Below are positions 1 through 64,000 of a DNA stretch of 64,000 bases, in pieces. Below the pieces are notes generated by a model, which was not told the DNA's origin, searched no databases, and saw nothing but the letters and a program-made list of their open reading frames with translations. Positions within the stretch are counted from its first letter, which is position 1. The number at the start of each line of letters is the position of its first letter. The stretch spans positions 1,440,001 through 1,504,000 of the forward strand of contig OZ252100.1 in NCBI GenBank assembly GCA_965248435.1. Reading direction: 5' to 3'. The DNA is from Candidatus Latescibacterota bacterium (GTDB lineage Bacteria > Latescibacterota > UBA2968 > GCA-2709665). Made by a program: the position numbers and the translations under genes.

Positions 1-302
1 CTCTCGTACAGCAATACGCCATCTACTTCCGACATGAGCAGATACTCACGGTCGTCATCAGAAACGAAATGCATAACCCGGGGAACGGCAAGCTTACCAT
101 CGAGCCATCGTAGGACATACTTCTCTCGTCCGACTCCGTACGTCGTGTTCTCATACCGCTTGTCGCTCACCTTCAAGAACAAGACATCCTTGTCTCTGGA
201 GAGCCTATACACATCGCAGGGTGACATACTACCCACTTGCGATGAAAGCGAATAGTCAGAAACGATCGCTTGGAGACTGTCAGGTAGTGAGTGTAGTTCC
301 AT
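1..302 (-). CDS. APH(3')-III-like aminoglycoside phosphotransferase, N-terminal part (runs off window start); gene cassette
   Basis: Manual translation from ATG at 302 gives MELHSLPDSLQAIVSDYSLSSQVGSMSPCDVYRLSRDKDVLFLKVSDKRYENTTYGVGREKYVLRWLDGKLAVPRVMHFVSDDDREYLLMSEVDGVLLYE. This is colinear with recalled APH(3')-IIIa motifs (GMSPAKVYKL, LYLKMTDSRYKGTTYDVERE, WLEGKLPVPKVLHF, LLMSEADGV). It begins just after attC R'. Confidence 0.85.
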   Translation of the reverse strand, partial: MELHSLPDSLQAIVSDYSLSSQVGSMSPCDVYRLSRDKDVLFLKVSDKRYENTTYGVGREKYVLRWLDGKLAVPRVMHFVSDDDREYLLMSEVDGVLLYE

Positions 303-332
303 TCGTCAAATGGTTTCCGCCGGAGGGGTTTC

Positions 333-474
333 GCCCAACGGTCTCGCGGGCTGCGAACCTGCCGAGCGGGCGCGGCGGTTGCAAACCGGGCTTCTCATCA
401 GCAAGCGCCGTGACCGCGAAAGGCAGGTTGGGCGAAGTGGCGTATGCCACGAGCCGCAGCCGGTCGTGTTATAA
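333..474 (-). repeat. attC site 1 (142 bp)
   Basis: Minus strand reads R'' TTATAAC (474-468) ... R' GTTGGGC (339-333). Internal stems aacctgcc/ggcaggtt and gggctgcg/cgcagcc are shared with the other copies. Confidence 0.9.
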
Positions 475-520
475 GCCGTGCCGCTCCCACATCGCTTGAA
501 GACGACACCATCGGGTGGCT

Positions 521-1534
521 TCAATTGAGGGTTTCGAGGTGGTTCTTGAGGGCTTGCAGATGGAGAATGATCCATTTTCGAGGGCCATCCCAGATCTGGC
601 TCTTTGCTTGTCCCTCTGCGTCCAAAGCACGTGGAACCCAGACCGTGGTAACTCGTAATCTCTGAATCGCTACCAAGGCCCTGCACTTTTTCACCTCTGG
701 CCAGAAGGCCTGCCACTTGATGTCGGATGATGTCTCGGAGTTGTAGGTGTCAAGATACTGTCTAGCGACCTGTTCGACAGGAATCTCGTAAGGTTCGCCG
801 TGGTCAATGATCAAGGCTATCAAATCCATGAACCGGGGTCCAATGGCGCCACCAGCGATGTCAAAGAAAAGTACTTCCCCGTCCGCGCAGCGCTGTCCTG
901 TATGAGGGCTGTAAGGTTCGCCGTGGTTGAACGACTGCGGGAGTTGATCTGCTTCCTCAAGCAACGAAGACACTCGTTGCTGACTCATTTGGAGAACAGG
1001 ACGCAACTCATACTCAGAAATGGCTTTCTGGAGAAGATCATCGTCGATCTGGAGAGCTCCCTCAACATCTAATAGATACTGATCGAGATTGGCCGACCAT
1101 TCTATCAATCTGAGAGGTGCACCGTCCGGCAGTGGCAGGGCAGCCAACTTGGCGGTGGAGTCAGCCCATTTCAGATGATAATCGGGTGGGATTGGCCAAT
1201 CGATGGAGATTGGAAGGTACTCCAAGATAAGCGTACAGTCACCATTGGGGTGGTCACGGTATCCAAACATGACTGCGACAGGAGCACTCAAGCGGTTCAG
1301 GAGAGTATATATCTCCGTTTCTCGTGAAAAATTCGCGGTTACCCTCTTGAGTATGACCCTGTGTTCTCCCGAGTTGTTAACTCGAAGATAAACCAGTGCC
1401 TTCTCCCCATTCCATCCACCAAGGTCCTCAGTTTCCTTCTCAACGAGGAGTTGGTCAATAGTGATGGAGCGGTCAAGATGCTCGGAAAGGATCTTCTGAA
1501 GGTCCGCTTCCGTCACACCGAGTACCGATTTCAT
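521..1534 (-). CDS. APH/choline-kinase-fold phosphotransferase; gene cassette
   Basis: 337 aa ORF with VILK, RE, HGEPYSPH (Brenner-like) and FFD motifs; lies between attC1 and attC2. Confidence 0.7.
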   Translation of the reverse strand: MKSVLGVTEADLQKILSEHLDRSITIDQLLVEKETEDLGGWNGEKALVYLRVNNSGEHRVILKRVTANFSRETEIYTLLNRLSAPVAVMFGYRDHPNGDCTLILEYLPISIDWPIPPDYHLKWADSTAKLAALPLPDGAPLRLIEWSANLDQYLLDVEGALQIDDDLLQKAISEYELRPVLQMSQQRVSSLLEEADQLPQSFNHGEPYSPHTGQRCADGEVLFFDIAGGAIGPRFMDLIALIIDHGEPYEIPVEQVARQYLDTYNSETSSDIKWQAFWPEVKKCRALVAIQRLRVTTVWVPRALDAEGQAKSQIWDGPRKWIILHLQALKNHLETLN

Positions 1535-1583
1535 GACTCCTCACCAGTCCTTACTAATACCCAATCGACAGGAGCGGCATGGC

Positions 1584-1735
1584 TTATAACGGTCTCGGCA
1601 CTCCCCAAACCTGCCGAGCGGGCGTGGCGGTTGCCTTAACAGTTTTTTATTGGCTAGCAGCAAGCACCGTGACTGCGAAAGGCAGGTTTCAGCGGAGGCG
1701 CGTATGCGCCGTAGCCGTGGGTGCTCGTGTTACAC
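1584..1735 (-). repeat. attC site 2 (152 bp)
   Basis: R'' GTGTAAC (1735-1729), R' GTTATAA (1590-1584); same internal aacctgcc...ggcaggtt stem. Confidence 0.88.
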
Positions 1736-1810
1736 GCAGGCGGCGCGCCCCCATCATGGGCAGGTATACAGGGGCTGAAATACAGTGCACACCATAAACA
1801 GGGGTGGCAG

Positions 1811-2491
1811 TTACGCACTGGGGCTCACGACCTGGCAGGAGCACCCAGGAGCAACGTACTCGCTGGCCCCCTCGCCAAATCGGACGACACCATCATAGCC
1901 AAGAGCGATGATCTCCGTACCGGCAACCACGATCGCGGACCGTTCTGAGATGGCGAGTACAGGATGCGAATGGTCCCCGACTAGCCGTGATATCATTGGG
2001 TCGTCTGAAGTCTTGTAGTGACACCATATCGTGAAGCCGTCGACGACCCCGAGGCCAGTCGTGTCCGCCAACCCTACGTCATTGGGATCTGCATGTTCGC
2101 AGCTTCTGATGTCGCATCCCATTATGATCGCACCGGCACTTCCGCCGAAGACTGGTCCGCCCGCTTCGATGAAGCGTCGCAAACCGGGCTCCATCTTCTT
2201 CGAGCGCAAGTTGGCAAGCATTGAGAAGGTGTTGCCCCCTCCGATATACACACCGCCAAAGTCCCCAAGAAGATCCGGATTTTAGTCTCCTGGGCCTGCC
2301 CACATCTGGATGGAGGTGACCCCGAAGGGGGAAATTGCCGCACAGATCCATCTGTAGGAATCCTCTGCCGGGAAGGCATCACCGGGCACGTATAGCAGAG
2401 GTTCCCTACCTGCGACCCAGGCCGCAAAGAGTTCGTGGTGGAGACGGGTTTCGTTCTCGTCTCCGCCTCCAGATAGCACGAGTCTCATCAT
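1811..2491 (-). pseudogene. Peptidase E / S51 family (class I glutamine amidotransferase-like) with in-frame TAA at 2284-2282; gene cassette
   Basis: MMRLVLSGGG...WAGPGD*NPDLLGDFGGVYIGGGNT...GGSAGA...WCHY. Both halves are in the same frame, separated only by TAA. Confidence 0.8.
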
Positions 2492-2590
2492 TGGGTCGAT
2501 CCCTTGTCTGTCGTCCAGTGACGGGCTTCGGCTTCTTGCTCTTGTGCACGACTTGCAGAGGTGGTGTGGCTGGGATCTTGCGCCGCTTGC

Positions 2591-2733
2591 GTGTAACGTT
2601 CTCGCGGGCTGCGAACCTGCCGAGCGGGCGCGGCGCTTGCAAACCAGGCTTTTCAAAGCAAGCGCCGTGACCGCGATAAGGCAGGTTGGGCGAAGGCGCG
2701 AACGCGCCGGAGCCGCAGCCCGGCGTGTTATAC
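2591..2733 (-). repeat. attC site 3 (143 bp)
   Basis: R'' GTATAAC (2733-2727), R' GTTACAC (2597-2591); highly similar to attC1. Confidence 0.9.
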
Positions 2734-2748
2734 GGCGTTGGCCAGGTT

Positions 2749-3309
2749 CTATGATTTTGTTCTTTGCTGTTGGTATTCGTCTCGCAGGATTCCGTAAACG
2801 TGGTAATCACCGAAGGCATCCCACTTCTTGTAATGTTGCTTCAAACACCCCTCGTAGCCCATACCGATCTTCTCTAGGACTCGCCCAGAGGCCGGATTGG
2901 TGTCCATGTGCCTCGCGTGAATCTTGTTCAACCCGAGTTCGTCAAAACCGTAGTGCAAAACAGCCTTCGCAGCTTCTGTGCAGTATCCGCTTCCCCAGTA
3001 TTCCTTGCCGATCCAGTATCCCATCTCCCCTCTGTCATGTGGTCGGCTGATTACAAGCCCGATCGCGCCAATGAGCAATCCATCTAACTTGAGGGTTACT
3101 GCGAAGATCACTTCATTTCCGGAATCGAAGGCCTTCCTATGGGTTGAGATCCACTTCTCCGCGTCTCCCGCTTCGTATGGATGTGGGATGTTGAGAGTGG
3201 TGGCTGCGATCTCCCGATCGCCCGCGAGTTTGTGGACTCTCGGCGCATCTTTCTCCACAAATGGACGAAGGAGAAGTCTGTCGGTTTCTAGGTTAGGTTG
3301 CTCTGCCAT
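2749..3309 (-). CDS. GNAT N-acetyltransferase, RimJ/RimL family; gene cassette
   Basis: LETDRLLLRPF, EMGYWIGKEYWGSGY, NPASGRVLEKIGM motifs. Confidence 0.92.
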   Translation of the reverse strand: MAEQPNLETDRLLLRPFVEKDAPRVHKLAGDREIAATTLNIPHPYEAGDAEKWISTHRKAFDSGNEVIFAVTLKLDGLLIGAIGLVISRPHDRGEMGYWIGKEYWGSGYCTEAAKAVLHYGFDELGLNKIHARHMDTNPASGRVLEKIGMGYEGCLKQHYKKWDAFGDYHVYGILRDEYQQQRTKS

Positions 3310-3343
3310 TGGTGGTTACTGGATTCATTCCCCGGCCAATGCC

Positions 3344-3432
3344 GTATAACGTTCTCGCGGGCTGCGAACCTGCCGAAGGCAGGTTAGGTCCGAGGCCCGA
3401 AAGGGCCTGAGCCGCGCACGGTCGTGTTATGA
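3344..3432 (-). repeat. attC site 4 (89 bp, short variant)
   Basis: R'' TCATAAC (3432-3426) overlaps the TAA of the upstream gene; R' GTTATAC (3350-3344); central variable stem reduced to aacctgccgaaggcaggtt. Confidence 0.9.
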
Positions 3433-4257
3433 GCCGTGCCGCTCAATTACTGTGATGAGATCATACTCTTCGTGTAATCTGTATCCAAGCTTTAGAGCAA
3501 GACCGTCTGATCGTGGATTTTCGGTGGTTCCCCAATGAGGCTCCTTGTCACTCCTTATGCATTCTGACAGAAGGGCAGCTGAGGCGACAGTTGCAAGACC
3601 TAATTTCTGAAAGCCGTCATCTGTTCCCACTCCCACCTCAATCGAGGATTCACTCACTCCGAAGGAAGTGGCTTCCGCAACTCGTTCACCGTCCTTGAGA
3701 ATCCAAAAACTGATTCCGCCTCGTTCAAAGAATCGTCTCAGCCTGACAAAGGCCAGAACCTTTCTTTCCACATCGATCCCTCTTTCCCTTGCCATTTCCT
3801 CATCGAACCGACGGAGCTCAAATCCAGGCCGCAGCCGACCTCTGAGGTCCGAGAGATGGGTGAGGTCCAGGAACTTTGCAGAGTAAATCTTCCTTCTCCG
3901 TGTCAGGACTCTCTTTTCAATAGCCGAAAGTATAGCCGTGTTCCACTCCTCATTCTCTGGTGTCAAGAGTTCTCCGGTGAACTCGGTACTCCACTGGGGG
4001 TAAGAATTGGCAACAGAAATCCTCGAACAGATTTCCCCAAGACTCGTCAAAGATGGATCCCCGCCAATCAGAACGTCTGAACCCACCCTCAACTTAGCGA
4101 TCCGAGGATTCACAGCATCATCCACGGAAACCTCGACAAAGTCCTTAAATCCGTCGAAATAACCTTCGAAAGTTGCGTCAATATAGGGACGAAGCCTTCT
4201 GTGGCCATCGAACAGGCTGCTACATTGGAACCAGTCTTCAGGTTTCAGTTTGACCAC
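3427..4257 (-). CDS. GNAT acetyltransferase (two-domain); gene cassette
   Basis: C-terminal IEVGVGTDDGFQKLGLA ... NPRSDGLALKLGY; stop codon lies inside attC4 R''. Confidence 0.8.
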   Translation of the reverse strand: MVKLKPEDWFQCSSLFDGHRRLRPYIDATFEGYFDGFKDFVEVSVDDAVNPRIAKLRVGSDVLIGGDPSLTSLGEICSRISVANSYPQWSTEFTGELLTPENEEWNTAILSAIEKRVLTRRRKIYSAKFLDLTHLSDLRGRLRPGFELRRFDEEMARERGIDVERKVLAFVRLRRFFERGGISFWILKDGERVAEATSFGVSESSIEVGVGTDDGFQKLGLATVASAALLSECIRSDKEPHWGTTENPRSDGLALKLGYRLHEEYDLITVIERHGS

Positions 4258-4299
4258 AACAAGCTCCTCTCTTCTGCGGCATGGCTCATTGTATCTTGA

Positions 4300-4495
4300 A
4301 AATATGATCTATTTGTAGATTATCTTGGTTCGAAGAAGACCTCTGGGGAGGCCGGATTGCGCATGAAGGCATTGACCTTGGACGTTAGATAGGCCCCCCG
4401 CCTTCTTGGCCCATGCCGAGGAGTATCCGAGACCCGAGAGTCTGTATCACAAGGCTGGTAGGCCAGGTGCAAGGTCGGGGGACCAGAGGTACAAA
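4300..4495 (+). ncRNA. Putative bridge RNA of the IS110 element (boundaries approximate)
   Basis: Guides appear in the IS621 order. LTG ATTGCGCAT 4356-4364 matches left target ATGGCTCAT at 7/9. RTG ACGTTAG 4382-4388 is the reverse complement of CTAACGT. LDG GAGTATC 4421-4427 equals the right end 5514-5520. RDG ACAAG 4449-4453 is the reverse complement of CTTGT. Confidence 0.8.
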
Positions 4496-4511
4496 TAAGG
4501 AGGGAGAGATC

Positions 4512-5504
4512 ATGAAGCAAGAGAATCTGTTGGGGGTAGATGTCTCAGCCCGGGAGCTGGTGGTCGCGATCCGTCGCTCAGGGAAAGCGTATCCACTGGC
4601 AAGATTTCCCAACACAGGCGAAGGGCACCGTCGATTGATCAAGTGGGCGACAAAGCGGGGAAAGCCGGCTCGAGTGGGAGTCGAGGCCACAGGCATCTAT
4701 AGTTTTGAGGTGGCGTTGGCGTTGTATCGGCATCCGAAGACTCAGGTGATGGTAATCAACCCCAGAGCGCTGAGGAATTTCTCTCAGGCTTTGATGAAAC
4801 GGGGGAAAACCGACCCGATCGATGCGGAAGTGGCATTGGAGTATGTGCAGCGGATGCCCTTCCAGACGTGGCAGGCACCCCGTGATGAAGTACTTGACCT
4901 GCAGGCGATTACACGCCGGATCGCGCAGATCAAAGTCGAGATCAACCGGGAAGGAAACCGGCTTCACGCTTCCACGCAACGCCCATCGGTCGCGTCTGCG
5001 GTCGCCTTGGACATCGAAGAGCATGTTGAACATCTCAAAGCGCGTGTGCAGCAGCTGAAAGCGCGGGCTCTGGAGCTCATTGAGGGGGAAGCCACTCTGC
5101 GCGAGAAGTTCGCGCGATTGACTTCCGTTCACGGGATCGCAGCAACCAGCGCGATGGGCATTCTGGCAGAGATTTCGATGTTGCCTGCCGACATGAAGCC
5201 TGCCCAATGGGTGGCCTACGCAGGCCTGGATCCACGACCCCACGAATCGGGAGACACGATTCAGAAGCGCCGAGTGATCTCCAAAGCGGGGAATAAGTAC
5301 TTACGAACCGCCTTATATATGCCAGCGCTGGTGGCCATTCAACAGCAGCCCAATGTGAAGGCGTTCTACGAAAAACTCATCAGTCGAGGCAAGAAGCCCA
5401 TGCAGGGGGTCATCGCGGTGATGCGAAAGCTGCTTCACTCCATCTGGGGTATTCTCCAACACAACCAGGACTTCGACGGAGAAAAGTTCTACAAAATGGC
5501 TTGA
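4512..5504 (+). CDS. IS110 family transposase / bridge recombinase (DEDD RuvC-like + Tnp_20 domains)
   Basis: GVDVS, VEATG, KTDPIDA, YAGLDPRPHESG, SKAGNKYLRTALYMPA. Start chosen at ATG 4512 behind an AGGAGGGAG RBS. Confidence 0.95.
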   Translation: MKQENLLGVDVSARELVVAIRRSGKAYPLARFPNTGEGHRRLIKWATKRGKPARVGVEATGIYSFEVALALYRHPKTQVMVINPRALRNFSQALMKRGKTDPIDAEVALEYVQRMPFQTWQAPRDEVLDLQAITRRIAQIKVEINREGNRLHASTQRPSVASAVALDIEEHVEHLKARVQQLKARALELIEGEATLREKFARLTSVHGIAATSAMGILAEISMLPADMKPAQWVAYAGLDPRPHESGDTIQKRRVISKAGNKYLRTALYMPALVAIQQQPNVKAFYEKLISRGKKPMQGVIAVMRKLLHSIWGILQHNQDFDGEKFYKMA

Positions 5505-5521
5505 CCACCAAGAGAGTATCT
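5501..5521 (+). promoter_or_regulatory. -35 half of a circle-junction promoter (pairs with -10 TATCTT at 4292-4297 after excision)
   Basis: TTGACC (5501-5506) + 15 nt of right end + TG (4290-4291) gives exactly 17 nt to TATCTT. Confidence 0.75.
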
Positions 5522-5616
5522 AACGTTCCCGCGGGCTGCGAACCTGCCCAAGCGCAGCGAAGGCAGGTTAGGTCGGAGGCCCGAAAGGGCCGGAGCCGCA
5601 GCCCGACGTGTTAAGT
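5518..5616 (-). repeat. attC site 5 (99 bp; R' now partly IS-derived)
   Basis: R'' ACTTAAC (5616-5610); R' GTTAGAT (5524-5518); body nearly identical to attC4. Confidence 0.88.
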
Positions 5617-5986
5617 GTCCGTGCCGGTGCCCGTATCGAGATACGCTCCAACATCGCGGTCAGACGGATGTCCAGCGTCCGCAGGTCCAGCCCTCCTACT
5701 GACCGATTTGACTCCCTGCAGTACGTGTGTTTCCTTCTCCGACAAGGGCACTATATTAGCGATGGCTATAGCACGACATTGTAGGAGAGACCCGAGCAGT
5801 TCGAGATCGATGACGATATGATGTCCAATCTCGGGCCTGACGGGACATCAATGCTTTGGATCGACCAAAGAGAGATATGTCGACACGAATCCATAGAACC
5901 GAGTGCCCAAGCCGGAAGCTACTTTACCAGCCATCCAGGCGCAAGAAATGGGCCTTGTAGTTCCTACACGTAGAGGAGACCAGAAG

Positions 5987-7033
5987 ATGGACGACGCGAT
6001 GCGTGACACGTTCGCACGACAAGGCTATGTCGTGGTGCCCGACGTTCTCAATCAACAGCAGCTGGACGAGCTCAATGAAGTCTACGATCAGCAGGTCCTC
6101 AGGGGGGAGGAGACGCTGTCCGCCCGCACCGATAACCAGACAAGCTTCTCCGTCCACGGGCGCGACATGCACGAGACGACGGACCGGCACGGCAACACCT
6201 ACGTGGGGAGAAGGCTCTGGAGCAAGACCTACAGGGACCTGATCGACAACGAGACCATGCTGCCCATCGTCGAAGAGATTCTGGGCGACCCGGCGTGGGG
6301 CCATGCCCCGGCACACATGCCGGAAGAGCTCCGCCCGTTGTTCCGGCTGGATCATGACAATGTGCACTACAAGACTGGCCGGAAACCGACAGACGGACCG
6401 GACAAGGGCGGGAGGCTCCACGGCGGCCCGGACCACTGGCATATCACGTGTGTGTATGAACTCAAGACGGTGGGACCGGGTGACGGGGGCTTCGGGTGTG
6501 TCGTCGGCACCCACAAGCCGGCCAATGAGCAGAAACTGCTGGACATCGACGGCGACTGGCGGTCGAACTGGTGCGACACGGAGTGGACGTCGCAGCTGCC
6601 GAACTGGGATCAGGATGTGCCGGTGCATCGCGTCGAGGCCAAGGCCGGGGACTGCATTCTATTCACGGAGAAGCTCAAACACGGCACGATTCCGTGGTCG
6701 GGGAGCGGCGAGCGGCGCACGCTCTTCTACAAGTACGTTCCTTTCGGCATGCACCACGGCGACGCCGCGTACGACACGAATGATCCCGAACTCACCGAGC
6801 GGCAGAAACGCATCCTGGAGTTCTCGCCGTGCTGGTTCAACGAGCCGAGGGAGGACAAAGACTACGCCGCGAACCCGGCGCTCACGGAGCTCCATCCGCT
6901 GGCGCGTGTGGAGAGCGACCCGAGCGTGTTGCTGCCGGGCATGTCGCCGCCGCGCATCCGACTGACGGATGAGACCAGGGCGAGGCTGCTGAGCGCCGGT
7001 GGAGTTGGAGCGAGTGCACACGCGAAGTTGTAG
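5987..7033 (+). CDS. Phytanoyl-CoA dioxygenase (PhyH)-family 2OG-Fe(II) oxygenase; cassette gene inverted relative to the array
   Basis: FARQGYVVVPDVL, LHGG, GTHK, AKAGDCILFTEKLKHGTIPW, RRTLFYKY. RBS AGAGGAG precedes ATG 5987 (the ORF track starts at 5903). Confidence 0.85.
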   Translation: MDDAMRDTFARQGYVVVPDVLNQQQLDELNEVYDQQVLRGEETLSARTDNQTSFSVHGRDMHETTDRHGNTYVGRRLWSKTYRDLIDNETMLPIVEEILGDPAWGHAPAHMPEELRPLFRLDHDNVHYKTGRKPTDGPDKGGRLHGGPDHWHITCVYELKTVGPGDGGFGCVVGTHKPANEQKLLDIDGDWRSNWCDTEWTSQLPNWDQDVPVHRVEAKAGDCILFTEKLKHGTIPWSGSGERRTLFYKYVPFGMHHGDAAYDTNDPELTERQKRILEFSPCWFNEPREDKDYAANPALTELHPLARVESDPSVLLPGMSPPRIRLTDETRARLLSAGGVGASAHAKL

Positions 7034-7150
7034 TGTTTGATACCTGTCGGCACTTGCTGCGACTGGATCACGGTACCGGCGCCCTGGGCGGATGCGAGAC
7101 AACGCGCCTATCCTGGAGAACCACGCATCGTGTCTAGGCACCGGCATTAC

Positions 7151-7225
7151 ACTTAACGATTAAGCGTGTATCCGGAGTCGGAGAAGCGTGGATGGGAGCG
7201 GGATTCCGGATACACGGTGTTGAAC
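7151..7225 (-). repeat. attC-like site 6 (75 bp; different family, belongs to the Int/IS91 cassette)
   Basis: R'' GTTCAAC (7225-7219) and R' GTTAAGT (7157-7151) are both perfect consensus; 15 bp stem 7165-7179 / 7202-7216 (14/15). Confidence 0.8.
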
Positions 7226-7430
7226 GAAGCCGCTTCACCTGCCTATGGGGATTGGATGAGTGATTCTTGTGTAAGGACCGCTGGGCTGGCCCAGTCATCG
7301 GACCGTATTTGAAGCTGTTTGGAGGGGCCGATGTCGCAGGATCCCATAGTCGCTCTACCAAGCTCAAAGAGTGGACAGACTACTGCCGTGTTGGGTGGTT
7401 GGGCTTGCGGGCAAGGGATGGTGTAGGAGC

Positions 7431-8615
7431 TCAAGCTACGGCAACATGTGCCGGAGGCGCTCGCAGAGGCGCGAGGGTTCCGACTGTGAGCATAGGGCCT
7501 CCGCACTGCGCACAGACCTGAAGATCGATGCCTGTTACCCGGAGCAGAAGGTCCTGCCAGGTCGCCTTTGTGGCTGCGGAAGCCGTCGTGCATACAGTGC
7601 CCAGGAGCCTACGGCATCGTGCGAGCTTTTTCCGGCGACCCCGATTGCTGAGCAGTCCGTAGTGCCGGATCTTCACGAAGCCATCCGGCAGGATGTGAAG
7701 CAGGAACCGCCGGATGAACTCGTAGGCATCGACGGTCATCAGCTTCCGTCGGTTGCCGTCCTGGCGGTCCCGGTAGTGGAATGAGACCCGGTCGCCCTCA
7801 CAGGCGACCAGCCGGTGGTTGGAGATGGCGATCCGGTGTGTGTATCGTCCCAGATAGGCCACGACGCGTTCTGGATCCGCAAAAGTCGGCTTGACGTAAA
7901 CGGTCCATTCTCTCTGGTAAAGACCCCGAAGCAGATCGAAGAACGCATCTTCCAGTGGAGCACTCAATCCCGGGAACGCCAGAAGGCCTTCCTGGTGCGC
8001 GTCCTTCAGGAACGCAAGGAACTTCCCCCGGAACAGTCGGGACAGAACTTTTACGGGTAGAAAGAAGCCCCGTCGCGCCGCCTTCCATTCCTGACCGTCG
8101 TGGGTCAGCCCACCTCCAGTTACGATACAGTGCAGATGCGGGTGGTCGATGAGTGTCTGAGACCACGTATGAAGCACGGCGGTAAAGCCGATCTGCGCTC
8201 CAAGATACTTCCGTTCCCGCGCCAGCTCCAGAAGACTCTGCGATGCGGCTTTAAACACCAGGTTGTAGATCAGCTTCTGGTTCCGCAGAGCAAGCGGCCG
8301 CAGGGGCTCGGGCAACGTGAAGACGACGTGGAAGTATGGGATCGGAAGGAGATCCTCTTTACGAGCGTCGATCCATCGTTCGGTCGTCAGGAACTGGCAC
8401 TTCGTACAGTGCCGGTTGCGGCAGGAGTTGTAGGCGATCCGCTTCGCTCCGCAGTGTCCGCACACTTCCACGTGTCCGCCCAGCGCAGCTGTTCGGCAGA
8501 TCTGGATAGCCCGCATGGCCCGCTTCTGCCGAAGCGGCATGTGATCACCGTATTCTACTTGATAGCTGTCTCCGTGGGCCCGGAAGATGTCGGCGACTTC
8601 GAGAGCCTGTGACAT
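7431..8615 (-). CDS. IS91 family rolling-circle (HUH/Y2) transposase with N-terminal Zn-binding domain
   Basis: CRTAALGGH...CGHC...SCRNRHCTKC, HVVFTLP, HTW...HPHLH (HUH), YLGRYTHR (YxxxY), RHYGLL. Confidence 0.95.
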   Translation of the reverse strand: MSQALEVADIFRAHGDSYQVEYGDHMPLRQKRAMRAIQICRTAALGGHVEVCGHCGAKRIAYNSCRNRHCTKCQFLTTERWIDARKEDLLPIPYFHVVFTLPEPLRPLALRNQKLIYNLVFKAASQSLLELARERKYLGAQIGFTAVLHTWSQTLIDHPHLHCIVTGGGLTHDGQEWKAARRGFFLPVKVLSRLFRGKFLAFLKDAHQEGLLAFPGLSAPLEDAFFDLLRGLYQREWTVYVKPTFADPERVVAYLGRYTHRIAISNHRLVACEGDRVSFHYRDRQDGNRRKLMTVDAYEFIRRFLLHILPDGFVKIRHYGLLSNRGRRKKLARCRRLLGTVCTTASAATKATWQDLLLRVTGIDLQVCAQCGGPMLTVGTLAPLRAPPAHVAVA

Positions 8616-8627
8616 GGCCGACCTCCG

Positions 8628-9479
8628 CTACGAAGTCGGCTTGTCTTCATCTCCCAAAAGGTCCAGGGGGCTTCTGATACGCGTGAGGTCCCGGGTGGTG
8701 ACGTGGAGGTAGACGGTGGTGGTTCGAATGCTCGTGTGACCCAACAGTTGTTGGACGAAGCGGATGTCGACTCCGTTGTCCAGAAGATGCGTGGCGAAGC
8801 TGTGACGCAGCGAGTGGACACTCGCACGCTTTTGTATCTCCGCGCGTCGGCAGGCCTGCTCGAAGACTTTCTGGACAGTGCGAGCATGGAGCGGCGCGTC
8901 CGGTCTTTCGCCGGGGAACAGCCAATCGCGAGACGGGTTGGTGCGCCAATAGACGCGGAGTGCCTTTAAGGCCTCCTGGGCCAGAAGCGTCTCTCGCTCT
9001 TTTTGGCCTTTGCCCCGCACACGGATCAGCATCCGGTCACTGTCGATATCGGAAAGCTTTAGCCCGATGGCCTCACTCAGTCTGAGCCCGCCAGAGTAAA
9101 TGACCATCAGCAGCGTACGGTGTTTCAGGTTGTTGGTCCTGTCGATCAGCCGCTGCACTTCCTCTGTGGAGAGTACCACCGGGAGCTTCTTTGCCTTCTT
9201 CGCACGAGGGATGCCCCACTCGACCCAGTCACGCTTCAACGTCGTTTGGAACAGAAACTTCAGCCCGCTGTATACCTGGTTGACATAGCTTTGGGACAGC
9301 TTCCGCTCAGTGATCAGATAGTGCAGATAGGCGCGGATCTCTTCTTCGCTGAGCCGGTCGGGCGGTGTCTTGCAGTAACGACACAGCCCGGCCACTCCGC
9401 TCACGTACGCCTTCTGCGTATCCGGATCTAAACCTTTCAACTGCATGTCCCGGATCATTCGCTTCCGATGCTTGGTCAT
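8628..9479 (-). CDS. Tyrosine recombinase (N-terminal SAM-like + catalytic domain), IS91-associated type
   Basis: YSGGLRLSE, GKGQKER, HSLRHSFATHLL, LLGH, TTVYLHV; 283 aa; lacks the IntI-specific insertion. Confidence 0.93.
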   Translation of the reverse strand: MTKHRKRMIRDMQLKGLDPDTQKAYVSGVAGLCRYCKTPPDRLSEEEIRAYLHYLITERKLSQSYVNQVYSGLKFLFQTTLKRDWVEWGIPRAKKAKKLPVVLSTEEVQRLIDRTNNLKHRTLLMVIYSGGLRLSEAIGLKLSDIDSDRMLIRVRGKGQKERETLLAQEALKALRVYWRTNPSRDWLFPGERPDAPLHARTVQKVFEQACRRAEIQKRASVHSLRHSFATHLLDNGVDIRFVQQLLGHTSIRTTTVYLHVTTRDLTRIRSPLDLLGDEDKPTS

Positions 9480-9630
9480 GGCTCTCTCCTTCTGCTGATG
9501 GTGGACGTTGTTAGCAGAAGGAGGATGCGAAGCACAGAGCCATTTGCAAAGTGGCTCCGGACTTGCACGGTATCATATCCTGGTTGTCAAAGAGCAAAGG
9601 CCTTGCAGCAGGCCACCGCGAAGCGGTTTA

Positions 9631-9712
9631 GTTCAACTTCTGCATTCACGCACCAGGTTCGCTTTTTCGTCCTAATATCCGAGTATAGACGCCGTGCGCG
9701 AATCTGCTAAAT
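9631..9712 (-). other. Array head site: degenerate attC or attI-like site
   Basis: R' GTTGAAC (9637-9631); imperfect stem ATTCGCGCAC/GTGCGTGAAT; the R'' position reads ATTTAGC, one mismatch from RYYYAAC; AT-rich flank. Confidence 0.5.
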
Positions 9713-9814
9713 AATGTATATAATCTGTCCCTGTTCGCGAATGCTTTTCTATAGATACACCTAATATTCCCAACCAGAGGGTTTAATTCATCAGGCTGTC
9801 AATAGGAATGCATT

Positions 9815-10828
9815 TCAACCCTTCCTGACTCGCTCTGCCAATCCCTCTTCCACGAGCTGTCGGTTCAGAAACAGGCCCTTTTCCAGCACTTCCTCCGCCG
9901 CTTCTCCACCTGGCAGGTAAAACAGATCCGCCAGGTACCGATCGTATTTGTCCGGCTTCGTCGTCGTCACGACGACGAACGGCACCCCTTTCAGCGCCTC
10001 CGCGACAAAGTCCCTGGCACGCACGCCTTCCGGCGTCTCGAGTTCTGGCGTGTCGATCCCCCGCAGCCTCACCTTCTGCCTCGCCCACACCCGGAACCCG
10101 CAGTCGATGTCTAGCCAGACCGTATCTCCGTCGATGACGCGCAGAACGCGCGCCACGTAGGTATAGAATGCGGCGGTTCGTTCGGCGGCTTCAGCGAAGC
10201 GGTAGACCTCGGGCCCTTCGCGCGTCGCCTTTAAGAACTGCCCCGCGCGGAGCCCGTCAGCGTCCGGAATCGGCCAGGCGAGCTGAGTCCCGAACCCCAG
10301 GTCCAGCCTCAGGCCGCGCGCCTCGACCAGCTTGTAGGTGTAGAACTGCCCGCGCAATGCCGGCAGCTGTAGCGCTGGCCCTGATCCTGGAACCCGCGAT
10401 TTTGCGTCCGCGAACGCTCCGGACCGGATCTGAGCCTCCAGTTCACGCACGCTCCAGCGATGCTCCTGGGCGGCTGCCTCAGCGGCCTGCCGCTGGGCGT
10501 CTTCTGGGAGCTTCAGCAGGGCCCGGTAATGAGTCCAACCCAATTTTCCACGCGCGTGGAAAATTGGGCGAAATCGATAAAAAGCCACGGCCTCATACAG
10601 AATCGAGTTACTGAGCCCGACGTCGGCCGCAAGCCGCACCAGGGTCTGCTCTCCGTACGTGGCCGGATGCGAGAGCAGGTATTCACTCACCACCCCGCCG
10701 ATCGCGTGGTAGGTGCGCAGCGTCTCACGCTCCACCGCCGCGGCAGCCCTCGCCTTCCCTTCCCGGAGGAGGCGGGTCACTTCAGTCTTCAGAGCGGGGT
10801 ACTCGTCAGCTAGAATCGCTTGTGTCAT
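9815..10828 (-). CDS. DUF1016/YhcG N-terminal domain fused to a thermonuclease (SNase) domain
   Basis: N-terminal LGWTHYRALL, WSVRELEAQI; C-terminal RVIDGDT, VRLRGIDTPE, DKYDRYLA, LNRQLVEEGLA. Confidence 0.8.
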   Translation of the reverse strand: MTQAILADEYPALKTEVTRLLREGKARAAAAVERETLRTYHAIGGVVSEYLLSHPATYGEQTLVRLAADVGLSNSILYEAVAFYRFRPIFHARGKLGWTHYRALLKLPEDAQRQAAEAAAQEHRWSVRELEAQIRSGAFADAKSRVPGSGPALQLPALRGQFYTYKLVEARGLRLDLGFGTQLAWPIPDADGLRAGQFLKATREGPEVYRFAEAAERTAAFYTYVARVLRVIDGDTVWLDIDCGFRVWARQKVRLRGIDTPELETPEGVRARDFVAEALKGVPFVVVTTTKPDKYDRYLADLFYLPGGEAAEEVLEKGLFLNRQLVEEGLAERVRKG

Positions 10829-10961
10829 CGCAATCCTCCAAAACGCTCATGACGCTGTATTCGGTGCGCTGAAAAGATCGATCATCTCAAGGTTCAGAAC
10901 CGTCCACGGACGTTTGCAGAGCTCAGTCAAAAGTCTCGACTCGATAGAATCGAGCAGTCAC

Positions 10962-11894
10962 CTACTGACCGGTGACGGAATCGACGTTGCGGAAGATGTG
11001 CTTCAGGCGGTCGATATCGGCCTGAGGAAGCGGTGGGCGCTCGAAGCTCGCGATGTTCTCCTGCAGGTGATCCGGATTGCCCGTGCCGGACAGAATGACG
11101 TGTGTGCCGGGCTCGTACCGGCAGAAGCGGTAGGCTGCGTCGGGGATGCTGACCGCGCCGGTCTCGTGGACGAGGAAGTCGAGCGGATGGCCGACGTCGT
11201 CCAGATCGCCCGCATCCAGCTGGCCGGCCTCGATCAGCCCGCGGACGACCTCGACGAGAAACGCCGGGTCGCTCATCGCTTTGCGAACGGCGAACATCAC
11301 CTGAATCCCGACGTCCTGTTCGATCGCCCTCGGGAAGACAGCGTCCCGCGCGGTCTGGTTCAGGATGTTGAATCCGACCATGGCGACGTCCCACAGGTCG
11401 TCGGCGAGGGCGGCCTTCAGCATGTCGTGCGCCTTGTCCGAGTTGAACATCTCCGTGATGCCGATGTAGCGGATCTTGCCCGCTTCCCGCAGTTTGACCA
11501 GCTCCGGGTGGAGCGCTTCGCGGCATCGCGCGTAGTCGTCGGGGAGGACGCCGTGGAGGCTGTAGACGTCGATGGTGTCGGTCCCGAGCCGCTCCAGGCT
11601 CTCTTCGCAGCTTGGGGCAACAGTGTCGGCTGTTCGACCTTTCGAGCTCTTCTTGGTCGAGATGATCAGCTGGTCGCGAGGGATGTCCTGGAGCGCCAGC
11701 CGGATGATCGGCTCGGTACCGTACCCCTCAGCCGTGTCGATGAAGTTGACGCCGGCCTCGAACGCCTTCAGGATGATGTCGGCCGACTCCCGGTCCGTCT
11801 TCCCGGTCCCCTTGCCGATCCGGCTCGGCCCTCCGGCCCCGATTCCCACGACGCTGACCTCGAGGCCCGTTCTGCCAAGCGCGCTTCGATCCAT
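10962..11894 (-). CDS. Aldo/keto reductase
   Basis: LGRTGLEVS, GVNFIDTAEGYG, SLERLGTDTIDVYSLH, GKIRYIG; start placed at MDRSALG. Confidence 0.92.
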   Translation of the reverse strand: MDRSALGRTGLEVSVVGIGAGGPSRIGKGTGKTDRESADIILKAFEAGVNFIDTAEGYGTEPIIRLALQDIPRDQLIISTKKSSKGRTADTVAPSCEESLERLGTDTIDVYSLHGVLPDDYARCREALHPELVKLREAGKIRYIGITEMFNSDKAHDMLKAALADDLWDVAMVGFNILNQTARDAVFPRAIEQDVGIQVMFAVRKAMSDPAFLVEVVRGLIEAGQLDAGDLDDVGHPLDFLVHETGAVSIPDAAYRFCRYEPGTHVILSGTGNPDHLQENIASFERPPLPQADIDRLKHIFRNVDSVTGQ

Positions 11895-11977
11895 TCGCTT
11901 TTCTCTTTGCTGGGAATCCCGCCGGCGATCTAAAAGATTTCGCTCATCCGGGGCTGTCCGCAGGCTGACACCCGGTC

Positions 11978-12775
11978 TCAAAGCAGCTTCTCGAACGCGT
12001 CCTTCACCCTCACCTTGTCCGCCGAGTCTCCGAACCCCAGGCTGAACCACCCCGCATAACCCATCGCGTTCAGCTTCTCAAACAGGGCCTCGAAATCGAT
12101 CGTGCCCTCACCCGGCACCAGATGCACCTCGTAATCGCCCGAGTTGTCGTTGATGCGCACCTGCCCGATCTTCTCCGAGCCGAACGCATCCAGAAATCCC
12201 GCCCAGCCCTCGGGCACCAGGTGCCCGTGCGCCACGTTGAACGCCCACTTGAAATGCGGCGCGTCGATCGCATCCACGAACCACCGCATCTCTTCCACGT
12301 TGTGCGGAATATAATGGATCTCGGCGTGCTCGGGTTCCTTGTTGTGGTTCTCGAAATAGATCTCCACGCCCGTCCCTTCGGCCCGGTCCACCAGACGCTC
12401 GATGCGCGACACCGCAGCTTTGCGCCGCTTTTCCACGTCGCCGAAGTGATACCCCCCGTGCCCCACCAGCCACCCGCAGCCCAGTTCCACCGCCAAGTCC
12501 AGGTTGGCGTTAAGATAGGCGTCTACCGCATCCGACAGAATCGGTACGTACTCGGCATTGTTGATCGCCGAAGACGGATGCACTCCGATCTGCACCCCGT
12601 GCTCCTCGCACAATTTCCGCACCCGGCGCACCCGCTCCGGCCCGAACGAAGCCAGATCGTTGGGCGGCAAATCGGCCTGGAAATCTACATACCGGAACCC
12701 GTTTTCCCCTGCCCAGGCGATGCCGTCTTCCAGCGGCGTGCGGTTCGACATGTTATATCCGAATCGATCGCTCAC
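11978..12775 (-). CDS. Sugar phosphate isomerase/epimerase (xylose isomerase-like TIM barrel)
   Basis: YFENH, HLVPGEGTIDF motifs. Confidence 0.85.
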   Translation of the reverse strand: MSDRFGYNMSNRTPLEDGIAWAGENGFRYVDFQADLPPNDLASFGPERVRRVRKLCEEHGVQIGVHPSSAINNAEYVPILSDAVDAYLNANLDLAVELGCGWLVGHGGYHFGDVEKRRKAAVSRIERLVDRAEGTGVEIYFENHNKEPEHAEIHYIPHNVEEMRWFVDAIDAPHFKWAFNVAHGHLVPEGWAGFLDAFGSEKIGQVRINDNSGDYEVHLVPGEGTIDFEALFEKLNAMGYAGWFSLGFGDSADKVRVKDAFEKLL

Positions 12776-13009
12776 TCAACCTCTCTCCTTGAACCAACCC
12801 GCTCCAGTGGAACACGAAATGGCTCAACAGGGTCTAATTTCTTAGCGGAGATTTAAACGTCAATAATCGGCTTGGCTGCCAGCCCTTTGATAGCAGTAGA
12901 GCCAATATGATCAATCCTGAGGGCTACTGACCCGGGCTCGCATGACGGTGAGGGTCAGTGACACGTGATTGCTCTTTCGCGGAAAGCTGACATCAGGCGA
13001 TCAGGCAGC

Positions 13010-15187
13010 TTATACGGGCTCGAATTGCTTCAGATAGTCAACCGCGAGTGCGGTCGACATCGTCTCGCTTCCGGTCCATCGCATCGTGAGACCGTCATCG
13101 AGTCGGGCACCGAAAATCCGCTCTGCCTCCCATGTTGAGATCGGCGTGCGGAAGGCGCCGTTTGGATCTATTACCAGCGCTGGTCGCGGCGACCAGGACT
13201 TCAAGACTGCGGGACAGTCGGCCACGGCCGGCAGGTTGCGTACCAGCACCTGGTGATGCCACGTCGCCCGCGGCTCCTCGAGCAGAAGCCTGTAACTCGC
13301 CAGCGGCGCGTGCAGGATCAACCCGCGCATGCGTTCCGACGCAAAGGGGCTCGCATAGAGAACCCAGAGCGACGCGACGCCTGAACCCGCCAGGACGACC
13401 GGGAGTTCGGCGAGCTCGCTTAGCGTTTCCGCCACCTCGAGCACACACAGTACATCGCGGACGCGCTGTCCGAGTAGCGGTCGACCCAGCATGCGCACCG
13501 TCCACGAGTGCTCGCACTCCGCCGCCATCGGCCCCTCGTAGGCCGGGTCGTTCAGACCGAGGATCGTCGGATCGAATGACCCGTCTGTCCTCATCTCCTC
13601 GAAATGAGGCGCCGTGGATCTGCCCCACCAGCCGTGAGGCTCACCGCGGGTAAGGCCCACACCGCGCGGATCGAGGGCGAGCACGGCATGGCCGGCTCCT
13701 CTGAGCTGCTCGATCATCCCCGCCCGTCCTGACTCCGCCTGCATGCCGTCCTCGTGGCAGTACACAACGAGCGCCCTTCCATCCGCGAGCTCGGATGCCC
13801 CCGTGTCCGGGTCGAATAACACCGCCGGAATGGTGATCCCCGGCTCGGTTTCAACGCGAAAGCAGGTAACTCCCTTTTCTTCCTGTCGCGATTCGAACCG
13901 CGAGGGTGCCGAAACGTCTGGAAGGCCGAGCGTCCGGCCCAGCTCAACCGCATCGATTCTATTTTCTCGCAGCACCTCCATCGGAGGAACCAGCTCTTCC
14001 GAGGCGACGTACCAATTCTTGCCGCTGCCGTCTGCCGCCAGCTGTCCGGAACGCGTCGCCCACAGCGCCTTTTCGGGCTCGGGCTCGGCTGCGGGATCCT
14101 CGTCCGGTATCGGCAGCCCGAACCAGCGGCAGAACCAGTCGCTCGTCGCCCGGCGAATCTCGTCACTCAGGCCGTGCTTCCCCGGACCCTCGAACAGATC
14201 GACCTTCTCGGCATCGCCACTCAGGTCGTAGATCCGCTTCAGCGTCGCCACCGTGTCGCGCGCCCCCTTGAGGGGGAAGAAGTCCTCCTTTGCAGCCGCT
14301 ATGAGAACGGGTTTCGGCGCCAGCATGGCGAGAAAATCGGCATACTCGAGTCCGAGTTTGAGCAGGTCGTAGGGGTACTGCTCACTGTCCCCCGGTTCGC
14401 GAGACAGCAAGCGCTCGCGCACGCTTGTGACGAAGCAGATCGGCACGGCGGCGGCGATGCGGTCATCCACCGTCGCCGTGAAAGTCGTCTGCGTGCCTCC
14501 CCCGGAGCATCCGGTGAGCCCGATCCTGGCCTCGTCCACCTCTGGCCGCGAAATGAGATAATCGATGGCGCGCACGCAGTCCCAGGTGTACTCGCCCGAC
14601 GAGCTCGTGCCGGCGAGAACGGCGGCGCGGTCGAGGACGTCGTGTTCGGGATAGGTGAGCATACGATTGCGAACTCGATCCCACATCAGTCGCTCGCCCT
14701 GTCCGAATGGATCGAAGCACAGCACCACCATGCCCCGGCGAGCCATGTCGATGGCCGCCAATTGATATCTATAATAGGCTTTGGCGATTCCGGAGTGGCC
14801 GCAGGCGAGCGCGATACCCGGTATCCGCTCGTCGAGCGGTTCGGGGAGGTAGAGATTGGCGGTTATCTGCAGCCCGGGGACACTGTCGAAGATGACATTC
14901 TCGACGCGGTAACCGTCGCGCTCGAGGCTCCGCGTCGTCCGAGACGCCAGGTCGCATTTTTCCGGAAATGGCCCGAACATCTCCCGAAAGAGACCCCGGA
15001 GGCGTTCCCGCTCCGTCTGCCAGGAATCGAGCGTCAGGTTGTCGTAGAGATGCCGGCGTTCCTCGAGCGCACCGTCGTAGAGCGACAGGTGAAACTCGAA
15101 CAGCATTTCCCGGGACACCCCATCCACGAGCCAGGGATAGGGCGTCTGCCAGCCCAGATAGCCCTCACTTGGGCTCACTTCGTCCAT
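13010..15187 (-). CDS. Two-domain alpha/beta hydrolase (acetylxylan esterase-like)
   Basis: ITANLYLP, CGHS, FDPFGQGER, GLTGCSGGG nucleophile elbow. Confidence 0.85.
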   Translation of the reverse strand: MDEVSPSEGYLGWQTPYPWLVDGVSREMLFEFHLSLYDGALEERRHLYDNLTLDSWQTERERLRGLFREMFGPFPEKCDLASRTTRSLERDGYRVENVIFDSVPGLQITANLYLPEPLDERIPGIALACGHSGIAKAYYRYQLAAIDMARRGMVVLCFDPFGQGERLMWDRVRNRMLTYPEHDVLDRAAVLAGTSSSGEYTWDCVRAIDYLISRPEVDEARIGLTGCSGGGTQTTFTATVDDRIAAAVPICFVTSVRERLLSREPGDSEQYPYDLLKLGLEYADFLAMLAPKPVLIAAAKEDFFPLKGARDTVATLKRIYDLSGDAEKVDLFEGPGKHGLSDEIRRATSDWFCRWFGLPIPDEDPAAEPEPEKALWATRSGQLAADGSGKNWYVASEELVPPMEVLRENRIDAVELGRTLGLPDVSAPSRFESRQEEKGVTCFRVETEPGITIPAVLFDPDTGASELADGRALVVYCHEDGMQAESGRAGMIEQLRGAGHAVLALDPRGVGLTRGEPHGWWGRSTAPHFEEMRTDGSFDPTILGLNDPAYEGPMAAECEHSWTVRMLGRPLLGQRVRDVLCVLEVAETLSELAELPVVLAGSGVASLWVLYASPFASERMRGLILHAPLASYRLLLEEPRATWHHQVLVRNLPAVADCPAVLKSWSPRPALVIDPNGAFRTPISTWEAERIFGARLDDGLTMRWTGSETMSTALAVDYLKQFEPV

Positions 15188-15189
15188 TG

Positions 15190-15286
15190 TCCAACGGCCG
15201 CCTGCCTGGCCATTGCCTCGAATCGTTCAAAGTTGAGCGCCTTTTCTCCTGCGGATCCATTTGAGGACGATACCGGCGACCTTCAT
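15190..15286 (-). pseudogene. Possible N-terminal remnant of a carbon-nitrogen hydrolase (frameshifted)
   Basis: MKVAGIVLKWIR, then in a shifted frame GEKALNFERFEAMARQAA; resembles nitrilase-superfamily N-termini. Confidence 0.4.
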
Positions 15287-15484
15287 CCTGTTGCCTCTTT
15301 CGCGGTTCGGCGCTCTTCGTGTGCCCACATCCCGACGCCCGGCAATGCAGGCAAATCCCTCTGAGTTTCCTCCAGCACCGGCAGTGGCAACAAGGCTGGT
15401 CCCGGAGAAGTGGCCTCACAAAACAAAATGCGGCGAGAGCATCCCCACCGCAAACCCAAACCCCACGGCCATTTTTGACGAAGA

Positions 15485-15502
15485 TTTATTCTTCCTATCC
15501 GC
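15485..15502. repeat. Direct repeat TTTATTCTTCCTATCCGC, copy 1
   Basis: Identical 18-mer at 17152-17169 and 19298-19315. Confidence 0.9.
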
Positions 15503-15700
15503 CGTGTTCGATCAGGCTCTGGAAAATGTTCTGGGCACGAAGCGCGACCCCGACCTAGCCCTCAGGGAGCGCGAAAAGATCATCGCTGTGATCCTGAGAC
15601 TCGCCAAATAGGAGGGTGGAGCAATGAAGATTTCCGTATCAACATCGTCGGGCACAGCTTCCCGTCTTTTCCTGTTTTTCCGCACAGGCCCCTCTTTTCC

Positions 15701-17059
15701 TCACAACCCGGCAAGCATTAATGCCACATAAAGATAGCCCAGCTTGAAGTCTTGGAGAGAGAATGATTCAATTGGCGCCTCGCCTTCCTCCGGGCTGCCG
15801 AAGCCCACCAACAGCGGCTCAGCACCCGAAACACGTGAAAGTTCGTGCACGACAGGTATGGACATGCCCTCCCACACAAAAACCGTTTCTTTTTCAGTAA
15901 GCTGACCCAGGATTTTCTTTGCTCTCGACACGAGTTCCGAATCAGGATTGAGACGCAGTCCACGCCCACCGATACCTTTTTCGGTCACCTCCAGGTGCAG
16001 GCCTTCCGGCTCGCGTTCTTTCAAATGATCAATTATCGCGTTCAGACAGAATTCCGGATCCTGGTCTGCCTCCAGCCGCACCGTAATCTTAGCAACTGCC
16101 ACCGCGGGAATGATCGTTTTTTTTCCAGCACCACCGTAGCCTGAATGAATACCGTTGATATCAATACTTGGTCGAAATCCCACACGCTCGACAGGAGTGA
16201 ACTGCTTTTCGCCGGCTGTGGCTGGCACCCCGGTTTCAGTCTTATAGGAATTCATGTCAAACGGGATTGAGTTGACCAGCTCTCGTTCCCTTTCCGTAGG
16301 TTCTCGAACAGAATCGTAAAAGTGTCCCACAGCGATGCTTCCGTCGGGATTGTGCAAGCTTGCCACCAGCCTCGCCATTTCTGCAGCCGGATTAGGCGCC
16401 ATTCCTCCGTGCACGCCTGAGTGTAAGTCATAATGCGGACCGGTCAGCATTACAGTTATGTGAAATCTCCCGCGCAGTCCCATGACGATTGTCGGTGCTC
16501 CGGAACTCACGGTACTCGTATCGGCTACCATCAGAATATCGGCCCTGATCAGCTCCTGCCAGTCGCTCATGGCTTTCGATATTCCCTCATTCCCGCATGT
16601 CTCTTCACATTCGAGAATTATTTTGACTGTGCACTCCAGTGCGTCTCGCCGAATCAGCGTTTCCATGGCCTTGAGTGCATAAAAAAGCTGGCCCTTATCG
16701 TTTGCTGCGCCGCGCGCGTAGATACGGTCGTCCTTGAGCACCGGGGCGAACGGCGGATTTGGCCAATCCTCCTTCGGATCAACCGGATAGACGTCGTAAT
16801 GGGCGTAGAAAAGAGCAACTGGTTTGTCGGGATTGCCTTTGCGTTCTCCAAAGACGACAGGTTTTGTGCATGTCTCCAAGAGCCTTGATTCGAATCCGAT
16901 TCCTTCCAGGTGTTCAACCAGCCAGTTCGCGCAGTCGAGACAGTCCTGGTTATGCGCGGGATCAGCGCTTATGCTGGGAAACGTCAGAATTTGTTTCCAT
17001 TCCTCGAGGTAGCGTTCCCTGTTCTGTTCGAAGATTCTCTCGATATGCGCTCTGTCCAT
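15701..17059 (-). CDS. M20 family dipeptidase (ArgE/DapE/Dug1-like)
   Basis: YAHYDV, ARGAANDKG, ECEETCG, DLHSG motifs. Confidence 0.9.
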   Translation of the reverse strand: MDRAHIERIFEQNRERYLEEWKQILTFPSISADPAHNQDCLDCANWLVEHLEGIGFESRLLETCTKPVVFGERKGNPDKPVALFYAHYDVYPVDPKEDWPNPPFAPVLKDDRIYARGAANDKGQLFYALKAMETLIRRDALECTVKIILECEETCGNEGISKAMSDWQELIRADILMVADTSTVSSGAPTIVMGLRGRFHITVMLTGPHYDLHSGVHGGMAPNPAAEMARLVASLHNPDGSIAVGHFYDSVREPTERERELVNSIPFDMNSYKTETGVPATAGEKQFTPVERVGFRPSIDINGIHSGYGGAGKKTIIPAVAVAKITVRLEADQDPEFCLNAIIDHLKEREPEGLHLEVTEKGIGGRGLRLNPDSELVSRAKKILGQLTEKETVFVWEGMSIPVVHELSRVSGAEPLLVGFGSPEEGEAPIESFSLQDFKLGYLYVALMLAGL

Positions 17060-17141
17060 GAACTGAAGATCCTTTCATAGGAAGTTGAATCGACGGGGTG
17101 AACTCCGGGAGGGTGTTCGGCGATCCCTTGCCTGGGAATGA

Positions 17142-17171
17142 GAGAACACCGTTTATTCTTCCTATCCGCTC
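17142..17171. repeat. Direct repeat copy 2 (30 bp)
   Basis: GAGAACACCGTTTATTCTTCCTATCCGCTC; 29/30 identical to 19288-19317. Confidence 0.9.
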
Positions 17172-17548
17172 AGCCAGTCGAGACTGAACCTGGCGAAGCT
17201 GATGCCTTCGTAGGGCTCTTCGTCGCCGCATTCGTAGAGCAGACCGACGGTTCCATCTTGCAGTACGGTAAGGCAGCAGTAAGCGCTGGGTCCCGGGTGT
17301 ACTGTCCGGGCCACCGGCCAGGTGGCCCCGTCATCGAAGCTCAGACGAACGGTCAAGTTGACTCGGTTGCGGTAGCTCGAAGCCGGATTGGCGAAGAGGA
17401 GGGGCTCCCTGTCTTCGTCTTTCTTCTTCAAGGGATACTTCAGGATGGATCCCTGACATTTCATTATCTGTTCGCCAATAGATATAATTTGCTCGCGTCT
17501 ACGGTCAACAGTTTCACATAGCTTTTTTTTCAGTTCCTCACGTTGCAT
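17162..17548 (-). pseudogene. In-frame chimera: amidohydrolase-like N-terminus + sialidase (BNR/Asp-box) C-terminus
   Basis: MQREELKKKLCETVDRRREQIISIGEQIMK joined to CQGSIL...LLFANP...RVNLTVRLSFDDGATW...SAYCCL...GLLYE...FARFSLDWL. Confidence 0.7.
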
Positions 17549-17580
17549 GTTTTCTCCTTAAAAAGTGATATCGAAAAGTA

Positions 17581-17736
17581 ACTTAATTCGCCAGTGTCAC
17601 ATTAATTGTCATTGCGAGGAGTGAAGCGACGAAGCAATCTCAAGGAATCAATGCCGCGGAGATTGCTTCGCTTTCGGCTCGCAATGACATCTTGCGCTCC
17701 GCTCCTTTTGGCAAATGTGACATTGGCAAGTTAACT
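17581..17736. mobile_element. MITE with 23 bp TIRs and TA flanks, enclosing a palindromic repeat
   Basis: TIRs 17581-17603 / 17714-17736 (19/23), TA on both sides; inner TGTCATTGCGAG...CTCGCAATGACA palindrome at 17607-17689. Confidence 0.7.
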
Positions 17737-17801
17737 TATAGCACCGATTAACGGAATTAACGGATATCCGTATATTCTGTCAATCCGCGCTCTAACCCGC
17801 T

Positions 17802-18923
17802 TTACCAATCCTGCACAGAACCATCCGGTCTACGCAAATGCGGTGGTTCACCTGGTGTATGTGGATGAGCGGCAGCGGCTTCTTCGTTTAAATCAATCCC
17901 CAAGCCGGGTTCGTCACAGCGTAGCAAATAACCGTCCTGTATCTTCAAATTATTTGGAATAACCTCATTCATCCATCCACCAGTAGGCGCGTATTCCTGT
18001 ACAGCGCAATTCGGCACGGACATATTCAGATGTAGCATTGCGGCGGTGCTTACCGGGCTGGCTGTATAATGCAAAGCCAGTTCTTGATAATGCACCTCAC
18101 CCATCACCGCAATCTTTTTGCCCTCCGTGATGCCGCCGCTATGGCAGATGTCCACCCGCAGATAGTCAATAAGTTCCTGTTCGATTAACTCACGAAACGC
18201 CCATTTCGTGGTCAATTGTTCTCCGGTGCCAAGTGCAACATTTGTATGCGCCCGCAAAGTCGCGAATGAAGCAGGATTCTCAGAACGAATTGGATCTTCG
18301 ACAAAGAATGGGCGATATTCCTCAATGGCGTTGCATAACTCAATAGCACGAGTTGGATTCAGCCGGGTATGAACTTCTAAGATGATTCCCCGTTCCATTC
18401 CGATAGCATTCCGTAACGCTTTGATATGCTCAATGCACCGGAGAACAGCGTGTGTCGGGTCAAATCCATCCTCAACTCCATTTGCCGGCGAAATACGCAA
18501 AACCTTCCAACCTTCCTCAAGTAAAGCCTGCGAATTTTCGACCAACTGTTCAGGTGTACCTCCTCCGACGTGACGATAAACCAGGACCTTATCGCGCGTC
18601 GCCCCGCCCAAAAGTCGATAGACAGGCACGCCCAACGCTTTGCCCTGCAAATCCCACAGGGCGATATCAATCCCCGCTAACGCAGATTGCAAAACCGGCC
18701 CACCACGCCAGAACGTCCCTCGGAAAATATCTTGCCAGATATGTTCGATGCGGGTAGCATCTTCACCCACCAACAGCGGTTTGATATGCCCTAGCGCTTC
18801 CACAACTGCCAATGACCGGCCGCTGAGTGAAGCCTCTCCAATGCCATACAAACCATCTTCGGTGATGATTTTTACATACACAAATTGCCCAACTGGAAAT
18901 ACTTTGACATCAGTAATTTTCAT
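17802..18923 (-). CDS. Galactonate dehydratase-like enolase superfamily (MR/MLE) enzyme
   Basis: GIGEASL, GIDIALWDLQGK, FFVEDP, TGE, PGLGIDLNE, DGSVQDW. Confidence 0.88.
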   Translation of the reverse strand: MKITDVKVFPVGQFVYVKIITEDGLYGIGEASLSGRSLAVVEALGHIKPLLVGEDATRIEHIWQDIFRGTFWRGGPVLQSALAGIDIALWDLQGKALGVPVYRLLGGATRDKVLVYRHVGGGTPEQLVENSQALLEEGWKVLRISPANGVEDGFDPTHAVLRCIEHIKALRNAIGMERGIILEVHTRLNPTRAIELCNAIEEYRPFFVEDPIRSENPASFATLRAHTNVALGTGEQLTTKWAFRELIEQELIDYLRVDICHSGGITEGKKIAVMGEVHYQELALHYTASPVSTAAMLHLNMSVPNCAVQEYAPTGGWMNEVIPNNLKIQDGYLLRCDEPGLGIDLNEEAAAAHPHTPGEPPHLRRPDGSVQDW

Positions 18924-19287
18924 GATTTTGCTGTTCTCCTTTCGTCTGGTACTGTCAAAAGTTAGCGTCTGAGAAGCCGGGAATCAAAAGAATAAAAGCT
19001 CGGTCTGCCGTCACGAGCTCCGCCGATCGCACCTCCACGCCCCCTTCCTCAGACCAAATTCGAATACGCCTGCTGACTCCGCGCCCTTTCCGCTGTCGCC
19101 TTGAGTGCGACCGGGGAGAAGTGCGTCCTCGCGGTGCCCCTTTCGTCTGCAGACAGCCCCACCAGGTCACCTGCCTTCGCCCAGGCTACTGCAAGACATG
19201 GCAACTCGACGATTCAAACGCCCCGCATTAGGCTGGCTCACCCTCCGCTACGCCCGACCCTGAGCTCGATTCCCTGCCAGGCTACGT

Positions 19288-19317
19288 GAGAACGCCGTTT
19301 ATTCTTCCTATCCGCTC
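19288..19317. repeat. Direct repeat copy 3 (30 bp)
   Basis: GAGAACGCCGTTTATTCTTCCTATCCGCTC. Confidence 0.9.
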
Positions 19318-19418
19318 CAGCGTCGTCTGGAACGGGAACGTCTCCGGCATGTCGATCTTCACACGCGCCAAGAGTGTTTCGCCTCTGCCTTCACGTTTTG
19401 CGTTTTGCGTTTCGCTGT

Positions 19419-20573
19419 CTACGCGACGATTTCCCCGATATCCAACAGGTACATCTGCCGCCCATCGCCTGAATGGGGCGAATCGATCGTCAGAAATCGC
19501 CCATCCCGGCTGCTGCGCGGGTGCGTGTCGCACCGCCACTCCTCGCGGTAGACGTCCGGGGAGTGGTATTCGCCCAGCTCGACCCTTCTGCTCGTGCGAA
19601 CGTGGTAGAGATAGGGACGCTGTATCCGGTCCGGCCCCGGGTAGGTGTCGTTCACGACCCAGTCCCGGTTGGGCAGGTAGCTGACGTGCCCGCCGAGGGC
19701 CCGTGCCTCGTGCCCACCCAGTGAAACGTCTCCGCCCTGCCGGTCCTCGAACAGGTAGACGCCCGGGCCGTTGGATGGTTGATCCGACTCGGCCAGAATG
19801 TGGTCCGGATCGCGCCAGATGAAGTGTCCGGTCAGCCCGTTGTCGTCGACGACCCGCAGGTCACTCCCGTCGGGGTTGGCCGTCAGCATACGCGTCCGTC
19901 GGCTGGCATCGGGAAAGCGCCAGCGGTGCAGAAAGACGAATCGGCTTCCGTCCGTGTTGACCAGCAGGTGATTGACGTAGTGCTTCACGTCGGTCGGGTC
20001 TCCGGGAAGGTCGCCGGTCGCGGCGATCTCGGCGATCGACAGGATCAGCTCCGACTCGCCCGTTTCCAGGTCCACCCGCCAGACGCCCGATGTGTCGGGA
20101 GCCACGTCGTCGGCCACCGGGTCGGCGATACCGACGTAGCCGTAGCCCGGCCGCACGTCCTGGATCCGGGCGAAGTCTGCGGAAACGCCCCACGTGCCGT
20201 CAGGGCTCACGGCGTAGACGGCGCGCCCGGCCGTCGTCGGCTCACCGTCGAAAACGTCCATCGTCCTGCAGACGTAACGACCGTCTTCGCGATCGTTCCA
20301 GACGATCGTCGAGGCCGTGCCGGGCAGCCATTGCAGCATGCATCCCTGCTGCCAGCACCAGGCCGTTGTCGTGCCGACCTCGATCCACCGGTCGCCGTCT
20401 TCCAGGTCGACCATGCCGATGCGGATGGCCTCCTCCGGCCTCGGCGTCCGGTGCTCGAAGTCGACTTCCATCCCCAGCACGTATCGGTCGGTCGGGTCGA
20501 ACTGCAGCTTGTCGTAGTACCCGAACCAGTGGTGCTTGGGCCCCCGCGTGATCATCCGACAGCAGGCGGTCAT
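19419..20573 (-). CDS. TolB/oligogalacturonate-lyase-like beta-propeller protein
   Basis: HHWFGYYDK, AWCWQQG, RCDTHPRSSRDG, IDS...RQMY; start at ATG 20573 with AGAGGA RBS. Confidence 0.75.
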   Translation of the reverse strand: MTACCRMITRGPKHHWFGYYDKLQFDPTDRYVLGMEVDFEHRTPRPEEAIRIGMVDLEDGDRWIEVGTTTAWCWQQGCMLQWLPGTASTIVWNDREDGRYVCRTMDVFDGEPTTAGRAVYAVSPDGTWGVSADFARIQDVRPGYGYVGIADPVADDVAPDTSGVWRVDLETGESELILSIAEIAATGDLPGDPTDVKHYVNHLLVNTDGSRFVFLHRWRFPDASRRTRMLTANPDGSDLRVVDDNGLTGHFIWRDPDHILAESDQPSNGPGVYLFEDRQGGDVSLGGHEARALGGHVSYLPNRDWVVNDTYPGPDRIQRPYLYHVRTSRRVELGEYHSPDVYREEWRCDTHPRSSRDGRFLTIDSPHSGDGRQMYLLDIGEIVA

Positions 20574-20623
20574 GCCAGGCTCCTCTATCGGGTCGTAATT
20601 CAATCTATAGGGCGTCGACAGGC

Positions 20624-21022
20624 CTACGTCGGGCACACGACGGTCTTCAGACCCTCGCGCCGCGCCGCCACCTCGAACGCCTCTGCGGTATCGAAAGACA
20701 CTTTCCACGGGTAGTTCCCGAAGGCGTAGACGTCGCGTCCGCACGACGGGCAGCCCAGGTTCGCGTTGACGTGGATTCCTCGCGGCACCTCCTGACCCGT
20801 GATCAGGTTCCAGATCTCCTCGTCGGACATCGCGAGCCACGGCTCGCATCGTCTCTCGACGGCCAGTTCCGCCTTTGCCCAGTCGTAGCGCTTCACGTTT
20901 TCACGCGCGTTCTGAATCTGCTCCGCCGTCCAAAGCGAGGTCCCGTCCTTCGCGGCAGCGATCTTAACAAACGTGCAGATGAAGACGAGTACCACTGCGA
21001 CCATCACCAAGAACTCCATCAT
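20624..21022 (-). pseudogene. Truncated secreted protein (heparinase II/III-like N-terminus) fused to an unrelated tail
   Basis: Signal peptide, NARENVKRYDWAK, MSDEEIW, GCPSCG...YPWK, then an abrupt short tail; GGAGG RBS. Confidence 0.5.
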
Positions 21023-21105
21023 CGGCCTCCCGGAAGGCTGTAAAGCCGCCACTGCCACTTACTTGAGTATTGAGAATCGAGCATTGAACATTGAGAATTG
21101 AGGCC

Positions 21106-23082
21106 TCAATTCAGCAGCTTTGCGCTAAGCCCGTACTTTTCCATTTCGCGCCTCACCCTTCTCACGGGTTTCATATCCGGCCCCCACGGCTGGACGATCG
21201 ACGCTCGTTTACCGAGCGCGCGAATGCAGTCCGGTATGTCGAGCTGCCGCAGCGCGCCGCGAAGGAAGTTCGCGTGGGGCCACGCAACGATGGGGACGGA
21301 CGTCCATTGCAAGAAGGAGAGAGGAGCGTTCTTCAGCGTGACGTCTCCGACGGATTTATGAAGGAGTCCTGCGAAGAGAGCGATAAGGGCGCCTTGACCG
21401 CGCCCTGCCAGATGGACCTTCTTCGCGCCCTCGCGGACGAGAAGGTCGAGCGTCGAGAGGACGTCGTGGACGCGCCGACCGACATAGCTCTCCCCGAGCA
21501 TCTCCGCGTGACTGTTCATCATGTAGTCCATCCCGTAGGCCTGGAAGAAGTCGCCGACCCCGTCGTCGGGGAGCGATTCGCCGAGCCCTCGGACGTCGAT
21601 CGCGTAAAGCGGAGCGGATCGGGCGAGGGAGGCCGCAAGCGCGTCGGAGGTGAGGTCTTCCTCGCTGGATGTGTGTGGTATGAAGAGATGGACTGCCGGC
21701 TCGACGTCCAGTGAGACGGAGTGCCGGGTGGTCATGCGCTTTCGGAGGATCGCGCGGATGTCGCCTTCCGTCTCAATGGCGTAGCGCGCGTGGGTCTGTC
21801 CCTCGAGTCGATCCGGGCGAAGCACGCGGTAATGCGGCGCGGGACCTCTTCTGGGCAGGACGAGAAGCCTCTTGAGTCTGCGACGGACCTCGGTTCTGCT
21901 GAGCCGCTTTCGCATCGATGCGGCGTCCTCGGCGGACCTCTTGATCATCTGGTAGATCGGTGTCGCCCCCGCGGGTATCACCTCGCCTTTAGGTGTCGCG
22001 TTGAGCTCAGGAGCATCGACAAGCGGCGCCTTTTTCAAAGGGCGATAGGGCCGGACGCCCGCCTGCTTGCAGAAGAAGCGAACCATGGCCTCCTGGTTGT
22101 GGACCGAGTAGCCATGGCCCTGAGGACCGATGAAGAAATCCGTTTTCGACTTCGCGCCGAGAACGTCGTAAAAGTGGCGGATCTCCTGGTATGCGGTCCG
22201 AAGTCCGCGCCGATCGAAGTAGTCGTAGGTCTGGCCGAGAAGCATGACCGGCTGTGGGGCCCTCGCGATGAGGAAGTCGGCCATGTCCAGGCCGGCCCCG
22301 ATAACCCCTGGCGGATACTGCTCCGCGTCGGCAGGAAGCTCGTTCTCGAGGTTGTTCTGGAAGGAGGTGACGAAGCAGCTCGGCGCGGCCATCGTGAAGC
22401 GAGGCTCCCAGGCCCAGGTCCAAGTCGTCATCGTGCCGCCGCCCGAGTTTCCGGTAAGTCCGACACGAGTGGGATCCACTTCCGGTCTGGTGAGGAGGTA
22501 GTCGAGTGCTCTGACCGCGTCCCAGGCCCTCCAGGCGCCGAACCAGTCTCCGAGGAGGTCGAGCTGCTTGCCCATCATGTTGTGGGCGCGCGTGCACGCG
22601 CGGACGGACTCTCGGTCCTTTAAGCCATAGTACTGGTCGCGTTCCCCCTGGTTGAACGGGTCGAAGATGAGGGCGACGAATCCGTTGTGTGCAAGCCGCT
22701 GACAGAAACCTTGATACAGCGGCTCCTGCTTCCCCGCCATGCTGTGACCGCAGGACCCGATAACTCCAGGCGCAGGGCGTTCGAGATCGTTGGGGATGTA
22801 GAGGTTGGCCGTCACCAGACATCCGGGTCGGCTCTGGAAGAGGACCTTCTCGGTGCGATGGGCGCGACGTTCGACGACGCCGGTGATCTGCACCTCGAGG
22901 GGCGTCTTCTTCGGCCGTGGTCCGAACGCCTTTCGGATCGCGCGTTGAACGTCGGCCTGATAGCTCAGGGCTTGTCGGCGCGACCGTATCGAAGCGAGCC
23001 GCTCGGACCTCTGCGCGCCAAGATCCCGGATCCGCGACACGTAGTCGTCGAGGACCATGTGGGCATAGCCGTTGTGGGGCAT
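21106..23082 (-). CDS. Two-domain alpha/beta hydrolase (acetylxylan esterase-like), paralog of 13010-15187
   Basis: VTANLYIP, CGHS, FDPFNQGER, GLTGNSGGG. Confidence 0.85.
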   Translation of the reverse strand: MPHNGYAHMVLDDYVSRIRDLGAQRSERLASIRSRRQALSYQADVQRAIRKAFGPRPKKTPLEVQITGVVERRAHRTEKVLFQSRPGCLVTANLYIPNDLERPAPGVIGSCGHSMAGKQEPLYQGFCQRLAHNGFVALIFDPFNQGERDQYYGLKDRESVRACTRAHNMMGKQLDLLGDWFGAWRAWDAVRALDYLLTRPEVDPTRVGLTGNSGGGTMTTWTWAWEPRFTMAAPSCFVTSFQNNLENELPADAEQYPPGVIGAGLDMADFLIARAPQPVMLLGQTYDYFDRRGLRTAYQEIRHFYDVLGAKSKTDFFIGPQGHGYSVHNQEAMVRFFCKQAGVRPYRPLKKAPLVDAPELNATPKGEVIPAGATPIYQMIKRSAEDAASMRKRLSRTEVRRRLKRLLVLPRRGPAPHYRVLRPDRLEGQTHARYAIETEGDIRAILRKRMTTRHSVSLDVEPAVHLFIPHTSSEEDLTSDALAASLARSAPLYAIDVRGLGESLPDDGVGDFFQAYGMDYMMNSHAEMLGESYVGRRVHDVLSTLDLLVREGAKKVHLAGRGQGALIALFAGLLHKSVGDVTLKNAPLSFLQWTSVPIVAWPHANFLRGALRQLDIPDCIRALGKRASIVQPWGPDMKPVRRVRREMEKYGLSAKLLN

Positions 23083-23161
23083 TCGCTGCTCCTCGGGAAG
23101 GTAGACGATGACACCGCAATATAAGGGCCGTACACCAACATTGGGAGCGGCGAGGGGAGGG

Positions 23162-23242
23162 CTAGAACTCGAACTCCAGCCCTCCGACGGGGAGCAGGGA
23201 GAACTGAGTCGAGGTGTCGATTGCGTCGGTCTCGTAGGCCTG
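23162..23242 (-). pseudogene. C-terminal remnant of an outer-membrane beta-barrel (TonB-dependent receptor-like)
   Basis: QAYETDAIDTSTQFSLLPVGGLEFEF* with a terminal Phe beta-signal; no upstream body. Confidence 0.45.
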
Positions 23243-23282
23243 ACGTTCGAGATACGAGATACGGTTCTTTACCCGCGAACGT

Positions 23283-24917
23283 CTATGCCTTGAAGCAGAA
23301 CGAATACAGCCGGGCGTCCCGCATGTAGAACTTGAGACGTATCGTCCGGCCTTTCAAGTCCCCGATTTTCGATCCTGACTTCCAGGTGACGGGGATGCTG
23401 AACCCGTTTTCGCTGATCTCCGCAGCGTCCTTGCAGTAAAAGCCATCAATCCTCTCTCCGTCCGGTTCAACCGCTTCGACTTTCAACAAACCCCGGCGGG
23501 CGTCGGCATTCACCTCGAGACGGTCACCTTCGACAACGAACGGTTTTGTCATCAGCACACCCAGCTCGTCGCCGGCGGTTCTGGCCACCAATCTCTCCTT
23601 AGGGAGTCGGGCGATCCCGACGGTGTGATGTGGGATGTGTTCAACAGGTGCGGCGTTGTGGCCGGTCCAACATCCCGTGTAGTAAATACGGAGCTCGTCG
23701 CCGTACGGAATCAGGGGCTGGTGAGCGGCATATATGGTGCCGCCGTCGAAGTCGCCGACATAACCCCTCTGGATGAACACCGGTCGGTTGGCCAGCCGCT
23801 CCCAGTGAAATCCGTCGCGGCTGAAGGCCAGGTGCAGCTCGAAGATCTCGGGTTCATCGGGCGAGCCGGGCAGCCTTCTCGGCCCCCAGGAGTAGTAGAC
23901 CTGAAGCATGCCGATGTAGAGCCCTTTGTAAAGCGTGACATCCATGTTGTACAGCCTGGGGGGATCGAGCTCGTCGGGATGTATGACAACCGACGGCTCG
24001 GTCCAGTGAATGAAGTCCTCGCTCTCGGCCCGGGCGATCCGACGGTTGCAGCCGCGGTGACGGCCCCGGGAGATGCGCAGAGACCGGGTGCCTGTATACG
24101 GAAATACCTTCAGATACCGATGAATGTAATCCTCGGTCTCCCAGCGGTTCACGAAATCCTCTTCCGCCGGAAACCTGGGCTTTTTCGTCACATCTTGAAA
24201 CTCGGTTTTGTCATCCGTGTAAAAATCACCGGTATACACATCTCTGTCGGGAAACCCGAGTTCCTCGGGATCGAACTGATTGTCCAGTGGCAGGACCGTC
24301 GGCCTGCAGAACAGCACGTACTTTCCTAATTTGGGATCGTAGACGAAGGAGTTGCTCCCGTCCCGGGAGTTCTTCAGAACGGACTTCCCGGACGGGTAGT
24401 CGTTCCACCGAATACCATCGGGTGAAAATGCTGCAAACACCCTGCCCCCGACCGATCGGCGCTTGACGAGCATTTTATAGCGTCTTTCAGGATCCGTCTC
24501 GTGTGTATCCTTCAAGACGAAACCGCAACCCTCCTCGAAAACAAGATTGTTTTCCTTAGATCCCCTGTAGTCAATAAGCCCGAGGTTCGGGAACTCCCAG
24601 TCGATACCGTTTCCTGAGACCGCGTATCCTCCCCTGTACATGTAATTGTTGGAATAGCCCGGTGGAAAAGTGTCGGCGTTCTTGTCGACAATCGTGTACC
24701 AGAGTTTGAACAGCTTCTCCTCTTCGTCGTACATCACCGACTGGGCGACCACGCTGCACTCACCGACCTGCGGACTGGAATTGATGATGGGATTTCCCGT
24801 GTATTTCACCGGTATTTCCGGCGATCTTCTTATGTTCCAGCAGTCATCCACCGCGAAGTTGTCGAGTAAGAGCTGGGTTTCGCACCCGACCTGTATGATG
24901 TTCAAGCGTTCCGGCAT
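23283..24917 (-). CDS. Glycoside-hydrolase-like five-bladed beta-propeller protein
   Basis: YAVSGNGIDWE, AFSPDGIRW, AESEDFIHW and AFSRDGFHW repeats; LEVNADA; RTIRLKFYMRDARLYSF C-terminus. Confidence 0.7.
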   Translation of the reverse strand: MPERLNIIQVGCETQLLLDNFAVDDCWNIRRSPEIPVKYTGNPIINSSPQVGECSVVAQSVMYDEEEKLFKLWYTIVDKNADTFPPGYSNNYMYRGGYAVSGNGIDWEFPNLGLIDYRGSKENNLVFEEGCGFVLKDTHETDPERRYKMLVKRRSVGGRVFAAFSPDGIRWNDYPSGKSVLKNSRDGSNSFVYDPKLGKYVLFCRPTVLPLDNQFDPEELGFPDRDVYTGDFYTDDKTEFQDVTKKPRFPAEEDFVNRWETEDYIHRYLKVFPYTGTRSLRISRGRHRGCNRRIARAESEDFIHWTEPSVVIHPDELDPPRLYNMDVTLYKGLYIGMLQVYYSWGPRRLPGSPDEPEIFELHLAFSRDGFHWERLANRPVFIQRGYVGDFDGGTIYAAHQPLIPYGDELRIYYTGCWTGHNAAPVEHIPHHTVGIARLPKERLVARTAGDELGVLMTKPFVVEGDRLEVNADARRGLLKVEAVEPDGERIDGFYCKDAAEISENGFSIPVTWKSGSKIGDLKGRTIRLKFYMRDARLYSFCFKA

Positions 24918-25087
24918 TTTCCAGTCCTCCTTAAGAATCAGTAATCTTATACCACGGGAATCTCCCGATGTGGAGCCCGCACGGTCTGAATCGATCTGTC
25001 ATCCAGCCGACTATATGATGCCGGCTCTGCAGTTCGCCGGTACACGTCAGGCATTGACGCCGGACGTGCCGGGGCTCATCTAATCAC

Positions 25088-26887
25088 CTAAAAAGAAAGC
25101 TGGCTCCTGTGCAGCGTCAAGGAATAGACAATTTCTCCATCGATATTGACGATTTTATACGTTACTGTCGGATCCTCGACTGTGGTATCGAATTCCAGCA
25201 GTCCGCACGAAGGTTTGGCATTGTAGGAAAAGAGCGCGTGATCCTTGGTTCCGTGACTTATCGGATTGGTCAGCTTGGAAGATTCGAACTCGTAAAAATC
25301 ATAACCGTCCGACCACGGAATCCGATAGGCATCCGATCGATGCCTATCCGCTGAAACAAGGACAACCCCCTCGACCCGGTTCTGGTGGATAAAATCGAAA
25401 AGTTCATTCCGTTCCTGTCTGAATCCGTTCCAGGTATCCAGGCTTTTCCCCTTGGAACGGAACTCCCACGGCACCGATGAGGCGATCACTTTGAAGGTGG
25501 CATCCGATTTGGTGAGCCGGTCTTTGAGCCACGCCTTTTGTCGCGGACCCAGCATCGTTGGGACCTCACCCGGGATATGAGGGCTTGTTCGGTAGTAGCG
25601 GCAATCCAGCAAGAAGAAATCGACATCGCCAAAGGAGAAAGTGAAAAACGTCCCTGGCAACTCAGGCAGATCCTCTCTTCCCGGATTGATCCAGTTCTGC
25701 TGAAAGATATCCCACGTGATCGGCTTGAATGATGCGTCCAAAGCGTAGACTTTGTGTTGACGCTCCGGGATGAAATCGGTGTCCAGATCAAGGCCATTCT
25801 GCCCACCTGCGGCGCTGGCATACGGCGACCATCCCTCTCCATTCCATCCGCCGGCCGCCGTATCAGTCACCTTCTCGGGCAAAAAGATGTGCAATCCTCC
25901 CTTCTGCCATCGACTGGCGACACTGCCAGCCCAATCGAAAGCATCCCAGACGTTCGGTCCCCCCCAGCTGTCGTTGTCAGAAAAATCATGATCATCCCAG
26001 ATCGCATATACCGACGTTGATGCCGTCAATCTCCGCCACCCCGGGATCGACTGTCGGCGATAGTAGCAGTACCGCTGCATGGCCGGCCGAAACGGATCGT
26101 CGATGTAGACGTTATCTCCCAACATCAGAAGCGCGCTTGGATTCAGGGCTCGAACGGTATCCCACATACGTTCATTTTCAGGAAAGTATCCCGCCCCACC
26201 TCCAAAAGCCACACGGAACTCAGCGGGAGATCCAGCCCTGGGAGGGGTCCTGAATTGCTGGTATGGTTCAGCGTGCAGGTCATCATCGATCTCGACGGCA
26301 TACTCATATCGCGTGTCGGGTTCAAGTCCATCGACACCGAGAGTGACTGTGTAATCTGAGGATTCAAGCGACCGAGCTTTTGACGAGGCTATCGAAAAAG
26401 TCGTTGACTGAGAAGGACGCATCTTGATTTGAACCATCGCTTCCTTTGCCGTCCTGACCCAGAAAAGAGCGCTTGATTCAGTAACGGAACCTATCATCGG
26501 GCCGTGAGTCGGTTTGATCACGGAGTCATCTATCAGCTCTCTTATGGCGGATTGTTTCAGCAATGGTTCCAACAAGAACCGGGGTCCGGCAACCAGACGG
26601 CTCGGATGAAGACCCAGATCCAGCGCTCGCTTTATGCGCGTTATCGCCGTGTCCACCTGCCCCATCTGGGCATAGGCCACCCCCATAAGAAAGTGCGCCT
26701 CCGCATCATCAGGATTTTCTTGTAGAAAGAGTTTTGCTTCCTCTACCGTCTTCTCCGGTTGCCGATCCAGTATCGCGCGTAACAAGGCCTGGTGATAGCG
26801 AGAGTATGTGATCGCGTCCGCGACCGTTCCGGTGCAGAACAGGGCAACCATCACGATGAACATCAGCTTTAAATTACCTCTCTTCAT
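25088..26887 (-). CDS. PhoD-like alkaline phosphatase with signal peptide and TPR
   Basis: HGPMIG, LGDNVYID, IWDDHD, LDCRYYR, SADRH. Confidence 0.88.
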   Translation of the reverse strand: MKRGNLKLMFIVMVALFCTGTVADAITYSRYHQALLRAILDRQPEKTVEEAKLFLQENPDDAEAHFLMGVAYAQMGQVDTAITRIKRALDLGLHPSRLVAGPRFLLEPLLKQSAIRELIDDSVIKPTHGPMIGSVTESSALFWVRTAKEAMVQIKMRPSQSTTFSIASSKARSLESSDYTVTLGVDGLEPDTRYEYAVEIDDDLHAEPYQQFRTPPRAGSPAEFRVAFGGGAGYFPENERMWDTVRALNPSALLMLGDNVYIDDPFRPAMQRYCYYRRQSIPGWRRLTASTSVYAIWDDHDFSDNDSWGGPNVWDAFDWAGSVASRWQKGGLHIFLPEKVTDTAAGGWNGEGWSPYASAAGGQNGLDLDTDFIPERQHKVYALDASFKPITWDIFQQNWINPGREDLPELPGTFFTFSFGDVDFFLLDCRYYRTSPHIPGEVPTMLGPRQKAWLKDRLTKSDATFKVIASSVPWEFRSKGKSLDTWNGFRQERNELFDFIHQNRVEGVVLVSADRHRSDAYRIPWSDGYDFYEFESSKLTNPISHGTKDHALFSYNAKPSCGLLEFDTTVEDPTVTYKIVNIDGEIVYSLTLHRSQLSF

Positions 26888-26924
26888 CTCTACACCTCTC
26901 AGGAGATCGTACCTCGTATCTCGG

Positions 26925-27140
26925 ACCTAACCCCCCCGGCCCCCCTTCCCTAAAGGGAAGGGGGGAGAATGGGTTCGCTTTGTCGATAGCCAAGAGCAAT
27001 GCCTCCACCTTCCCTCCCCTTTAGGGGAGGGACCGAGGGAGGGGTCCAAAACGAAAAACGACAATCCACCGCCATTTCCGAGATACGCTTCACGAGATAC
27101 GGTCTTTTCATGAAAGGGCGAACACAAGGTTCGCCCCTAC
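26925..27140. repeat. Cluster of REP-like elements (CCCC/GGGG palindromes, GAGATAC heptamers, GTAG-type REP 27115-27140)
   Basis: cccttccctaaagggaaggg; ctcccctttaggggag; minus-strand GTAGGGGCGAACCTTGTGTTCGCCCT. Confidence 0.7.
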
Positions 27141-27204
27141 GGTTGAAGATTCGACCAACGAGGAACGACGGTTTTCTTTCCCGGTACCCTTGCCTTGAAG
27201 CTCT

Positions 27205-29259
27205 TCAGGACTTTCTTCGATAGAACCAGATGGCCGCGTTGCGCTTCGGCAGCGTGAACGTGAAACCCTCCCGGCTCAAATCCGCTCCCGAGATCTCCCT
27301 CGTTTCACCCGTTTCAGGGTTCTCGAAGGCGTAGGTTGCATCCAGAGAGAGCTCTTTCGGTTCGATCGTCAACGTCTCGTCCGGAGCGTCGGGGAACCGA
27401 AAGCCCTGGACAAATCCGCGGCCTGTCTCCGGTGTGTCGAACTGCCAGGCGACCCACTCTCTAACGCTGTGATGGAACGGGGTGAGCGGGAAATAGTCAC
27501 CATAAAGGACGAATTCCGATGCCCTGCGCCAGATATCGATCATCCTCCTCGCGAGGGCGTAGTCGTAATCGTCCCGGCGGACGTCCATCTTCGGCGTCAA
27601 CATCGCGGCCATGCCGCAGTGGAAGTCGTAGCTCTCCACGCGGTCGTTGTATCTCCCCTTCTGGGGGAGTCCATCGCGAACCGGATTTCTTCGTCTCCCC
27701 TGCGCATCGAGATCCCAGGAGCCCGTGCCCGACCTGAAGTAGGGGAACCACTCGTAGAGTGTGCGGTGGAATGCCAGCTTCACGGGATGGTTTCCGGGGC
27801 CGTGGTCGGTGATGTGCAGCGGCACGGAGCGACGCAGGGTCTCGAAGTCATTGCGGCGCCCACCGCCGGCGCAGGAATCGATCCAGAGGCCGGGGTTTCG
27901 TTCGAGCAGGTCATCGTAATACTGAAGGTAGCCCTGGGCGTGCAGGTTCTCGTTCATCCCCTGCCGGTCCGGGCCCTCATTCTCACGCCAGAACTGAAGC
28001 GGCTCGGTGCCCGCATCGTCCACTAAGTTGAGATCCTGTCTGTAGATCTTGATGCCGTTCTCCCGAATCAGCCGACAGACGTGGTCGGTCAGCCACTGGC
28101 GGCATTCCGGAATGCCCAGGTTCAACAGCCTGTGATCGTTGGCGTCCTCTCTCCTGAGCAGCCACTCCGGGTGTTCTCTGTCGATCCCGCTGTCAGGGGT
28201 TACCCTTTCCGGTTCGAACCAGAGCAGGAGGTCGGCGCCGCTTCGGGCCGCGGCGTCGGAGACCGACTTGAGCCCGTCGGGGAATCGTTCAGGATCCGGC
28301 TCCCACGTGCCGGTCACACCCCAGCTCCTCGTTTCACCGTCCTCCTTGTAACAGGGATACCAGCCGGCATCTATCCACCAGACGTCGAACGGAAGGCCGT
28401 GCTGTCTGGCCTTCTCCATACACCGGAGCTGGTTCTCCTCGGTGGCTGCCGTGTGTACCGAACCGTCATCCGTGCCGCTGCAGGACAGCAGCGGCTTCAA
28501 CGGCCGGCCGTTGGGCCTGGGAAGGATGTGGGCCAGGTACCACCGCCGCCACAGGTTCACCGCCCTCGAGGCATCTCCCGTCCAGGACAGAAGGGTGATT
28601 CGCGGCGTCCGGATCGTTTCGCCGGGCTGGAGGTGCAGGTGCGTCACCTCCTGACCCGCCTTGATGTGCACCCCCTCTGCGATGCGCTGGAAATCGACCG
28701 ACCACTGTCCGGGCCAGCCGATCGCCATCGTCAGGCCGCAGCCTTCGAACATCACACGGTAATAGGGAAATGCGCCGTCGCAGGGGCGGCCGCCGTTGGG
28801 GGCGAACTTGAGCTCTCCTTCGTCCAGGGGGGTCTCGACCGGTGCGTAACACTCGTCGGCGCGGTAGTCGCCGTTGCAGTGAACCACGACGGGAGCGGCG
28901 CCGCTAAACGCGCCATCGATCGCGAGAATGTCACGGAGGATCGGCGTGGCCTCGTTGCCGTTGTTCGTAAACCAGGCGACCCATTCCACGACCGGGAAGT
29001 CTCTGTACTCCGTGCACTCGACTCTGACGTTCAACCCGGTCCTGGCGTCATTGCCCTCAAACACCGTTTCGGAGAGGTTGGCGTCGATGCGGCGCCGGGT
29101 TGTGGACGGATTCCAATCTACCGGAAGTCCCGTTATGGCTTTCCCGTCGTACGTGAAGGAGAGCGGAAGCGCCTCGGGGCCGGAGATGAAGCCGCCCATC
29201 CACTCCCGGCTCTGCTGCAAGTCTTCAGGGCGGGTAGCGGCGGTGTGGGTTGCATTCAT
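27205..29259 (-). CDS. Alpha-galactosidase, GH36-like
   Basis: WWIDAGW, RFPDGL, LLWFEPE, YRQD, IDSCAGGGRRND. Confidence 0.9.
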   Translation of the reverse strand: MNATHTAATRPEDLQQSREWMGGFISGPEALPLSFTYDGKAITGLPVDWNPSTTRRRIDANLSETVFEGNDARTGLNVRVECTEYRDFPVVEWVAWFTNNGNEATPILRDILAIDGAFSGAAPVVVHCNGDYRADECYAPVETPLDEGELKFAPNGGRPCDGAFPYYRVMFEGCGLTMAIGWPGQWSVDFQRIAEGVHIKAGQEVTHLHLQPGETIRTPRITLLSWTGDASRAVNLWRRWYLAHILPRPNGRPLKPLLSCSGTDDGSVHTAATEENQLRCMEKARQHGLPFDVWWIDAGWYPCYKEDGETRSWGVTGTWEPDPERFPDGLKSVSDAAARSGADLLLWFEPERVTPDSGIDREHPEWLLRREDANDHRLLNLGIPECRQWLTDHVCRLIRENGIKIYRQDLNLVDDAGTEPLQFWRENEGPDRQGMNENLHAQGYLQYYDDLLERNPGLWIDSCAGGGRRNDFETLRRSVPLHITDHGPGNHPVKLAFHRTLYEWFPYFRSGTGSWDLDAQGRRRNPVRDGLPQKGRYNDRVESYDFHCGMAAMLTPKMDVRRDDYDYALARRMIDIWRRASEFVLYGDYFPLTPFHHSVREWVAWQFDTPETGRGFVQGFRFPDAPDETLTIEPKELSLDATYAFENPETGETREISGADLSREGFTFTLPKRNAAIWFYRRKS

Positions 29260-29516
29260 TGCGGTTCTCCTTCGTCATCAGTCTTGAACCCCTTGGGGCA
29301 TTGGGTAGATTGCCTTCATCCTCCGTGGTCTGAAATTGTGATTATGCGGAAGAAATTCAGCATATCCCAGTCGTTGCCAGGCGTTGAAGGGGTGGATCAG
29401 CTTATGATTAGCCCATCATCCGAGCAAAGTGGGGAGATGTCTCATACTAAATACCTCTTTCGACAGGTTAGAGAAAGTTAAGCGAAGTCTACCATGATGT
29501 CCGAGCACCCGCCTAC

Positions 29517-29807
29517 TTAGGAGCGCCTCTGGCCGCCCGGTCTTTCTCCCCCTCGACGCCCCTCGGGGCGAGGCTTCGCTTCATTAACGGTGAGCGTACT
29601 TCCCTTCAACTCATTCCCGTTCAGGCCCTCCATCGCGGACTGGGCTTCAGCCTCGGCGGGCATCTCTACGAATCCAAATCCCCTCGATTCTTTGGTGAAC
29701 TTATCCGTTATGACATTTGCGGATGCGACCTGACCGAACGCTTCAAACGCTTGTCGTAAGTCGTCTTCGCTGACCTCGGGAGACAAGCTCCCCACGTAGA
29801 TATTCAT
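29517..29807 (-). CDS. RRM RNA-binding protein
   Basis: RNP2 IYVGSL, RNP1 RGFGFVEM, VNEAKPR + Gly/Arg tail. Confidence 0.96.
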   Translation of the reverse strand: MNIYVGSLSPEVSEDDLRQAFEAFGQVASANVITDKFTKESRGFGFVEMPAEAEAQSAMEGLNGNELKGSTLTVNEAKPRPEGRRGGERPGGQRRS

Positions 29808-29959
29808 TTTGGACCCCTTCTTGTCGTGAAGCTTATGAGGTGCAAATCAACGGAATAACCGCTCCAACCGACGTGCTATGAGCTTGCTATCAGGACCCAT
29901 AGCATTACCAATCTTGTAATGTCCGTGGTTTTCCTCCGCGTGGCGCGATTGGTGGATGC

Positions 29960-30106
29960 TCACGAAGCAATTCGAAACGTGTAGAAACGTGCCCCCTCCA
30001 GGACCACCCGCAGTCGGATCACACGCCGGTTTACCTCCTCCAGCAGGGTGTCATCGACAAGCAGTTCACGACGGGAACCGATATCCACTGTGTTCTGCTG
30101 TTTCAC
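29960..30106 (-). pseudogene. 48-codon mini-gene: N- and C-termini of a beta-propeller hydrolase joined in frame
   Basis: MKQQNTVDIGSRRELLVDDTLLEEV + NRRVIRLRVVLEGARFYTFRIAS; the ends mirror the termini of 23283-24917. Confidence 0.65.
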
Positions 30107-30220
30107 TTCATACCCTCGTGGGTATTCGATTGCAAAGCATGTTTCTCTAGTGAGCTACACTGAAACCCGCGGCCAACCTGGATCCGCCGCACCCCAGACC
30201 AGGCTGCGTGTGTGTTGGGA

Positions 30221-30898
30221 CTACTGTTGAGGCGACAACGATTGATAAGTTTCCACGAGTCTTTCCAGAAACTCTGGATCAATTACGGCGCCCCTTATTC
30301 CATTCACAATGAACTGAACGCCTACACATAGCAAGAGAAATCCCATGATTTTTGTCATAACGTTCATCCCGTTTGCGCCCATGAAATTCACAATCTTTGT
30401 GGCACCTTGGAGAACAAAGAAACAGATGAGGCAGACGAACAATATTCCCGATAAAATTGCGATGTAATCCAGCCAATGCTCCACCAGAGAAGTGAGACCG
30501 ATGGTTACGGCAATTGCACCTGGTCCGCTCAGGCTGGGCATGGCCAGAGGTGTAAAGGAGACGTCTCTCTTATGGATGGACTCCTCCTCCTCTTCTGCCG
30601 TTTGTTCGTCCTCTCGTGAAGGGTTCAGCATCTTGATGGCAATACTACCTACCATGATCCCACCGGCGATGCGTAGCCCGGAAACCGAAATACCGAAGAA
30701 ATTGAGTATCACTGTCCCGGCAACCGTGAAGACGAGCAGAATCGCAAACATGTAGACAATGCCTTGCCTGACCTGGTGTGCCCGCCTCTCATCTGAATCT
30801 CCCTGAGTAATCGCAAGGAGCACCGGTGCCGTGCTGAAAGGATTGGCAATGGGAAAGAGCGCAACGAAGGTACTCAGAGCCAGCTCTATGTTGAACAT
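30221..30898 (-). CDS. MarC family membrane protein
   Basis: NPF, LRIAGGI, TPLAMPSLSGPGAI, KIMGFLL. Confidence 0.93.
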   Translation of the reverse strand: MFNIELALSTFVALFPIANPFSTAPVLLAITQGDSDERRAHQVRQGIVYMFAILLVFTVAGTVILNFFGISVSGLRIAGGIMVGSIAIKMLNPSREDEQTAEEEEESIHKRDVSFTPLAMPSLSGPGAIAVTIGLTSLVEHWLDYIAILSGILFVCLICFFVLQGATKIVNFMGANGMNVMTKIMGFLLLCVGVQFIVNGIRGAVIDPEFLERLVETYQSLSPQQ

Positions 30899-30933
30899 TC
30901 CGGACCTCCCGTGTAAACCATCTGTGGTCCTCC

Positions 30934-30982
30934 AAAAAAAAGACCCAGAGGGCCATCCTGTGGGCCAGGATGCATCTGGATC
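30934..30982 (-). terminator. Intrinsic terminator in the marC leader (possible attenuator)
   Basis: Minus strand GATCCAGATGCATCCTGGCCCACAGGATGGCCCTCTGGGTC followed by 8 T, ending 36 nt before the ATG. Confidence 0.65.
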
Positions 30983-31246
30983 AAATCAAAGCCTGCATGG
31001 GCAACGACCTCTACTGACGCACTTCCTCTAAGTCCGCTTCGGAAATACTCTTGACGCCGCCAGGTAGCAAGCTGCGACGCTTCGTGAGCCTTGTCAAGCT
31101 TTTTGGGCTATGCTGCTTCCTTTTCGACTTTATTTGTCGTCGCGTTGAATCTCGATTGCAGCCCTCCGTTGGTAGGCTGCCGCTGAGGTTTGATGGTTGG
31201 TTTCACTCAACCCTCCCCCTCACTTCCTTCGTCCCTTTGAAAGGAT

Positions 31247-31831
31247 TCATTCCCGACCGCCATTGCTGCGAAGCAGATCGGCGATCTCTGTATACCCTTT
31301 CTCGACTGCTATTGCAAGCGGAGTCTTCTCTTCGAAGTTCAGCGTGTTGATGTCGGTTACACCGTTCTCGACAAGCCATCCGACCATCGACGTGTGTCCC
31401 AACTGGGTCGCGGCCTGCAGTGCCCGATTCTTGTCGGCTGGGGATCCGGCTTTCTCCAGCGCTTCGGCAAGTTCGACCTTGCCGGACAGCGCGACGTGAT
31501 ACATCAATGAAATTCGGTGCACCCCCGGGATGTTGATGACAGCCGGATCCGAAGCGATGAACGACTTCACAAGTTCGACATCTCCCAGCATCGCGGCGCA
31601 GAAGACCGTCTGCGTGGCGCCATTAGACAGCAGGTATTCTGCAACTTCGCGATTACCCACGTGTCCAGCGGCTTCCAGGCCAGACTCCCATTCACCGCCT
31701 CCCCAATCCCAGGAGGCACGGATGAGGTTAGATTCTTCCTTGTGCAGGGCCTCGACCTTTTCAAAGTTTCCGTGCGAGGCCATCACGAACTCTCTCACAA
31801 GATCTGGATTTAGGGGTTCCTTTGAGGACAT
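31247..31831 (-). CDS. Ankyrin repeat protein
   Basis: DWGGGEWESGLEAAGHVG, TPLAIAVEKGYTEIADLL. Confidence 0.88.
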   Translation of the reverse strand: MSSKEPLNPDLVREFVMASHGNFEKVEALHKEESNLIRASWDWGGGEWESGLEAAGHVGNREVAEYLLSNGATQTVFCAAMLGDVELVKSFIASDPAVINIPGVHRISLMYHVALSGKVELAEALEKAGSPADKNRALQAATQLGHTSMVGWLVENGVTDINTLNFEEKTPLAIAVEKGYTEIADLLRSNGGRE

Positions 31832-31870
31832 CTTATCTGTTCTCCATAGTTGAGGGGTTGACATTGAAAC

Positions 31871-32003
31871 AAATCCCCCCTACCCCCTCCCTCGGCAAGC
31901 TCGGGACATGCTTTTCCAAAGGGGGAAGGTCGCTCTTTGTAAAAGAGTACCCATTCTGAAATAGATTCTTCCCCCTTTCCTAAAGGGGGACTGAGGGGGA
32001 TTT
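31871..32003. repeat. Inverted pair of REP-like elements
   Basis: aaatcccccctaccccct...aaaggggg / ccccctttcctaaagggggactgagggggattt. Confidence 0.7.
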
Positions 32004-32054
32004 CAGAATGGATCACAATCCTTTTCTCCTTGGCTTATTTCGAGTAGTGGCGAT

Positions 32055-33494
32055 TTAGAGTTCTCTTGATCGCCAGACTGTCATCTTCTCGATCTGCATG
32101 TCGTGCATCGTGTATGGAATCCCTCCGATGGCGAGCCCGGATTGCTTGATTCCAGCAAACGGCATCCAATCCACCCTGAAGGCGGAATGATCGTTGACCA
32201 TGACGGCCGAGGCATCCAGGCGCTCAGAGGCCCGCAGTGCCGTGTCGATATCACGAGTACAAACAGCGGCTTGAAAGGCGTAGGGAATGGAGTTGGCTTG
32301 CGCGATCGCCTGATCGATGTCGCTGTATCCATATACACAGATCGCCGGCCCGAATATCTCCAATTGACTGACCTTGACATCGACCGGTGGATCGAGCAGG
32401 ACCGTGCATTCATAGCAGGTGTCAGATATTCTATTGCCGCCGGTGATCAAGTTGGCTCCAGCGTCACCTGCTTGGTCCACCCACTCCTCTACCCGATTTA
32501 CCTCTGCCGGCCGGATGAGCGGCCCTACCTCGGTCTCTCCGAGCGTCGGATCCCCGATCTTGAGCCCTTCTGCAGCATCGGCCAGGCGGTCGACAAACTC
32601 TTTTGCGACGGTTTCATGGACAAAGACCCTCTGCACGGAGACACAAACCTGACCGGCGTGATAGAAACCGCCTTTAGTCAACAATGGCAAGACATCATCC
32701 AAATCCGCATCCGCTGCCACGATGACCGGCGCGGCGCCTCCGTGTTCGAGCGCGCATCGGGTTCCCGGCGCCAATTTGGAACGGAGCATCCACCCGACCC
32801 GCGCGCTCCCGATAAAGGAGAAAAAACCGACCCTGGGATCGGTAACGAGCTGCGCGGCAACATCCAGGTCTTTTACGACCAGTGCCTGGCACCACTCCTC
32901 GGGCAGTCCGGCCTCTCGCAGGATATTCACGAACCGAAAACAGGATAGGGGTGTGTCCTGTGCGGGCTTTACGATGACCGGGCATCCCGTCGCGACGGCC
33001 GGGCCGACCTGATGTACGATCAAATTCAGGGGGTGATTGAACGCGCTGACCGCGACGACGACACCGATCGGCTGTTTGTGCGTGAATGCGATTCGGCCGG
33101 CCGAGGCGGGGTTCAGATTCATGGGAATTTCCCTGCCCCCCTCGGTACGCAGCACCTCTATGCAGTTCTTGACACCGTCGATCGCGCGCGCGACTTCCAC
33201 CTTCGAGTCGACCAGGGGTTTACCCCCTTCGCGTGCTGCTTCGACGGCCAATTCTTCTGCCCGCTGCTCCATAATCGCGGCTGCTTTGCCGAGTATTTCG
33301 ATGCGCTGATAAGGTTTCAGCCAGGCGTCTCGATCCCGAAACAGGCGGCTTGCTGTTTCGAGTGCCTTGTCAACCGCCTTGCTGTCTGCGGCTGTCGCCG
33401 TGGCGATCAAAGCGCGGTCGAAAGGTGCGAACACATCAAGCTCGCCATCGTTCGTGGCCGCTCCGGGAATCATCAGTGGAATTTTTTGAGACAT
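32055..33494 (-). CDS. Aldehyde dehydrogenase
   Basis: FNHP, KPA, FIGS, LEHGG, GQVCVS, EIFGP, PFAGIKQSG. Confidence 0.95.
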   Translation of the reverse strand: MSQKIPLMIPGAATNDGELDVFAPFDRALIATATAADSKAVDKALETASRLFRDRDAWLKPYQRIEILGKAAAIMEQRAEELAVEAAREGGKPLVDSKVEVARAIDGVKNCIEVLRTEGGREIPMNLNPASAGRIAFTHKQPIGVVVAVSAFNHPLNLIVHQVGPAVATGCPVIVKPAQDTPLSCFRFVNILREAGLPEEWCQALVVKDLDVAAQLVTDPRVGFFSFIGSARVGWMLRSKLAPGTRCALEHGGAAPVIVAADADLDDVLPLLTKGGFYHAGQVCVSVQRVFVHETVAKEFVDRLADAAEGLKIGDPTLGETEVGPLIRPAEVNRVEEWVDQAGDAGANLITGGNRISDTCYECTVLLDPPVDVKVSQLEIFGPAICVYGYSDIDQAIAQANSIPYAFQAAVCTRDIDTALRASERLDASAVMVNDHSAFRVDWMPFAGIKQSGLAIGGIPYTMHDMQIEKMTVWRSREL

Positions 33495-33512
33495 TCTCTC
33501 TCCACTCCGTTA

Positions 33513-33637
33513 GATCTCGTATCTCGTATCGGGAAACTCGTATCTCGGGGTGCTTCTCCAGGGCGAGTTCCATCGCCAAGTAGATCCCACGAGATACGTT
33601 TCACGAGATACGAGATACGCTGTCTTTGAGATACGGA
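33513..33637. repeat. TCTCGTA / GAGATAC heptamer tandem repeats in inverted arrangement
   Basis: tctcgtatctcgta...cgagatacg x4; related copies near 23250, 26910, 27080 and 35300. Confidence 0.75.
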
Positions 33638-33638
33638 T

Positions 33639-35279
33639 TCAGACCAGTTTGCTTTTCTCCTTAATCTCGCGGTTCAGGATTCTGTCATTATCGACATAGT
33701 CTACCGGGCAGTCGATCAAGTGAACGCCCGGGGTGTTGAAGCATTCTTCCATCATTGGACGTAAATGGTCCGCACTCTCTACACGGTGGCCGTATGCGCC
33801 ATAGCTATCCGCATACTTGACAAAATCGGGATTGTTGTAATCCAGTCCAAACTCGGGAAAATTCATGTTGGCCTGCTTCCATTTGATCATGCCATATGCG
33901 CTGTCATTCAGGACCAGTACCACAAGGTTCATTCTGAGCCGCACGGCGGTTTCAAGCTCCTGGGAATTCATCATGAATCCACCATCTCCACAGATCGCCA
34001 TAATCCTGCGTTCGGGACAGACCAGGCAGGCCGCCATGGCCGATGGCAATCCAGCGCCCATCGATGCCAGGGCGTTGTCCAGTAACACGGTGTTCGACTG
34101 ATGAGCCTTGTAGTTTCTGGCGAACCAGATTTTGTAGACCCCGTTGTCCAATGCGATGATCCCATCCGATGGCATAACTTTTCGCACATCCGCGACCAGG
34201 CGCTGCGGATAGATCGGGAAACGGTCGTCGTCCGCACCTTCCAGAAGATGCGACTCTACCGCCGCCTTAACCTTCATGAAGTAAGAGAAATCCCAGCAAT
34301 CTTGCACTTGAATGCGTTCTTTGATCTGCCAGATGCTGTTCGCGATGTCCCCGACGACCTCCACCTGGGGGAAGTAGACAGGGTCCACCTCGGCAGAGAA
34401 GAAGTTGATGTGAATGACCTTGAAGCCGTCCAGCTTCATGAAAAAGGGCGGCTTTTCGACGACATCGTGGCCAACGTTGATGATGAGGTCGGCCCTTTTT
34501 ATTGCGCGATGCAGGAAGTCATTGTCAGACAGCGCTGCATTTCCCAGGAAGAGCGGGTCGCGTTCGTCCACGACGCCTTTTCCCATCTGAGAGCTGATGA
34601 AGGGAATACCGGTCTTATCGATGAACGCCCTCAGCATTTTCGACGTCAGTTTTCTGTTCGCTCCCGCGCCGATCAACAAAAGCGGATGGTTTGCCTCTTC
34701 GATCATCTCGGTTGCCCATCGGACAGATTTTTCCTCGGCGATCGATCGACGGTTCCGGGACTGTGGGATCACTTCCTCGTCCGTGCCCTCGGCGGCGATA
34801 TCCTCAGGCAGCTCCAAATGTGCGGCCCCCGGCCGCTCGATCTGCGCGGTGCGGAACGCCTCGCGAATTCGTGATGGGATACTGTCTCCGCTCGCGATCT
34901 GTTTGGTGTATTTGGTCAGGGGCCTCATCATGTCTACGATATCGACGATCTGGAATTGGCCCTGCTTACTCGTCTTGATCGGCTTCTGGCCGGTGATCAT
35001 CACCATGGGCATCGCTCCGAGTTGTGCGTAGGCGGCGGCGGTTACGAAATTGGTCGCGCCCGGCCCCAGGGTGGAAAGGCAGACCCCGGCCTTGCCTGTC
35101 AGTCTCCCATAGGTTGCCGCCATGAATCCGGCTGCCTGCTCGTGCCGTGTCAGGATCAGCTTTATGCTGGAGCCCCTTAACGAGTTCAGGAGATCCAGGT
35201 TTTCTTCGCCGGGGATGCCGAAAATAAACTCCACTCCCTCAGCTTCAAGTGCATCTACGAACAGGTCAGAAGCCTTCAT
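33639..35279 (-). CDS. Acetolactate synthase large subunit-like ThDP enzyme
   Basis: FGIPGEEN, RHEQAA, TLGPGATN, GDGGF...LNDSAYG. Confidence 0.93.
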   Translation of the reverse strand: MKASDLFVDALEAEGVEFIFGIPGEENLDLLNSLRGSSIKLILTRHEQAAGFMAATYGRLTGKAGVCLSTLGPGATNFVTAAAYAQLGAMPMVMITGQKPIKTSKQGQFQIVDIVDMMRPLTKYTKQIASGDSIPSRIREAFRTAQIERPGAAHLELPEDIAAEGTDEEVIPQSRNRRSIAEEKSVRWATEMIEEANHPLLLIGAGANRKLTSKMLRAFIDKTGIPFISSQMGKGVVDERDPLFLGNAALSDNDFLHRAIKRADLIINVGHDVVEKPPFFMKLDGFKVIHINFFSAEVDPVYFPQVEVVGDIANSIWQIKERIQVQDCWDFSYFMKVKAAVESHLLEGADDDRFPIYPQRLVADVRKVMPSDGIIALDNGVYKIWFARNYKAHQSNTVLLDNALASMGAGLPSAMAACLVCPERRIMAICGDGGFMMNSQELETAVRLRMNLVVLVLNDSAYGMIKWKQANMNFPEFGLDYNNPDFVKYADSYGAYGHRVESADHLRPMMEECFNTPGVHLIDCPVDYVDNDRILNREIKEKSKLV

Positions 35280-35374
35280 GAAATCTCCCCTCTTGATCGT
35301 ATCTCGTATTTAGTATCTCGCACCGCGGCGTGACGACCTTATGCGGCACATTTCGCGAGTTTCACTGCCGCCAG

Positions 35375-36082
35375 TTAGGTCCCTACGAGCTCGATGAGCT
35401 CCGTGAGCAAGCTGACCTCAACGTCGGGAACAATATCTGTTCTGTTTGGAGCCCTCTCCCGATTCAGCCAGACTGAGCGCACGCCCGCCCTGCCTGCACC
35501 CTTCACATCATCTTCCAGCGAATCCCCCACGTGCAGGAGGGAGCTGGGATCGCACTCAGCCTGTTCGACCGCAATGTGAAACAGTCTCGGATCCGGTTTT
35601 GCGAATCCGTGGTCTGGCGCGAACACCGCGAACTGGAACTTCCCTTCAAGTCCACATTTCTCCGGATAGCTGTTCCCGTTGGAAAGGATGCCCAGGACAA
35701 ACTCTCCCTCGAGCGTGTCCAGCGTCTCCAGGACGTCGTCATACAGCTCAATATCTTCAAACCTGTGGCTGAAGTAAACATCGTTCAGGCGCCGTGCGAG
35801 TGCATCATCGTGCAGGCCGACCCTGGCGATCGTCTCCCGGAATGCCTCGAGCCGTACTTCCTCGAGATCCACGACCTTTCCCTTCAGCTTCTCGGCAACT
35901 TCCTCGCGAATTCCGATCATCGCGTCGATCGTGAGCTTGCCCTCAGTTTCCGGTCTGACCGTCGTGAGTTCATCCATCGAGCATTTCAGAGAGTGCCTCA
36001 TGACTTTCTGGAATTCCCATAATGTATCGTCCGCGTCGAACGATATGGCTCGGATGTTCTGGAACCTGGTCATGAAACGCAC
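35375..36082 (-). CDS. HAD family hydrolase
   Basis: FDADDTL, LSNG, KPDP, HVGDS...DD. Confidence 0.92.
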   Translation of the reverse strand: MRFMTRFQNIRAISFDADDTLWEFQKVMRHSLKCSMDELTTVRPETEGKLTIDAMIGIREEVAEKLKGKVVDLEEVRLEAFRETIARVGLHDDALARRLNDVYFSHRFEDIELYDDVLETLDTLEGEFVLGILSNGNSYPEKCGLEGKFQFAVFAPDHGFAKPDPRLFHIAVEQAECDPSSLLHVGDSLEDDVKGAGRAGVRSVWLNRERAPNRTDIVPDVEVSLLTELIELVGT

Positions 36083-36109
36083 CGCTCCGGACGTATAACT
36101 GAGGTCGAA

Positions 36110-36571
36110 TCAGACATCACAGATCATTCGAAGAAATTCAAATTCCCCGCCGTTCGTTTTGTTGAGGAATATCTCTCCTCTCTCGAATCCGGCCTTCAGA
36201 TACACCCTGATCGCTCGCTGATTGAATGTGGCTACGGCCAATGAGAATCGATCCGGGTGAAACCTCGATACGCCGTATTCCATTCCAGCCTTGACGAATT
36301 CAAGCCCCATCCCTTTGCCCGTGAGGTCTGGTCGCAGTCCGAGTCCGATGTCCAGAGTCTCTCCCCTCATTTTGAAGCTGAAGAATCCGATAAGGTCTCC
36401 TTCATCGTCGTGGATCGTATACCTACGATCCGGCCAATTCTCGGGGTCCAGGAATTCTTCGAGATCTTCAGCATCCTGATCCGTGTCGTAGAAGGTATAG
36501 GGTTCCTCATAGTGCCAGGCGACGATTGTTTCAGCGCCTTTTTGGTCCATCTGCTTGAACCTGAATTGCAT
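36110..36571 (-). CDS. GNAT N-acetyltransferase
   Basis: IGLGLRPDLTGKGMG, FNQRAIRVYLKAGF. Confidence 0.92.
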   Translation of the reverse strand: MQFRFKQMDQKGAETIVAWHYEEPYTFYDTDQDAEDLEEFLDPENWPDRRYTIHDDEGDLIGFFSFKMRGETLDIGLGLRPDLTGKGMGLEFVKAGMEYGVSRFHPDRFSLAVATFNQRAIRVYLKAGFERGEIFLNKTNGGEFEFLRMICDV

Positions 36572-36698
36572 TCCTCACCCGGTGGACATTCTATTAATGT
36601 AAAGGGAGTACACCGCCTCCGGCGGGCGTGACCCGGAGTCCTCTCAGGAAAGTTCCTGTTCAGGGGTGGGTCCTGTTCGAACAACTGAAATCACGAAA

Positions 36699-36750
36699 TA
36701 ACCCACCCCGGCCCGGCTTTGGCCGGGCCACCCCTCCCAGGAGGGGATTC
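36699..36750. repeat. REP-like palindrome
   Basis: ggcccggctttggccgggcc followed by cccctcccaggagggg. Confidence 0.55.
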
Positions 36751-36771
36751 TGGTGCCCATTTTGGCATGGG

Positions 36772-37386
36772 CTAGTGAATTGGGTTCGGAATCTCTTCCT
36801 GCTTCCACGGCAGCGCCTTCTTTTCGACAGCTTTTCGAACAGTATGTAGCCAAACTGGCCAGAACCAATCTGTCTTGCACCCCGGCGGAAGGAATTTCTT
36901 GTCAACGGGATACTTCATTTCGCCGTTCACATCGCTTTGGAGGTAGCCCTCAACCTGGGAGAAAGGAATCCACGCATACGGCCCACTCTCGGCGTAGGCC
37001 GCATCCACAGCGGGGGGTTGGAGATTGCTGAGCAGCTGCGCTGGAACAAAGTCGATCTCGGCAAAAAAAAGCGCGAACCTGTTGTCCATCAAGGCCTCCT
37101 GCTCCGCGATTTTCTTCATCAAATCTGCGCGTGCAAAATAACCTCGTGTTTCTTCCTCGGTTTCTCGGGCCGCGGTTTCGGCAAGGCTCTCTCCTTCCTT
37201 CGCTCCGCCGCCAAAGCCCGCCCATCCTCGAATCTTTTTATGATCTTCGGCGAGAAGCAGATAGACCTCATCTCCTGATTCGAAATAGAGGAGTGCACCA
37301 GCGGGGTTCTGCGCGAGCGCGGGACCGCAAATCGCCAGCAGAAGGACGAAAGCAAAGGACAGCCGTATTTTCACTCGGGTCGCCAA
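36772..37386 (-). CDS. NUDIX hydrolase with signal peptide
   Basis: GGGAKEGESLAETAARETEEETRG Nudix box. Confidence 0.85.
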   Translation of the reverse strand: MATRVKIRLSFAFVLLLAICGPALAQNPAGALLYFESGDEVYLLLAEDHKKIRGWAGFGGGAKEGESLAETAARETEEETRGYFARADLMKKIAEQEALMDNRFALFFAEIDFVPAQLLSNLQPPAVDAAYAESGPYAWIPFSQVEGYLQSDVNGEMKYPVDKKFLPPGCKTDWFWPVWLHTVRKAVEKKALPWKQEEIPNPIH

Positions 37387-37405
37387 TTATCAAACAGCTC
37401 CAGGA

Positions 37406-37804
37406 CTACTCCCAAAAATCAGATCCGATCTCTATCAAATTTCCTTCCGGATCCGATATCATTGAAGATCGCATCTTCCACGGTTCGTCTCTGGGTGGGT
37501 ATATCGGGTTTGCGCCGCCTTCAACCATCTCTTTAAACGTGATGTCCACCTGCTCCGGAGCACCGACATTTATCGCCAATTCGAAGGTCCCATTGATGCC
37601 GTCCGGGAAGGACGGGTCCTGTCCGAGGAGCCCCGGCAGTTGCTTCCTTTCAAACATCGAAAGCCTGATCCCATCGTGCTTGAACTCGGCATACGGTCCC
37701 TTCCCATCCCAATCGGTGTCTACCCCAACGACGTTCTTGTAGAAATCCACCATCGTCGTAAGGTCTTTGACAAAGATGCCGAGCATATTGAATTTTCTGT
37801 TCAT
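37406..37804 (-). CDS. VOC/glyoxalase family protein
   Basis: VKDL...FY, DEPW, DPEGNLIEI. Confidence 0.9.
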   Translation of the reverse strand: MNRKFNMLGIFVKDLTTMVDFYKNVVGVDTDWDGKGPYAEFKHDGIRLSMFERKQLPGLLGQDPSFPDGINGTFELAINVGAPEQVDITFKEMVEGGANPIYPPRDEPWKMRSSMISDPEGNLIEIGSDFWE

Positions 37805-37832
37805 TGCTCTCTCCAATTTCCGCACTGTAGAT

Positions 37833-38306
37833 TTACGATGTCCGTTTTTTCACCAGTCGGACAAATATCATGAAGTGCGTAACCAGGAGTAGTGGCACTA
37901 CCATAGTCGGGATGTACCAGGCTGCTCCAAAGTTGGGCGCCACGTCGACATGGCGTAATGCATTGAGCAGATCTACCGTGCCGACGACGTTGAACACCCA
38001 GACCAAAATCAGGGCGCCGGCCCAATTTGTCCGCAACGCGATGAGCGCCAACAACGCAAGGACACCCGCCGCTAAATCTCCATAGGCCGCGGGAACTGCG
38101 AAATCGTCCGGCAGCGGCTGTGCCAGGACGCCAGGGACGAGGAATACCATGCCAACGTGGCGAAATGCGTGTGGGACGGCGAGCCAGAAGAGTGCTGTGC
38201 GTTGCGGCTGCTTATCCAACCAGGGAGTTAACGTCCACTTTGCCAGCAGGCCGATCACAAGCAGACTGAGTAGAAACTGCAGTCCGAAAATGGCTTGTAC
38301 GTCCAT
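37833..38306 (-). CDS. Hypothetical membrane protein
   Basis: Multiple hydrophobic helices; PHAFRHVG, AYGDL, FNVVGTVDL. Confidence 0.75.
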   Translation of the reverse strand: MDVQAIFGLQFLLSLLVIGLLAKWTLTPWLDKQPQRTALFWLAVPHAFRHVGMVFLVPGVLAQPLPDDFAVPAAYGDLAAGVLALLALIALRTNWAGALILVWVFNVVGTVDLLNALRHVDVAPNFGAAWYIPTMVVPLLLVTHFMIFVRLVKKRTS

Positions 38307-38338
38307 TGGATTACCTCCTTTTGATCCCTCGTTTCAGG

Positions 38339-39085
38339 TCAAGCATCTCGTCTCATCAGACTGTAGCTCTGTGCCGTGGGGCCCACGGCAGGCTGTGTTG
38401 CCAGAAACAAGGCCATGGGGACGACGTCATCGGGTGACTTGATCCATTCACTTTCGATTTCGAAAATGGACCCTCCCGCACCCTCGTTTCTCGTCATGCT
38501 CGTTTCTACAGGACCCGGGATGAGCTCGTTTACACTGATGTTGTGCTGCCAGAGCTCCTGCGCCAGCGTTCGTGTCAGCATCCAGAGGCCGGCCTTTGAG
38601 CAGCAGTATGCCGAGCTCTCGGCATATCCCTTGTGACCCATCCCGGAGCCGACGGTAATGATCTTGCCGCTGCCGCGTCTTTTCAGTGCTGGAATCGCCG
38701 CTTTTGCGCAATAGTATGCCCCGAACAGATTCGTGTGTAACGTGGCCTCCCACACGGCCGGGTCGCTTTCTTCCACGGATTTCCGGTCCAGGTTCGCCCC
38801 GGCGTTCAGAACGACAATGTCGATCCCCTCGAGTTCCGAATCCGCGAAATCGAACAGCTCCTCTACCGCTTCCCACTCCGCCACGTCTGTCTGAAATGAG
38901 ATCGCGGTCCCACCTTCCTCCCGGATCTCCGCCACAATTCCTTCGAGATCGGACTTGGTGCGGGCCGCACAGCAGACGGACGCGCCCGCTCGAGCAAAAC
39001 CTGCGGCGATAGATCGACCGATGCCTCGTCCCGCCCCGGTGATGACGGCCCCTTTTCCGGCAAGCGTGTTACTATCTGATACCAT
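38339..39085 (-). CDS. SDR oxidoreductase
   Basis: TGAGRGIG, NAG, YCCSK. Confidence 0.93.
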   Translation of the reverse strand: MVSDSNTLAGKGAVITGAGRGIGRSIAAGFARAGASVCCAARTKSDLEGIVAEIREEGGTAISFQTDVAEWEAVEELFDFADSELEGIDIVVLNAGANLDRKSVEESDPAVWEATLHTNLFGAYYCAKAAIPALKRRGSGKIITVGSGMGHKGYAESSAYCCSKAGLWMLTRTLAQELWQHNISVNELIPGPVETSMTRNEGAGGSIFEIESEWIKSPDDVVPMALFLATQPAVGPTAQSYSLMRRDA

Positions 39086-39125
39086 AACTTGCCTCCGTAA
39101 AGATCCTTACGTCGTCAACCAACTG

Positions 39126-39758
39126 CTACCTGGTCGCGGCCAGAAGAACCGCGTCCATTTCCATTCCCTCGACTGCTTCCACAGAGCGCCTGTCAACGCT
39201 GAATCCCACCGCACGCGCGGCGTTAGCGACCTGGTCCGAACGATATCTCATCGCGACAACATCTGCCTCTTCGCCATAGTCGACGGGTCCCTCGCCTTCC
39301 CAGGTCGACGCGAGAAGCTGCCCGCCGGCTTTCAGCACGCGGTACCACTCACTAAGACAGGCACCCATGCCTTCCAGATCGACGTGGTGGAGTGCGAAGT
39401 AACTCAGAACAGCTGCGCACGAACCATCCTGCACGTGGTCAAGCTTTCCCATATCGCCCTCGGTTATGTCGGCAGAATCACCTAACCGTTGCCGAGAAGT
39501 AGCTACCATTCTCCGTGAGAGATCGACACCGAGGAGTTGCCGTCCCGAAACGTATCTTTCTCTGAGCCGCTCCAGCATGTGTCCGGATCCACACGAGGAG
39601 TCCAGAACGGGGCCATCGAGATCTGCAATTCGTTCTGCCAGGCCACCGAGCGCCTCAGCATACATAGGGAGGTCGATTTCATCATCCATCATCGTGCTGT
39701 ACGAGTCGGCGATCTCCTCGTAGAACTTGGTGACCTCCTCGATGGATGAGATCTTCAT
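39126..39758 (-). CDS. Class I SAM-dependent methyltransferase
   Basis: VLDSSCGSG, GVDLS, RVLKAGG. Confidence 0.88.
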   Translation of the reverse strand: MKISSIEEVTKFYEEIADSYSTMMDDEIDLPMYAEALGGLAERIADLDGPVLDSSCGSGHMLERLRERYVSGRQLLGVDLSRRMVATSRQRLGDSADITEGDMGKLDHVQDGSCAAVLSYFALHHVDLEGMGACLSEWYRVLKAGGQLLASTWEGEGPVDYGEEADVVAMRYRSDQVANAARAVGFSVDRRSVEAVEGMEMDAVLLAATR

Positions 39759-39840
39759 CGTCTCCAACCCATCAGAGTACGAATGAGATCGAGAGGGCAA
39801 GCCCACCTCGACGGGTAAAGGATCCGAAACGCTTTGTCAT

Positions 39841-40812
39841 CTAATCAACACGGACAACCAGCTTTCCCCTGGCCTGATTCGATTCCATGTACTCGTGAGC
39901 TTCCACGACCTCGTCGAATCCAAACACCCGGTCGATGTTCACTTCCGCTTTTCCTTCCTCGAGTTCCGTCAAGAATCCCTGAAAGGCTTCTTGGTCCATA
40001 TCCTCAGCTCCTCCCGTGTAAACCGTGAGCCGCACCGTGTGTGGTATCTCGTCCATGGGTGCGAAGCGCTCGAACTGCCAACTGTTTCCGAGGATACCGG
40101 TCATACACACCACCCCTCTTTCCCTGCAAGCACGCATCGAGTCCTTCAGCGTCTTTGTTCCGACGAGTTCAAGGACGAAGTCGACCCCTTCCGGAAAACG
40201 GGTCCGAACCGCTTGCGCGATACTGCCGTCATCTATGAAGACCTCGTCTACGCCATTCTCCCGCAAGACTGGCTCTTTGTCCGGGTTTCGCGTCGTGGCG
40301 TAAACCTGCATGTCCTTTGACTTGGCGAGTCGTGTTGCCATCATCCCGATAGATGACGTCCCTCCCCGAATCAGTAATGTTCGCCCTGGAATGACGTCGA
40401 GGCCGTGTCGCAACGAACCCCACGTGGTCTGGAACATCTCCGGCAAGGCACCCAGGACGTGCCACTCCAGCCGGGTGTCCACAGGGAAGACCGACGAAGC
40501 CGGAACGCTGGTAATTTCTGCGTAGGATCCATCGAAATCACGCCCCATCCCCTCCATGAGAGCCACGACCTTCTGTCCAGTTTGCAGGTCAGTGCCGGGT
40601 GCTTCGACCACGAGCCCGGCACACTCGATTCCCAAAACTCTTGGAAATTTTACAGAGGGCGAGTGTCCCTGCCTTGTGAACATCTCCGACCGGTTCAGCC
40701 CGAATGCCTTTATTTCGATTACCACCCGCCCACGCTCTGCAATTGGCTCTGGGTGCTCCGTAAATTCCAGTACCTGGGGCGAACCCGCACTGCGGACCAC
40801 GTATGCCCTCAT
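39841..40812 (-). CDS. MDR (zinc-binding ADH / quinone oxidoreductase-like) protein
   Basis: AFGLNRSE, LGIECAG, IRGGTSSIG, AHEYMESNQARGKLV. Confidence 0.92.
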   Translation of the reverse strand: MRAYVVRSAGSPQVLEFTEHPEPIAERGRVVIEIKAFGLNRSEMFTRQGHSPSVKFPRVLGIECAGLVVEAPGTDLQTGQKVVALMEGMGRDFDGSYAEITSVPASSVFPVDTRLEWHVLGALPEMFQTTWGSLRHGLDVIPGRTLLIRGGTSSIGMMATRLAKSKDMQVYATTRNPDKEPVLRENGVDEVFIDDGSIAQAVRTRFPEGVDFVLELVGTKTLKDSMRACRERGVVCMTGILGNSWQFERFAPMDEIPHTVRLTVYTGGAEDMDQEAFQGFLTELEEGKAEVNIDRVFGFDEVVEAHEYMESNQARGKLVVRVD

Positions 40813-40961
40813 GAGTTCTCCTGGCCAAGCTACCTATTGATCAAGGCAACATCATTTGTTTTCTGCAGCATCCCTTATCGGGAAAGGGGCGTGTTTCAGA
40901 AAAAAGAAACGGAAGGATTCCTCCTCCCGCAAACCCAATCCCAGACCATTTTCTTGTTCCG

Positions 40962-41582
40962 CTAACGTTTCGCAGCGAGCTGTTGGAATGCCGAAGGTGG
41001 CGGGCCATCTTCGAGGCGACGTCTGATCAGCTGAGCACACTCTTCGGGGTTGAGCAATGAGGTGTCGACTTCCACGTCGTAGATCCCGGGATTGTGTACT
41101 TCACGTTGCCACAGCTGAACCGGATCCGGCACAGGGTCGTCCGCTGAGCCTTCCGCGCCCCACGTGTCTCGTCGCCGCTCCATGATGACGTCGATGGGGC
41201 AGCGAACGCCGACGAACAGGACCGGTAAGCCGTTAAGACGCCGGGCGCTCCCGGTGAGGATCCCCCGGGGGGTAACGTAGCCGTCGTGGTGTCCGACATC
41301 GACGACGACGTTCAGGCCCATCCGGCTGTGGGCAGCGATAGATTCGTACATGGCCGCGTAGTGCGCGACGATGAAAGACTCGAGGTCGGGGTAGTCGGCC
41401 CCAGGCCGCAGCCCGATTCCCGGCTGGTAGCGTTCGGGGGTCATCGCCTTGAACCGGTCCACCCCCAGGTTCATCCACGGGCCCTCGAAAGTCTCCTGAA
41501 TCGCCGAGGCAATGCTGGACTTGCCCGACCGTGGGACCCCGTTCAGGATGATGATCTGCCCTGCTTCATTCGCTGGCGCCAT
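40962..41582 (-). CDS. Chloramphenicol phosphotransferase-like P-loop kinase
   Basis: IILNGVPRSGKSS, GLNVVVD, LFVGVRCP, YDVEVDTS. Confidence 0.9.
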   Translation of the reverse strand: MAPANEAGQIIILNGVPRSGKSSIASAIQETFEGPWMNLGVDRFKAMTPERYQPGIGLRPGADYPDLESFIVAHYAAMYESIAAHSRMGLNVVVDVGHHDGYVTPRGILTGSARRLNGLPVLFVGVRCPIDVIMERRRDTWGAEGSADDPVPDPVQLWQREVHNPGIYDVEVDTSLLNPEECAQLIRRRLEDGPPPSAFQQLAAKR

Positions 41583-41607
41583 TCGAACGCCTCTTTTCCA
41601 GCGGGTG

Positions 41608-42420
41608 TCAGACCGACTCGATCAGGCGCATTCGGCCGATGAAAGCCCACGGAATTTCTGTGAATTGCGCCTGGCCCAGGTCTTTCTCCTCTCGCGGCTC
41701 GAACACAGGCTCTTCCAGGCCGTCCATCACAAGACCCGTGTCGAAAAAAGTCGTCAGCAAAGAAGACAACGGACGGTGGAAGTAGTGCTGCGGATCTCGA
41801 TTGCAAATCCCTCTACTTTCGCCCGACGCCGGGGTGATATATGATGTAACCTTGATGGAGCGAATCCGCCTGAATCCGCTCTCATCATAAACCAGCTCCG
41901 CCAAACGGGACGTTCCGACGCTGTTGTTGAAACAGGGATGCATGATCGAGAAGACGAATCGCCCGTCCTTCTTGAGTAATCTAGGCACACGACTCGCAAG
42001 GGGTCGAATCGTGGCGAGATCCATCAACGTCATATTGCAGACCACGGCGTCGAATGTGTGCTCACCAAGCTTCGCCAACTCCGCTTCGGATGTCGCATCA
42101 AGAACCGCGTATGTGATCCGATCCTGGCCGCGCGATCGCTCCTTTGCCTTCTGGATCATCACGGTGCTGACGTCGACAGCTGTCACAACGGCACCCAGAC
42201 CCGCAAGGTGCCGAGCGAAGACGCCGTTACCGCAGCCGACATCCAGGACGGTTTCACCCGGCTGCAGGTTGAGCATTCGCTCGGCGGAAGGCCTGACGAG
42301 CTCCTGATGGAAATCATTCCCCTCGTTTCCCATTCTTTCGTCCCAGATGTCGGCCTGCTTTTCCCACTCGTCGTTCGAAGTCTGGGACAATTCCGGCCAT
42401 TCGTCAGGTTTCTGAGTCAT
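41608..42420 (-). CDS. Class I SAM-dependent methyltransferase
   Basis: VLDVGCGNG, FVFSIMHPCF, FHRPLS. Confidence 0.9.
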   Translation of the reverse strand: MTQKPDEWPELSQTSNDEWEKQADIWDERMGNEGNDFHQELVRPSAERMLNLQPGETVLDVGCGNGVFARHLAGLGAVVTAVDVSTVMIQKAKERSRGQDRITYAVLDATSEAELAKLGEHTFDAVVCNMTLMDLATIRPLASRVPRLLKKDGRFVFSIMHPCFNNSVGTSRLAELVYDESGFRRIRSIKVTSYITPASGESRGICNRDPQHYFHRPLSSLLTTFFDTGLVMDGLEEPVFEPREEKDLGQAQFTEIPWAFIGRMRLIESV

Positions 42421-42454
42421 CTGCTCTCCTGATCGATTAAATGAGCAAGGAATC

Positions 42455-43201
42455 TCAAAGGGATGCGCCGACAAACTGGGATGCGAACTCCAGAAAGTGC
42501 TCTATTTCAGTATTCAACAGATTGTTGTCCTTCGAGGTCGTCGTGCCATCGTATGATCTCGTCGCGGCCTCGATCAGCGGCTTCCACTGAGGAAATCGAG
42601 CGCATGCCCAACACCCCGCAAAGCGCTTCGATACCACCACATCTCGTTCTTCAAAGGTATAGATGATCCTGCAGAGATTGAGAACGCAGTAGTCAGGGTA
42701 GCGGAGATTCTTCTTGATGAAGTCCAACTCAGAGTCGAGGGCGAGGGAGATTTCATTCCACGACGCGTCAGGAAAAATGTCAGTGGGCTCTGGGCCATAA
42801 AGAGAGATATAGCAGCCTGCCCTTATGTGAGAACAATGCAGCGCCCACGATTCGTCTCGTATTTCAGGTCGAAGTTGATGGTTGGGCGGGGTTGTCTTTC
42901 GGGCATCCTCATACAGAATAAAATAGGCGTCCAATTCGGCACCCAAAGGAGGAAAACGGTCCGACAAATTCTTGAAAAGCTGAGATATGTCACCCCTCAC
43001 CTGATCACGCAGTGATTCCCTCAAGATGACATGGCAGTCGATATCCTGGATCTTTCCGGAATCCGGAAACACGGATGCTCCATACATATAGATCCCGTAC
43101 AGGTTCTGGTGGACAATCTCCTTGAGTCCGTCTACGAATGCCTCACAAAGCTCCGTGACCGGCAGGGGAAGTTCGCGATACGCCTTGATTCTCCGCATCA
43201 C
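42455..43201 (-). CDS. AadA/ANT-like nucleotidyltransferase (DUF4111 C-terminus)
   Basis: IYMYGAS...DID, LYGPEP, YCVLNLCR, VVSK. Confidence 0.78.
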   Translation of the reverse strand: MMRRIKAYRELPLPVTELCEAFVDGLKEIVHQNLYGIYMYGASVFPDSGKIQDIDCHVILRESLRDQVRGDISQLFKNLSDRFPPLGAELDAYFILYEDARKTTPPNHQLRPEIRDESWALHCSHIRAGCYISLYGPEPTDIFPDASWNEISLALDSELDFIKKNLRYPDYCVLNLCRIIYTFEERDVVVSKRFAGCWACARFPQWKPLIEAATRSYDGTTTSKDNNLLNTEIEHFLEFASQFVGASL

Positions 43202-43587
43202 GCATCTGCCGTGCGGCTGCCGAAATAGAGCCGATGACCATCCAGATCCTGAAGTCCGAAGTCACGCATCCCGTAGGGCCGATCCTCCGGGGCGTTGACG
43301 TCGGTGTGCCCCATCCCCTTCATCTCTTCGAAGACCGCGTCGGCATCCTCAACCTTGATGTAGATGCAGTCACCTTCGTGTCCTTCCTCGGTGTCCCGCT
43401 CGAAAAAGTGTATCTCGACGCCGCCGCGGTTCACGATGGCGTAAGGGCCGATGTCCTTCCATATGTTTCGAACGGTGAACCCCAGGCTGTCCCGGTAGAA
43501 ACCTGCCGCTCGCTCGACGTCCTTCACACCGAACATCGTCGCGGCATTGCGGAATGCTTCATCGGGCACAGATTTGCGTGTATCCAA
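43198..43587 (-). CDS. VOC / bleomycin-resistance-like protein
   Basis: FYRDSLGF, DRPYGMRDF, DLDGHRLYF. Confidence 0.88.
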   Translation of the reverse strand: MDTRKSVPDEAFRNAATMFGVKDVERAAGFYRDSLGFTVRNIWKDIGPYAIVNRGGVEIHFFERDTEEGHEGDCIYIKVEDADAVFEEMKGMGHTDVNAPEDRPYGMRDFGLQDLDGHRLYFGSRTADA

Positions 43588-43670
43588 TTCTTCCTCCTAA
43601 AGCAACAATCCGGGCAGGCATTGCGTCAACTTCATCCCGATCTATTACGGTGTCAATCTTGAATTCATAT

Positions 43671-44081
43671 TCAGTGGGGCAATCTTGGATGGAAGTATGC
43701 GTAGAGGTACGCTCCAGCGAATGCGCCAACAAAGGAGATCACAGCCAAATACTCGCCACTTCCCATCTGGGCGTAAATAGGTCCGGGGCACGCCCCGGTA
43801 ATAGCCCAACCCATCCCGAAAAGGCCGCCGCCGATAAGGGTGCCTTTCTGAAATCGCTTCCCTTCGATCTCGATCTGTTCCCCGCGCACCGTCTTCAGGC
43901 CGAGCTTCTTGATCAAGAAGACGGAGATCGCACCTACGACAACGGCAGAGCCAATAATCAGGTACATATGAGCTTCTTCAAAGCGAAACATCTTCTGTAT
44001 CCTGAACCAGGAAGCTACCTCAGATTTAACCAGCACCAATCCAAAATATGCGCCTATAAAAATCGAACTTAGAATTTTCAT
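43671..44081 (-). CDS. YeeE/YedE family (sulfur/thiosulfate transporter) protein
   Basis: GGGLFGMGWAITGACPGP. Confidence 0.9.
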   Translation of the reverse strand: MKILSSIFIGAYFGLVLVKSEVASWFRIQKMFRFEEAHMYLIIGSAVVVGAISVFLIKKLGLKTVRGEQIEIEGKRFQKGTLIGGGLFGMGWAITGACPGPIYAQMGSGEYLAVISFVGAFAGAYLYAYFHPRLPH

Positions 44082-44095
44082 TCATATCCTCGCCA

Positions 44096-44575
44096 CTATG
44101 AAAAAAACCGAAAGACCGCCACCATAAATAATCCCCCCACAAAAAAGCTGATGGTCGCAACTAAGCTGGGCCATTTGAGGGCGGACAACCCCATGATTGC
44201 GTGACCCGATGTGCATCCACCGGCATATCGCGTACCGAATCCAACGAACAATCCGCCCACAAAAAGGGCCATCATCCCGCCCCAATGATGATAGTGGCTG
44301 GGCAGCAAGGGGATCGGCGCATTCGATAGAACGTGCATGCCAATAGCACTGCCAATGAGTATGCCCAGAACGAAATACAAATTCCAGGATTCTGTTCGCC
44401 AATCGTTTTCCCGCAAATAGTCTATTTGGGTGTTAGGTGAACAGATTGAGCCCAGATGTCGAAAACTGCTCGATATGCCGAAAGGTTTCCCAACAGAGAT
44501 CAACAACAAGGGCACGGTCAGTCCGATTAAAGGCCCGGAAACATACCAGGGCCAGGTTTCGAATAACCAATCCAC
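44096..44575 (-). CDS. YeeE/YedE family protein
   Basis: WPWYVSGPLIG, GFGTRYAGGCTSGH. Confidence 0.9.
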   Translation of the reverse strand: MDWLFETWPWYVSGPLIGLTVPLLLISVGKPFGISSSFRHLGSICSPNTQIDYLRENDWRTESWNLYFVLGILIGSAIGMHVLSNAPIPLLPSHYHHWGGMMALFVGGLFVGFGTRYAGGCTSGHAIMGLSALKWPSLVATISFFVGGLFMVAVFRFFS

Positions 44576-44613
44576 GTCACTCTCCTCTCGCGAACGGTTC
44601 TTATTTCGATGGC

Positions 44614-45444
44614 TTATAAGGTTCTCGAACTTCCCCGAACCTGCGAAGCACCTCCGGCCTCAAGATCTTTTTTTACTACCAGGGTGAACGTTCCCGGCAA
44701 AGTCAAACATTCCCCGTGCGGTATTTCGACCAACGTCTCTACGATCAAGCCACTGGCGCTCACGGCGGACACGATCTCTCCCAACTGCCAGTACCGCACA
44801 CGACACAGAGGAAACGAATCGACTTCATCACTAGAAAAAGCGACGTGAGTCGGTGCGGGCTTTTCTAATATCTCCTCAGAAAAGTAGTCGCCCTCCAGAA
44901 CCAATCGATCTCCATCCTGAGCAGGCGCAAATTTCCTGTTCATTGGATGAAATTCGTGCAGAACCAGCTTTCCCCCCGGCTTCAGGATCAAATGAATCAG
45001 CCTGGCGAGCGGATCCAGATCCACAAAGTAATGGAGGATCCCGAGCTCCATTAAGACGAAATCGAAGGTGGAACCAAAAGGTTCCGTGGACCATTCCATC
45101 AGGTCTGAGACGATGTAATTGATGGACACTCCAGCGGCTCGAGCTACCTCCTGAGCATAACGCTGATTTTCTTCAGAAATATCGACGACGGTCACCTCGG
45201 CTCCAAGAAGGGCCATGGCTACAGCTCGACGCCCGTGCGACCCCAGAAGGTTTGCGACGGCCTTGCCTTTCAGGTCACCCAGATAGTTTGCGTACTGTCG
45301 GAGGATGTAGTCGGGATTCTGACGGATTTTTGCTGCCGCCTCCGCTGGAGGGCCGTAGCCCCTGAGCCACGCTTCGTAGGCTCTATGCGACCAGGCTGCT
45401 TTGTTGGCTCTGCTGTGTTCTCTTTGTGACACTGTCGCCATCAC
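44614..45444 (-). CDS. Class I SAM-dependent methyltransferase
   Basis: NLLGSHG, VDIS, LKPGGKLVLHEFHP. Confidence 0.85.
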   Translation of the reverse strand: MMATVSQREHSRANKAAWSHRAYEAWLRGYGPPAEAAAKIRQNPDYILRQYANYLGDLKGKAVANLLGSHGRRAVAMALLGAEVTVVDISEENQRYAQEVARAAGVSINYIVSDLMEWSTEPFGSTFDFVLMELGILHYFVDLDPLARLIHLILKPGGKLVLHEFHPMNRKFAPAQDGDRLVLEGDYFSEEILEKPAPTHVAFSSDEVDSFPLCRVRYWQLGEIVSAVSASGLIVETLVEIPHGECLTLPGTFTLVVKKDLEAGGASQVRGSSRTL

Positions 45445-45445
45445 T

Positions 45446-47755
45446 TCACTCTACGAGGCGGAACAGCTCATCCTGCCTGGTCGTTTGTCGTGTCTGAACG
45501 TCTTCTACCGTAACCGTTAGTTTGTAGACCCCTGCAGGCATTTCTGTTACATCAATATTCAAATAGATGAAATCGTCCTCCTGATCCCCCTCATAACGGG
45601 CCGTGACCGCCGTCTCCCTCCCTGCGCCTCCTCGTCGCCTCTCGTATTTTTCCGAGACCCGATTTTTTTCAGGGAGCACGTATCTTACTCGATAGTCGAC
45701 AACACGTTCTTGATCGAATTGCCCCTCCCTTTCTGTCACTTCTTCTACTTCTACTCTGGCCCCCGCCTCGGGCAAATCCACGGCTTCGAAAAGAGCGGGA
45801 TCGATCTCCTTCTTCCCAGGCGCCCCGATGCTGTAGGTCACATCGTATCGAGTCCGGCCGAATTCGTCTCGGGTCAGGTTGTAGACTTCCAGGTAGACGA
45901 ACACGAGATCATTACGAGGGTAGGTCCGAAGCGGATTCGGTACGATCCTCAGGTCCGCGCGATTCTCGGGAAACGCCACACGGGTTTCGATGTCGCTGGA
46001 CAGCAGCAGATCGCTCATCGCCAACGCCGTATTGTCGAATGAGAAGGCGTAGGTCTCACGAAACGTCCCGATTGAGCCCCCGGCCCGGTCGAGGACCTCT
46101 GCTGCCAGCGTGTAGGACCCCTGGCCCGCGTGCAGTTCCTGCTGAATAAGCAGGTAGCTGTTCTTGAGGCTGTCAGAGCCCGCACGCGCGTGGGCCGGCA
46201 AGCTGCCTACCCTCTTATAGACCTCTCCCCAGTTCTCGTCGAACATAAAGATCCCGTTGTCTGCCTGAGCCTCATCTGCCCCCAGGCGAGCCTTCACTCT
46301 CGATCTGGGGACTGCATAGGCAAGCTCTATGCGGACACTGTCCGCATCCCGGAAGCCCACCGTGAGATGAGGCAGTGTATATTTGTTCTCCACATACGGA
46401 TCCACATATCTTGGCGATTTCTTCTCGAAGGTCTCTCTGGGATGCCCGGGCCACTTGCCGCGGCGGGACGCCTCCAGAGCCTCTTCCAGGAGATAACCCT
46501 CCCACCGCCACGCATCCAGACCGTTCCAGTTACGAAAGCGAAGCTCAAAATCTTCGTATACCCAGGTTTCCAGGTGGTGCTCTACCCTGGATATTTGCAG
46601 CTCCTCCTGCACGCCCGTCGTTCCCGGCTGAGCTTCGGTTTCCAGAGTATCTTCCTCGCCTTCACTCACCTCCTGTTCGAGCTGGATATCTGGCCTCTGC
46701 GCCCATATGTGGAGGGGCAGCCCAAACTTGATGTGGGTCTTGCCCATGTCGGTCTGCCAGCCGGAGATACCCTTCTCGGGTCGGGTGAAACGGAGATTGG
46801 CATAGGCAACGCGCCCGTAGTGTGCCATCCGCCGCTCGTTGTAGTCGGTAAGCAGGAGGGGGTCCTGCTTGCTCCAGAATCGCTCTCGCGCAGGACTATC
46901 GGTCCACTGAGCCTGTGAAGCAGGTTCCTGTGCCTGTAGAGCGGCCTGTTCTATACCGACCTTCTCGTCCTTATCCGCGAGGTAATCGACCGACTCCATC
47001 ACGGCGCGCTCCTCTGGCCGCATCCGTTTCAGTGCAGCCGAGTAGAGCAAGTAGGCGTTTTCCTCCTCGCCCAATCTCTGATAGGCCAGCCCCATGAAGA
47101 GGAACGCGTCCTTGTCTCTCGAAAACTGCTTGAGCAGCTGTTTAGACACACGGACCAACCCGTTCGGATCCCCGCTCTCGAGGTATAGTAAACCGAGCTG
47201 GTAATAGGCGTTTCTGAACGTGGGATCTGCCTGGATGGATTGGGTCAGATAATTTTCGCCTTTCTTCCGCTCCTCCTCGGGGAAGATCTCCTTGCCCAAC
47301 ATTTCCATGTGCTGGTACTTCAGAAACCGCTTCAGAGCGAGGTAGCCGAGGTAGTAGGCAGCCGCGGCGTTGTTCGGGTTCGCCTTCAAAACTTCGCGGT
47401 ACTTCCGCTCCGCATCGCGCCGGAAGCCCTGTGACCACAGGATTTCCCCGTACGCACGTTGATACTGTTCATTGTCGGGGTCGAGGCGAATGGCGTTTCG
47501 GATGGACCCTTCCGCGCGCTTGCGGTCTGAGGGTGTGTCGAGCGATAAGTAGAGTTTTGCGAGTTCGTGGTGTGCGGGGGCGTAGTTCGGGTCTGCCTTG
47601 AGGACACGTTGAAACGCGTCAGCACTTCCTTCATGAAGGGCCAGCAGGAACAGGGAGTCCGCTTTGCTGAATACGGTGCTTGCGTGAATCTCTGCTCCAA
47701 GAGTACAGGACAGCGCGAGTGCGAAAAGAAGCGTCCTTTTCAGTCTGGATTCCAT
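45446..47755 (-). CDS. Secreted TPR + GWxTD domain protein
   Basis: Signal peptide, TPRs, RFWSKQDP...NE...RVAYANLRF...GWQTDMGKTHIKFGLP. Confidence 0.9.
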   Translation of the reverse strand: MESRLKRTLLFALALSCTLGAEIHASTVFSKADSLFLLALHEGSADAFQRVLKADPNYAPAHHELAKLYLSLDTPSDRKRAEGSIRNAIRLDPDNEQYQRAYGEILWSQGFRRDAERKYREVLKANPNNAAAAYYLGYLALKRFLKYQHMEMLGKEIFPEEERKKGENYLTQSIQADPTFRNAYYQLGLLYLESGDPNGLVRVSKQLLKQFSRDKDAFLFMGLAYQRLGEEENAYLLYSAALKRMRPEERAVMESVDYLADKDEKVGIEQAALQAQEPASQAQWTDSPARERFWSKQDPLLLTDYNERRMAHYGRVAYANLRFTRPEKGISGWQTDMGKTHIKFGLPLHIWAQRPDIQLEQEVSEGEEDTLETEAQPGTTGVQEELQISRVEHHLETWVYEDFELRFRNWNGLDAWRWEGYLLEEALEASRRGKWPGHPRETFEKKSPRYVDPYVENKYTLPHLTVGFRDADSVRIELAYAVPRSRVKARLGADEAQADNGIFMFDENWGEVYKRVGSLPAHARAGSDSLKNSYLLIQQELHAGQGSYTLAAEVLDRAGGSIGTFRETYAFSFDNTALAMSDLLLSSDIETRVAFPENRADLRIVPNPLRTYPRNDLVFVYLEVYNLTRDEFGRTRYDVTYSIGAPGKKEIDPALFEAVDLPEAGARVEVEEVTEREGQFDQERVVDYRVRYVLPEKNRVSEKYERRRGGAGRETAVTARYEGDQEDDFIYLNIDVTEMPAGVYKLTVTVEDVQTRQTTRQDELFRLVE

Positions 47756-47787
47756 TCGATTTTCCGTTACTCGGCTTTGCGGCGATC

Positions 47788-48282
47788 TTATGCCTTTTGA
47801 TTAGTCTGTTCGTATTGGGCCAGGAAGTCGTATATCCGCCGGTGAAGTCTTGCGTCTTCAAGCGCGTGGTGAATGTCGTCTTCTGATAATGGCAATTGAG
47901 GATTTCCGAGATGCCAGGCCCATTGGTGAAGGTCCCAGCACTCGAACGGCCAATTCGATGGAAGATCATCCAGGCCGCTAAACAGCACACGCGTTACCAG
48001 GTACCAGTCGTAAGTAGCAATGAAACTCCAAAACTCTGCCGGCTCATCTCCTACAAAATCTAGGAACTGGGTCGCAATGGAGGTTAGGGGTTTCCACGCC
48101 GGAGATTCTCGAGGCGCCAGATGAGGCAAGACATTCTCTTTGATCCAGGGCTTCACGGCATCGGGATCAAAATCTGTTGAGATTGCATAAAACTCCCGGT
48201 CGTCTTCTGCGACAGCACCCAAACTTATCAGTGCAACTTCCTTACCATCGTCGTAGTACTCCGTATCCAGCCAAAACCGCAT
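47788..48282 (-). CDS. DEDDh 3'-5' exoribonuclease, RNase AS (Rv2179c)-like
   Basis: LDTEY, LISLG, YDW, HHALEDAR. Confidence 0.85.
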   Translation of the reverse strand: MRFWLDTEYYDDGKEVALISLGAVAEDDREFYAISTDFDPDAVKPWIKENVLPHLAPRESPAWKPLTSIATQFLDFVGDEPAEFWSFIATYDWYLVTRVLFSGLDDLPSNWPFECWDLHQWAWHLGNPQLPLSEDDIHHALEDARLHRRIYDFLAQYEQTNQKA

Positions 48283-48359
48283 CTATCTTTTACCTCGTAT
48301 GTTGAATGAGAGCCAAGCCGCACCCAGGACCTGATTGATGCTCGTGTAAGCGCCAAAAC

Positions 48360-49118
48360 CTATGCTACCCAGAATGTTGAGAACCTCGCCTCTCTACTGT
48401 AACCAAGTTTCCTCGCAACCTTCGCAGAAGCAGTATTGCTCGCATCGCAGCACCAGTAGGTTTCGCAGCCGCGCTGCTCGCATAGCTGGATTAGCCGCGA
48501 GCAAGCAACCGTGGCATATCCTTTGCCTCTATTTTCCTCTCTGGTCAGCACGCCGATTTCTGCCGACCCGGCGCCAAAGTGGGCCGCATACGCCTCGGTG
48601 AGTATACAGTCGGCCTTCATGAGACAGAGGCCAATTCCATTCTGGAGAAAGGCATTCAAACTTCCACACGTCGTCTGCATAAAATCCTTCCAGGCACATC
48701 TCTCGAGCAGTTCCCGGTCCATTCTACGACAGTCGAGGTCCTGTCCGATTCGAAATCGATCGAGAGAGGATGAGCCTCCAGGACAACCATCGAACTGAAG
48801 CCTCGTGCCTTCCTCCAGGAAGGTAAGGGAACGAAAAAACTGATAGTCCCGCTCGTAAGGAGTGAAATGGACTCTCCAATTCGCCTGGAGTTGTGCCGCG
48901 ACCTCCGTTACCGCATCCCCTGTCAGCTCTCCCGATGCAAATGTGTTACCTGATGCTTCCGCAATGAACGCATAGCTGGGGGTCGATTCATCGTCTGCGA
49001 AAACTCTGCCGGGATTCATTCCTTCCAAGACAGCATACAGAAATGCCCTCTTGGGCACATCTGGAGTGAACATTCTAGAAATGCGGTTTGGAATTGGCCT
49101 AGTCTTGATCTCGAACAT
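48360..49118 (-). CDS. GNAT acetyltransferase (two-domain)
   Basis: EIGVLTREENRGKGYA, NTASAKVARKLGY. Confidence 0.88.
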   Translation of the reverse strand: MFEIKTRPIPNRISRMFTPDVPKRAFLYAVLEGMNPGRVFADDESTPSYAFIAEASGNTFASGELTGDAVTEVAAQLQANWRVHFTPYERDYQFFRSLTFLEEGTRLQFDGCPGGSSSLDRFRIGQDLDCRRMDRELLERCAWKDFMQTTCGSLNAFLQNGIGLCLMKADCILTEAYAAHFGAGSAEIGVLTREENRGKGYATVACSRLIQLCEQRGCETYWCCDASNTASAKVARKLGYSREARFSTFWVA

Positions 49119-49173
49119 CCGGGGGACGCCTATACCTGCTTCTCCTTCTCACTTGTAAGGTATTTCAACACCA

Positions 49174-49980
49174 TTAGCGATACGTCAACTTTGGCTCTTT
49201 CTGTCCTCTCCGTCTCAATCCCCCTACGACCAGGTTGTGATAGGGTTCCTCAGGTGCCATCCCAACGGGACGTATTTCAGCGTCGTGAAATCCGATACGC
49301 ACCGACTTTCGCCACGCACGGGTTCGGTTCATGTCGGACCAATGGATCGTGTAATAGCTAAAAAAGATGACATCGCCCTTTTTGGCCGGCACCTGAACCG
49401 TTTCTACGTGGTCTGGATGATATTTCTCAGGCGGCAGATACGGGCGCGTATGATCCCCGGTAATGTGCTCCAGGGGTCCCTGTTCGTGGCTTCCAGGAAC
49501 AACCCGGAGACATCCGCTCTCAGGTTCCGCATCGTCCAAATGCAGCAAACAGTCCACAAAGCCGGGTCCGTCGTGGGGATAGAAGGGATAGTCCTGGTGC
49601 ATCGGGAAAGGGGTGCCGCGTTCAGGCGGTTTGCCGTGCAGAATCGTATGATGCCACTGTACGTTTGGCCCGACAAGCGCCTTCACGCAATCGATCAACT
49701 TCTCGTGAAAGATCACACGACCCCAGGCAGGAGAATACCATTGTGGATTGGCAATAAAGACGGCTCGGGTGTCGTTCTGCTGGCCCTCCGGCAGGTAGTG
49801 ATCCCGCCACGGCCCGCGCCACCCAATGCTGTCCTCGCCCCACCAATCCTCAACAATCCGATTCATCTCTGAGTGGAGTTCTTCAATCTCATCCTTCGTG
49901 AAGATTCCAGAAACCTTTACATAGCCGTCCTTTTTGTAGGCTGTAATCTGTTCTTCCGTAGGCACAAAGGGTTTACCCAT
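49174..49980 (-). CDS. Phytanoyl-CoA dioxygenase (PhyH) family protein
   Basis: HQDYP, GCLRVVPGSH, GDVIFF...HWS. Confidence 0.92.
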   Translation of the reverse strand: MGKPFVPTEEQITAYKKDGYVKVSGIFTKDEIEELHSEMNRIVEDWWGEDSIGWRGPWRDHYLPEGQQNDTRAVFIANPQWYSPAWGRVIFHEKLIDCVKALVGPNVQWHHTILHGKPPERGTPFPMHQDYPFYPHDGPGFVDCLLHLDDAEPESGCLRVVPGSHEQGPLEHITGDHTRPYLPPEKYHPDHVETVQVPAKKGDVIFFSYYTIHWSDMNRTRAWRKSVRIGFHDAEIRPVGMAPEEPYHNLVVGGLRRRGQKEPKLTYR

Positions 49981-50063
49981 GTGTCTTCTCCGTGGGTGAT
50001 CGGTGTATCAAATGCCTCACCGACTTCAAATACCGGGAAGATTTAGCCATGTGTTGTTCTTTT

Positions 50064-50573
50064 CTAGGCTTCCAATAGATTGGCGACAATGAGAGCGCGG
50101 TGATGCAGCGGACTAAAGACGTTGGGTGCCAATTCTGAAAGGACCCGATCGGGTGGAACTAACTTGCGAGCCAGGATTTCGTGCTGGGGTACCCACTTCT
50201 CGAGTTGAACGCTCGCCAGCCAAAAGGACCGCACCAGCACCAGCCCCTTTTCGTGACCCCTGGTACATCCACCGCGGGAAAACCCGAGCAGCTTCGCCTC
50301 TTTAACTTCCACACAAGCTTCCTCCCTCATTTCACGCCGCAGCGTTTCCTCCCACGACTCGCCACCCTCTGGTCTACCTCCAGGGAAGTCCCAGCTTTTC
50401 CCATCGTGCGTAATCAGCACTACTTCACCACCGCCTGTCACGCAAATACCTGCCGACCCGTGACGTTGTCCCTCGGGAGGATCGTGAGACGGAAACCAGG
50501 CGGCGAGCCAGTCCTGCCCACCCGATTCTACCTGGAATTCTTCATATTCCCGCGCCGCTCGCGGCTGTTTCAC
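50064..50573 (-). CDS. NUDIX hydrolase
   Basis: PGGRPEGGESWEETLRREMREEA. Confidence 0.9.
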   Translation of the reverse strand: MKQPRAAREYEEFQVESGGQDWLAAWFPSHDPPEGQRHGSAGICVTGGGEVVLITHDGKSWDFPGGRPEGGESWEETLRREMREEACVEVKEAKLLGFSRGGCTRGHEKGLVLVRSFWLASVQLEKWVPQHEILARKLVPPDRVLSELAPNVFSPLHHRALIVANLLEA

Positions 50574-51298
50574 GGTTTCCTGCCTCCAAACAGAGCTAAC
50601 TCAAACAGTTTGAAAAAGCAGTCGACGTCAAGGAATCCGACCTGGCGAAGCCACTCACATTGAACATCGACCGGAGCAGGAATGTTCTCCTTCTTGTCCG
50701 GTCGGTTATAGTACGTCTCCGCGACCTCCTGCCTGGTCTTGTTCGGGGCTTTCGTCCTGTGGAAGCGATGAAGGTTATCAACAAAGAAATCATCGAAAAG
50801 CTCTTTACCAGAGGATGTGAGCGACGCGACGTGATCGAGGTTCAGGAATATGCCTCCCGTTGACAGGAGATCTAGGACCTCGGCATACAGTTCCTTCTTG
50901 CGGGTGTCTTGTTGATGATGGATGGCGAAACCTGAGACGACGATATCGAATTGAGCTTCGCCTCTGACATCCTTAAGCCACGCCGGCGTCGCAATATCGG
51001 CTTTAACAAGCACGGCGCGTTTGGCGTCATTCAATTGATCCCGTGCAGCGTTCAGCATGGGATCTGAAAAGTCTACAAAAGTCGCATGAATTGCGGGGTA
51101 CATGTTCATCAGAGACCGGCCGAGGATCCCGTCACCACAGCCTATATCGAGTATGCGCGAAGGCCGAGGGCACCACAATTGAGCAATCTTGGCCAGGACC
51201 TCAAATTGAAGGTCTGTGCCGGGAATGGCTCCTCGCACGCCTTGAAGAAAGACCCTTGCCGGATCCTCTTTTTGCCATTCGCTTTTGATTTCAGTCAT
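50570..51298 (-). CDS. Class I SAM-dependent methyltransferase
   Basis: ILDIGCGDG, VDFS, SGFAIHH. Confidence 0.9.
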   Translation of the reverse strand: MTEIKSEWQKEDPARVFLQGVRGAIPGTDLQFEVLAKIAQLWCPRPSRILDIGCGDGILGRSLMNMYPAIHATFVDFSDPMLNAARDQLNDAKRAVLVKADIATPAWLKDVRGEAQFDIVVSGFAIHHQQDTRKKELYAEVLDLLSTGGIFLNLDHVASLTSSGKELFDDFFVDNLHRFHRTKAPNKTRQEVAETYYNRPDKKENIPAPVDVQCEWLRQVGFLDVDCFFKLFELALFGGRKP

Positions 51299-51378
51299 TT
51301 TCGCCTCATCATCCGACTTGATCTTCCACGGCAGGTAACGCGCAAACGATTCCGGACAGCCAGCAGGCTAAAGCCATC

Positions 51379-52161
51379 TCAATCTCGATCTATCGAAAAC
51401 ATGAAGAATTCACCCAGTTCCTGATAGCCCATTCTCGCTGCGATGGCGATGGAAGCGGCATTGTCTGGTGTGCAATGCCACTGCGGCACGAGTCCCATGG
51501 ACAACCATGTATCGATAAAAGCAGCTGTCGTGAGCGTTGCATACCCTCTTCGTCTGTATTCCGGGCCTGTCGTGAGCGCTATATCGCATTCTCCTCCACC
51601 CACGAATGTCGTATGACAAAGGCTCGCAATCTGTTCTCCTTCAAGCAGCGCGTAGCCGAGTCCTTCAGAGAGGAATTTTTCCCTCCGGGGCCATAAGAAG
51701 CCTAAACGCGGGCGGTACGTGTTGACGATTCGATCGAAGAGGCTTTCGTCGACGCGCAGCATCCGGCAGCCCTTTGGAACTTTCTCGCTCCAGTTTCTGT
51801 TTGCGGAGAACCGCTCGGCATCCAGTCGAAATGTCTTCATTCGGAATCCCTTTGACTGTTCTCTAAAGTGGGCTTCTATACTGGTTTTCCAGTCCTGGGG
51901 ATGGATGCACAGGGAATACGGACGATCTTTGCTGGTCAATTCGCCTGGCAAACTGTGACCCGCGCCAGCACCTGCGAGGTAGTTGTAGTTGGTAGCTCCA
52001 CATATGAGAACCTGAGCGGGCCGGGTCCTGTCGTCAACAAACACCGTACCCGCTTGATGCCCATCCACCACCGAGAAAGCGATAGGAGAGTAGTACTCCA
52101 CTTCGCTCAGTAAAGATGAAACGATGCTGTACTCGTTTTTCTCAAGTTCGATCACGAGCAA
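51379..52161 (-). CDS. GNAT acetyltransferase (two-domain)
   Basis: DIALTTGPEYRRRGYA, NAASIAIAARMGY. Confidence 0.88.
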   Translation of the reverse strand: MLVIELEKNEYSIVSSLLSEVEYYSPIAFSVVDGHQAGTVFVDDRTRPAQVLICGATNYNYLAGAGAGHSLPGELTSKDRPYSLCIHPQDWKTSIEAHFREQSKGFRMKTFRLDAERFSANRNWSEKVPKGCRMLRVDESLFDRIVNTYRPRLGFLWPRREKFLSEGLGYALLEGEQIASLCHTTFVGGGECDIALTTGPEYRRRGYATLTTAAFIDTWLSMGLVPQWHCTPDNAASIAIAARMGYQELGEFFMFSIDRD

Positions 52162-52178
52162 TTCCTCTCATCGAGGTC

Positions 52179-52550
52179 CTACACGTGTTGATCAACAAGA
52201 ATGGGATTGCCGTCCGGATCAACCACAATAAAGCTTGCCGGTCCTGAACTCTCCTCATCCGTTTCAGTCTGTATTCTGATACCTTTTGTCTTAAGCTCTC
52301 GTTGGAGATCTCTCACGTCCGTAAATGAATCCAGTTTCGTGGCATTTCGATCCCAGCCGGGATTGAAAGTCAAACTGTTCTTTTCAAACATTCCTTGAAA
52401 CAGTCCGATCGTGCAATCACCATTTTTCATAATGAGCCAATTTTGCGAAAGGTCGCCGCCAAAGACCTCGAAGCCGAGGTTCTCATAAAATGATCTTGAA
52501 GCTTGAATTTCCTTAACATTCAGACTTACTGAAAATGCACCTAATGTCAT
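52179..52550 (-). CDS. VOC family protein
   Basis: [31 protein letters not shown]. Confidence 0.9.
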
Positions 52551-52648
52551 ATTTCCTCCTCGTGACAGTCGCAACCAAAGGTTCGTGTTGAAAGGATATC
52601 AAAACGACGGACAATTGCATATAGTTGGAGTTTTTGGTTGGGGGAGGA

Positions 52649-52703
52649 CAGGTTGGGATCGGAGGGCGCGAAGCGCCCGCAGCCGCAGCGCCGCCTGTTA
52701 TGC
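52649..52703 (-). repeat. Half attC relic (R'' side) of the same family as attC1-5
   Basis: caggttggga..ggcgcgaagcgcc.gcagccgcagc...gttatgc compared with attC3 caggttgggcgaaggcgcgaacgcgccggagccgcagcccggcgtgttatac; lies downstream of gene 52772-53818. Confidence 0.7.
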
Positions 52704-52771
52704 GCCGGCAGCCCCCTTCGCTGCAAAGCCCTTAAAGGGAAAGGAGAGAAGGCTCGAGAAAGCGCCTCCTT

Positions 52772-53818
52772 TTACACCGGGAACGGAACATTATAACGTT
52801 GGCCGAGTTCTGCCAGTTCATCGGCTAAACCCGCTTCCACCGGGATGCCCTCAGTGAGACGCTGCTCGCGCCGTAAGCCCTCGATCTCCCCAGGGTAGTA
52901 GACTCGATCAAAGCCCGCAGCCGGTTCCAAGGCAGTAAACTCACTCAACATCTCGTCTAGATTTCGTTTAAATATGTCCAAAGGCATAAACCGTTTGGTA
53001 TCGATAGCCATTATAAAGTGCCCGAGATGTCTTGGGGCATCCATCTCTCCGTACATCTGATTGATGTGTGGTCCCCACAGCATACCCGCCAACAGGCTGC
53101 AGAAGATATCGATAACCATAGCCAAACCACTACCCTTGGGACCAGCCACCGGGTGCAATCCCGCTACAGCAGCCGGATCCGTTGTGGGATTACCAGCGGC
53201 ATCCATGGCCCACGTATCCGGGATCGAATCTCCCTCAACCGCAGCCAAGGCAATCTTGCCGTAAGGAATTGATGAGGTGGCCATGTCCAGCACAATGGGG
53301 ATGCCATCGGTAGGGAATCCGAAACAGATGGGATTGGTGCCAAAGAAAGCCTTGCGGGCGCCGAAGGGAACCAGAAGGGCATCAGTAGCCGTCATGCTCA
53401 TGCCCACATACCCTTCCGAGACCATGCGCAGTGTGTAAAAGCCGGCCATGCCAAAGTGGCTGGAGTTTCCAATGGAAACGATGCCGGTCCCAGCCTCTGC
53501 CGCTAGTTCCATGGCGTGGCTGGTCGCGTGATAGGCGACCACGTGACCCAAGCCATCCCCACCGTTTATGATACCGATCGAAGGTGCTGTTCGCGCAAAG
53601 TCGAGTTGTGGACGCGCCTTGATCGTGCCATTCTCCAGGCGTCGGACGTAATGGGCCAAGCGTACGATCCCGTGTGTGTCTATTCCTGATAGATTGGCGG
53701 TAAGCAGACAGTTGGCGACAATAGCGGCATCGTCCTTTGGTACCCCAACCGTGTTCAATAGATCCACAACGAAGACCGAAAGCTTGCTCTCTGGAATCAA
53801 GACCGGCTTGTTATCCAT
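52772..53818 (-). CDS. Ldh_2 family oxidoreductase (malate/L-lactate/ureidoglycolate dehydrogenase-like)
   Basis: GIDTHG, SSHFG, GTNP, LDMATS, KGSGL, YPGE. Confidence 0.93.
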   Translation of the reverse strand: MDNKPVLIPESKLSVFVVDLLNTVGVPKDDAAIVANCLLTANLSGIDTHGIVRLAHYVRRLENGTIKARPQLDFARTAPSIGIINGGDGLGHVVAYHATSHAMELAAEAGTGIVSIGNSSHFGMAGFYTLRMVSEGYVGMSMTATDALLVPFGARKAFFGTNPICFGFPTDGIPIVLDMATSSIPYGKIALAAVEGDSIPDTWAMDAAGNPTTDPAAVAGLHPVAGPKGSGLAMVIDIFCSLLAGMLWGPHINQMYGEMDAPRHLGHFIMAIDTKRFMPLDIFKRNLDEMLSEFTALEPAAGFDRVYYPGEIEGLRREQRLTEGIPVEAGLADELAELGQRYNVPFPV

Positions 53819-53966
53819 AGCAGACGATTCCTTTCATAGTTGACTCCGTTATGCTCAGCTCCGGTTGAGAACCGACGTTTGATCCCTCTGGTTGCACAAG
53901 CTGAAAACTCTTGTTCTAAACCAGCATAATCAGTATAGCAGAGTGGTGAACTATTATTCATCAGCC

Positions 53967-54710
53967 TTATCCCATGTACATTCCGCCGTTGATGTCAAGC
54001 ACAACGCCGGTGATGTAACTGGCCAGCGGTGAAGCTAGGAACAGGATCACGTTAGCTACATCCTGTGGCTCACCAAGACGACCTAACGGGATCTGTTTCA
54101 GGTAGGCGTCCTCGTTCCCGCCGATCTGCTCCTTGACTGGTTCAGTTAGAATGATGCCTGGAGCAACGGCATTGGCTGTGATGCCAAATGGACCACCCTC
54201 TTTTGCCAGCGACCGCGTAAGGCCAATCAACCCAGCCTTCGACGCCGTGTAATGGACGCCCACCTCGATCCCACCAACCCGAGCAGCCAGCGACGAGAAG
54301 GTAATGATCCTGCCGTTTCTACGACGCCTCATACCCTCCATAAAAGCCTGACAGACGAGGTACGTGCCACGTAGATTCACGTCCAGGACCAGGTCCCACT
54401 CATCTACAGGCACGGCGGCGACGCCTTTTCGATAGGAAATCAGCCCAGCACAGTTAACGAGAATGTCCACTCCGCCCACGTCGGAATTCACTCGCTGCTG
54501 CATACCCTTGACAGCCCCCGGATCCCTTAGATCGCATCGTATTGCCCGACCCGAACCGATTGATGCAATCGTCTCCTGAACACCTGATTCGTCGATGTCC
54601 ACGGCAATAACAGTTGCACCCACTCGAGCAAGCGTTACAGCACAGGCTCTGCCGATTCCAGAAGCGGCGCCCGTAATGAGGGCGACCTTTTCAGAAAGAT
54701 CAATTTGCAC
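53967..54710 (-). CDS. SDR oxidoreductase (FabG-like)
   Basis: TGAASGIG, YTASK, NAVAPG, DINGG. Confidence 0.93.
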   Translation of the reverse strand: MQIDLSEKVALITGAASGIGRACAVTLARVGATVIAVDIDESGVQETIASIGSGRAIRCDLRDPGAVKGMQQRVNSDVGGVDILVNCAGLISYRKGVAAVPVDEWDLVLDVNLRGTYLVCQAFMEGMRRRRNGRIITFSSLAARVGGIEVGVHYTASKAGLIGLTRSLAKEGGPFGITANAVAPGIILTEPVKEQIGGNEDAYLKQIPLGRLGEPQDVANVILFLASPLASYITGVVLDINGGMYMG

Positions 54711-54846
54711 GTGAAATGTTCTCCCTATATAGGGGACTATTGAGTTCGGGCCTTCGCTGGGCGCTCACGTCGACACGAAACTGTGAGTGTTCATTGGTTG
54801 AGGACCTAGATCGAAGTCAGCACGACCTAAAGTCACCTCGCCTCTC

Positions 54847-56145
54847 CTAGCCTCTTCTCATCCTGAGCCCACACCAGTCTATTGTGAGCGAGGCGAGAAC
54901 CTCAGCGACCCGCTGCATTGAGTCGATGCTCACTTTCTCATCGATTCCGTGGATGTTTTCCGACTTCGGCCCGTAGCACGTGGCCGGCGTGTCGTAATAG
55001 AGGTTGAAGTATCGAGCATCGGTCGTCGCCTTGAGCAGCGCCCCTTCGGGTGTCTCACCTCGCCAGTCCTTGTGTGCCTTCATCAGGTCCCGCCCGAGTT
55101 CCGACTCCGGATCGAAACTGCAGCCTTCGGCCTGAAACCCGACGTACTCGACGCGGGGTGGGAAATCTTTGAGCCACGGATCGGCGGCGGCGGCCACTTC
55201 CACGCAGGTTTCGATCTCCGTCAAGACATCGGGCACACGTTCGTCGGGCAGCACACCCATTCGAAACCGGGTGAAGCAATCCCCCGCCACGGTGCTCGCC
55301 CAGTCCCCGCCGCGAATAATGCCCACGTTCAGATTGACTGGGTGCTCGACCCCTGCGTAGAGTTCGGGGATGCGGTCCGGGAGGTTGCGTTCGACTTCCA
55401 GGTCCCGAAGCGCCTGGATGATCACCCACGACTTCTCGATCGCGTTCACGCCCTTTTCTGTGCCGAGTACGTGCGCCGTTTTCCCGAGCACACGCGTCTG
55501 GAACCAGATCACGCCTGCCTGCCCCCTCATGTAGGTCTCTCCGAACGGCTCCGGGATCACGCAGGCGTCCGCGGTGTAGCCTTCTGCCAGCAGCGCCAGC
55601 GTTCCATTGCCCGAACACTCCTCTTCGATCGGAGACTGCCAGACCACCCGTGATGCCAGCTCGACACCTATATCCTGAAGCGCAGCCAGCACCCACAGCG
55701 TGCAGACGGAGCCACCCTTCATGTCGGCCGCACCTCGGCCGTAGATCCAGGTCTCTCCGTCCTGCTCGTTTTCGACGATCCGAGGTTCGAACGGCGGGGA
55801 GGCCCAGAGCTCGGTCGGCTCAGGGCTCACCACGTCCACGTGTCCGTTGAAAACGAGTGACCTTCCCGCATCGCTTCCCGGGGCGTGGATGCCCACGACG
55901 TTCTGGCGCCCCTCGTAACCCCAGTCCACCGGGCTGAATCCGGGCAGGCCCTTGATCTGGTCGATATCGACCGGCACCATCCGGGTCTCGAGACCTAGCG
56001 AATCGTAGACCCCCGCGATGAATTCCTGGGCCGACGCCTCCTCGCCGAGTACGCTGCCGTGCCGCACCCAGTCGCTCAGGACCTTCACAGCCCAAGCCCG
56101 CCGCGAATCTATTGCCTCCTGGATGTCTGCTCGATCAGGGTTCAC
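54847..56145 (-). CDS. ArgE/DapE family M20 deacylase
   Basis: NGHVDVV, GRGAADMKGG, EEE, HGIDE. Confidence 0.92.
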   Translation of the reverse strand: MNPDRADIQEAIDSRRAWAVKVLSDWVRHGSVLGEEASAQEFIAGVYDSLGLETRMVPVDIDQIKGLPGFSPVDWGYEGRQNVVGIHAPGSDAGRSLVFNGHVDVVSPEPTELWASPPFEPRIVENEQDGETWIYGRGAADMKGGSVCTLWVLAALQDIGVELASRVVWQSPIEEECSGNGTLALLAEGYTADACVIPEPFGETYMRGQAGVIWFQTRVLGKTAHVLGTEKGVNAIEKSWVIIQALRDLEVERNLPDRIPELYAGVEHPVNLNVGIIRGGDWASTVAGDCFTRFRMGVLPDERVPDVLTEIETCVEVAAAADPWLKDFPPRVEYVGFQAEGCSFDPESELGRDLMKAHKDWRGETPEGALLKATTDARYFNLYYDTPATCYGPKSENIHGIDEKVSIDSMQRVAEVLASLTIDWCGLRMRRG

Positions 56146-57527
56146 AATTTTATCCAGGGAAAGCCCGTCGTCATGTAACCTGTCACCGTTCCGTCGCTGT
56201 CGCGGCGGAATTCTACCCGCTCCCCGGCACCGCGACCCGAGGTCGCCAGAAAGGCATCGGGATCTTCCGTGGGCTCCAGCCTCACGGGCGGAGGCTGTCG
56301 ACCGTCGGCAGGCGGTGAGACGAGCAGAAGCTCACCTTCGCAGGTCTCGACCGAGGTTTGATTTCCGAGCGTCGTCGAAACGTAACTGCCCACGAACGCC
56401 TGCCACGCCTTCGGCGTCGAGACCGGCGACGTCACCGTTGTTTCTTCGGGCCCCTCAGTTTCCGCGCCCGTTATCGTCTCGATGATACGGGCAAGGAGGG
56501 GATACCGGGCCGAGTGACCGTCACTGTTGGTCAGGGCGACAAGCCCCAGACGGCGCTCCGGGCTGAAGAAGATCTGGCTCAGAAACCCCTGAAGACCGCC
56601 CCCGTGTCCCAGGAAGATGTCCTTGCCGATGCGCTGTCCCCACCAGGGCAGGCAATAGCCCGTGTCCCAGCCAGAATCCACGAACTGAGGACGCTGCATC
56701 TCCTTCAGCGAGGATCCCGCCAGCACCTGGGCATCGGCTCGTTCCGAAACATCCGTCCTGAACTGAAAGGCGATCCACCTGGCAAGGTCGGCCACGCAGG
56801 AATAGAGACCCCCGGCCGCGACGTAGCCGTTGAGGTGCGGATGAGGCGCGATCGATGTGGAGGTCTCGTGAGAAAGGATCTGGTAGCCGGTGGCAACGCG
56901 GGGGCGCAAAGCGTCCGTCAGCTCGAAGCTGCTGGTGCGCATACCGAGGGGGTCGAGGATATTCGTCAGCACATATTCGGTGTAGGATTGGCCCGAAACA
57001 CGGCTCACTACCTCGCCCAGCAGTGCGAAGGCCAGGTTGGAATACTTGAATGCGAGGTCGGGGTCGATGACGACTTCGACGTCAGGCAGGACCTTCAGGA
57101 TCTCCTCTATCCCGGGAAATTCGAGCGTCTCCCACTGGTCCCCCGGCGCCTCGGCCATAAGCCCGGAGTGGTGGCACATCAGCCGCCGAAGGGTCACGGC
57201 CTCGATGTTTCCCGCGCGGGCCTCTACGTCCGCGAACTCACCGATGTGCTTGACCACGGGATCATCGAGGCTGAGCCTGCCGCAGTCGCGGAGCTGGAAG
57301 ATTGCCGTGCCCGTGAAAGTCTTCGTGATCGAGGCGACCCGGTAGAGGGTATGCTCGTCAGGCTTCCGCTCCGACTCCAGGTCCGCATAACCGAAACCGC
57401 CCGTCCAGACCAGTTCCTGATCTCTGACGACGCCGATAGACACGCCAACCGGGCGCTGCTCGTCCAGCACCTCGGCGACCTGCTCCTCCAGCTGTTCAGA
57501 TATAGACCCTGTGACGGGATCGTCCAC
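56142..57527 (-). CDS. Serine hydrolase, beta-lactamase (AmpC-like) family
   Basis: SITK (SxxK), YSN, HGG motifs. Confidence 0.9.
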   Translation of the reverse strand: MDDPVTGSISEQLEEQVAEVLDEQRPVGVSIGVVRDQELVWTGGFGYADLESERKPDEHTLYRVASITKTFTGTAIFQLRDCGRLSLDDPVVKHIGEFADVEARAGNIEAVTLRRLMCHHSGLMAEAPGDQWETLEFPGIEEILKVLPDVEVVIDPDLAFKYSNLAFALLGEVVSRVSGQSYTEYVLTNILDPLGMRTSSFELTDALRPRVATGYQILSHETSTSIAPHPHLNGYVAAGGLYSCVADLARWIAFQFRTDVSERADAQVLAGSSLKEMQRPQFVDSGWDTGYCLPWWGQRIGKDIFLGHGGGLQGFLSQIFFSPERRLGLVALTNSDGHSARYPLLARIIETITGAETEGPEETTVTSPVSTPKAWQAFVGSYVSTTLGNQTSVETCEGELLLVSPPADGRQPPPVRLEPTEDPDAFLATSGRGAGERVEFRRDSDGTVTGYMTTGFPWIKL

Positions 57528-57581
57528 AGACTGCGCTCCGTTTCTCGCAGCTTGTTGATTACGGGAAGTGACGCATCTATT

Positions 57582-57863
57582 TCACTCCGTCCGGCTCGTC
57601 ACCTCGATCAGATGATACCCGAACTGGGTCTGGACCGGGCCCTGTACGGTCCCGATATCTGCACTGAAGACGACCTGGTCGAACTCCTTGACCATCTGGC
57701 CCGGGCCGAACTCGCCGAGATCTCCGCCCTCTTTTCCGGACGGGCACTGGGAATGCTCCTTCGCGACGTCGGCGAAATCAGCCCCCCCTTCGATCTGGGT
57801 CTTGAGATCCTCACACGCTTCCTGAGTCGGCACCAGAATGTGACGGGCACTCGCTAAAGCCAT
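57582..57863 (-). CDS. ppiC: Parvulin peptidyl-prolyl cis-trans isomerase
   Basis: 93 aa; ARHILV, HSQCPSGKEGGDLG, MVKEFD, TQFGYHLI. Confidence 0.93.
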   Translation of the reverse strand: MALASARHILVPTQEACEDLKTQIEGGADFADVAKEHSQCPSGKEGGDLGEFGPGQMVKEFDQVVFSADIGTVQGPVQTQFGYHLIEVTSRTE

Positions 57864-57966
57864 TACGTCCTCCCCATGTGAAAGTACGCTACTCTTGACC
57901 ACGGACCACGGACCGCTGACCGCCGACCGCCGACGAATGATCACGCTATTCATCTCGCCGTCCGCT

Positions 57967-58410
57967 CTATCCCAGCAATCCCATACAACACTTCTTGAAC
58001 TTCTGACCGCTCCCGCAGGGGCACGGATCGTTCCGGCCCACTTTCGCAAATTTCTTGCGCACCGTCTCGCCCCGAACGGATCCATCGTCGCGGAACCGTT
58101 CAACGTAGCCCGTCTCCAGCTGGGGGATCCAATTCGCCCACCGGTCCGCCTCGGGAAACCTGCCCGTCGTCGAGACGTAGCTCAGAAACGCTTGAAGCAG
58201 TTCCGGGAACGCCTTCCGGACCGGCAAAGGCAGATCCAGCTGGGCGACCTTTTTCAATGACGTTTCGAATCGTTCCTCGGAGAGCTCATCCCCCGTCTCC
58301 TGACACCACGCGGACAGGAGGGAATCGGCGTGCTCCTTCAAGTCCTGATTGAGAAACAGGAAATGCTCCGAGGTGCAATACTCAGGAACAAAATCCGACA
58401 GTCTGTGCAT
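57967..58410 (-). CDS. SEC-C motif protein
   Basis: [20 protein letters not shown]. Confidence 0.9.
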
Positions 58411-58427
58411 GAATCTCGAGCCCTGGA

Positions 58428-59240
58428 TTAAAGGACTGCTGCTGTCGACCTAAAATCGAGACGCTCTCGAGTCGCCCAAATCGTGATCCACGGCGGCATT
58501 CTGCTTTGAAAATGGTTCCAGGATCCCGGTTTCGCATTCGGATCCCCGCCTTCCTCCTCCCACACGCCGATCACTCTCATTCCGAGTGAAATCATCGTAT
58601 TGACGATCGTGGTGAGGCTGTGGCGAAATTCGTGTGGACCCTTAACGCTCTTCCTCGTGCCATCCGGAGCTTTGAATTCCCAGAAAGGATCGGGGTCGCT
58701 AACTTCACTCCCATCCTCGAACGGCTCTGTGACGAGGTATCCCTCTCCATTCCACCGATCCCACACGGCGTGGGCATAAGGATTCGTGAAATGGATCCGG
58801 AAGAACCCTGCCGGTCGCAGGACGCGAACGGATTCAGCGATCACCTTCCTTGCATCAGGCACAAAGTTGATCCCGTGGGCCAGCCAGACGACATCGAAAC
58901 TCCGGGACTCAAGCACGGACAGATCCCGCATGTCTCCCTGGATCGTTTGAATAGACAAACCATAGTGATCCGCGGTCGCCCTATCCTTCGCGAGCTGACG
59001 CTCTGTAAGGTCCAGAACCGTTACCCGGGCGCCGAGAATGCCGAAAGCGGCGGACTGCTGTCCTCCAGAAGCCGCAAGACACAGGACATCCTTGCCCGCA
59101 ATCTCGATCTCTACTCCCTCGCGGTTGATGGCGCGATAGGCGGTCTCGTCCGTGAGCTCCATCCAGGGAATCGAGTACCCGATGCCTTCTTTGGAAAGTT
59201 CCTCCCACCGCTCTTTGTTGTACTTCGCGATGTCATCCAT
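58428..59240 (-). CDS. Class I SAM-dependent methyltransferase
   Basis: [25 protein letters not shown]. Confidence 0.9.
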
Positions 59241-59280
59241 GTGGAAGTCCTGCCTCAGGGATTCCCTCAGATTGCGATCC

Positions 59281-60507
59281 CTACGCCTCCTCCAGACTCA
59301 GCGTTCCCGAACCTCTTTCCCCACCAATTTTGGCGGCGTCGGGAAGTCGCTTCAGACGAGCCATCGAAACGATGCCGAACAGTGGGCCGACGGACAGCAG
59401 TGCGAACACCCAGTTCCAGGAGATCCAATCGACAAACACCGGCACCACGCGAATCGAGATCAGCGTAAGCAAGAACCCCATACAGGTCTGCAGGGTCAGT
59501 GCGGTTCCGACGTACGCGGAGTCGGCCAGCTCGGTAATGCTCGCCGAAAACTGAGCCGAGTCGGCGACGATCGTAAATCCCCAGATAAGACAGACCGTCA
59601 ACAGCAGCACGGGCGAGCCCGCGTAGAACATCCCTGCAACGACACAGCACAAACCGCTGATCAGCATCGATACGATCGTAATCGTCGTACGTCCGTAGCG
59701 GTCTGCGAGAATCCCGGCGAAAACACACCCGATGCCGCCAATCCCGATGACCGCGAATCCGCCGATCGCCGACCAGAATTCAGCATCATTCAAACCGCTT
59801 TCCGTAAAGCTTGAAAGGAGGAAGATCGGGATCCACGTCCAGACCGCGTAGAGCTCCCACATATGTCCGAGATAGCCGAAATTCGCCAGGCGCACGCCTC
59901 GATCGGCCATCGCCCTTCCGATGTAACGCCAGTCGAACCGCGTGCCCTTCGTGGCGTAGGGTCCATCTGTCACAACCAAGAGACAGATCAGTCCGCCGAT
60001 GAGTGAAGAGACCGAGGCCAGGAGCATCAGCTGCCGCCAGTCCGGGCCGCCGATGACCTTCAGAAGATGGGGCAGCGCAGACCCGACCGTCAGAGCACCC
60101 ACCAGCATGCCGATCGCCATGCCCCGCCCTTCCTTGAACCAGGTCGCCATGATCTTCATTCCGGGCGGGTAGACGCCTGCGAGACAGACGCCCGTGAAGA
60201 AGCGCAGCACGAGCGCCGGCTCTATACTGGTGACGAACAGGCCGATCGCACCGTTGAACAGGGCGCCCAGAAAAGCGCTCACCGAAAACAGGTAACGTGC
60301 ATTGAAAATGTCGGACAGATTCAGCAGGACGCTGACCAGCGTTCCCACGACGAATCCGATCTGCACCGACATCGTCAACCACGACCTGCCGGCGTCGTCC
60401 AGCTGCCACTCGGCCGTCAACGTCGGGGTCACCGCGGAGGCTGAAAACCACAACGCCATCCCGAGCAGCTCTGCGACAGAGAGGGCGAACAGAATGCGCC
60501 ATTTCAT
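59281..60507 (-). CDS. MFS transporter
   Basis: About 12 hydrophobic segments, LADRYGR, ADSAQFS. Confidence 0.92.
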   Translation of the reverse strand: MKWRILFALSVAELLGMALWFSASAVTPTLTAEWQLDDAGRSWLTMSVQIGFVVGTLVSVLLNLSDIFNARYLFSVSAFLGALFNGAIGLFVTSIEPALVLRFFTGVCLAGVYPPGMKIMATWFKEGRGMAIGMLVGALTVGSALPHLLKVIGGPDWRQLMLLASVSSLIGGLICLLVVTDGPYATKGTRFDWRYIGRAMADRGVRLANFGYLGHMWELYAVWTWIPIFLLSSFTESGLNDAEFWSAIGGFAVIGIGGIGCVFAGILADRYGRTTITIVSMLISGLCCVVAGMFYAGSPVLLLTVCLIWGFTIVADSAQFSASITELADSAYVGTALTLQTCMGFLLTLISIRVVPVFVDWISWNWVFALLSVGPLFGIVSMARLKRLPDAAKIGGERGSGTLSLEEA

Positions 60508-60575
60508 CTAGGCTCGCCCGTTTGCCATCATTGCTCGGATGTATAGCACCAGCCTCACCCTCACCGCGAACAGCC

Positions 60576-61361
60576 TCAAACGGCCGCCGCCTTTCCTCCG
60601 TCGATATTGATCGCCGTGCCGGTAATAAAATCGGCTCGCTCCGATACGAGGAAGGCGACGAGGTCGGCGACCTCGCGGGGCTCGCCGAGCCGTCCGAGCG
60701 GGATCTCCTTTCCCTCCGCTTCGCACCACGCCTCGAAACTGAGCTTGCTTCCTTCCCGCTTCCATCGCCGCTTCCACTGAGCGGTAATAATGTTGGTCAG
60801 GCAGACCGTATTCACGCGGATGTTGTCCTGAGCCGCATCCTTCGAGAGGGCCTTCGTGAACGCGATGCCGGCGGCCCGGGTGACCGACGTCGGCACAGAC
60901 TCACTCCCCGGAGACTTTCCGCCGGGGTGCGTGATGTTCACGATGCAACCGCCGCCCCGCTTCTTCATCTCTGGGATCGCTACCCGGCAGGATCGAACCG
61001 CTGCCCAGAGCTTCAGCGCGAAGTCTTCCTGCCAGATCTCTTCGGTCGCCTCATCGAAGTGGAAGGCGGCAGACCTCCCCGCGTTGTTGACCAGAATATC
61101 GAGTCCGCCGAATTCTTCCACAGCCGCGGATATAAACGCCTCGACCTCCTCGCTCTTCGTGACGTCACTCGGCCTGGCCTGCACCCGCGCGCCGGTCGCC
61201 TCGCGAATCTCGTCTGCGGCCGCGTCCAGAACATCCCTTCGGCGGGCGCAGATCGCGACGTGACAGCCCTCTTCGGCCAACTTGAGGGCCACCGCCTTCC
61301 CCACACCCTCGCTCGCGCCCGTCACAGCAGCGACCTTGCCCTTCAGGTTGAGATCTAGCAA
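60576..61361 (-). CDS. SDR oxidoreductase
   Basis: TGASEGVG, NNAG, INIDGG. Confidence 0.9.
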   Translation of the reverse strand: MLDLNLKGKVAAVTGASEGVGKAVALKLAEEGCHVAICARRRDVLDAAADEIREATGARVQARPSDVTKSEEVEAFISAAVEEFGGLDILVNNAGRSAAFHFDEATEEIWQEDFALKLWAAVRSCRVAIPEMKKRGGGCIVNITHPGGKSPGSESVPTSVTRAAGIAFTKALSKDAAQDNIRVNTVCLTNIITAQWKRRWKREGSKLSFEAWCEAEGKEIPLGRLGEPREVADLVAFLVSERADFITGTAINIDGGKAAAV

Positions 61362-61394
61362 GTTAAAGAAGCCTCCCTTTCAGCGTCGCGATTC

Positions 61395-61482
61395 TGGAGT
61401 ATTGCAGTACTGGAGTGTTGGAGTATTGGAAAACCTTGCATTTCCATTACTCCACTACTCCATTCCCCCATTACTCCAATCC
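61395..61482. repeat. GGAGTATT / TACTCCA octamer-type repeats in inverted arrangement
   Basis: ctggagtattgcagtactggagt is shared with 62548-62655. Confidence 0.75.
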
Positions 61483-61535
61483 CCCAGCATCTTTCTATTC
61501 GTTCCCCCAGCACTCGCAGCTTCTGCCCTTTTCTC

Positions 61536-62501
61536 TTATTCCCGCAATCCTGCCAATATCTTCTCCGCCAGCTCCATCGTCTTGACCGCCTCGTCCAGGT
61601 TCGCGGCCGGAAAAGTGATCGGACGATCCTCTTTGACGCAGTCGATGAAAAATCGGTCCTGTCTGGTCGTGGAATTGTCGTCCGCGTCGGATCGGTTCTC
61701 TCCCTCTCTGGTTTCCGGTTTCTTGTCCACGTAGATCGTGCATTGCTTGATTCCCTCGAGATAGGCTGAAATGCCGTCCCCGTGGATTTCGTAGCTTTCG
61801 CGCCTGTTGCCCGTTGTGAGGTTGAAGATCAGACTCGCGATACATCCGCTTTCGAACAGAACGGTCGCCGCGTGAACGTCCTTGTATGGAGTGATCGACC
61901 GCCGCACGATGCTCTGCACCTCGGCGACATCAGACTCCGCGAGCCCGCGAACGAGATCGATCGAGTGAATCGGCGATTCCCAAATGTAGTTGTCCAGCAG
62001 ATCCTCAGGAAACCTTCCCTGGCTCGCCTGGCCCACAATGTTCTTGTGAAACTCGCCCGTCATTTGGGTCACAGGCCCGCGGGCCCTCACCCGCTCGTAG
62101 GCCCACGTGACGTAGGGATTGAATCTGCGATCCCAACCGACCATCCCCTTCGCCCCCGTTTTCGCAGCTGCGTCTCGCAGCCCCCGCGTCTCGGCGGCAC
62201 TCATCCCGGGCGGTTTCTCCATAAGCGTATCTATCCCCTGCTCCAGGCAGGGCAGGGCAGCTTTCGCATTCAGAAACGCCGGCGTGGCGACGACGACCGC
62301 ATCCAGGTCCTCCTGGTCGAACATCTCTTCCGAGGAAGCATACCTTCCCTTTACATAATATTGATTGCCGGCTGCTTCCCTGGATTCTTCCACCGGGTCG
62401 CAAACCGCGACAAGGTCCACGTCTTCAAGGTCGTCCATAGCCTTGATATGATTCTTGCCCCTCCCACCACACCCGATCACTGCTACCCTCACTCTAGACA
62501 T
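61536..62501 (-). CDS. Gfo/Idh/MocA oxidoreductase
   Basis: VIGCGGRG, EKPP, HSID. Confidence 0.92.
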   Translation of the reverse strand: MSRVRVAVIGCGGRGKNHIKAMDDLEDVDLVAVCDPVEESREAAGNQYYVKGRYASSEEMFDQEDLDAVVVATPAFLNAKAALPCLEQGIDTLMEKPPGMSAAETRGLRDAAAKTGAKGMVGWDRRFNPYVTWAYERVRARGPVTQMTGEFHKNIVGQASQGRFPEDLLDNYIWESPIHSIDLVRGLAESDVAEVQSIVRRSITPYKDVHAATVLFESGCIASLIFNLTTGNRRESYEIHGDGISAYLEGIKQCTIYVDKKPETREGENRSDADDNSTTRQDRFFIDCVKEDRPITFPAANLDEAVKTMELAEKILAGLRE

Positions 62502-62547
62502 TCCTGATTCTCCCCTTTTGACACGTTACGTAACCAATTACCGGATT

Positions 62548-62655
62548 CTGGAGTATTGCAGTACTGGAGTGATGGAGTATTGGGAAATAACTCGGCAGTA
62601 TCTCAGCCCCAATTTTCCATTGACCCAAATACTCCAATACCCCATTACTCCAGCA
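62548..62655. repeat. Second GGAGTATT / TACTCCA element
   Basis: Same organisation as 61395-61482. Confidence 0.75.
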
Positions 62656-62670
62656 TTCGCGCTTTTTTCC

Positions 62671-63675
62671 CTATTTCTCCTTCAGCGCGCTGTTCCCCTG
62701 GATGCTACACCCGGCATACAGCACCTGCTGCACGGCTATGTCGTGTCCCAGGCTGTAGTCCGGCTCTTTTTCTCCGCGGATGCAGGCCGCGATCTCGCGC
62801 AGCAGAGACGGGAATTCAGGCGAACGCTCGAGCTTCAGTTCCTGCCACCCCTCCTTGTAGCCCTCCGATGCCGTTTCCAGGCAGAGTTCCAGATTTGGTG
62901 AGCCGATCCCGGCGTTGATCGCCGTTCCCCCCGTTCCGTGCACCTCGATGCGCCGCGCCATCCCGATCTCCATGCCTGCCATGTCGATCGTCCCCAGTCC
63001 ACTCCCGAACTCGTGCACGACAACGGCATTGTCCACTTCTCTCCGGTTGCCGTAATGTTTCCGAAGAACAGGATGAACCTCGGTCGGCTCGTCCATCAGC
63101 GTCACCATGATATCCACAAGATGCCCCGCCATCTCGAAATAGATCCCGCCTTCGTAGACGCTGAATTCAGAATCCAGCTCCGGGTGCCACGATTTGGGTT
63201 TGGGGATGTGTCCCCGGAAATAAAAAATGTCTCCCAGCACACCAAGGCGTGCGAGGCGCAAGATCTCATGAACAGCGGGACTGTAACGCCACATGTAGGC
63301 CATATGAAGGCGAAGCCCCTTGCGGACGGATAGATCCTGAATCCGCCGATACTGCTCGAGATCCACACCGGCCGGTTTTTCCAGCAGCACGTGCTTGCCC
63401 GCCTCGAGGGCCATTTCGGCATAGTCCAGATTTTGGTAGACGTGCCCCTCCGTGATCACGATCTCGGCGTCACTTTCAAGGACAGCTTCAGCAGACGGGA
63501 AAACCTTGATATCCGAAAACAGTTCCTTCCACCTCTCTTGATTCTTCGATATCACCGCTGGATCCGGATCATACATTCCGAGCAGCTGGATCTCGTCCGG
63601 TCGTTCCGCCGCCTCCCTGACGTGCATCACCGCGTGACTGTGCCAGGCACCCAGAAAAGCGAATTTTATTGGCAT
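62671..63675 (-). CDS. Gfo/Idh/MocA oxidoreductase
   Basis: GKHVLLEKP, GHLVD. Confidence 0.9.
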   Translation of the reverse strand: MPIKFAFLGAWHSHAVMHVREAAERPDEIQLLGMYDPDPAVISKNQERWKELFSDIKVFPSAEAVLESDAEIVITEGHVYQNLDYAEMALEAGKHVLLEKPAGVDLEQYRRIQDLSVRKGLRLHMAYMWRYSPAVHEILRLARLGVLGDIFYFRGHIPKPKSWHPELDSEFSVYEGGIYFEMAGHLVDIMVTLMDEPTEVHPVLRKHYGNRREVDNAVVVHEFGSGLGTIDMAGMEIGMARRIEVHGTGGTAINAGIGSPNLELCLETASEGYKEGWQELKLERSPEFPSLLREIAACIRGEKEPDYSLGHDIAVQQVLYAGCSIQGNSALKEK

Positions 63676-63718
63676 GTGATTCTCCGTCTGTTTTATATCA
63701 CCGTTTCTCTTGCCAGAT

Positions 63719-63952
63719 TTGTCATTCCGCTGAGGAACGAGCCCTGGAGGAATCTACTCGCTGAACATTTTGGTGACGTGCCAGTTGATGCATTTCCTGT
63801 TGAGATCCCTCCCTTTGGCTCGGGAGGACAGACGGGCCGCAGGCCTGGTGATCACCACCTAATTTACAGCCGATTTTGTCATTCCGAGTTGCCCTCGGCA
63901 GTTTGACGACGCCTCGGGATGAAGGTCAAGCAAAGCTGCAACGAGGAATCTC
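63719..63952. repeat. Degenerate TGTCATTCCG...GAGGAATCT palindromic repeats (two copies)
   Basis: tgtcattccg...ggaggaatct and tgtcattccgag...gaggaatctc; related to the element at 17607-17689. Confidence 0.55.
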
Positions 63953-64000
63953 AACAGTGAATATCTTACCGAACAGCAAGCGTGCGGGCACAAAAATCGG

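Follow-up and report, generated by a model that had tools for sequence, protein, structure and literature searches.

The closest described relatives of the element reported here are IS621 and ISCro4, members of the IS110 group, which is characterized by a long non-coding left end and a short right end. For IS621, guides of the bridge RNA follow a fixed strand rule: the left guides read like the DNA itself and the right guides like its reverse complement, and each guide covers the core. Palindromes of the REP or MITE type are the targets of IS621 and of many other IS110 members. Insertion into attC sites is known from the sister IS1111 group, namely from elements of the ISPa21, ISPst6, and ISKpn4 type, which have been found in mobile class 1 integrons and in Pseudomonas. 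The guide RNA of the IS1111 group is encoded downstream of the gene, and passages of PMC11187229 describe this group as guided by seekRNA. The original prediction states that known attC-targeting insertion sequences mainly belong to IS1111; the attC passages of PMC11187229 and of the GES-5 preprint concern this group. Group IIC-attC introns are also attC-specialized mobile elements and are antisense to cassettes, according to the abstract and a passage of PMC3001079, but they are retro-elements composed of a ribozyme and a reverse transcriptase and use an unrelated mechanism.

The element described here shares the following traits with IS621 and ISCro4: a two-domain DEDD/Ser recombinase; a long left end that, as predicted here, encodes an RNA containing one loop for the target and one for the donor; the four-guide strand rule with the core in each guide; an xT core with invariant T (in IS621, the first base may vary); two-nucleotide handshake guides; and a proposed promoter with the –35 box in the right end and the –10 box in the left end, complete only in the circle. 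It differs from IS621 in its target: the natural target of IS621 is ATCAGGC-CT-AC, that of the present element ATTGCGC-xT-AACGT, located where an attC-like repeat ends. Further differences are that the left guide specifies the core AT and the right guide CT, and that the guide matches a degenerate repeat family via its consensus, not one exact sequence. The protein is distant from those of IS621 and ISCro4 but alignable end to end.

This IS110-group element of 1232 bp is located at positions 4290–5521 (+ strand) of the window, i.e., the whole analysed stretch of 64,000 nt from Candidatus Latescibacterota bacterium, with one copy of the core (CT, 5520–5521) included. It comprises a 222-nt non-coding left end (4290–4511), a gene for a 330-aa recombinase, and a 17-nt right end (5505–5521). 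The limits, 4289/4290 and 5521, are the points where homology begins and stops when the three full copies in this genome are compared with each other and with a left-end fragment. The left flank with the core reads ATGGCTCAT (4281–4289), after which the element opens with TGTATCT at 4290; the right end consists of AGAGTAT (5513–5519) and CT (5520–5521) and is followed by AACGTTCC. The features, all on the + strand, are listed below.

4281–4289, +: left target ATGGCTC plus the target-derived core dinucleotide AT (sequence read; 7/9 to the left target guide)
4290–5521, +: insertion sequence of the IS110 group (homology limits of the copies and the fragment)
4290–4296, +: right donor arm TGTATCT (sequence read)
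4292–4297, +: proposed –10 box TATCTT of the circle-junction promoter (TGTA[T/C]CTT at the left terminus in 10/10 lineages)
4345–4399, +: target-binding loop module with outer stem GGGG-A-GGCC / GGCC-CCCC and inner hairpin 4365–4379 (fold)
4356–4364, +: left target guide ATTGCGC-AT, reading in the sense of the left target and predicted to pair with the bottom strand
4382–4388, +: right target guide ACGTTAG, predicted to pair with top-strand CT-AACGT (5/5 right-target positions in all three copies)
4389–4390, +: target-loop handshake guide AT, 2 nt (pairs with donor positions 7 and 6)
4404–4468, +: donor-binding loop module with outer stem 4404–4411/4461–4468 plus 4416–4418/4456–4458 and inner stem 4430–4433/4440–4443
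4421–4427, +: left donor guide GAGTATC, as originally predicted
4449–4453, +: right donor guide ACAAG, as originally predicted (pairs with CT-TGT; reverse complement of CT+TGT)
4454–4455, +: donor-loop handshake guide GC (complementary to target positions 7 and 6 as deduced from the left target guide)
4512–5504, +: recombinase gene, 330 aa, with a DEDD RuvC-like domain and a Tnp domain with catalytic Ser (profile and structure matches)
5501–5506, +: proposed –35 box TTGACC of the junction promoter, overlapping the stop codon (sequence read)
5513–5521, +: left donor arm AGAGTAT plus core CT (sequence read)
5522–5616, +: right target (AACGT...) and remainder of the attC-like hairpin repeat, with GTTAAGT at the end (repeat comparison)

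Of the three full copies, two show no difference over 1257 nt (100% identity) and the third shares 98% identity with them; the 330-aa frames are intact in all. The left flank and core of the other copies read ACTGCGC-AT and ATTGCAT-CT. The CT core of the original prediction was confirmed at the right junction of all three copies, while at the left junction it occurs in copy 3 and is replaced by AT in copies 1 and 2; the T is invariant. With a donor core of CT, strand exchange at the AT target core of these two copies would have had to pass a mismatch at the first core base, which counts against the proposed mechanism. The same applies to the truncated left-end fragment (C1:4835981–4836236), whose left flank is unlike the repeat. 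Neither a circle junction nor an empty site was seen in contigs from sequencing runs. The one backward joint (5599 -> 4200, run X1) is best explained by the similar repeat at 3348–3430, upstream of 4200. A single-protein search for related loci in the genome contigs returned one 27-residue match.

By analogy with the described systems, a bridge RNA would be transcribed from the left end, probably by a promoter formed only in the excised circle. The promoter predicted to be assembled on excision, TTGACC-N17-TATCTT, is reproduced by the termini: 15 bases up to the right terminus and the TG of the left terminus add up to a 17-nt spacer. A TTGAnn motif was read from the alignments 15–16 nt from the right terminus in 10/10 lineages. 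The donor loop (GAGTATC ... ACAAG) would recognize the joined ends AGAGTAT-CT-TGTAT, and the target loop (ATTGCGC-AT ... ACGTTAG) would recognize ATTGCGC-(A/C)T-AACGT, the apparent consensus of one end of the attC-like repeats that separate the cassettes of this genome. After binding of this RNA, the DEDD/Ser recombinase would exchange strands at the xT core, so that insertion would always occur between T and AAC of the repeat's R box and in one orientation; the element would be antisense to the cassette genes. The donor had been described as almost unchanged from IS621. Of the 14 positions of the IS621 donor, the seven named in published text all agree with AGAGTAT-CT-TGTAT.

All four guides are located in the internal loops of two stem-loops, as claimed in the original prediction, according to RNAalifold and pair counts; the opposite outcome had been set beforehand as refuting. 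The predicted fold is supported by 14 sequences from 10 related lineages. In the target-binding module, 92.9% and 100% of cells are paired in helices 2 and 3, respectively. Helix 4 of the donor-binding module displays double changes in 8/8 pairs, and pair 95:105 of the same module is AU in five sequences, UG in five, and CG in four. Over all 30 pairs, 92.6% of cells are paired compared to 85.0% in shuffles, and 13 pairs are changed on both sides compared to a shuffled mean of 7.1; none of 500 shuffles reached either value, the structure being derived from the same alignment. Slid controls gave 32–56%. The single-sequence minimum free energy fold of the left end was no better than shuffles (z = –0.87); the structure becomes clear only once the alignment is used. 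A scan of 4100–5800 against Rfam 15 with E values up to 10 revealed no relevant family, and Rfam may lack one for bridge RNAs; the sole match, to a snoRNA, lies outside the element and is attributed to chance.

The guides of this element obey the strand rule stated for IS621, with the left guides in the same sense as the DNA, the right guides as its reverse complement, and the core included. In agreement with the original prediction, the left target guide ATTGCGCAT (4356–4364) is identical at 7/9 positions to 4281–4289, and ACGTTAG (4382–4388) is the reverse complement of CTAACGT at 5520–5526. A lone 7-mer or a 7/9 match within 216 nt is unremarkable in itself, and CTAACGTT with one mismatch allowed is not enriched in the 64-kb window (17 found, 26 expected). 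The guide signal goes beyond chance by virtue of position and covariation, not of single matches. The guides occupy homologous loop positions in 10 lineages, and the target guides follow each lineage's own flanks: in a test of 10 lineages and 35 copies, 0/20,000 permutations reached the observed sum. The left target score was 7.0/9 for own flanks and 3.85/9 for flanks of other lineages; the respective values for the right target were 4.35/5 and 2.39/5. This test included 10/18 matches in G022, 9/35 in G034, and 6/7 in G026, and excluded the partial genes in G109 (L050) and G026 (L031).

In 9/10 lineages, donor positions 7 and 6 are complementary to the target-loop handshake guide, and lineage G102 provides a compensatory case (GT against AC). 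Base 1 of the donor-loop handshake guide forms a Watson–Crick pair with target position 7 in seven of the 10 lineages and a wobble pair in two; one is mismatched. The position homologous to the left donor guide reads AGAGTATCT in the relatives and GGAAAACC in G102, whose donor end is AGAAAACCT. Thus, the altered donor end of G102 is accompanied by matching changes in both the donor guide and the handshake guide.

Taken as a whole, the locus very probably represents an active or recently active, IS621-like insertion sequence of the IS110 group, with a guide RNA aimed at the end of an attC-like repeat. Some observations would also suit decayed, immobile relics, in which the guide matches reflect past activity alone. 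The left donor guide is imperfect, deviating from the donor arm in positions 1 and 9, the donor-loop stem is weaker in its lower part than in the relatives, the left-target matches are imperfect as well, and one copy is a truncated fragment; the deviations in the donor loop also count against the preferred reading. Decay is, however, difficult to reconcile with intact 330-aa frames in copies that are 98–100% identical. Moreover, highly similar copies occupy different sites in two further data sets. In run X5, from another organism, a copy with 98% identity has two right flanks opening AACGTT, and in X7, a vent metagenome, a copy with ~96% identity has an attC-like right flank. We therefore regard relics as improbable.

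Mapping of the insertion sites placed 3/3 full copies at the same point of an attC-like repeat, as expected from the original prediction. This point is xT|AACGTTC, the conserved end of a hairpin repeat located in cassette arrays. Two further lineages with 55–58% protein identity, G057 and G102, are inserted at CT|AACGT within arrays of the same repeat family. The claimed recurrence of TAACGT was verified in the uninterrupted repeats at 2593 and 3346. In 42 unoccupied array sites, the left target guide corresponds to the majority base at positions 1–6, and AT is the commonest core (17/42). The mean match of these free sites to the left target guide is 4.4/7 compared to 1.8/7 at 4195 other AACGT sites. 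None of the left-target matches of the three copies is perfect (7/9, 8/9, and 6/9), which counts against guide-directed insertion; IS621 strongly favoured targets that match perfectly in a published screen.

The targeted repeats are imperfect palindromes with an inverse core RYYYAAC and a core GTTRRRY at their two ends and with central parts of variable length. In total, 45 repeat sites were detected in six arrays, co-oriented within each array and spaced by ~0.6–8 kb. There is approximately one ORF per unit, and in 36/36 non-IS intervals the longest ORF has the same relative orientation. The gene content is cassette-like and includes, for example, two GNAT acetyltransferases and one PhyH dioxygenase. 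An exact reverse-complement 8-mer partner followed by GTT was found for 19/113 AACGTTCYC sites and for none in the reversed control; the arms covary, with four distinct 8-bp arm types among these 19 sites. A general location of the cassette stop codon within the far-end TAAC was considered and rejected: it is true of the GNAT cassette (3427–3429) but applies to only 3/18 sites tested.

The repeat stem is 9 bp long and lacks bulges, and the surplus of unpaired bases (6–7 versus 3–4) is on the AACGTTCTCG arm. In attC sites, extrahelical bases belong to the R''-L'' arm, which is also the arm that carries AAC on the top strand. The surplus-base side fits this published rule only if the strand opposite the ORFs is taken as the top strand. 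Accordingly, which attC end is targeted, R' or R'', depends on the criterion: the originally proposed R' holds by cassette ORF orientation (36/36 on the opposite strand) but not by the side with extra unpaired bases.

The survey for an integron integrase in this genome revealed none above the TIGR02249 cut-off of 265 bits. The best match (195.5 bits) is a tyrosine recombinase that occurs in six copies and is paired with an IS91 transposase. An integrase-like C-terminal remnant of 82 aa is located near one array. True integron integrases are present in 6/61 relatives; crude hairpin scans beside intI in G004, G060, and G054 gave noise only, and TAACGTTCYCG was not clustered in five integrase-bearing genomes. 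The predicted integron attC target is only partly supported, by attC anatomy and arrays but not by an intact integron integrase in the genome.

These observations allow a different reading of the targets, in which the element is as described but its sites are other structured repeats, such as the REP- or MITE-like palindromes used by IS621 and its kin, and not integron attC. The integrase survey, the remnant near one array only, the stem without clear extrahelical bases, the surplus on the R'-L' arm by ORF orientation, against the rule, and the failure to find the repeat family beside the true integrases of relatives all point in this direction. It is, however, at odds with 45 co-oriented sites in six arrays that regularly hold one-strand ORFs, with ends of the RYYYAAC ... 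GTTRRRY type, with arm covariation, with the cassette-like genes, and with the integron integrases of relatives. Arrays of attC sites without an integrase are, besides, a recognized state (CALIN). We consider such non-attC repeats unlikely, and the preferred reading is that of attC-like sites.

The assignment to the IS110 group, claimed in the original prediction, is in line with the long non-coding end 5' of the gene and with the properties of the recombinase. Pfam searches identified PF01548 (DEDD_Tnp_IS110; 9e-23, 81.2 bits) and PF02371 (Transposase_20; 1.6e-19, 70.5 bits). The score for NCBIfam NF033542, 'IS110 family RNA-guided transposase', was 201.6 bits and exceeded the cut-off of 140. 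ISCro4 (5e-41) and IS621 (1e-38), the nearest solved relatives, were the sole matches in PDB, aligned over residues 5–325. The alignment preserves the D, E, D, D, and S columns known from IS621 (GVDVS, VEATG, KTDPIDA, and ISKAG). Sub-terminal inverted repeats of 7–17 bp, an IS1111 trait, were not obvious by reading the ends. Membership in the IS1111-attC group is extremely improbable: the DEDD transposase superfamily, the target class at one attC end, and an antisense orientation to cassette genes are shared (the latter according to a passage of PMC3001079), but the 17 nt after the stop codon are too short for a downstream guide RNA, all four guides lie within the 222-nt upstream region, IS621 and ISCro4 are structurally nearest, and IS1111-attC elements, which have longer sub-terminal inverted repeats, are placed by the same passage near the 5' end of attC with respect to cassette transcription, whereas the insertion studied here is at the 3' end by ORF orientation. 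This IS110-group element also differs from IS1111-attC elements in its setting, the chromosomal arrays of an environmental bacterium.

The mechanism has been described before, as has attC targeting in the sister IS1111 group; apparently new is the target class within the IS110 group. No attC-targeting element of the IS110 group was found in the parts of the integron and attC literature that were searched, and the natural target motifs compiled by guide bin in the supplement of Durrant et al. (2024) may include attC-like targets. The bridge-RNA literature searched mentions attC only via citation of IS1111 work.

It is possible, although doubtful, that IS110-group bridge-RNA recombinases have become specialized parasites of cassette arrays, independently of IS1111-attC elements and perhaps with more than one origin in the clade. 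In support of this, the three attC-directed lineages do not form one clade in a 10-taxon tree with one copy per lineage, the insertion point is two bases from the expected cut of the integron integrase by cassette ORF orientation, the right end restores a consensus R box (ATCT-AAC), and the left guide, equal to the family consensus and tolerant of mismatches, would allow one RNA to address dozens of non-identical sites. With the R box rebuilt by the right end, the site could remain recombinogenic, and the insertion sequence could move along as the leading portion of the following cassette.

This finding adds the IS621-type group to the IS1111 group as one that targets attC; members of the former are now engineered as programmable recombinases. 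It also provides a natural data set in which the target guides, the left donor guide, and both handshake guides are seen covarying with their DNA partners. A natural guide with consensus addressing and with AT and CT readings of the core is relevant to off-target rules. In the field of integrons, the finding adds a mobile element located at the R box of chromosomal arrays, which could block cassette exchange or ride on it.

The element, an IS110-group insertion sequence, is a compact mobile element with the following parts, as read from the sequence (bare coordinates are window positions).

4290–5521, + strand: mobile element
5' of the recombinase gene: non-coding left end, 222 nt
4512–5504, + strand: gene for a 330-aa recombinase, with AAGGAGG upstream
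17 nt 3' of the stop codon: right end

This reading confirmed the coordinates and all four guide strings of the original prediction, which had described an IS621-like element directed at integron attC sites. Pfam search revealed two domains of IS110-family transposases in the recombinase, and its score with NCBIfam NF033542 ('IS110 family RNA-guided transposase') was 201.6 bits (cut-off 140). The only solved structures matched were ISCro4 (5.4e-41) and IS621 (1.1e-38), with residues 5–325 aligned. The catalytic Asp/Glu/Asp/Asp and Ser, as named for IS621 in passages of PMC11208158, are kept in this alignment. According to passages of Durrant et al. (2024, PMC11208160), the IS110 and IS1111 groups are told apart by a long non-coding end upstream of the gene; here, the long non-coding end lies on the 5' side of the recombinase gene.

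Five matches were found in the genome (5.67 Mb, two contigs), of which one, only 26 nt long, was ignored. The others were as follows (C1, the contig of the window).

4290–5521, + strand: window copy, used as reference
C1:2066278–2067534: copy, 100% identical
C1:3860680–3861922, other strand: copy, 98% identical
C1:4835981–4836236 (locus L004, 1501–1756): left-end fragment, 94% identical, ending after about 256 nt

Homology among the copies starts at T-TGTATCT and ends at GAGAGTATCT. The left flanks of the three full copies are ATGGCTC-AT, ACTGCGC-AT, and ATTGCAT-CT, while all three right flanks start with AACGTTC(C/T)CG. The prediction needs one correction: the CT core is present in one left junction, but AT precedes TGTAT in two copies. 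The left flank of the fragment (...CTTTCGCCC) is unlike the repeat, and a second TTGTATCT is located about 85 nt further left.

The motif AACGTTC[CT]CG occurs 63 times in the genome. Forty-five occurrences fall within six arrays, in one orientation per array, and the insertion sequence occupies three of these 45 sites.

C1, about 968–993, 1439–1447, 2055–2085, 3854–3871, 4948–4951, and 5548–5552 kb: arrays of one attC-like repeat family with AACGTTCYCG ends

Each array site opens a hairpin repeat of about 60–170 nt, in the order xT-AAC, GTTCTC(G), a 9-bp arm, a variable branched middle, the complementary arm, xCGT, and GTTAnnn. At least four variants of the arm sequence occur, and every one of them has an exactly matching partner arm (19 of 113 AACGTTCYC sites in a strict test, versus none in the reversed control). 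The longest ORF was opposite in strand to AACGTTCTCG in all 36 intervals lacking the insertion sequence. Cassettes in the window encode two GNAT acetyltransferases, a peptidase S51 fragment, and a PhyH-type dioxygenase. These repeat arrays have the anatomy of integron cassette arrays.

The seven bases 5' of the core are also conserved among the 42 free sites: the majority reads A-T-T-G-C-G over the first six positions, with T, G or C at the seventh. At positions 1–6, the left target guide, ATTGCGC, is identical to this majority, and its core reading, AT, is the commonest free-site core (17 of 42). The average match to the left guide is 4.4 of 7 positions at free array sites, versus 1.8 of 7 at 4195 other AACGT sites. 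The predicted RNA is therefore written against the consensus of the repeat end. This accounts for the left-side mismatches, one to three per actual insertion, and for their absence on the right.

Relatives of the recombinase were found in 5 of 61 close genomes, including that of the window (E ≤ 1e-40), and in 11 of 168 genomes of the phylum (E ≤ 1e-70). The resulting set comprises ten lineages with pairwise protein identities of 49–84%, whose left ends share one scaffold.

Part 1: outer stem GGGG(A)GGCC/GGCCCCCC
Part 2: variable stretch of 9 nt
Part 3: GAAGG...CCTT hairpin
Part 4: second variable stretch, terminating in AG plus two bases
Part 5: second module with (A)GAGTATC(T), a 4-bp hairpin, and ACAAG

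As had been predicted, RNAalifold placed the four guides in internal loops of two stem-loops (14 sequences); the single-sequence fold of the left end was unremarkable. With guide–guide pairs taken out, 30 pairs were left, in which 92.6% of cells were paired versus 85.0% in shuffles, and 13 pairs carried changes on both sides versus a shuffled mean of 7.1; neither value was reached in 500 shuffles, with a bias in the fold's favour since it was derived from the same alignment. Slid controls gave 32–56% paired cells. In the inner donor hairpin, one pair varies between AU (five sequences), UG (five), and CG (four). RNAalifold also pairs the left with the right target guide at alignment (A2) columns 22:46 and 23:45 (window 4360/4384 and 4361/4383), which vary on both sides (CG, GC, UA, AU); this could reflect contact within the loop or follow from targets that are partly palindromic.

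The agreement of guides with flanks was examined in 35 copies from the ten lineages. The 9 nt 5' of the inner hairpin were compared with the 9 nt left of the element, and the reverse-complemented second stretch with the 5 nt past the right-hand CT. Guides matched flanks of their own lineage at 7.0/9 (left) and 4.35/5 (right) positions on average and those of other lineages at 3.85/9 and 2.39/5; the observed total was never reached when lineage labels were permuted 20,000 times. In lineage G123, the left guide and flank are both AAATAGTCT; in G022, both are CTCGCCTCT; and in G154, CACGC is implied by the right guide and present in the flank. The strand sense of the guides agrees with that published for IS621, in which left guides correspond to the top strand and right guides to its complement, the core being part of both. 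The handshake positions, taken from passages on IS621 (PMC11208158), follow expectation: the dinucleotide 3' of the right target guide can pair with donor positions 7 and 6 in nine of ten lineages. The first base after the right donor guide forms a Watson–Crick pair with target position 7 in seven lineages, a wobble in two, and a mismatch in one.

One lineage, G102 (L045, G102:C2:12809–16795), has AGAAAACCT in place of AGAGTATCT at its right end, the left donor guide GGAAAACC, and GT instead of AT as the target-loop handshake guide. Judging from these sequences, it is a natural donor reprogramming, the guide and handshake changes matching the new donor end. Relatives in G022, G034, and G026 (loci L010–L036; 18, 35, and 7 genome matches, respectively) have tandem heptamer repeats, e.g. 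(CCTCTCG)n and (CCTCTTA)n, as their insertion sites; at L028, two copies lie head to tail with 7 bp between them.

Arrays of the attC-like repeat family also host the elements of G057 and G102 in their own genomes. The single G057 copy is flanked by ATGGCGC-CT and AACGTCT, with guides ATGACGCCT and a right one implying AACCT; the G102 copy is flanked by CTTTCGG-CT and AACGTTT, with guides TTTTCGGTT and a right one implying AACGT. Contigs from another organism (sequencing run X5) carry an element of 98% identity, with 24 differences over 1240 nt, and two right flanks, each starting with AACGTT; its T4358G change turns the left target guide into ATGGCGCAT, which would fit the left target of the window copy at 8/9 positions. 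A copy of about 96% identity from a vent metagenome (run X7) has the left flank ...GTTACTC-AT and an attC-like right flank. The three attC-directed lineages do not form one clade in a 10-taxon tree: the label needs two to three changes, and in no bootstrap tree was one change enough. Ten taxa are too few for the tree to decide between repeated retargeting and repeated loss.

In IS621, according to passages of PMC11208158, top strands are cut after the core and bottom strands four bases to the left (top-strand count); because of this stagger, each junction would retain top-strand positions 1–9 of its left-hand partner. Recombination of the target ATGGCTC-AT-AACGT with the donor AGAGTAT-CT-TGTAT would then yield ...CTC-AT-TGTAT on the left and ...TAT-CT-AACGT on the right. 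These predicted junctions are exactly those observed, and the AT/CT difference may be so produced. The same passages report that AT, GT, and TT cores also work in IS621, only T being nearly invariant.

5501–5506: candidate -35 hexamer TTGACC, 15 nt to the right terminus

The left end opens with TG-TATCTT, so that the circle would carry TTGACC-N17-TATCTT, as originally proposed. In all ten lineages, TTGAnn lies 15–16 nt from the terminus, and the left end carries TGTA(T/C)CTT. At the -35 position of the integrated copy, the flank provides CTCTTC. We propose that the promoter is completed only at the circle junction, which would match the behaviour reported for IS621 in passages of PMC11208160.

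By the orientation of cassette ORFs, the AACGTTCTCG end of the repeat is the 3' end, i.e. R'. At R', integron integrase cleaves the bottom-strand AAC between its second A and C, and the insertion sequence would accordingly lie two bases away from the cut, right where the next cassette begins. The window copy is located 32 nt upstream of the GNAT start and antisense to the cassettes. The box after insertion, ATCT-AAC, agrees with RYYYAAC; this fit is probably not an adaptation, because the same donor end occurs in relatives without attC targeting. The R' assignment has one point against it: surplus unpaired bases lie on the AACGTTCTCG arm (repeats including 3346–3435 and 5518–5616; the 9-bp stem is bulge-free), while the published placement of extrahelical bases is the R''-L'' arm. 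By that rule, the AACGTTCTCG arm would be R''-L'', counter to the R'-L' given by ORF orientation.

A search for integron integrases in this genome (TIGR02249 profile, cut-off 265) gave no intact one. The top-scoring protein, at 195.5 bits, was a tyrosine recombinase that is present in six copies and paired with an IS91 transposase, and an integrase-like C-terminal remnant of 82 aa is located at about C1:4954353–4954601, some 4 kb from one array.

7431–9479, − strand: IS91-family transposase (394 aa; NF033538, 452.7 bits) and adjoining 283-aa tyrosine recombinase
9815–10828, − strand: 337-aa protein with DUF1016 N-terminal, ParB-like HTH, and staphylococcal-nuclease domains, just past this pair

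The best family names for the 283-aa recombinase were XerA-type and integron integrase, both under cut-offs. Of its six near-identical copies, four lie about 3–10 kb from an IS110 copy, IS110 fragment or array (1.449, 2.072, 3.850, and 4.844 Mb). True integron integrases were identified in 6 of 61 relatives; the repeat family could not be linked to them. The predicted attC targeting thus stands as to attC-like anatomy and arrays, but the genome yielded no intact integrase; it is safer to speak of 'attC-like sites in integrase-less cassette arrays'.

The proposed mechanism is that of IS621 and not a new one. The target class is shared with the attC-directed IS1111 group, whose RNA is encoded downstream of the gene (passages of PMC11208160 and PMC11187229), in contrast to the upstream position here, and which, as reported in a passage of PMC3001079, inserts close to the attC 5' end. 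The main texts of the literature searched gave no account of an attC-directed element of the IS110 group with a left-end bridge RNA. As a natural example the element is a clean one, of use for integron biology and for working out the rules on mismatches and cores.

Follow-up and report, generated by a model that had tools for sequence, protein, structure and literature searches.

Introduction

Among the closest described systems are the IS91-family elements IS91, IS801 and IS1294. According to published descriptions, the target of the family (CTTG, GTTC or GTCC) abuts the end called oriIS, the opposite end, terIS, is cut at a similar tetranucleotide, both ends carry subterminal palindromes, insertion is not accompanied by duplication, and both single-stranded and double-stranded circles exist. 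A literature search for the ISAzo26 type, i.e. IS91 elements with an upstream integrase, found no description of the role of its recombinase, of cassette mimicry or of attI/attC targeting.

Integron cassettes are delimited by the core sequences RYYYAAC (R'') and GTTRRRY (R') with the crossover at G|TT (the bar marks the crossover point), and their excision by IntI is conservative. IS1111 elements and group IIC-attC introns use other chemistries to interrupt attC sites, and differ from the unit described here in not being bounded like cassettes. Like this unit, IS1111-attC insertion sequences, group IIC-attC introns and ISShvi3 of Shewanella are reported as selfish elements that home to integron recombination sites.

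The unit was found in a window of 64,000 nt (the whole stretch of DNA that was analysed) from a Candidatus Latescibacterota bacterium. It is a real, integron-targeting and widespread variant of the ISAzo26-type group.

Results

The recombinase and transposase genes

Two genes were identified on the same strand, with the tyrosine recombinase gene directly upstream of the transposase gene.

8628..9479, minus strand: Int, IntI-related tyrosine recombinase, 283 aa (Phage_integrase, 3.6e-45; Phage_int_SAM_4, 1.9e-21)
7431..8615, minus strand: IS91-family HUH/Y2 transposase, 394 aa (Y2_Tnp, 1.6e-61; Zn_Tnp_IS91, 5.6e-32)

IS91 transposases are recognized by an HUH motif together with two catalytic tyrosines. 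In the translation of the transposase gene HPHLHC (HUH motif) and AYLGRYTHR (YLGRY) could be read by eye. The protein is full-length, and its score with NF033538 (452.7 bits, cut-off 125) places it in the IS91 family.

Int shares with IntI the N-terminal SAM_4 domain and the conservation of the catalytic region, but it lacks the IntI-specific insertion. Its match to TIGR02249 was split into two stretches of the model (7-176 and 237-314) that together gave 195.5 bits, below the cut-off of 265, with model positions 177-236 unmatched, and gaps were also seen in the alignment with the canonical IntI of G004, a second Latescibacterota genome. The score with NF040815 was 219 (cut-off 220). In the phylogenetic tree Int fell into the E-family clade (support 95/99), separate from IntI; HSPs containing an asterisk were dropped, so E2, L038/L039 and three E1 copies are absent from this tree, and some genes, entered via two queries, are present twice. 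Published work on these enzymes describes the group of tyrosine recombinases to which Int belongs (the 'integron-like' subgroup) as the one closest to IntI, and profile scores, alignment and tree agree with this placement.

The same gene pair in the same order is found in ISAzo26-type elements. Int shares 47.5% identity with the recombinase encoded beside an 'IS91-like element ISAzo26 family transposase' on plasmid 2 of Aromatoleum aromaticum EbN1.

Boundaries and ends of the mobile unit

The two genes lie within a discrete repeat of 2,480 bp (window positions 7157-9636, minus strand), which is present in six copies in the genome, with identities of 98-100%. The identity common to the six copies extends from 7154 (TAACG...) to 9638 (...GTTCAACT), and beyond these points the flanks diverge, being unrelated or merely family-related. 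Breaks at 7154 and 9638 were also seen in assembled pieces from two public runs. The sequence-only reading, which had proposed a cassette-like Int-transposase unit with boundaries at 7155 and 9637, was thus right to 1-2 bases. Since the six copies share their boundaries and the end architecture is conserved across phyla (see below), chance can be excluded and the unit is real. The following features were assigned.

7157..9636, minus strand: mobile unit drawn as a cassette, TTGAAC...G, 2,480 nt, with the crossovers set at G|TT
9631..9637, minus strand: 5' core G|TTGAAC, R'-type, fits GTTRRRY; the opposite strand reads GTTCAAC
9615..9627, no strand assigned: subterminal palindrome ACCGC-NNN-GCGGT of the 5' (terIS-side) end, small, read from the sequence
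7219..7236, minus strand: R''-type GTTCAAC with the inner arm of an 18-nt inverted repeat (partner 9620-9637)
7165..7216, minus strand: attC-like or oriIS-like hairpin, 12-bp perfect stem, 28-nt loop
7158..7164, minus strand: 7-nt unpaired spacer CTTAATC from the hairpin to the crossover G; family consensus approximately GCTATTC or CTTWAYC
7151..7157, minus strand: 3' core G|TTAAGT; the unit closes with G 7157, and the target sequence TTAAGT opens the next cassette

All six copies start with G|TTGAAC, and each ends with GTTCAAC, the hairpin with its 12-bp stem, the 7-nt spacer and then G|TTA. The inverted repeat consists of GTTGAACGAAGCCGCTTC (7219-7236) and GAAGCGGTTTAGTTCAAC (9620-9637), 18 nt with 89% complementarity, and the hairpin arms (7165-7179 and 7202-7216) are 15 nt long and 93% complementary. 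When the minus strand of 7150-7240 was folded as single-stranded DNA, the 12-bp stem formed with -16.1 kcal/mol (z = -2.9), a value reached by 2 of 200 shuffled sequences. The two arms covary: among 20 distinct family members several types of Watson-Crick pairs occur at 9 of the 12 stem positions; the row of L137 was left out of the end-architecture alignment as a false end-call. The R''-type box of the family is GTTCAAC or GTCCAAC, the 5' core G|TTGAAC is kept in E2, L037, L038/39 and L045, and the ACCGC-NNN-GCGGT palindrome is conserved family-wide. An Rfam scan of the window at gathering thresholds gave no matches.

Several of these features are those of an integron cassette. The bounds are G|TT, GTTCAAC as R'' and GTTGAAC as R' complement each other in the circular form, and the hairpin between R'' and R' varies in sequence and keeps its pairing. 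The unit is also a member of an array, which it has entered either at attI, as first cassette, or at attC. It differs from cassettes in its size (2.5 kb), in carrying two recombination enzymes of its own, in being multi-copy without IntI, and in R boxes that form part of a longer, conserved inverted repeat (about 16-18 nt). The textbook attC site folds as an imperfect hairpin with extrahelical bases and lacks such asymmetry of the spacers, whereas here the spacers flanking the stem are 2-3 nt and 7 nt long and no obvious extrahelical bases were noticed in the stem.

The ends of ISAzo26 follow the same plan: it starts with G|TTGGAC-TAAACCGCT..GCGGT and ends with GTCCAAC, a hairpin and a 7-nt spacer, so that the terminal sequences common to both elements are TTGRAC-TAAACCGCT-NNN-GCGGT at the 5' end and GTYCAAC, hairpin and 7-nt spacer at the 3' end. 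The crossover base is different, however. ISAzo26 ends at A|TTATGC, whereas the subfamily of the window's element ends at G|TT, at attI or attC.

A repeat at 17121-17171 and 19267-19317 was considered as a second IS91 end and dropped, the adjoining ORFs coding for an M20 peptidase and an enolase-family protein.

The target sites in the genome

One point needs correcting: the upstream neighbour of the unit is no member of the host attC family. It is part of a distinct family of repeats whose architecture resembles that of attI, termed T-site.

9637..9773, minus strand: T-site, attI-like target of about 130 nt, ends AGAAG|; the crossover base is G 9637

T-sites contain the repeated boxes GCATTCGCGAAC and AGATTCGCGCAC and the inverted pair GCGAAC..GTGCGTGAATGC, an arrangement that parallels the attI-like site behind the IntI gene of G004. 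By eye, the hairpin arms (GGATACACG) look similar to the T-site boxes (GCATTCACG), an impression that was given no weight as evidence. BLAST of the right flank against its own genome returned few T-sites; with an nhmmer profile 11 members were found in the genome, six occupied, two complete and empty, and three partial. All six copies of the element (6/6) are at T-sites. Whereas the element itself is 98-100% identical between copies, the T-sites next to it agree at only about 70-75%, and further out the flanks are unrelated. Copies c1 and c2 both have a paralogous DUF1016/nuclease gene upstream.

Six of the eight complete T-sites (c1-c4, e1 and e4) head host attC arrays, in the orientation of the array. 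T-sites thus resemble attI in heading cassette arrays and in being entered at G|TT; they do not adjoin an intI gene, the genome having no IntI. No canonical IntI was detected in this genome (97.5% complete, 2 contigs), where the best TIGR02249 matches were the element's own Int. Host attC half-sites gave about 60-70 matches genome-wide, and no copy of the element was located within them. About 25 nt upstream of the empty site e1 ends the C-terminal remnant of an Int-type gene; e1 is the only T-site with such a remnant.

The empty sites e1 and e4 read ...AG|TTAA.., and the sequence of e4, ...CCGTAG|TTAAGTGCAATGCCGGTGCC, equals the two flanks of the window's element joined together. Comparison of these sites with the occupied ones demonstrated that insertion is precise at G|TT and occurs without duplication. 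The tetranucleotide abutting the oriIS-like end is GTTA in all six copies, and mostly GTTA or GTTG in the relatives. IS91 targets CTTG, GTTC or GTCC anywhere, in unrelated sites; in contrast, the element was found at GTTA or GTTG in structured integron sites, either in the T-site family of about 130 nt or at attI/attC.

Relatives in other genomes and in metagenomes

The same ends were found in G004, in Lutibacter, where a contig of 2,511 bp is the element, and in two delta-proteobacterial MAGs. The Int and the transposase of the G004 element E2 are 55% and 61% identical to those of the window. E2 occupies an attI-like site 179 nt past the stop codon of an intact canonical IntI gene (464.7 bits), and a third copy in G004 lies behind an attC-like GCCTAAC hairpin. 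Int homologues were found in 458 plasmid records. In Paenibacillaceae, Int relatives likewise lacking the insertion head attC-like arrays; these arrays and the Int-type remnant at e1 tie this type of recombinase to cassette arrays in its own right.

The 5'-end pattern, including the ACCGC/GCGGT palindrome, matched at least 120 metagenome stretches. Among 80 metagenome loci, for which the search pattern dictated the leading G and the 5' end and the 3'-end finder demanded complementary arms, Int was present at 44 of the 48 loci with enough downstream sequence, the transposase at 33 of 33, and the 3' architecture at 19 of the 22 loci that extended as far as the 3' end. The downstream flanks had GTTAGGC-type cores.

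A canonical intI gene was located just upstream, within about 150-560 nt, at 13 of 80 loci (9 of 37 when at least 1.2 kb of upstream sequence was available), and all six upstream IntI proteins tested scored above the TIGR02249 cut-off. The occupied attI sites differ widely in sequence between loci. An attC-like hairpin was detected upstream by a relaxed z-score rule at 10 of 74 loci, compared with 4 of 354 control GTT sites; of the 74 loci, all with at least 100 nt upstream, about 50 fell into neither the attI nor the attC class by the rules used. Three other rules for attC detection were discarded: the MFE rule was unspecific (15/69 flanks, 22/146 controls), strict arm complementarity was insensitive (4/69 and 12/1,746), and a single-hairpin z-score was specific but insensitive (4/69 and 0/276). 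The restored R' was perfectly complementary to the upstream R'' at 4 of 19 loci; with one mismatch allowed, the proportion (6/19) was no better than among mismatched pairs (54/310).

Alignment of the flanks of homologous pairs gave the start (G|)TTGAAC and the end GTYCAAC plus hairpin plus G|TT, at GTT of attI or attC, as the sequence-only reading had predicted. These comparisons establish the end architecture, its conservation across phyla and the identity of the target. The idea of an integron parasite in the first slot is well supported by the homologues at attI and attC, several of them directly beside a canonical intI. The expectation that Int-IS91 homologues sit at integron sites held for the subfamily of the window's element. 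It did not hold for distant ISAzo26-type relatives on rhizobial (Sinorhizobium) plasmids, whose core is GATT and whose sites have no integron features. Integron targeting is therefore a trait of the subfamily and not of every Int-IS91 pair.

Discussion

On balance, the observations are best explained by an autonomous ISAzo26-type element whose termini mimic an integron cassette and which enters integron platforms; we consider this reading somewhat more probable than its negation. In the circular form the 3' end (GTTCAAC, hairpin, 7-nt spacer, G) and the 5' start (TTGAAC with ACCGC..GCGGT) would make up one attC-like site, in which R'' would pair with R'; the predicted circle junction reads ...CTTAATCG|TTGAAC.... 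The HUH/Y2 transposase would nick the GTT-containing ends and copy the element out as a single-stranded circle, a step that would account for the six copies. A tyrosine recombinase would then act on the folded attC-like junction and attI or attC. In hosts that lack IntI, such as this one, it would be the element's own Int; where a host IntI exists, it could be that enzyme. Entry would take place at the canonical G|TT, also in attC sites; with an attI-type site as the preferred entry point the element would become the first cassette. One type of Int is unlikely to recognize attI sites as diverse as those found occupied, which, at least for hosts that carry an integron, points to their own IntI. 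What is said here of the circle, of the strand and of the enzyme for each step is what we infer as most likely. Neither a joint of 7157 to 9636 nor an excision product was found in the assembled Logan contigs of two public runs, and such contigs drop rare forms.

The same junctions fit the rules of the IS91 family equally well, so the division of labour between the two enzymes is a proposal. Transposition in the IS91 manner alone would proceed by cuts at the terIS-side GTTG and beside the oriIS-side hairpin, followed by strand transfer to a GTTR target abutting oriIS. Int would then be an accessory protein, for instance one guiding the transposase towards integron sites, resolving multimers or working in the manner of Orf121. 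The junctions can indeed be framed as GTTG...CTTAATC, with the target GTTA abutting the transposase-distal, oriIS-like end. With IS91, IS801 and IS1294 the element shares the transposase family, the subterminal palindromes, the tetranucleotide abutting the transposase-distal end, the absence of target duplication and, at the left end, a cleavage sequence similar to the target; it differs in having a tyrosine recombinase, which these elements are not known to carry (IS91 has Orf121 instead). The palindromes at both ends, the full-length IS91-family transposase and the rhizobial relatives at GATT all agree with such a mechanism, and so does L079, a gene-less derivative of about 285 nt that consists of the two ends only and resembles transposon MITEs. 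However, a target of 3-4 nt cannot account for insertion at T-sites in six cases out of six, nor for the 13 of 80 loci near intI, nor for entry into attC sites at precisely the base where IntI makes its crossover. Neither T-sites nor attI sites form hairpins, so that exposure of single strands by itself fails to explain the choice, and the tetranucleotide abutting all six copies is GTTA where CTTG or GTTC would be expected. Movement by the transposase alone is regarded as possible but rather unlikely.

Less probable still, and doubtful in our view, is that an IS91 element with Int was enclosed by cassette boundaries and is moved passively, solely by host integron integrases. The likeness of the ends to R'' and R' with G|TT would be accounted for, as would the diversity of the occupied attI sites, which adjoin the hosts' own IntI genes, and the GTTAGGC-type cores downstream. 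Against it, six near-identical copies are present in a genome that lacks canonical IntI, and conservative excision by itself would not raise the copy number to six. Moreover, across phyla the cassette-like ends have been kept along with the genes, and non-integron relatives such as ISAzo26 have them too, which indicates that they belong to the insertion sequence and were not taken from an integron.

Segmental duplication of array heads, with terminal motifs arising by chance, would fit the paralogous gene upstream of c1 and c2 but can practically be dismissed, given copies far more alike (98-100%) than their T-sites (about 70-75%), unrelated flanks beyond, empty sites, and the same ends in other phyla.

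For the autonomous, cassette-mimicking element, the points on the negative side were the absence of a circle junction from the contigs, the equal fit of the junctions to IS91 rules, the diversity of the occupied attI sites, the asymmetry of the spacers, the lack of obvious extrahelical bases, the relatives at GATT, the A|TT end of ISAzo26, the preset 5' end and arm complementarity in the metagenome set, and the roughly 50 loci there that were classed as neither attI nor attC. As a further and tentative suggestion, which we think rather unlikely, the Int without the insertion could be a working cassette integrase that recombines the folded attC-like strand, produced by HUH rolling-circle copying, with attI-type sites; it could then shuffle host cassettes where IntI has been lost.

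The findings give the unexplained recombinase of ISAzo26-type IS91 elements a concrete and testable role, and they connect HUH rolling-circle transposition with attC recombination, both of which operate on single-stranded DNA. They also reveal a widespread class of selfish element, represented by at least 120 metagenome stretches, in the first and best-expressed slot of integrons. Resident cassettes would be pushed away from the integron promoter, which bears on the regulation and decay of integrons, and arrays in genomes without IntI may still recombine, here via the element's Int. Should Int indeed work as a cassette integrase, arrays that are listed as lacking an integrase would not be inert, and the IS91-associated recombinases, the Int proteins heading Paenibacillaceae arrays and IntI would form one functional lineage. 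An origin of integrons through the domestication of an element of this kind, or the opposite course of events, would then be conceivable.

Organization and boundaries of the element

The sequence-only reading had described the Int-Tnp pair as a discrete, cassette-like unit, and this was borne out by the genome G000 (5.67 Mb in 2 contigs, 97.5% complete), which carries six copies (c1-c6) with 98-100% identity and common boundaries. The components in the window, and the plan of the ends in gene direction, are as follows.

8628-9479, minus strand: Int, 283-aa tyrosine recombinase (Phage_integrase and Phage_int_SAM_4)
7431-8615, minus strand: Tnp, 394-aa IS91-family transposase (Y2_Tnp and Zn_Tnp_IS91; NF033538, 452.7 bits, cut-off 125)
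7157-9636: mobile unit, 2,480 nt, with the crossovers set at G|TT
5' end, all six copies: upstream site ...G|TTGAAC-TAA-ACCGCTTCGCGGT..., then Int and Tnp
3' end, all six copies: ...GAAGCGGCTTC-GTTCAAC-AC, hairpin, CTTAATC-G|TTA...

The gap between Int and Tnp is 13 bases. In the flank alignment the common identity of all copies extends from TAACG (window 7154) to GTTCAACT (9638), and breaks at 7154 and 9638 were also present in assembled pieces of two public runs. The motifs noted in the sequence-only reading are present: GTTGAAC/GTTCAAC lies in an 18-nt inverted repeat (7219-7236 and 9620-9637, 89% complementarity), and the terminal hairpin has its arms at 7165-7179 and 7202-7216. When 7150-7240 (minus strand) was folded as single-stranded DNA, it formed a perfect stem of 12 bp (z = -2.9, -16.1 kcal/mol).

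Target sites in the host genome

Outside 9638, the six flanks are alike but non-identical over ~130 nt. A profile search of G000 with this attI-like segment (T-site) detected 11 members: the six occupied sites, two complete empty ones (e1 and e4) and three partial ones. The layout consists of two direct boxes followed by an inverted pair, 5 nt and the crossover. At the empty sites the sequences are ...GAATGCAGAAG|TTAACAG and ...GAATGCCGTAG|TTAAGTGCAATGCCGGTGCC. Since the second equals the two flanks of the window joined, insertion was exact at G|TT, without duplication. The partial site e3 (G000:C1:5351194-5351320) joins a 15-nt piece from the 5' palindrome region to a 10-nt piece from the arm of the 3' hairpin.

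The T-sites are distinct from the host family of attC-like repeats, which in the window (332-486, 1579-1732, 2590-2745, 3343-3444 and 5517-5613) divide cassette ORFs of the minus strand, whose products are GNAT acetyltransferases and an S51 peptidase fragment. Half-site profiles revealed at least 10 arrays of this family across G000 (for example C1:946773-992710, 2055441-2088802 and 3849862-3871856). The T-sites of c1, c2, c3, c4, e1 and e4 stand at array heads, in the arrays' own orientation, and that of c5 lies inside or between arrays; no array was found near c6 with these profiles. None of the six copies in G000 occupies a host attC.

Some neighbouring features were also recorded. An IS110-family transposase gene (4413-5504, plus strand; NF033542, 201 bits) lies within the host array between the repeats 3343-3444 and 5517-5613, in the orientation opposite to the cassettes, and is possibly another insertion sequence associated with integrons. 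A DUF1016_N plus SNase (nuclease) gene (9815-10828, minus strand) stops ~40 nt ahead of the T-site. It has paralogues in front of the c2 T-site (82% identical) and 3.8 kb upstream of c6 (72% identical). A 51-nt intergenic direct repeat (17121-17171 and 19267-19317, 84% identical, terminating ..CCGTTTATTCTTCCTATCCGCTC) adjoins peptidase M20 and enolase-family genes.

Related elements in other genomes

The transposase was present in 3 of 41 related genomes, G000 itself included. G004, a Candidatus Latescibacterota MAG of the same family, contains three copies of a related element, E2 (Int 55%, Tnp 61% identical). Its ends match those of the window element: it starts with G|TTGAACAAAACCGCTACGCGGT... 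and ends with ...GAGCGGCTTT-GTTCAAC-ATA, a hairpin (ATTGTATACGGA / TCCGTATACAAT) and CTTTACC-G|TTA. One copy lies 179 nt past the stop of a canonical, intact IntI gene (full length; 464.7 bits on TIGR02249). This gene is read toward an attI-like site, where a direct pair of ATATACAGACC boxes is accompanied by an inverted pair; the site follows the T-site plan in different letters. A truncated version of this intI precedes the second copy, and an attC-like GCCTAAC hairpin the third. A fourth, more divergent transposase copy (G004:C1:4206087-4207271, 54% identical), preceded by only a 41-aa Int remnant, appears to be a decaying element.

In a protein-seeded scan (one genome per species) 36 loci were obtained, seven with the Int+Tnp pair, three of these being the G004 copies. 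The others were a 2,511-bp Lutibacter contig (starting GTTGAACTAAACCGCT, ending ...CCTAAACGTTA) and delta-proteobacterial MAGs, one with two copies and another with one. All have the same architecture, with G|TT at both junctions.

The 5'-end pattern GTTGAACWAAACCGCTNNNGCGGT matched at least 120 metagenome stretches, and the counts below refer to the 80 loci among the matches listed. Since the pattern itself prescribes the first G and the end sequence, neither counts as an observation here. Of the 48 loci with 1,100 nt or more of downstream sequence, 44 have Int there; all 33 loci with 2,300 nt or more have Tnp; and the 3' architecture (GTYCAAC, 12-nt complementary arms from 0-5 nt later, 6-8-nt spacer before G) was found in 19 of the 22 with 2,700 nt or more. 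One of the 19 calls was mis-registered (L088), and one of the three misses has the same plan on visual inspection. GTT was the crossover triplet in 17 of these 19 as called (18 after correction of L088), and TTAGGC-like bases, the usual integron core, mostly follow.

Among the same listed matches, a canonical IntI gene lay just upstream in 13 of the 80 loci (9 of the 37 whose upstream sequence reaches 1.2 kb): eight divergent, with the nearest match end 147-562 nt from the crossover, and five in the same orientation, at 202-231 nt. The six tested with TIGR02249 scored 419-481 bits. Hairpins of attC-like form that open with a YNAAC box and close immediately ahead of the crossover were detected in 10 of 74 upstream flanks versus 4 of 354 control GTT sites on the same contigs. 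Where both ends were available, restoring the flanks gave a core perfectly complementary to an upstream R'' box in 4 of 19 loci. The other flanks listed could not be assigned to a class, and many contigs stop at the element. The attC entered by one copy (L122:1-111) may resemble that of the aminoglycoside-resistance cassettes common in class 1 integrons.

At L079:1878-2162 a gene-less derivative of ~285 nt adjoins an IntI fragment; its 5' end is retained, as are GTCCAAC, the hairpin and G|TTAGGC on the 3' side. This derivative looks like a miniature version, presumably mobilised in trans.

Among 20 distinct family members the hairpin arms vary in sequence with pairing kept. Stem position 6 is TA in 12, CG in 8 and AT in 1, and position 8 is CG in 11, GC in 6, TA in 2 and AT in 1. 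The paired fraction is not independent evidence because the finder demanded complementarity. The different pair types seen at constant spacing from GTYCAAC and from G|TT are, and they argue that the hairpin is conserved as structure. Conserved in sequence instead are the outer 16-18-nt inverted repeat and the ACCGC..GCGGT palindrome.

Int is distinct from IntI

Nothing in G000 scored above the TIGR02249 cut-off (265 bits): the top matches were the element's own Int, and tblastn with canonical IntI concurred. Int matched the model in two stretches (7-176 and 237-314; 195.5 bits), and both this match and gaps in the alignment indicate that the IntI-specific segment is missing. A maximum-likelihood tree with 74 rows, from which HSPs containing an asterisk were left out (E2, L038/L039, three E1 copies), grouped the Ints of these elements in one clade (support 95/99), sister to a clade of Paenibacillaceae Int genes without transposase and apart from the canonical IntI clade (100/100) and the G000 Xer proteins. 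An integron-like subgroup of tyrosine recombinases taking in IS91 and IS3 recombinases without the IntI insertion is described in a classification preprint.

Upstream of e1 (G000:C1:4954226-4954607), a C-terminal remnant in the array's orientation ends ~25 nt before the empty T-site. It is 58% identical to Int 200-273, has the Int-like tail ...TRRDLAQIRNPLD and is Int-type, not IntI-type. This suggests that e1 is a former Int-headed platform.

In Cohnella and Paenibacillus (L042:6800-12798, L048:7400-12100, L043:7350-12400), Int-type genes lacking both the IntI insertion and an accompanying IS91 transposase stand ahead of runs of small same-strand ORFs, spaced by ~130-230-nt repeats starting ..CATAACACCATATTCACGC and ending ..GTCGTGAATACAAGAACGTTAT. 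These runs look like integron-type cassette arrays; the literature search found no description of such Int-headed arrays in Paenibacillaceae.

Relation to the IS91 family

On an Aromatoleum plasmid, a recombinase 47.5% identical to Int adjoins a transposase annotated by NCBI as "IS91-like element ISAzo26 family", so this kind of element was already known. Cassette mimicry, attI targeting or a role of the recombinase were not described in the openly accessible full texts searched. Unlike the window element with its G|TT ends, ISAzo26 (L195) ends at A|TTATGC beside a palindromic CCATAA/TTATGG context. Likewise, the element with the same gene pair on the Sinorhizobium plasmid NZ_CP023065.1 (L196/L198-L204; five 5' and three 3' junctions compared) has a GATT core and sites without integron features. 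At three of its five 5' junctions the flank has GTYCAATCGACATTYAG, an R''-like box without a hairpin, 9 nt ahead of the junction. Integron targeting is therefore not universal among the wider Int+IS91 relatives.

Possible mechanism of transposition

From the sequences we infer which enzyme would act at each step: the HUH enzyme (Tnp) would copy the element out, and a tyrosine recombinase would insert it at attI or attC. This combination is somewhat better than an even bet.

Insertion driven by the HUH enzyme, with Int as a helper, is a good deal less probable. The junctions do match the IS91-family rules. According to a 2026 IS91 paper, a target tetranucleotide CTTG, GTTC or GTCC lies directly next to oriIS, cleavage of terIS takes place at a related tetranucleotide, subterminal palindromes occur at both ends, there is no duplication, and single- and double-stranded circles with joined ends are formed. 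The element agrees with all these points if framed as GTTG...CTTAATC inserted 5' of GTTA, and sequence alone therefore cannot assign insertion to one enzyme or the other. Three findings speak against a target choice of purely IS91 type: the copies in G000 sit exclusively at T-sites, intI is nearby in other hosts, and in attC sites the crossover falls on the very base that IntI uses. Passive carriage as a cassette by host IntI is improbable in view of six near-identical copies in a genome without IntI.

Entry by a tyrosine recombinase after copy-out by the HUH enzyme remains the preferred reading. The structure and targeting predicted by the sequence-only reading were confirmed in independent lineages, with the same ends, G|TT and attI/attC sites. 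Because the attI sites used are diverse, host IntI may help entry where it is present.
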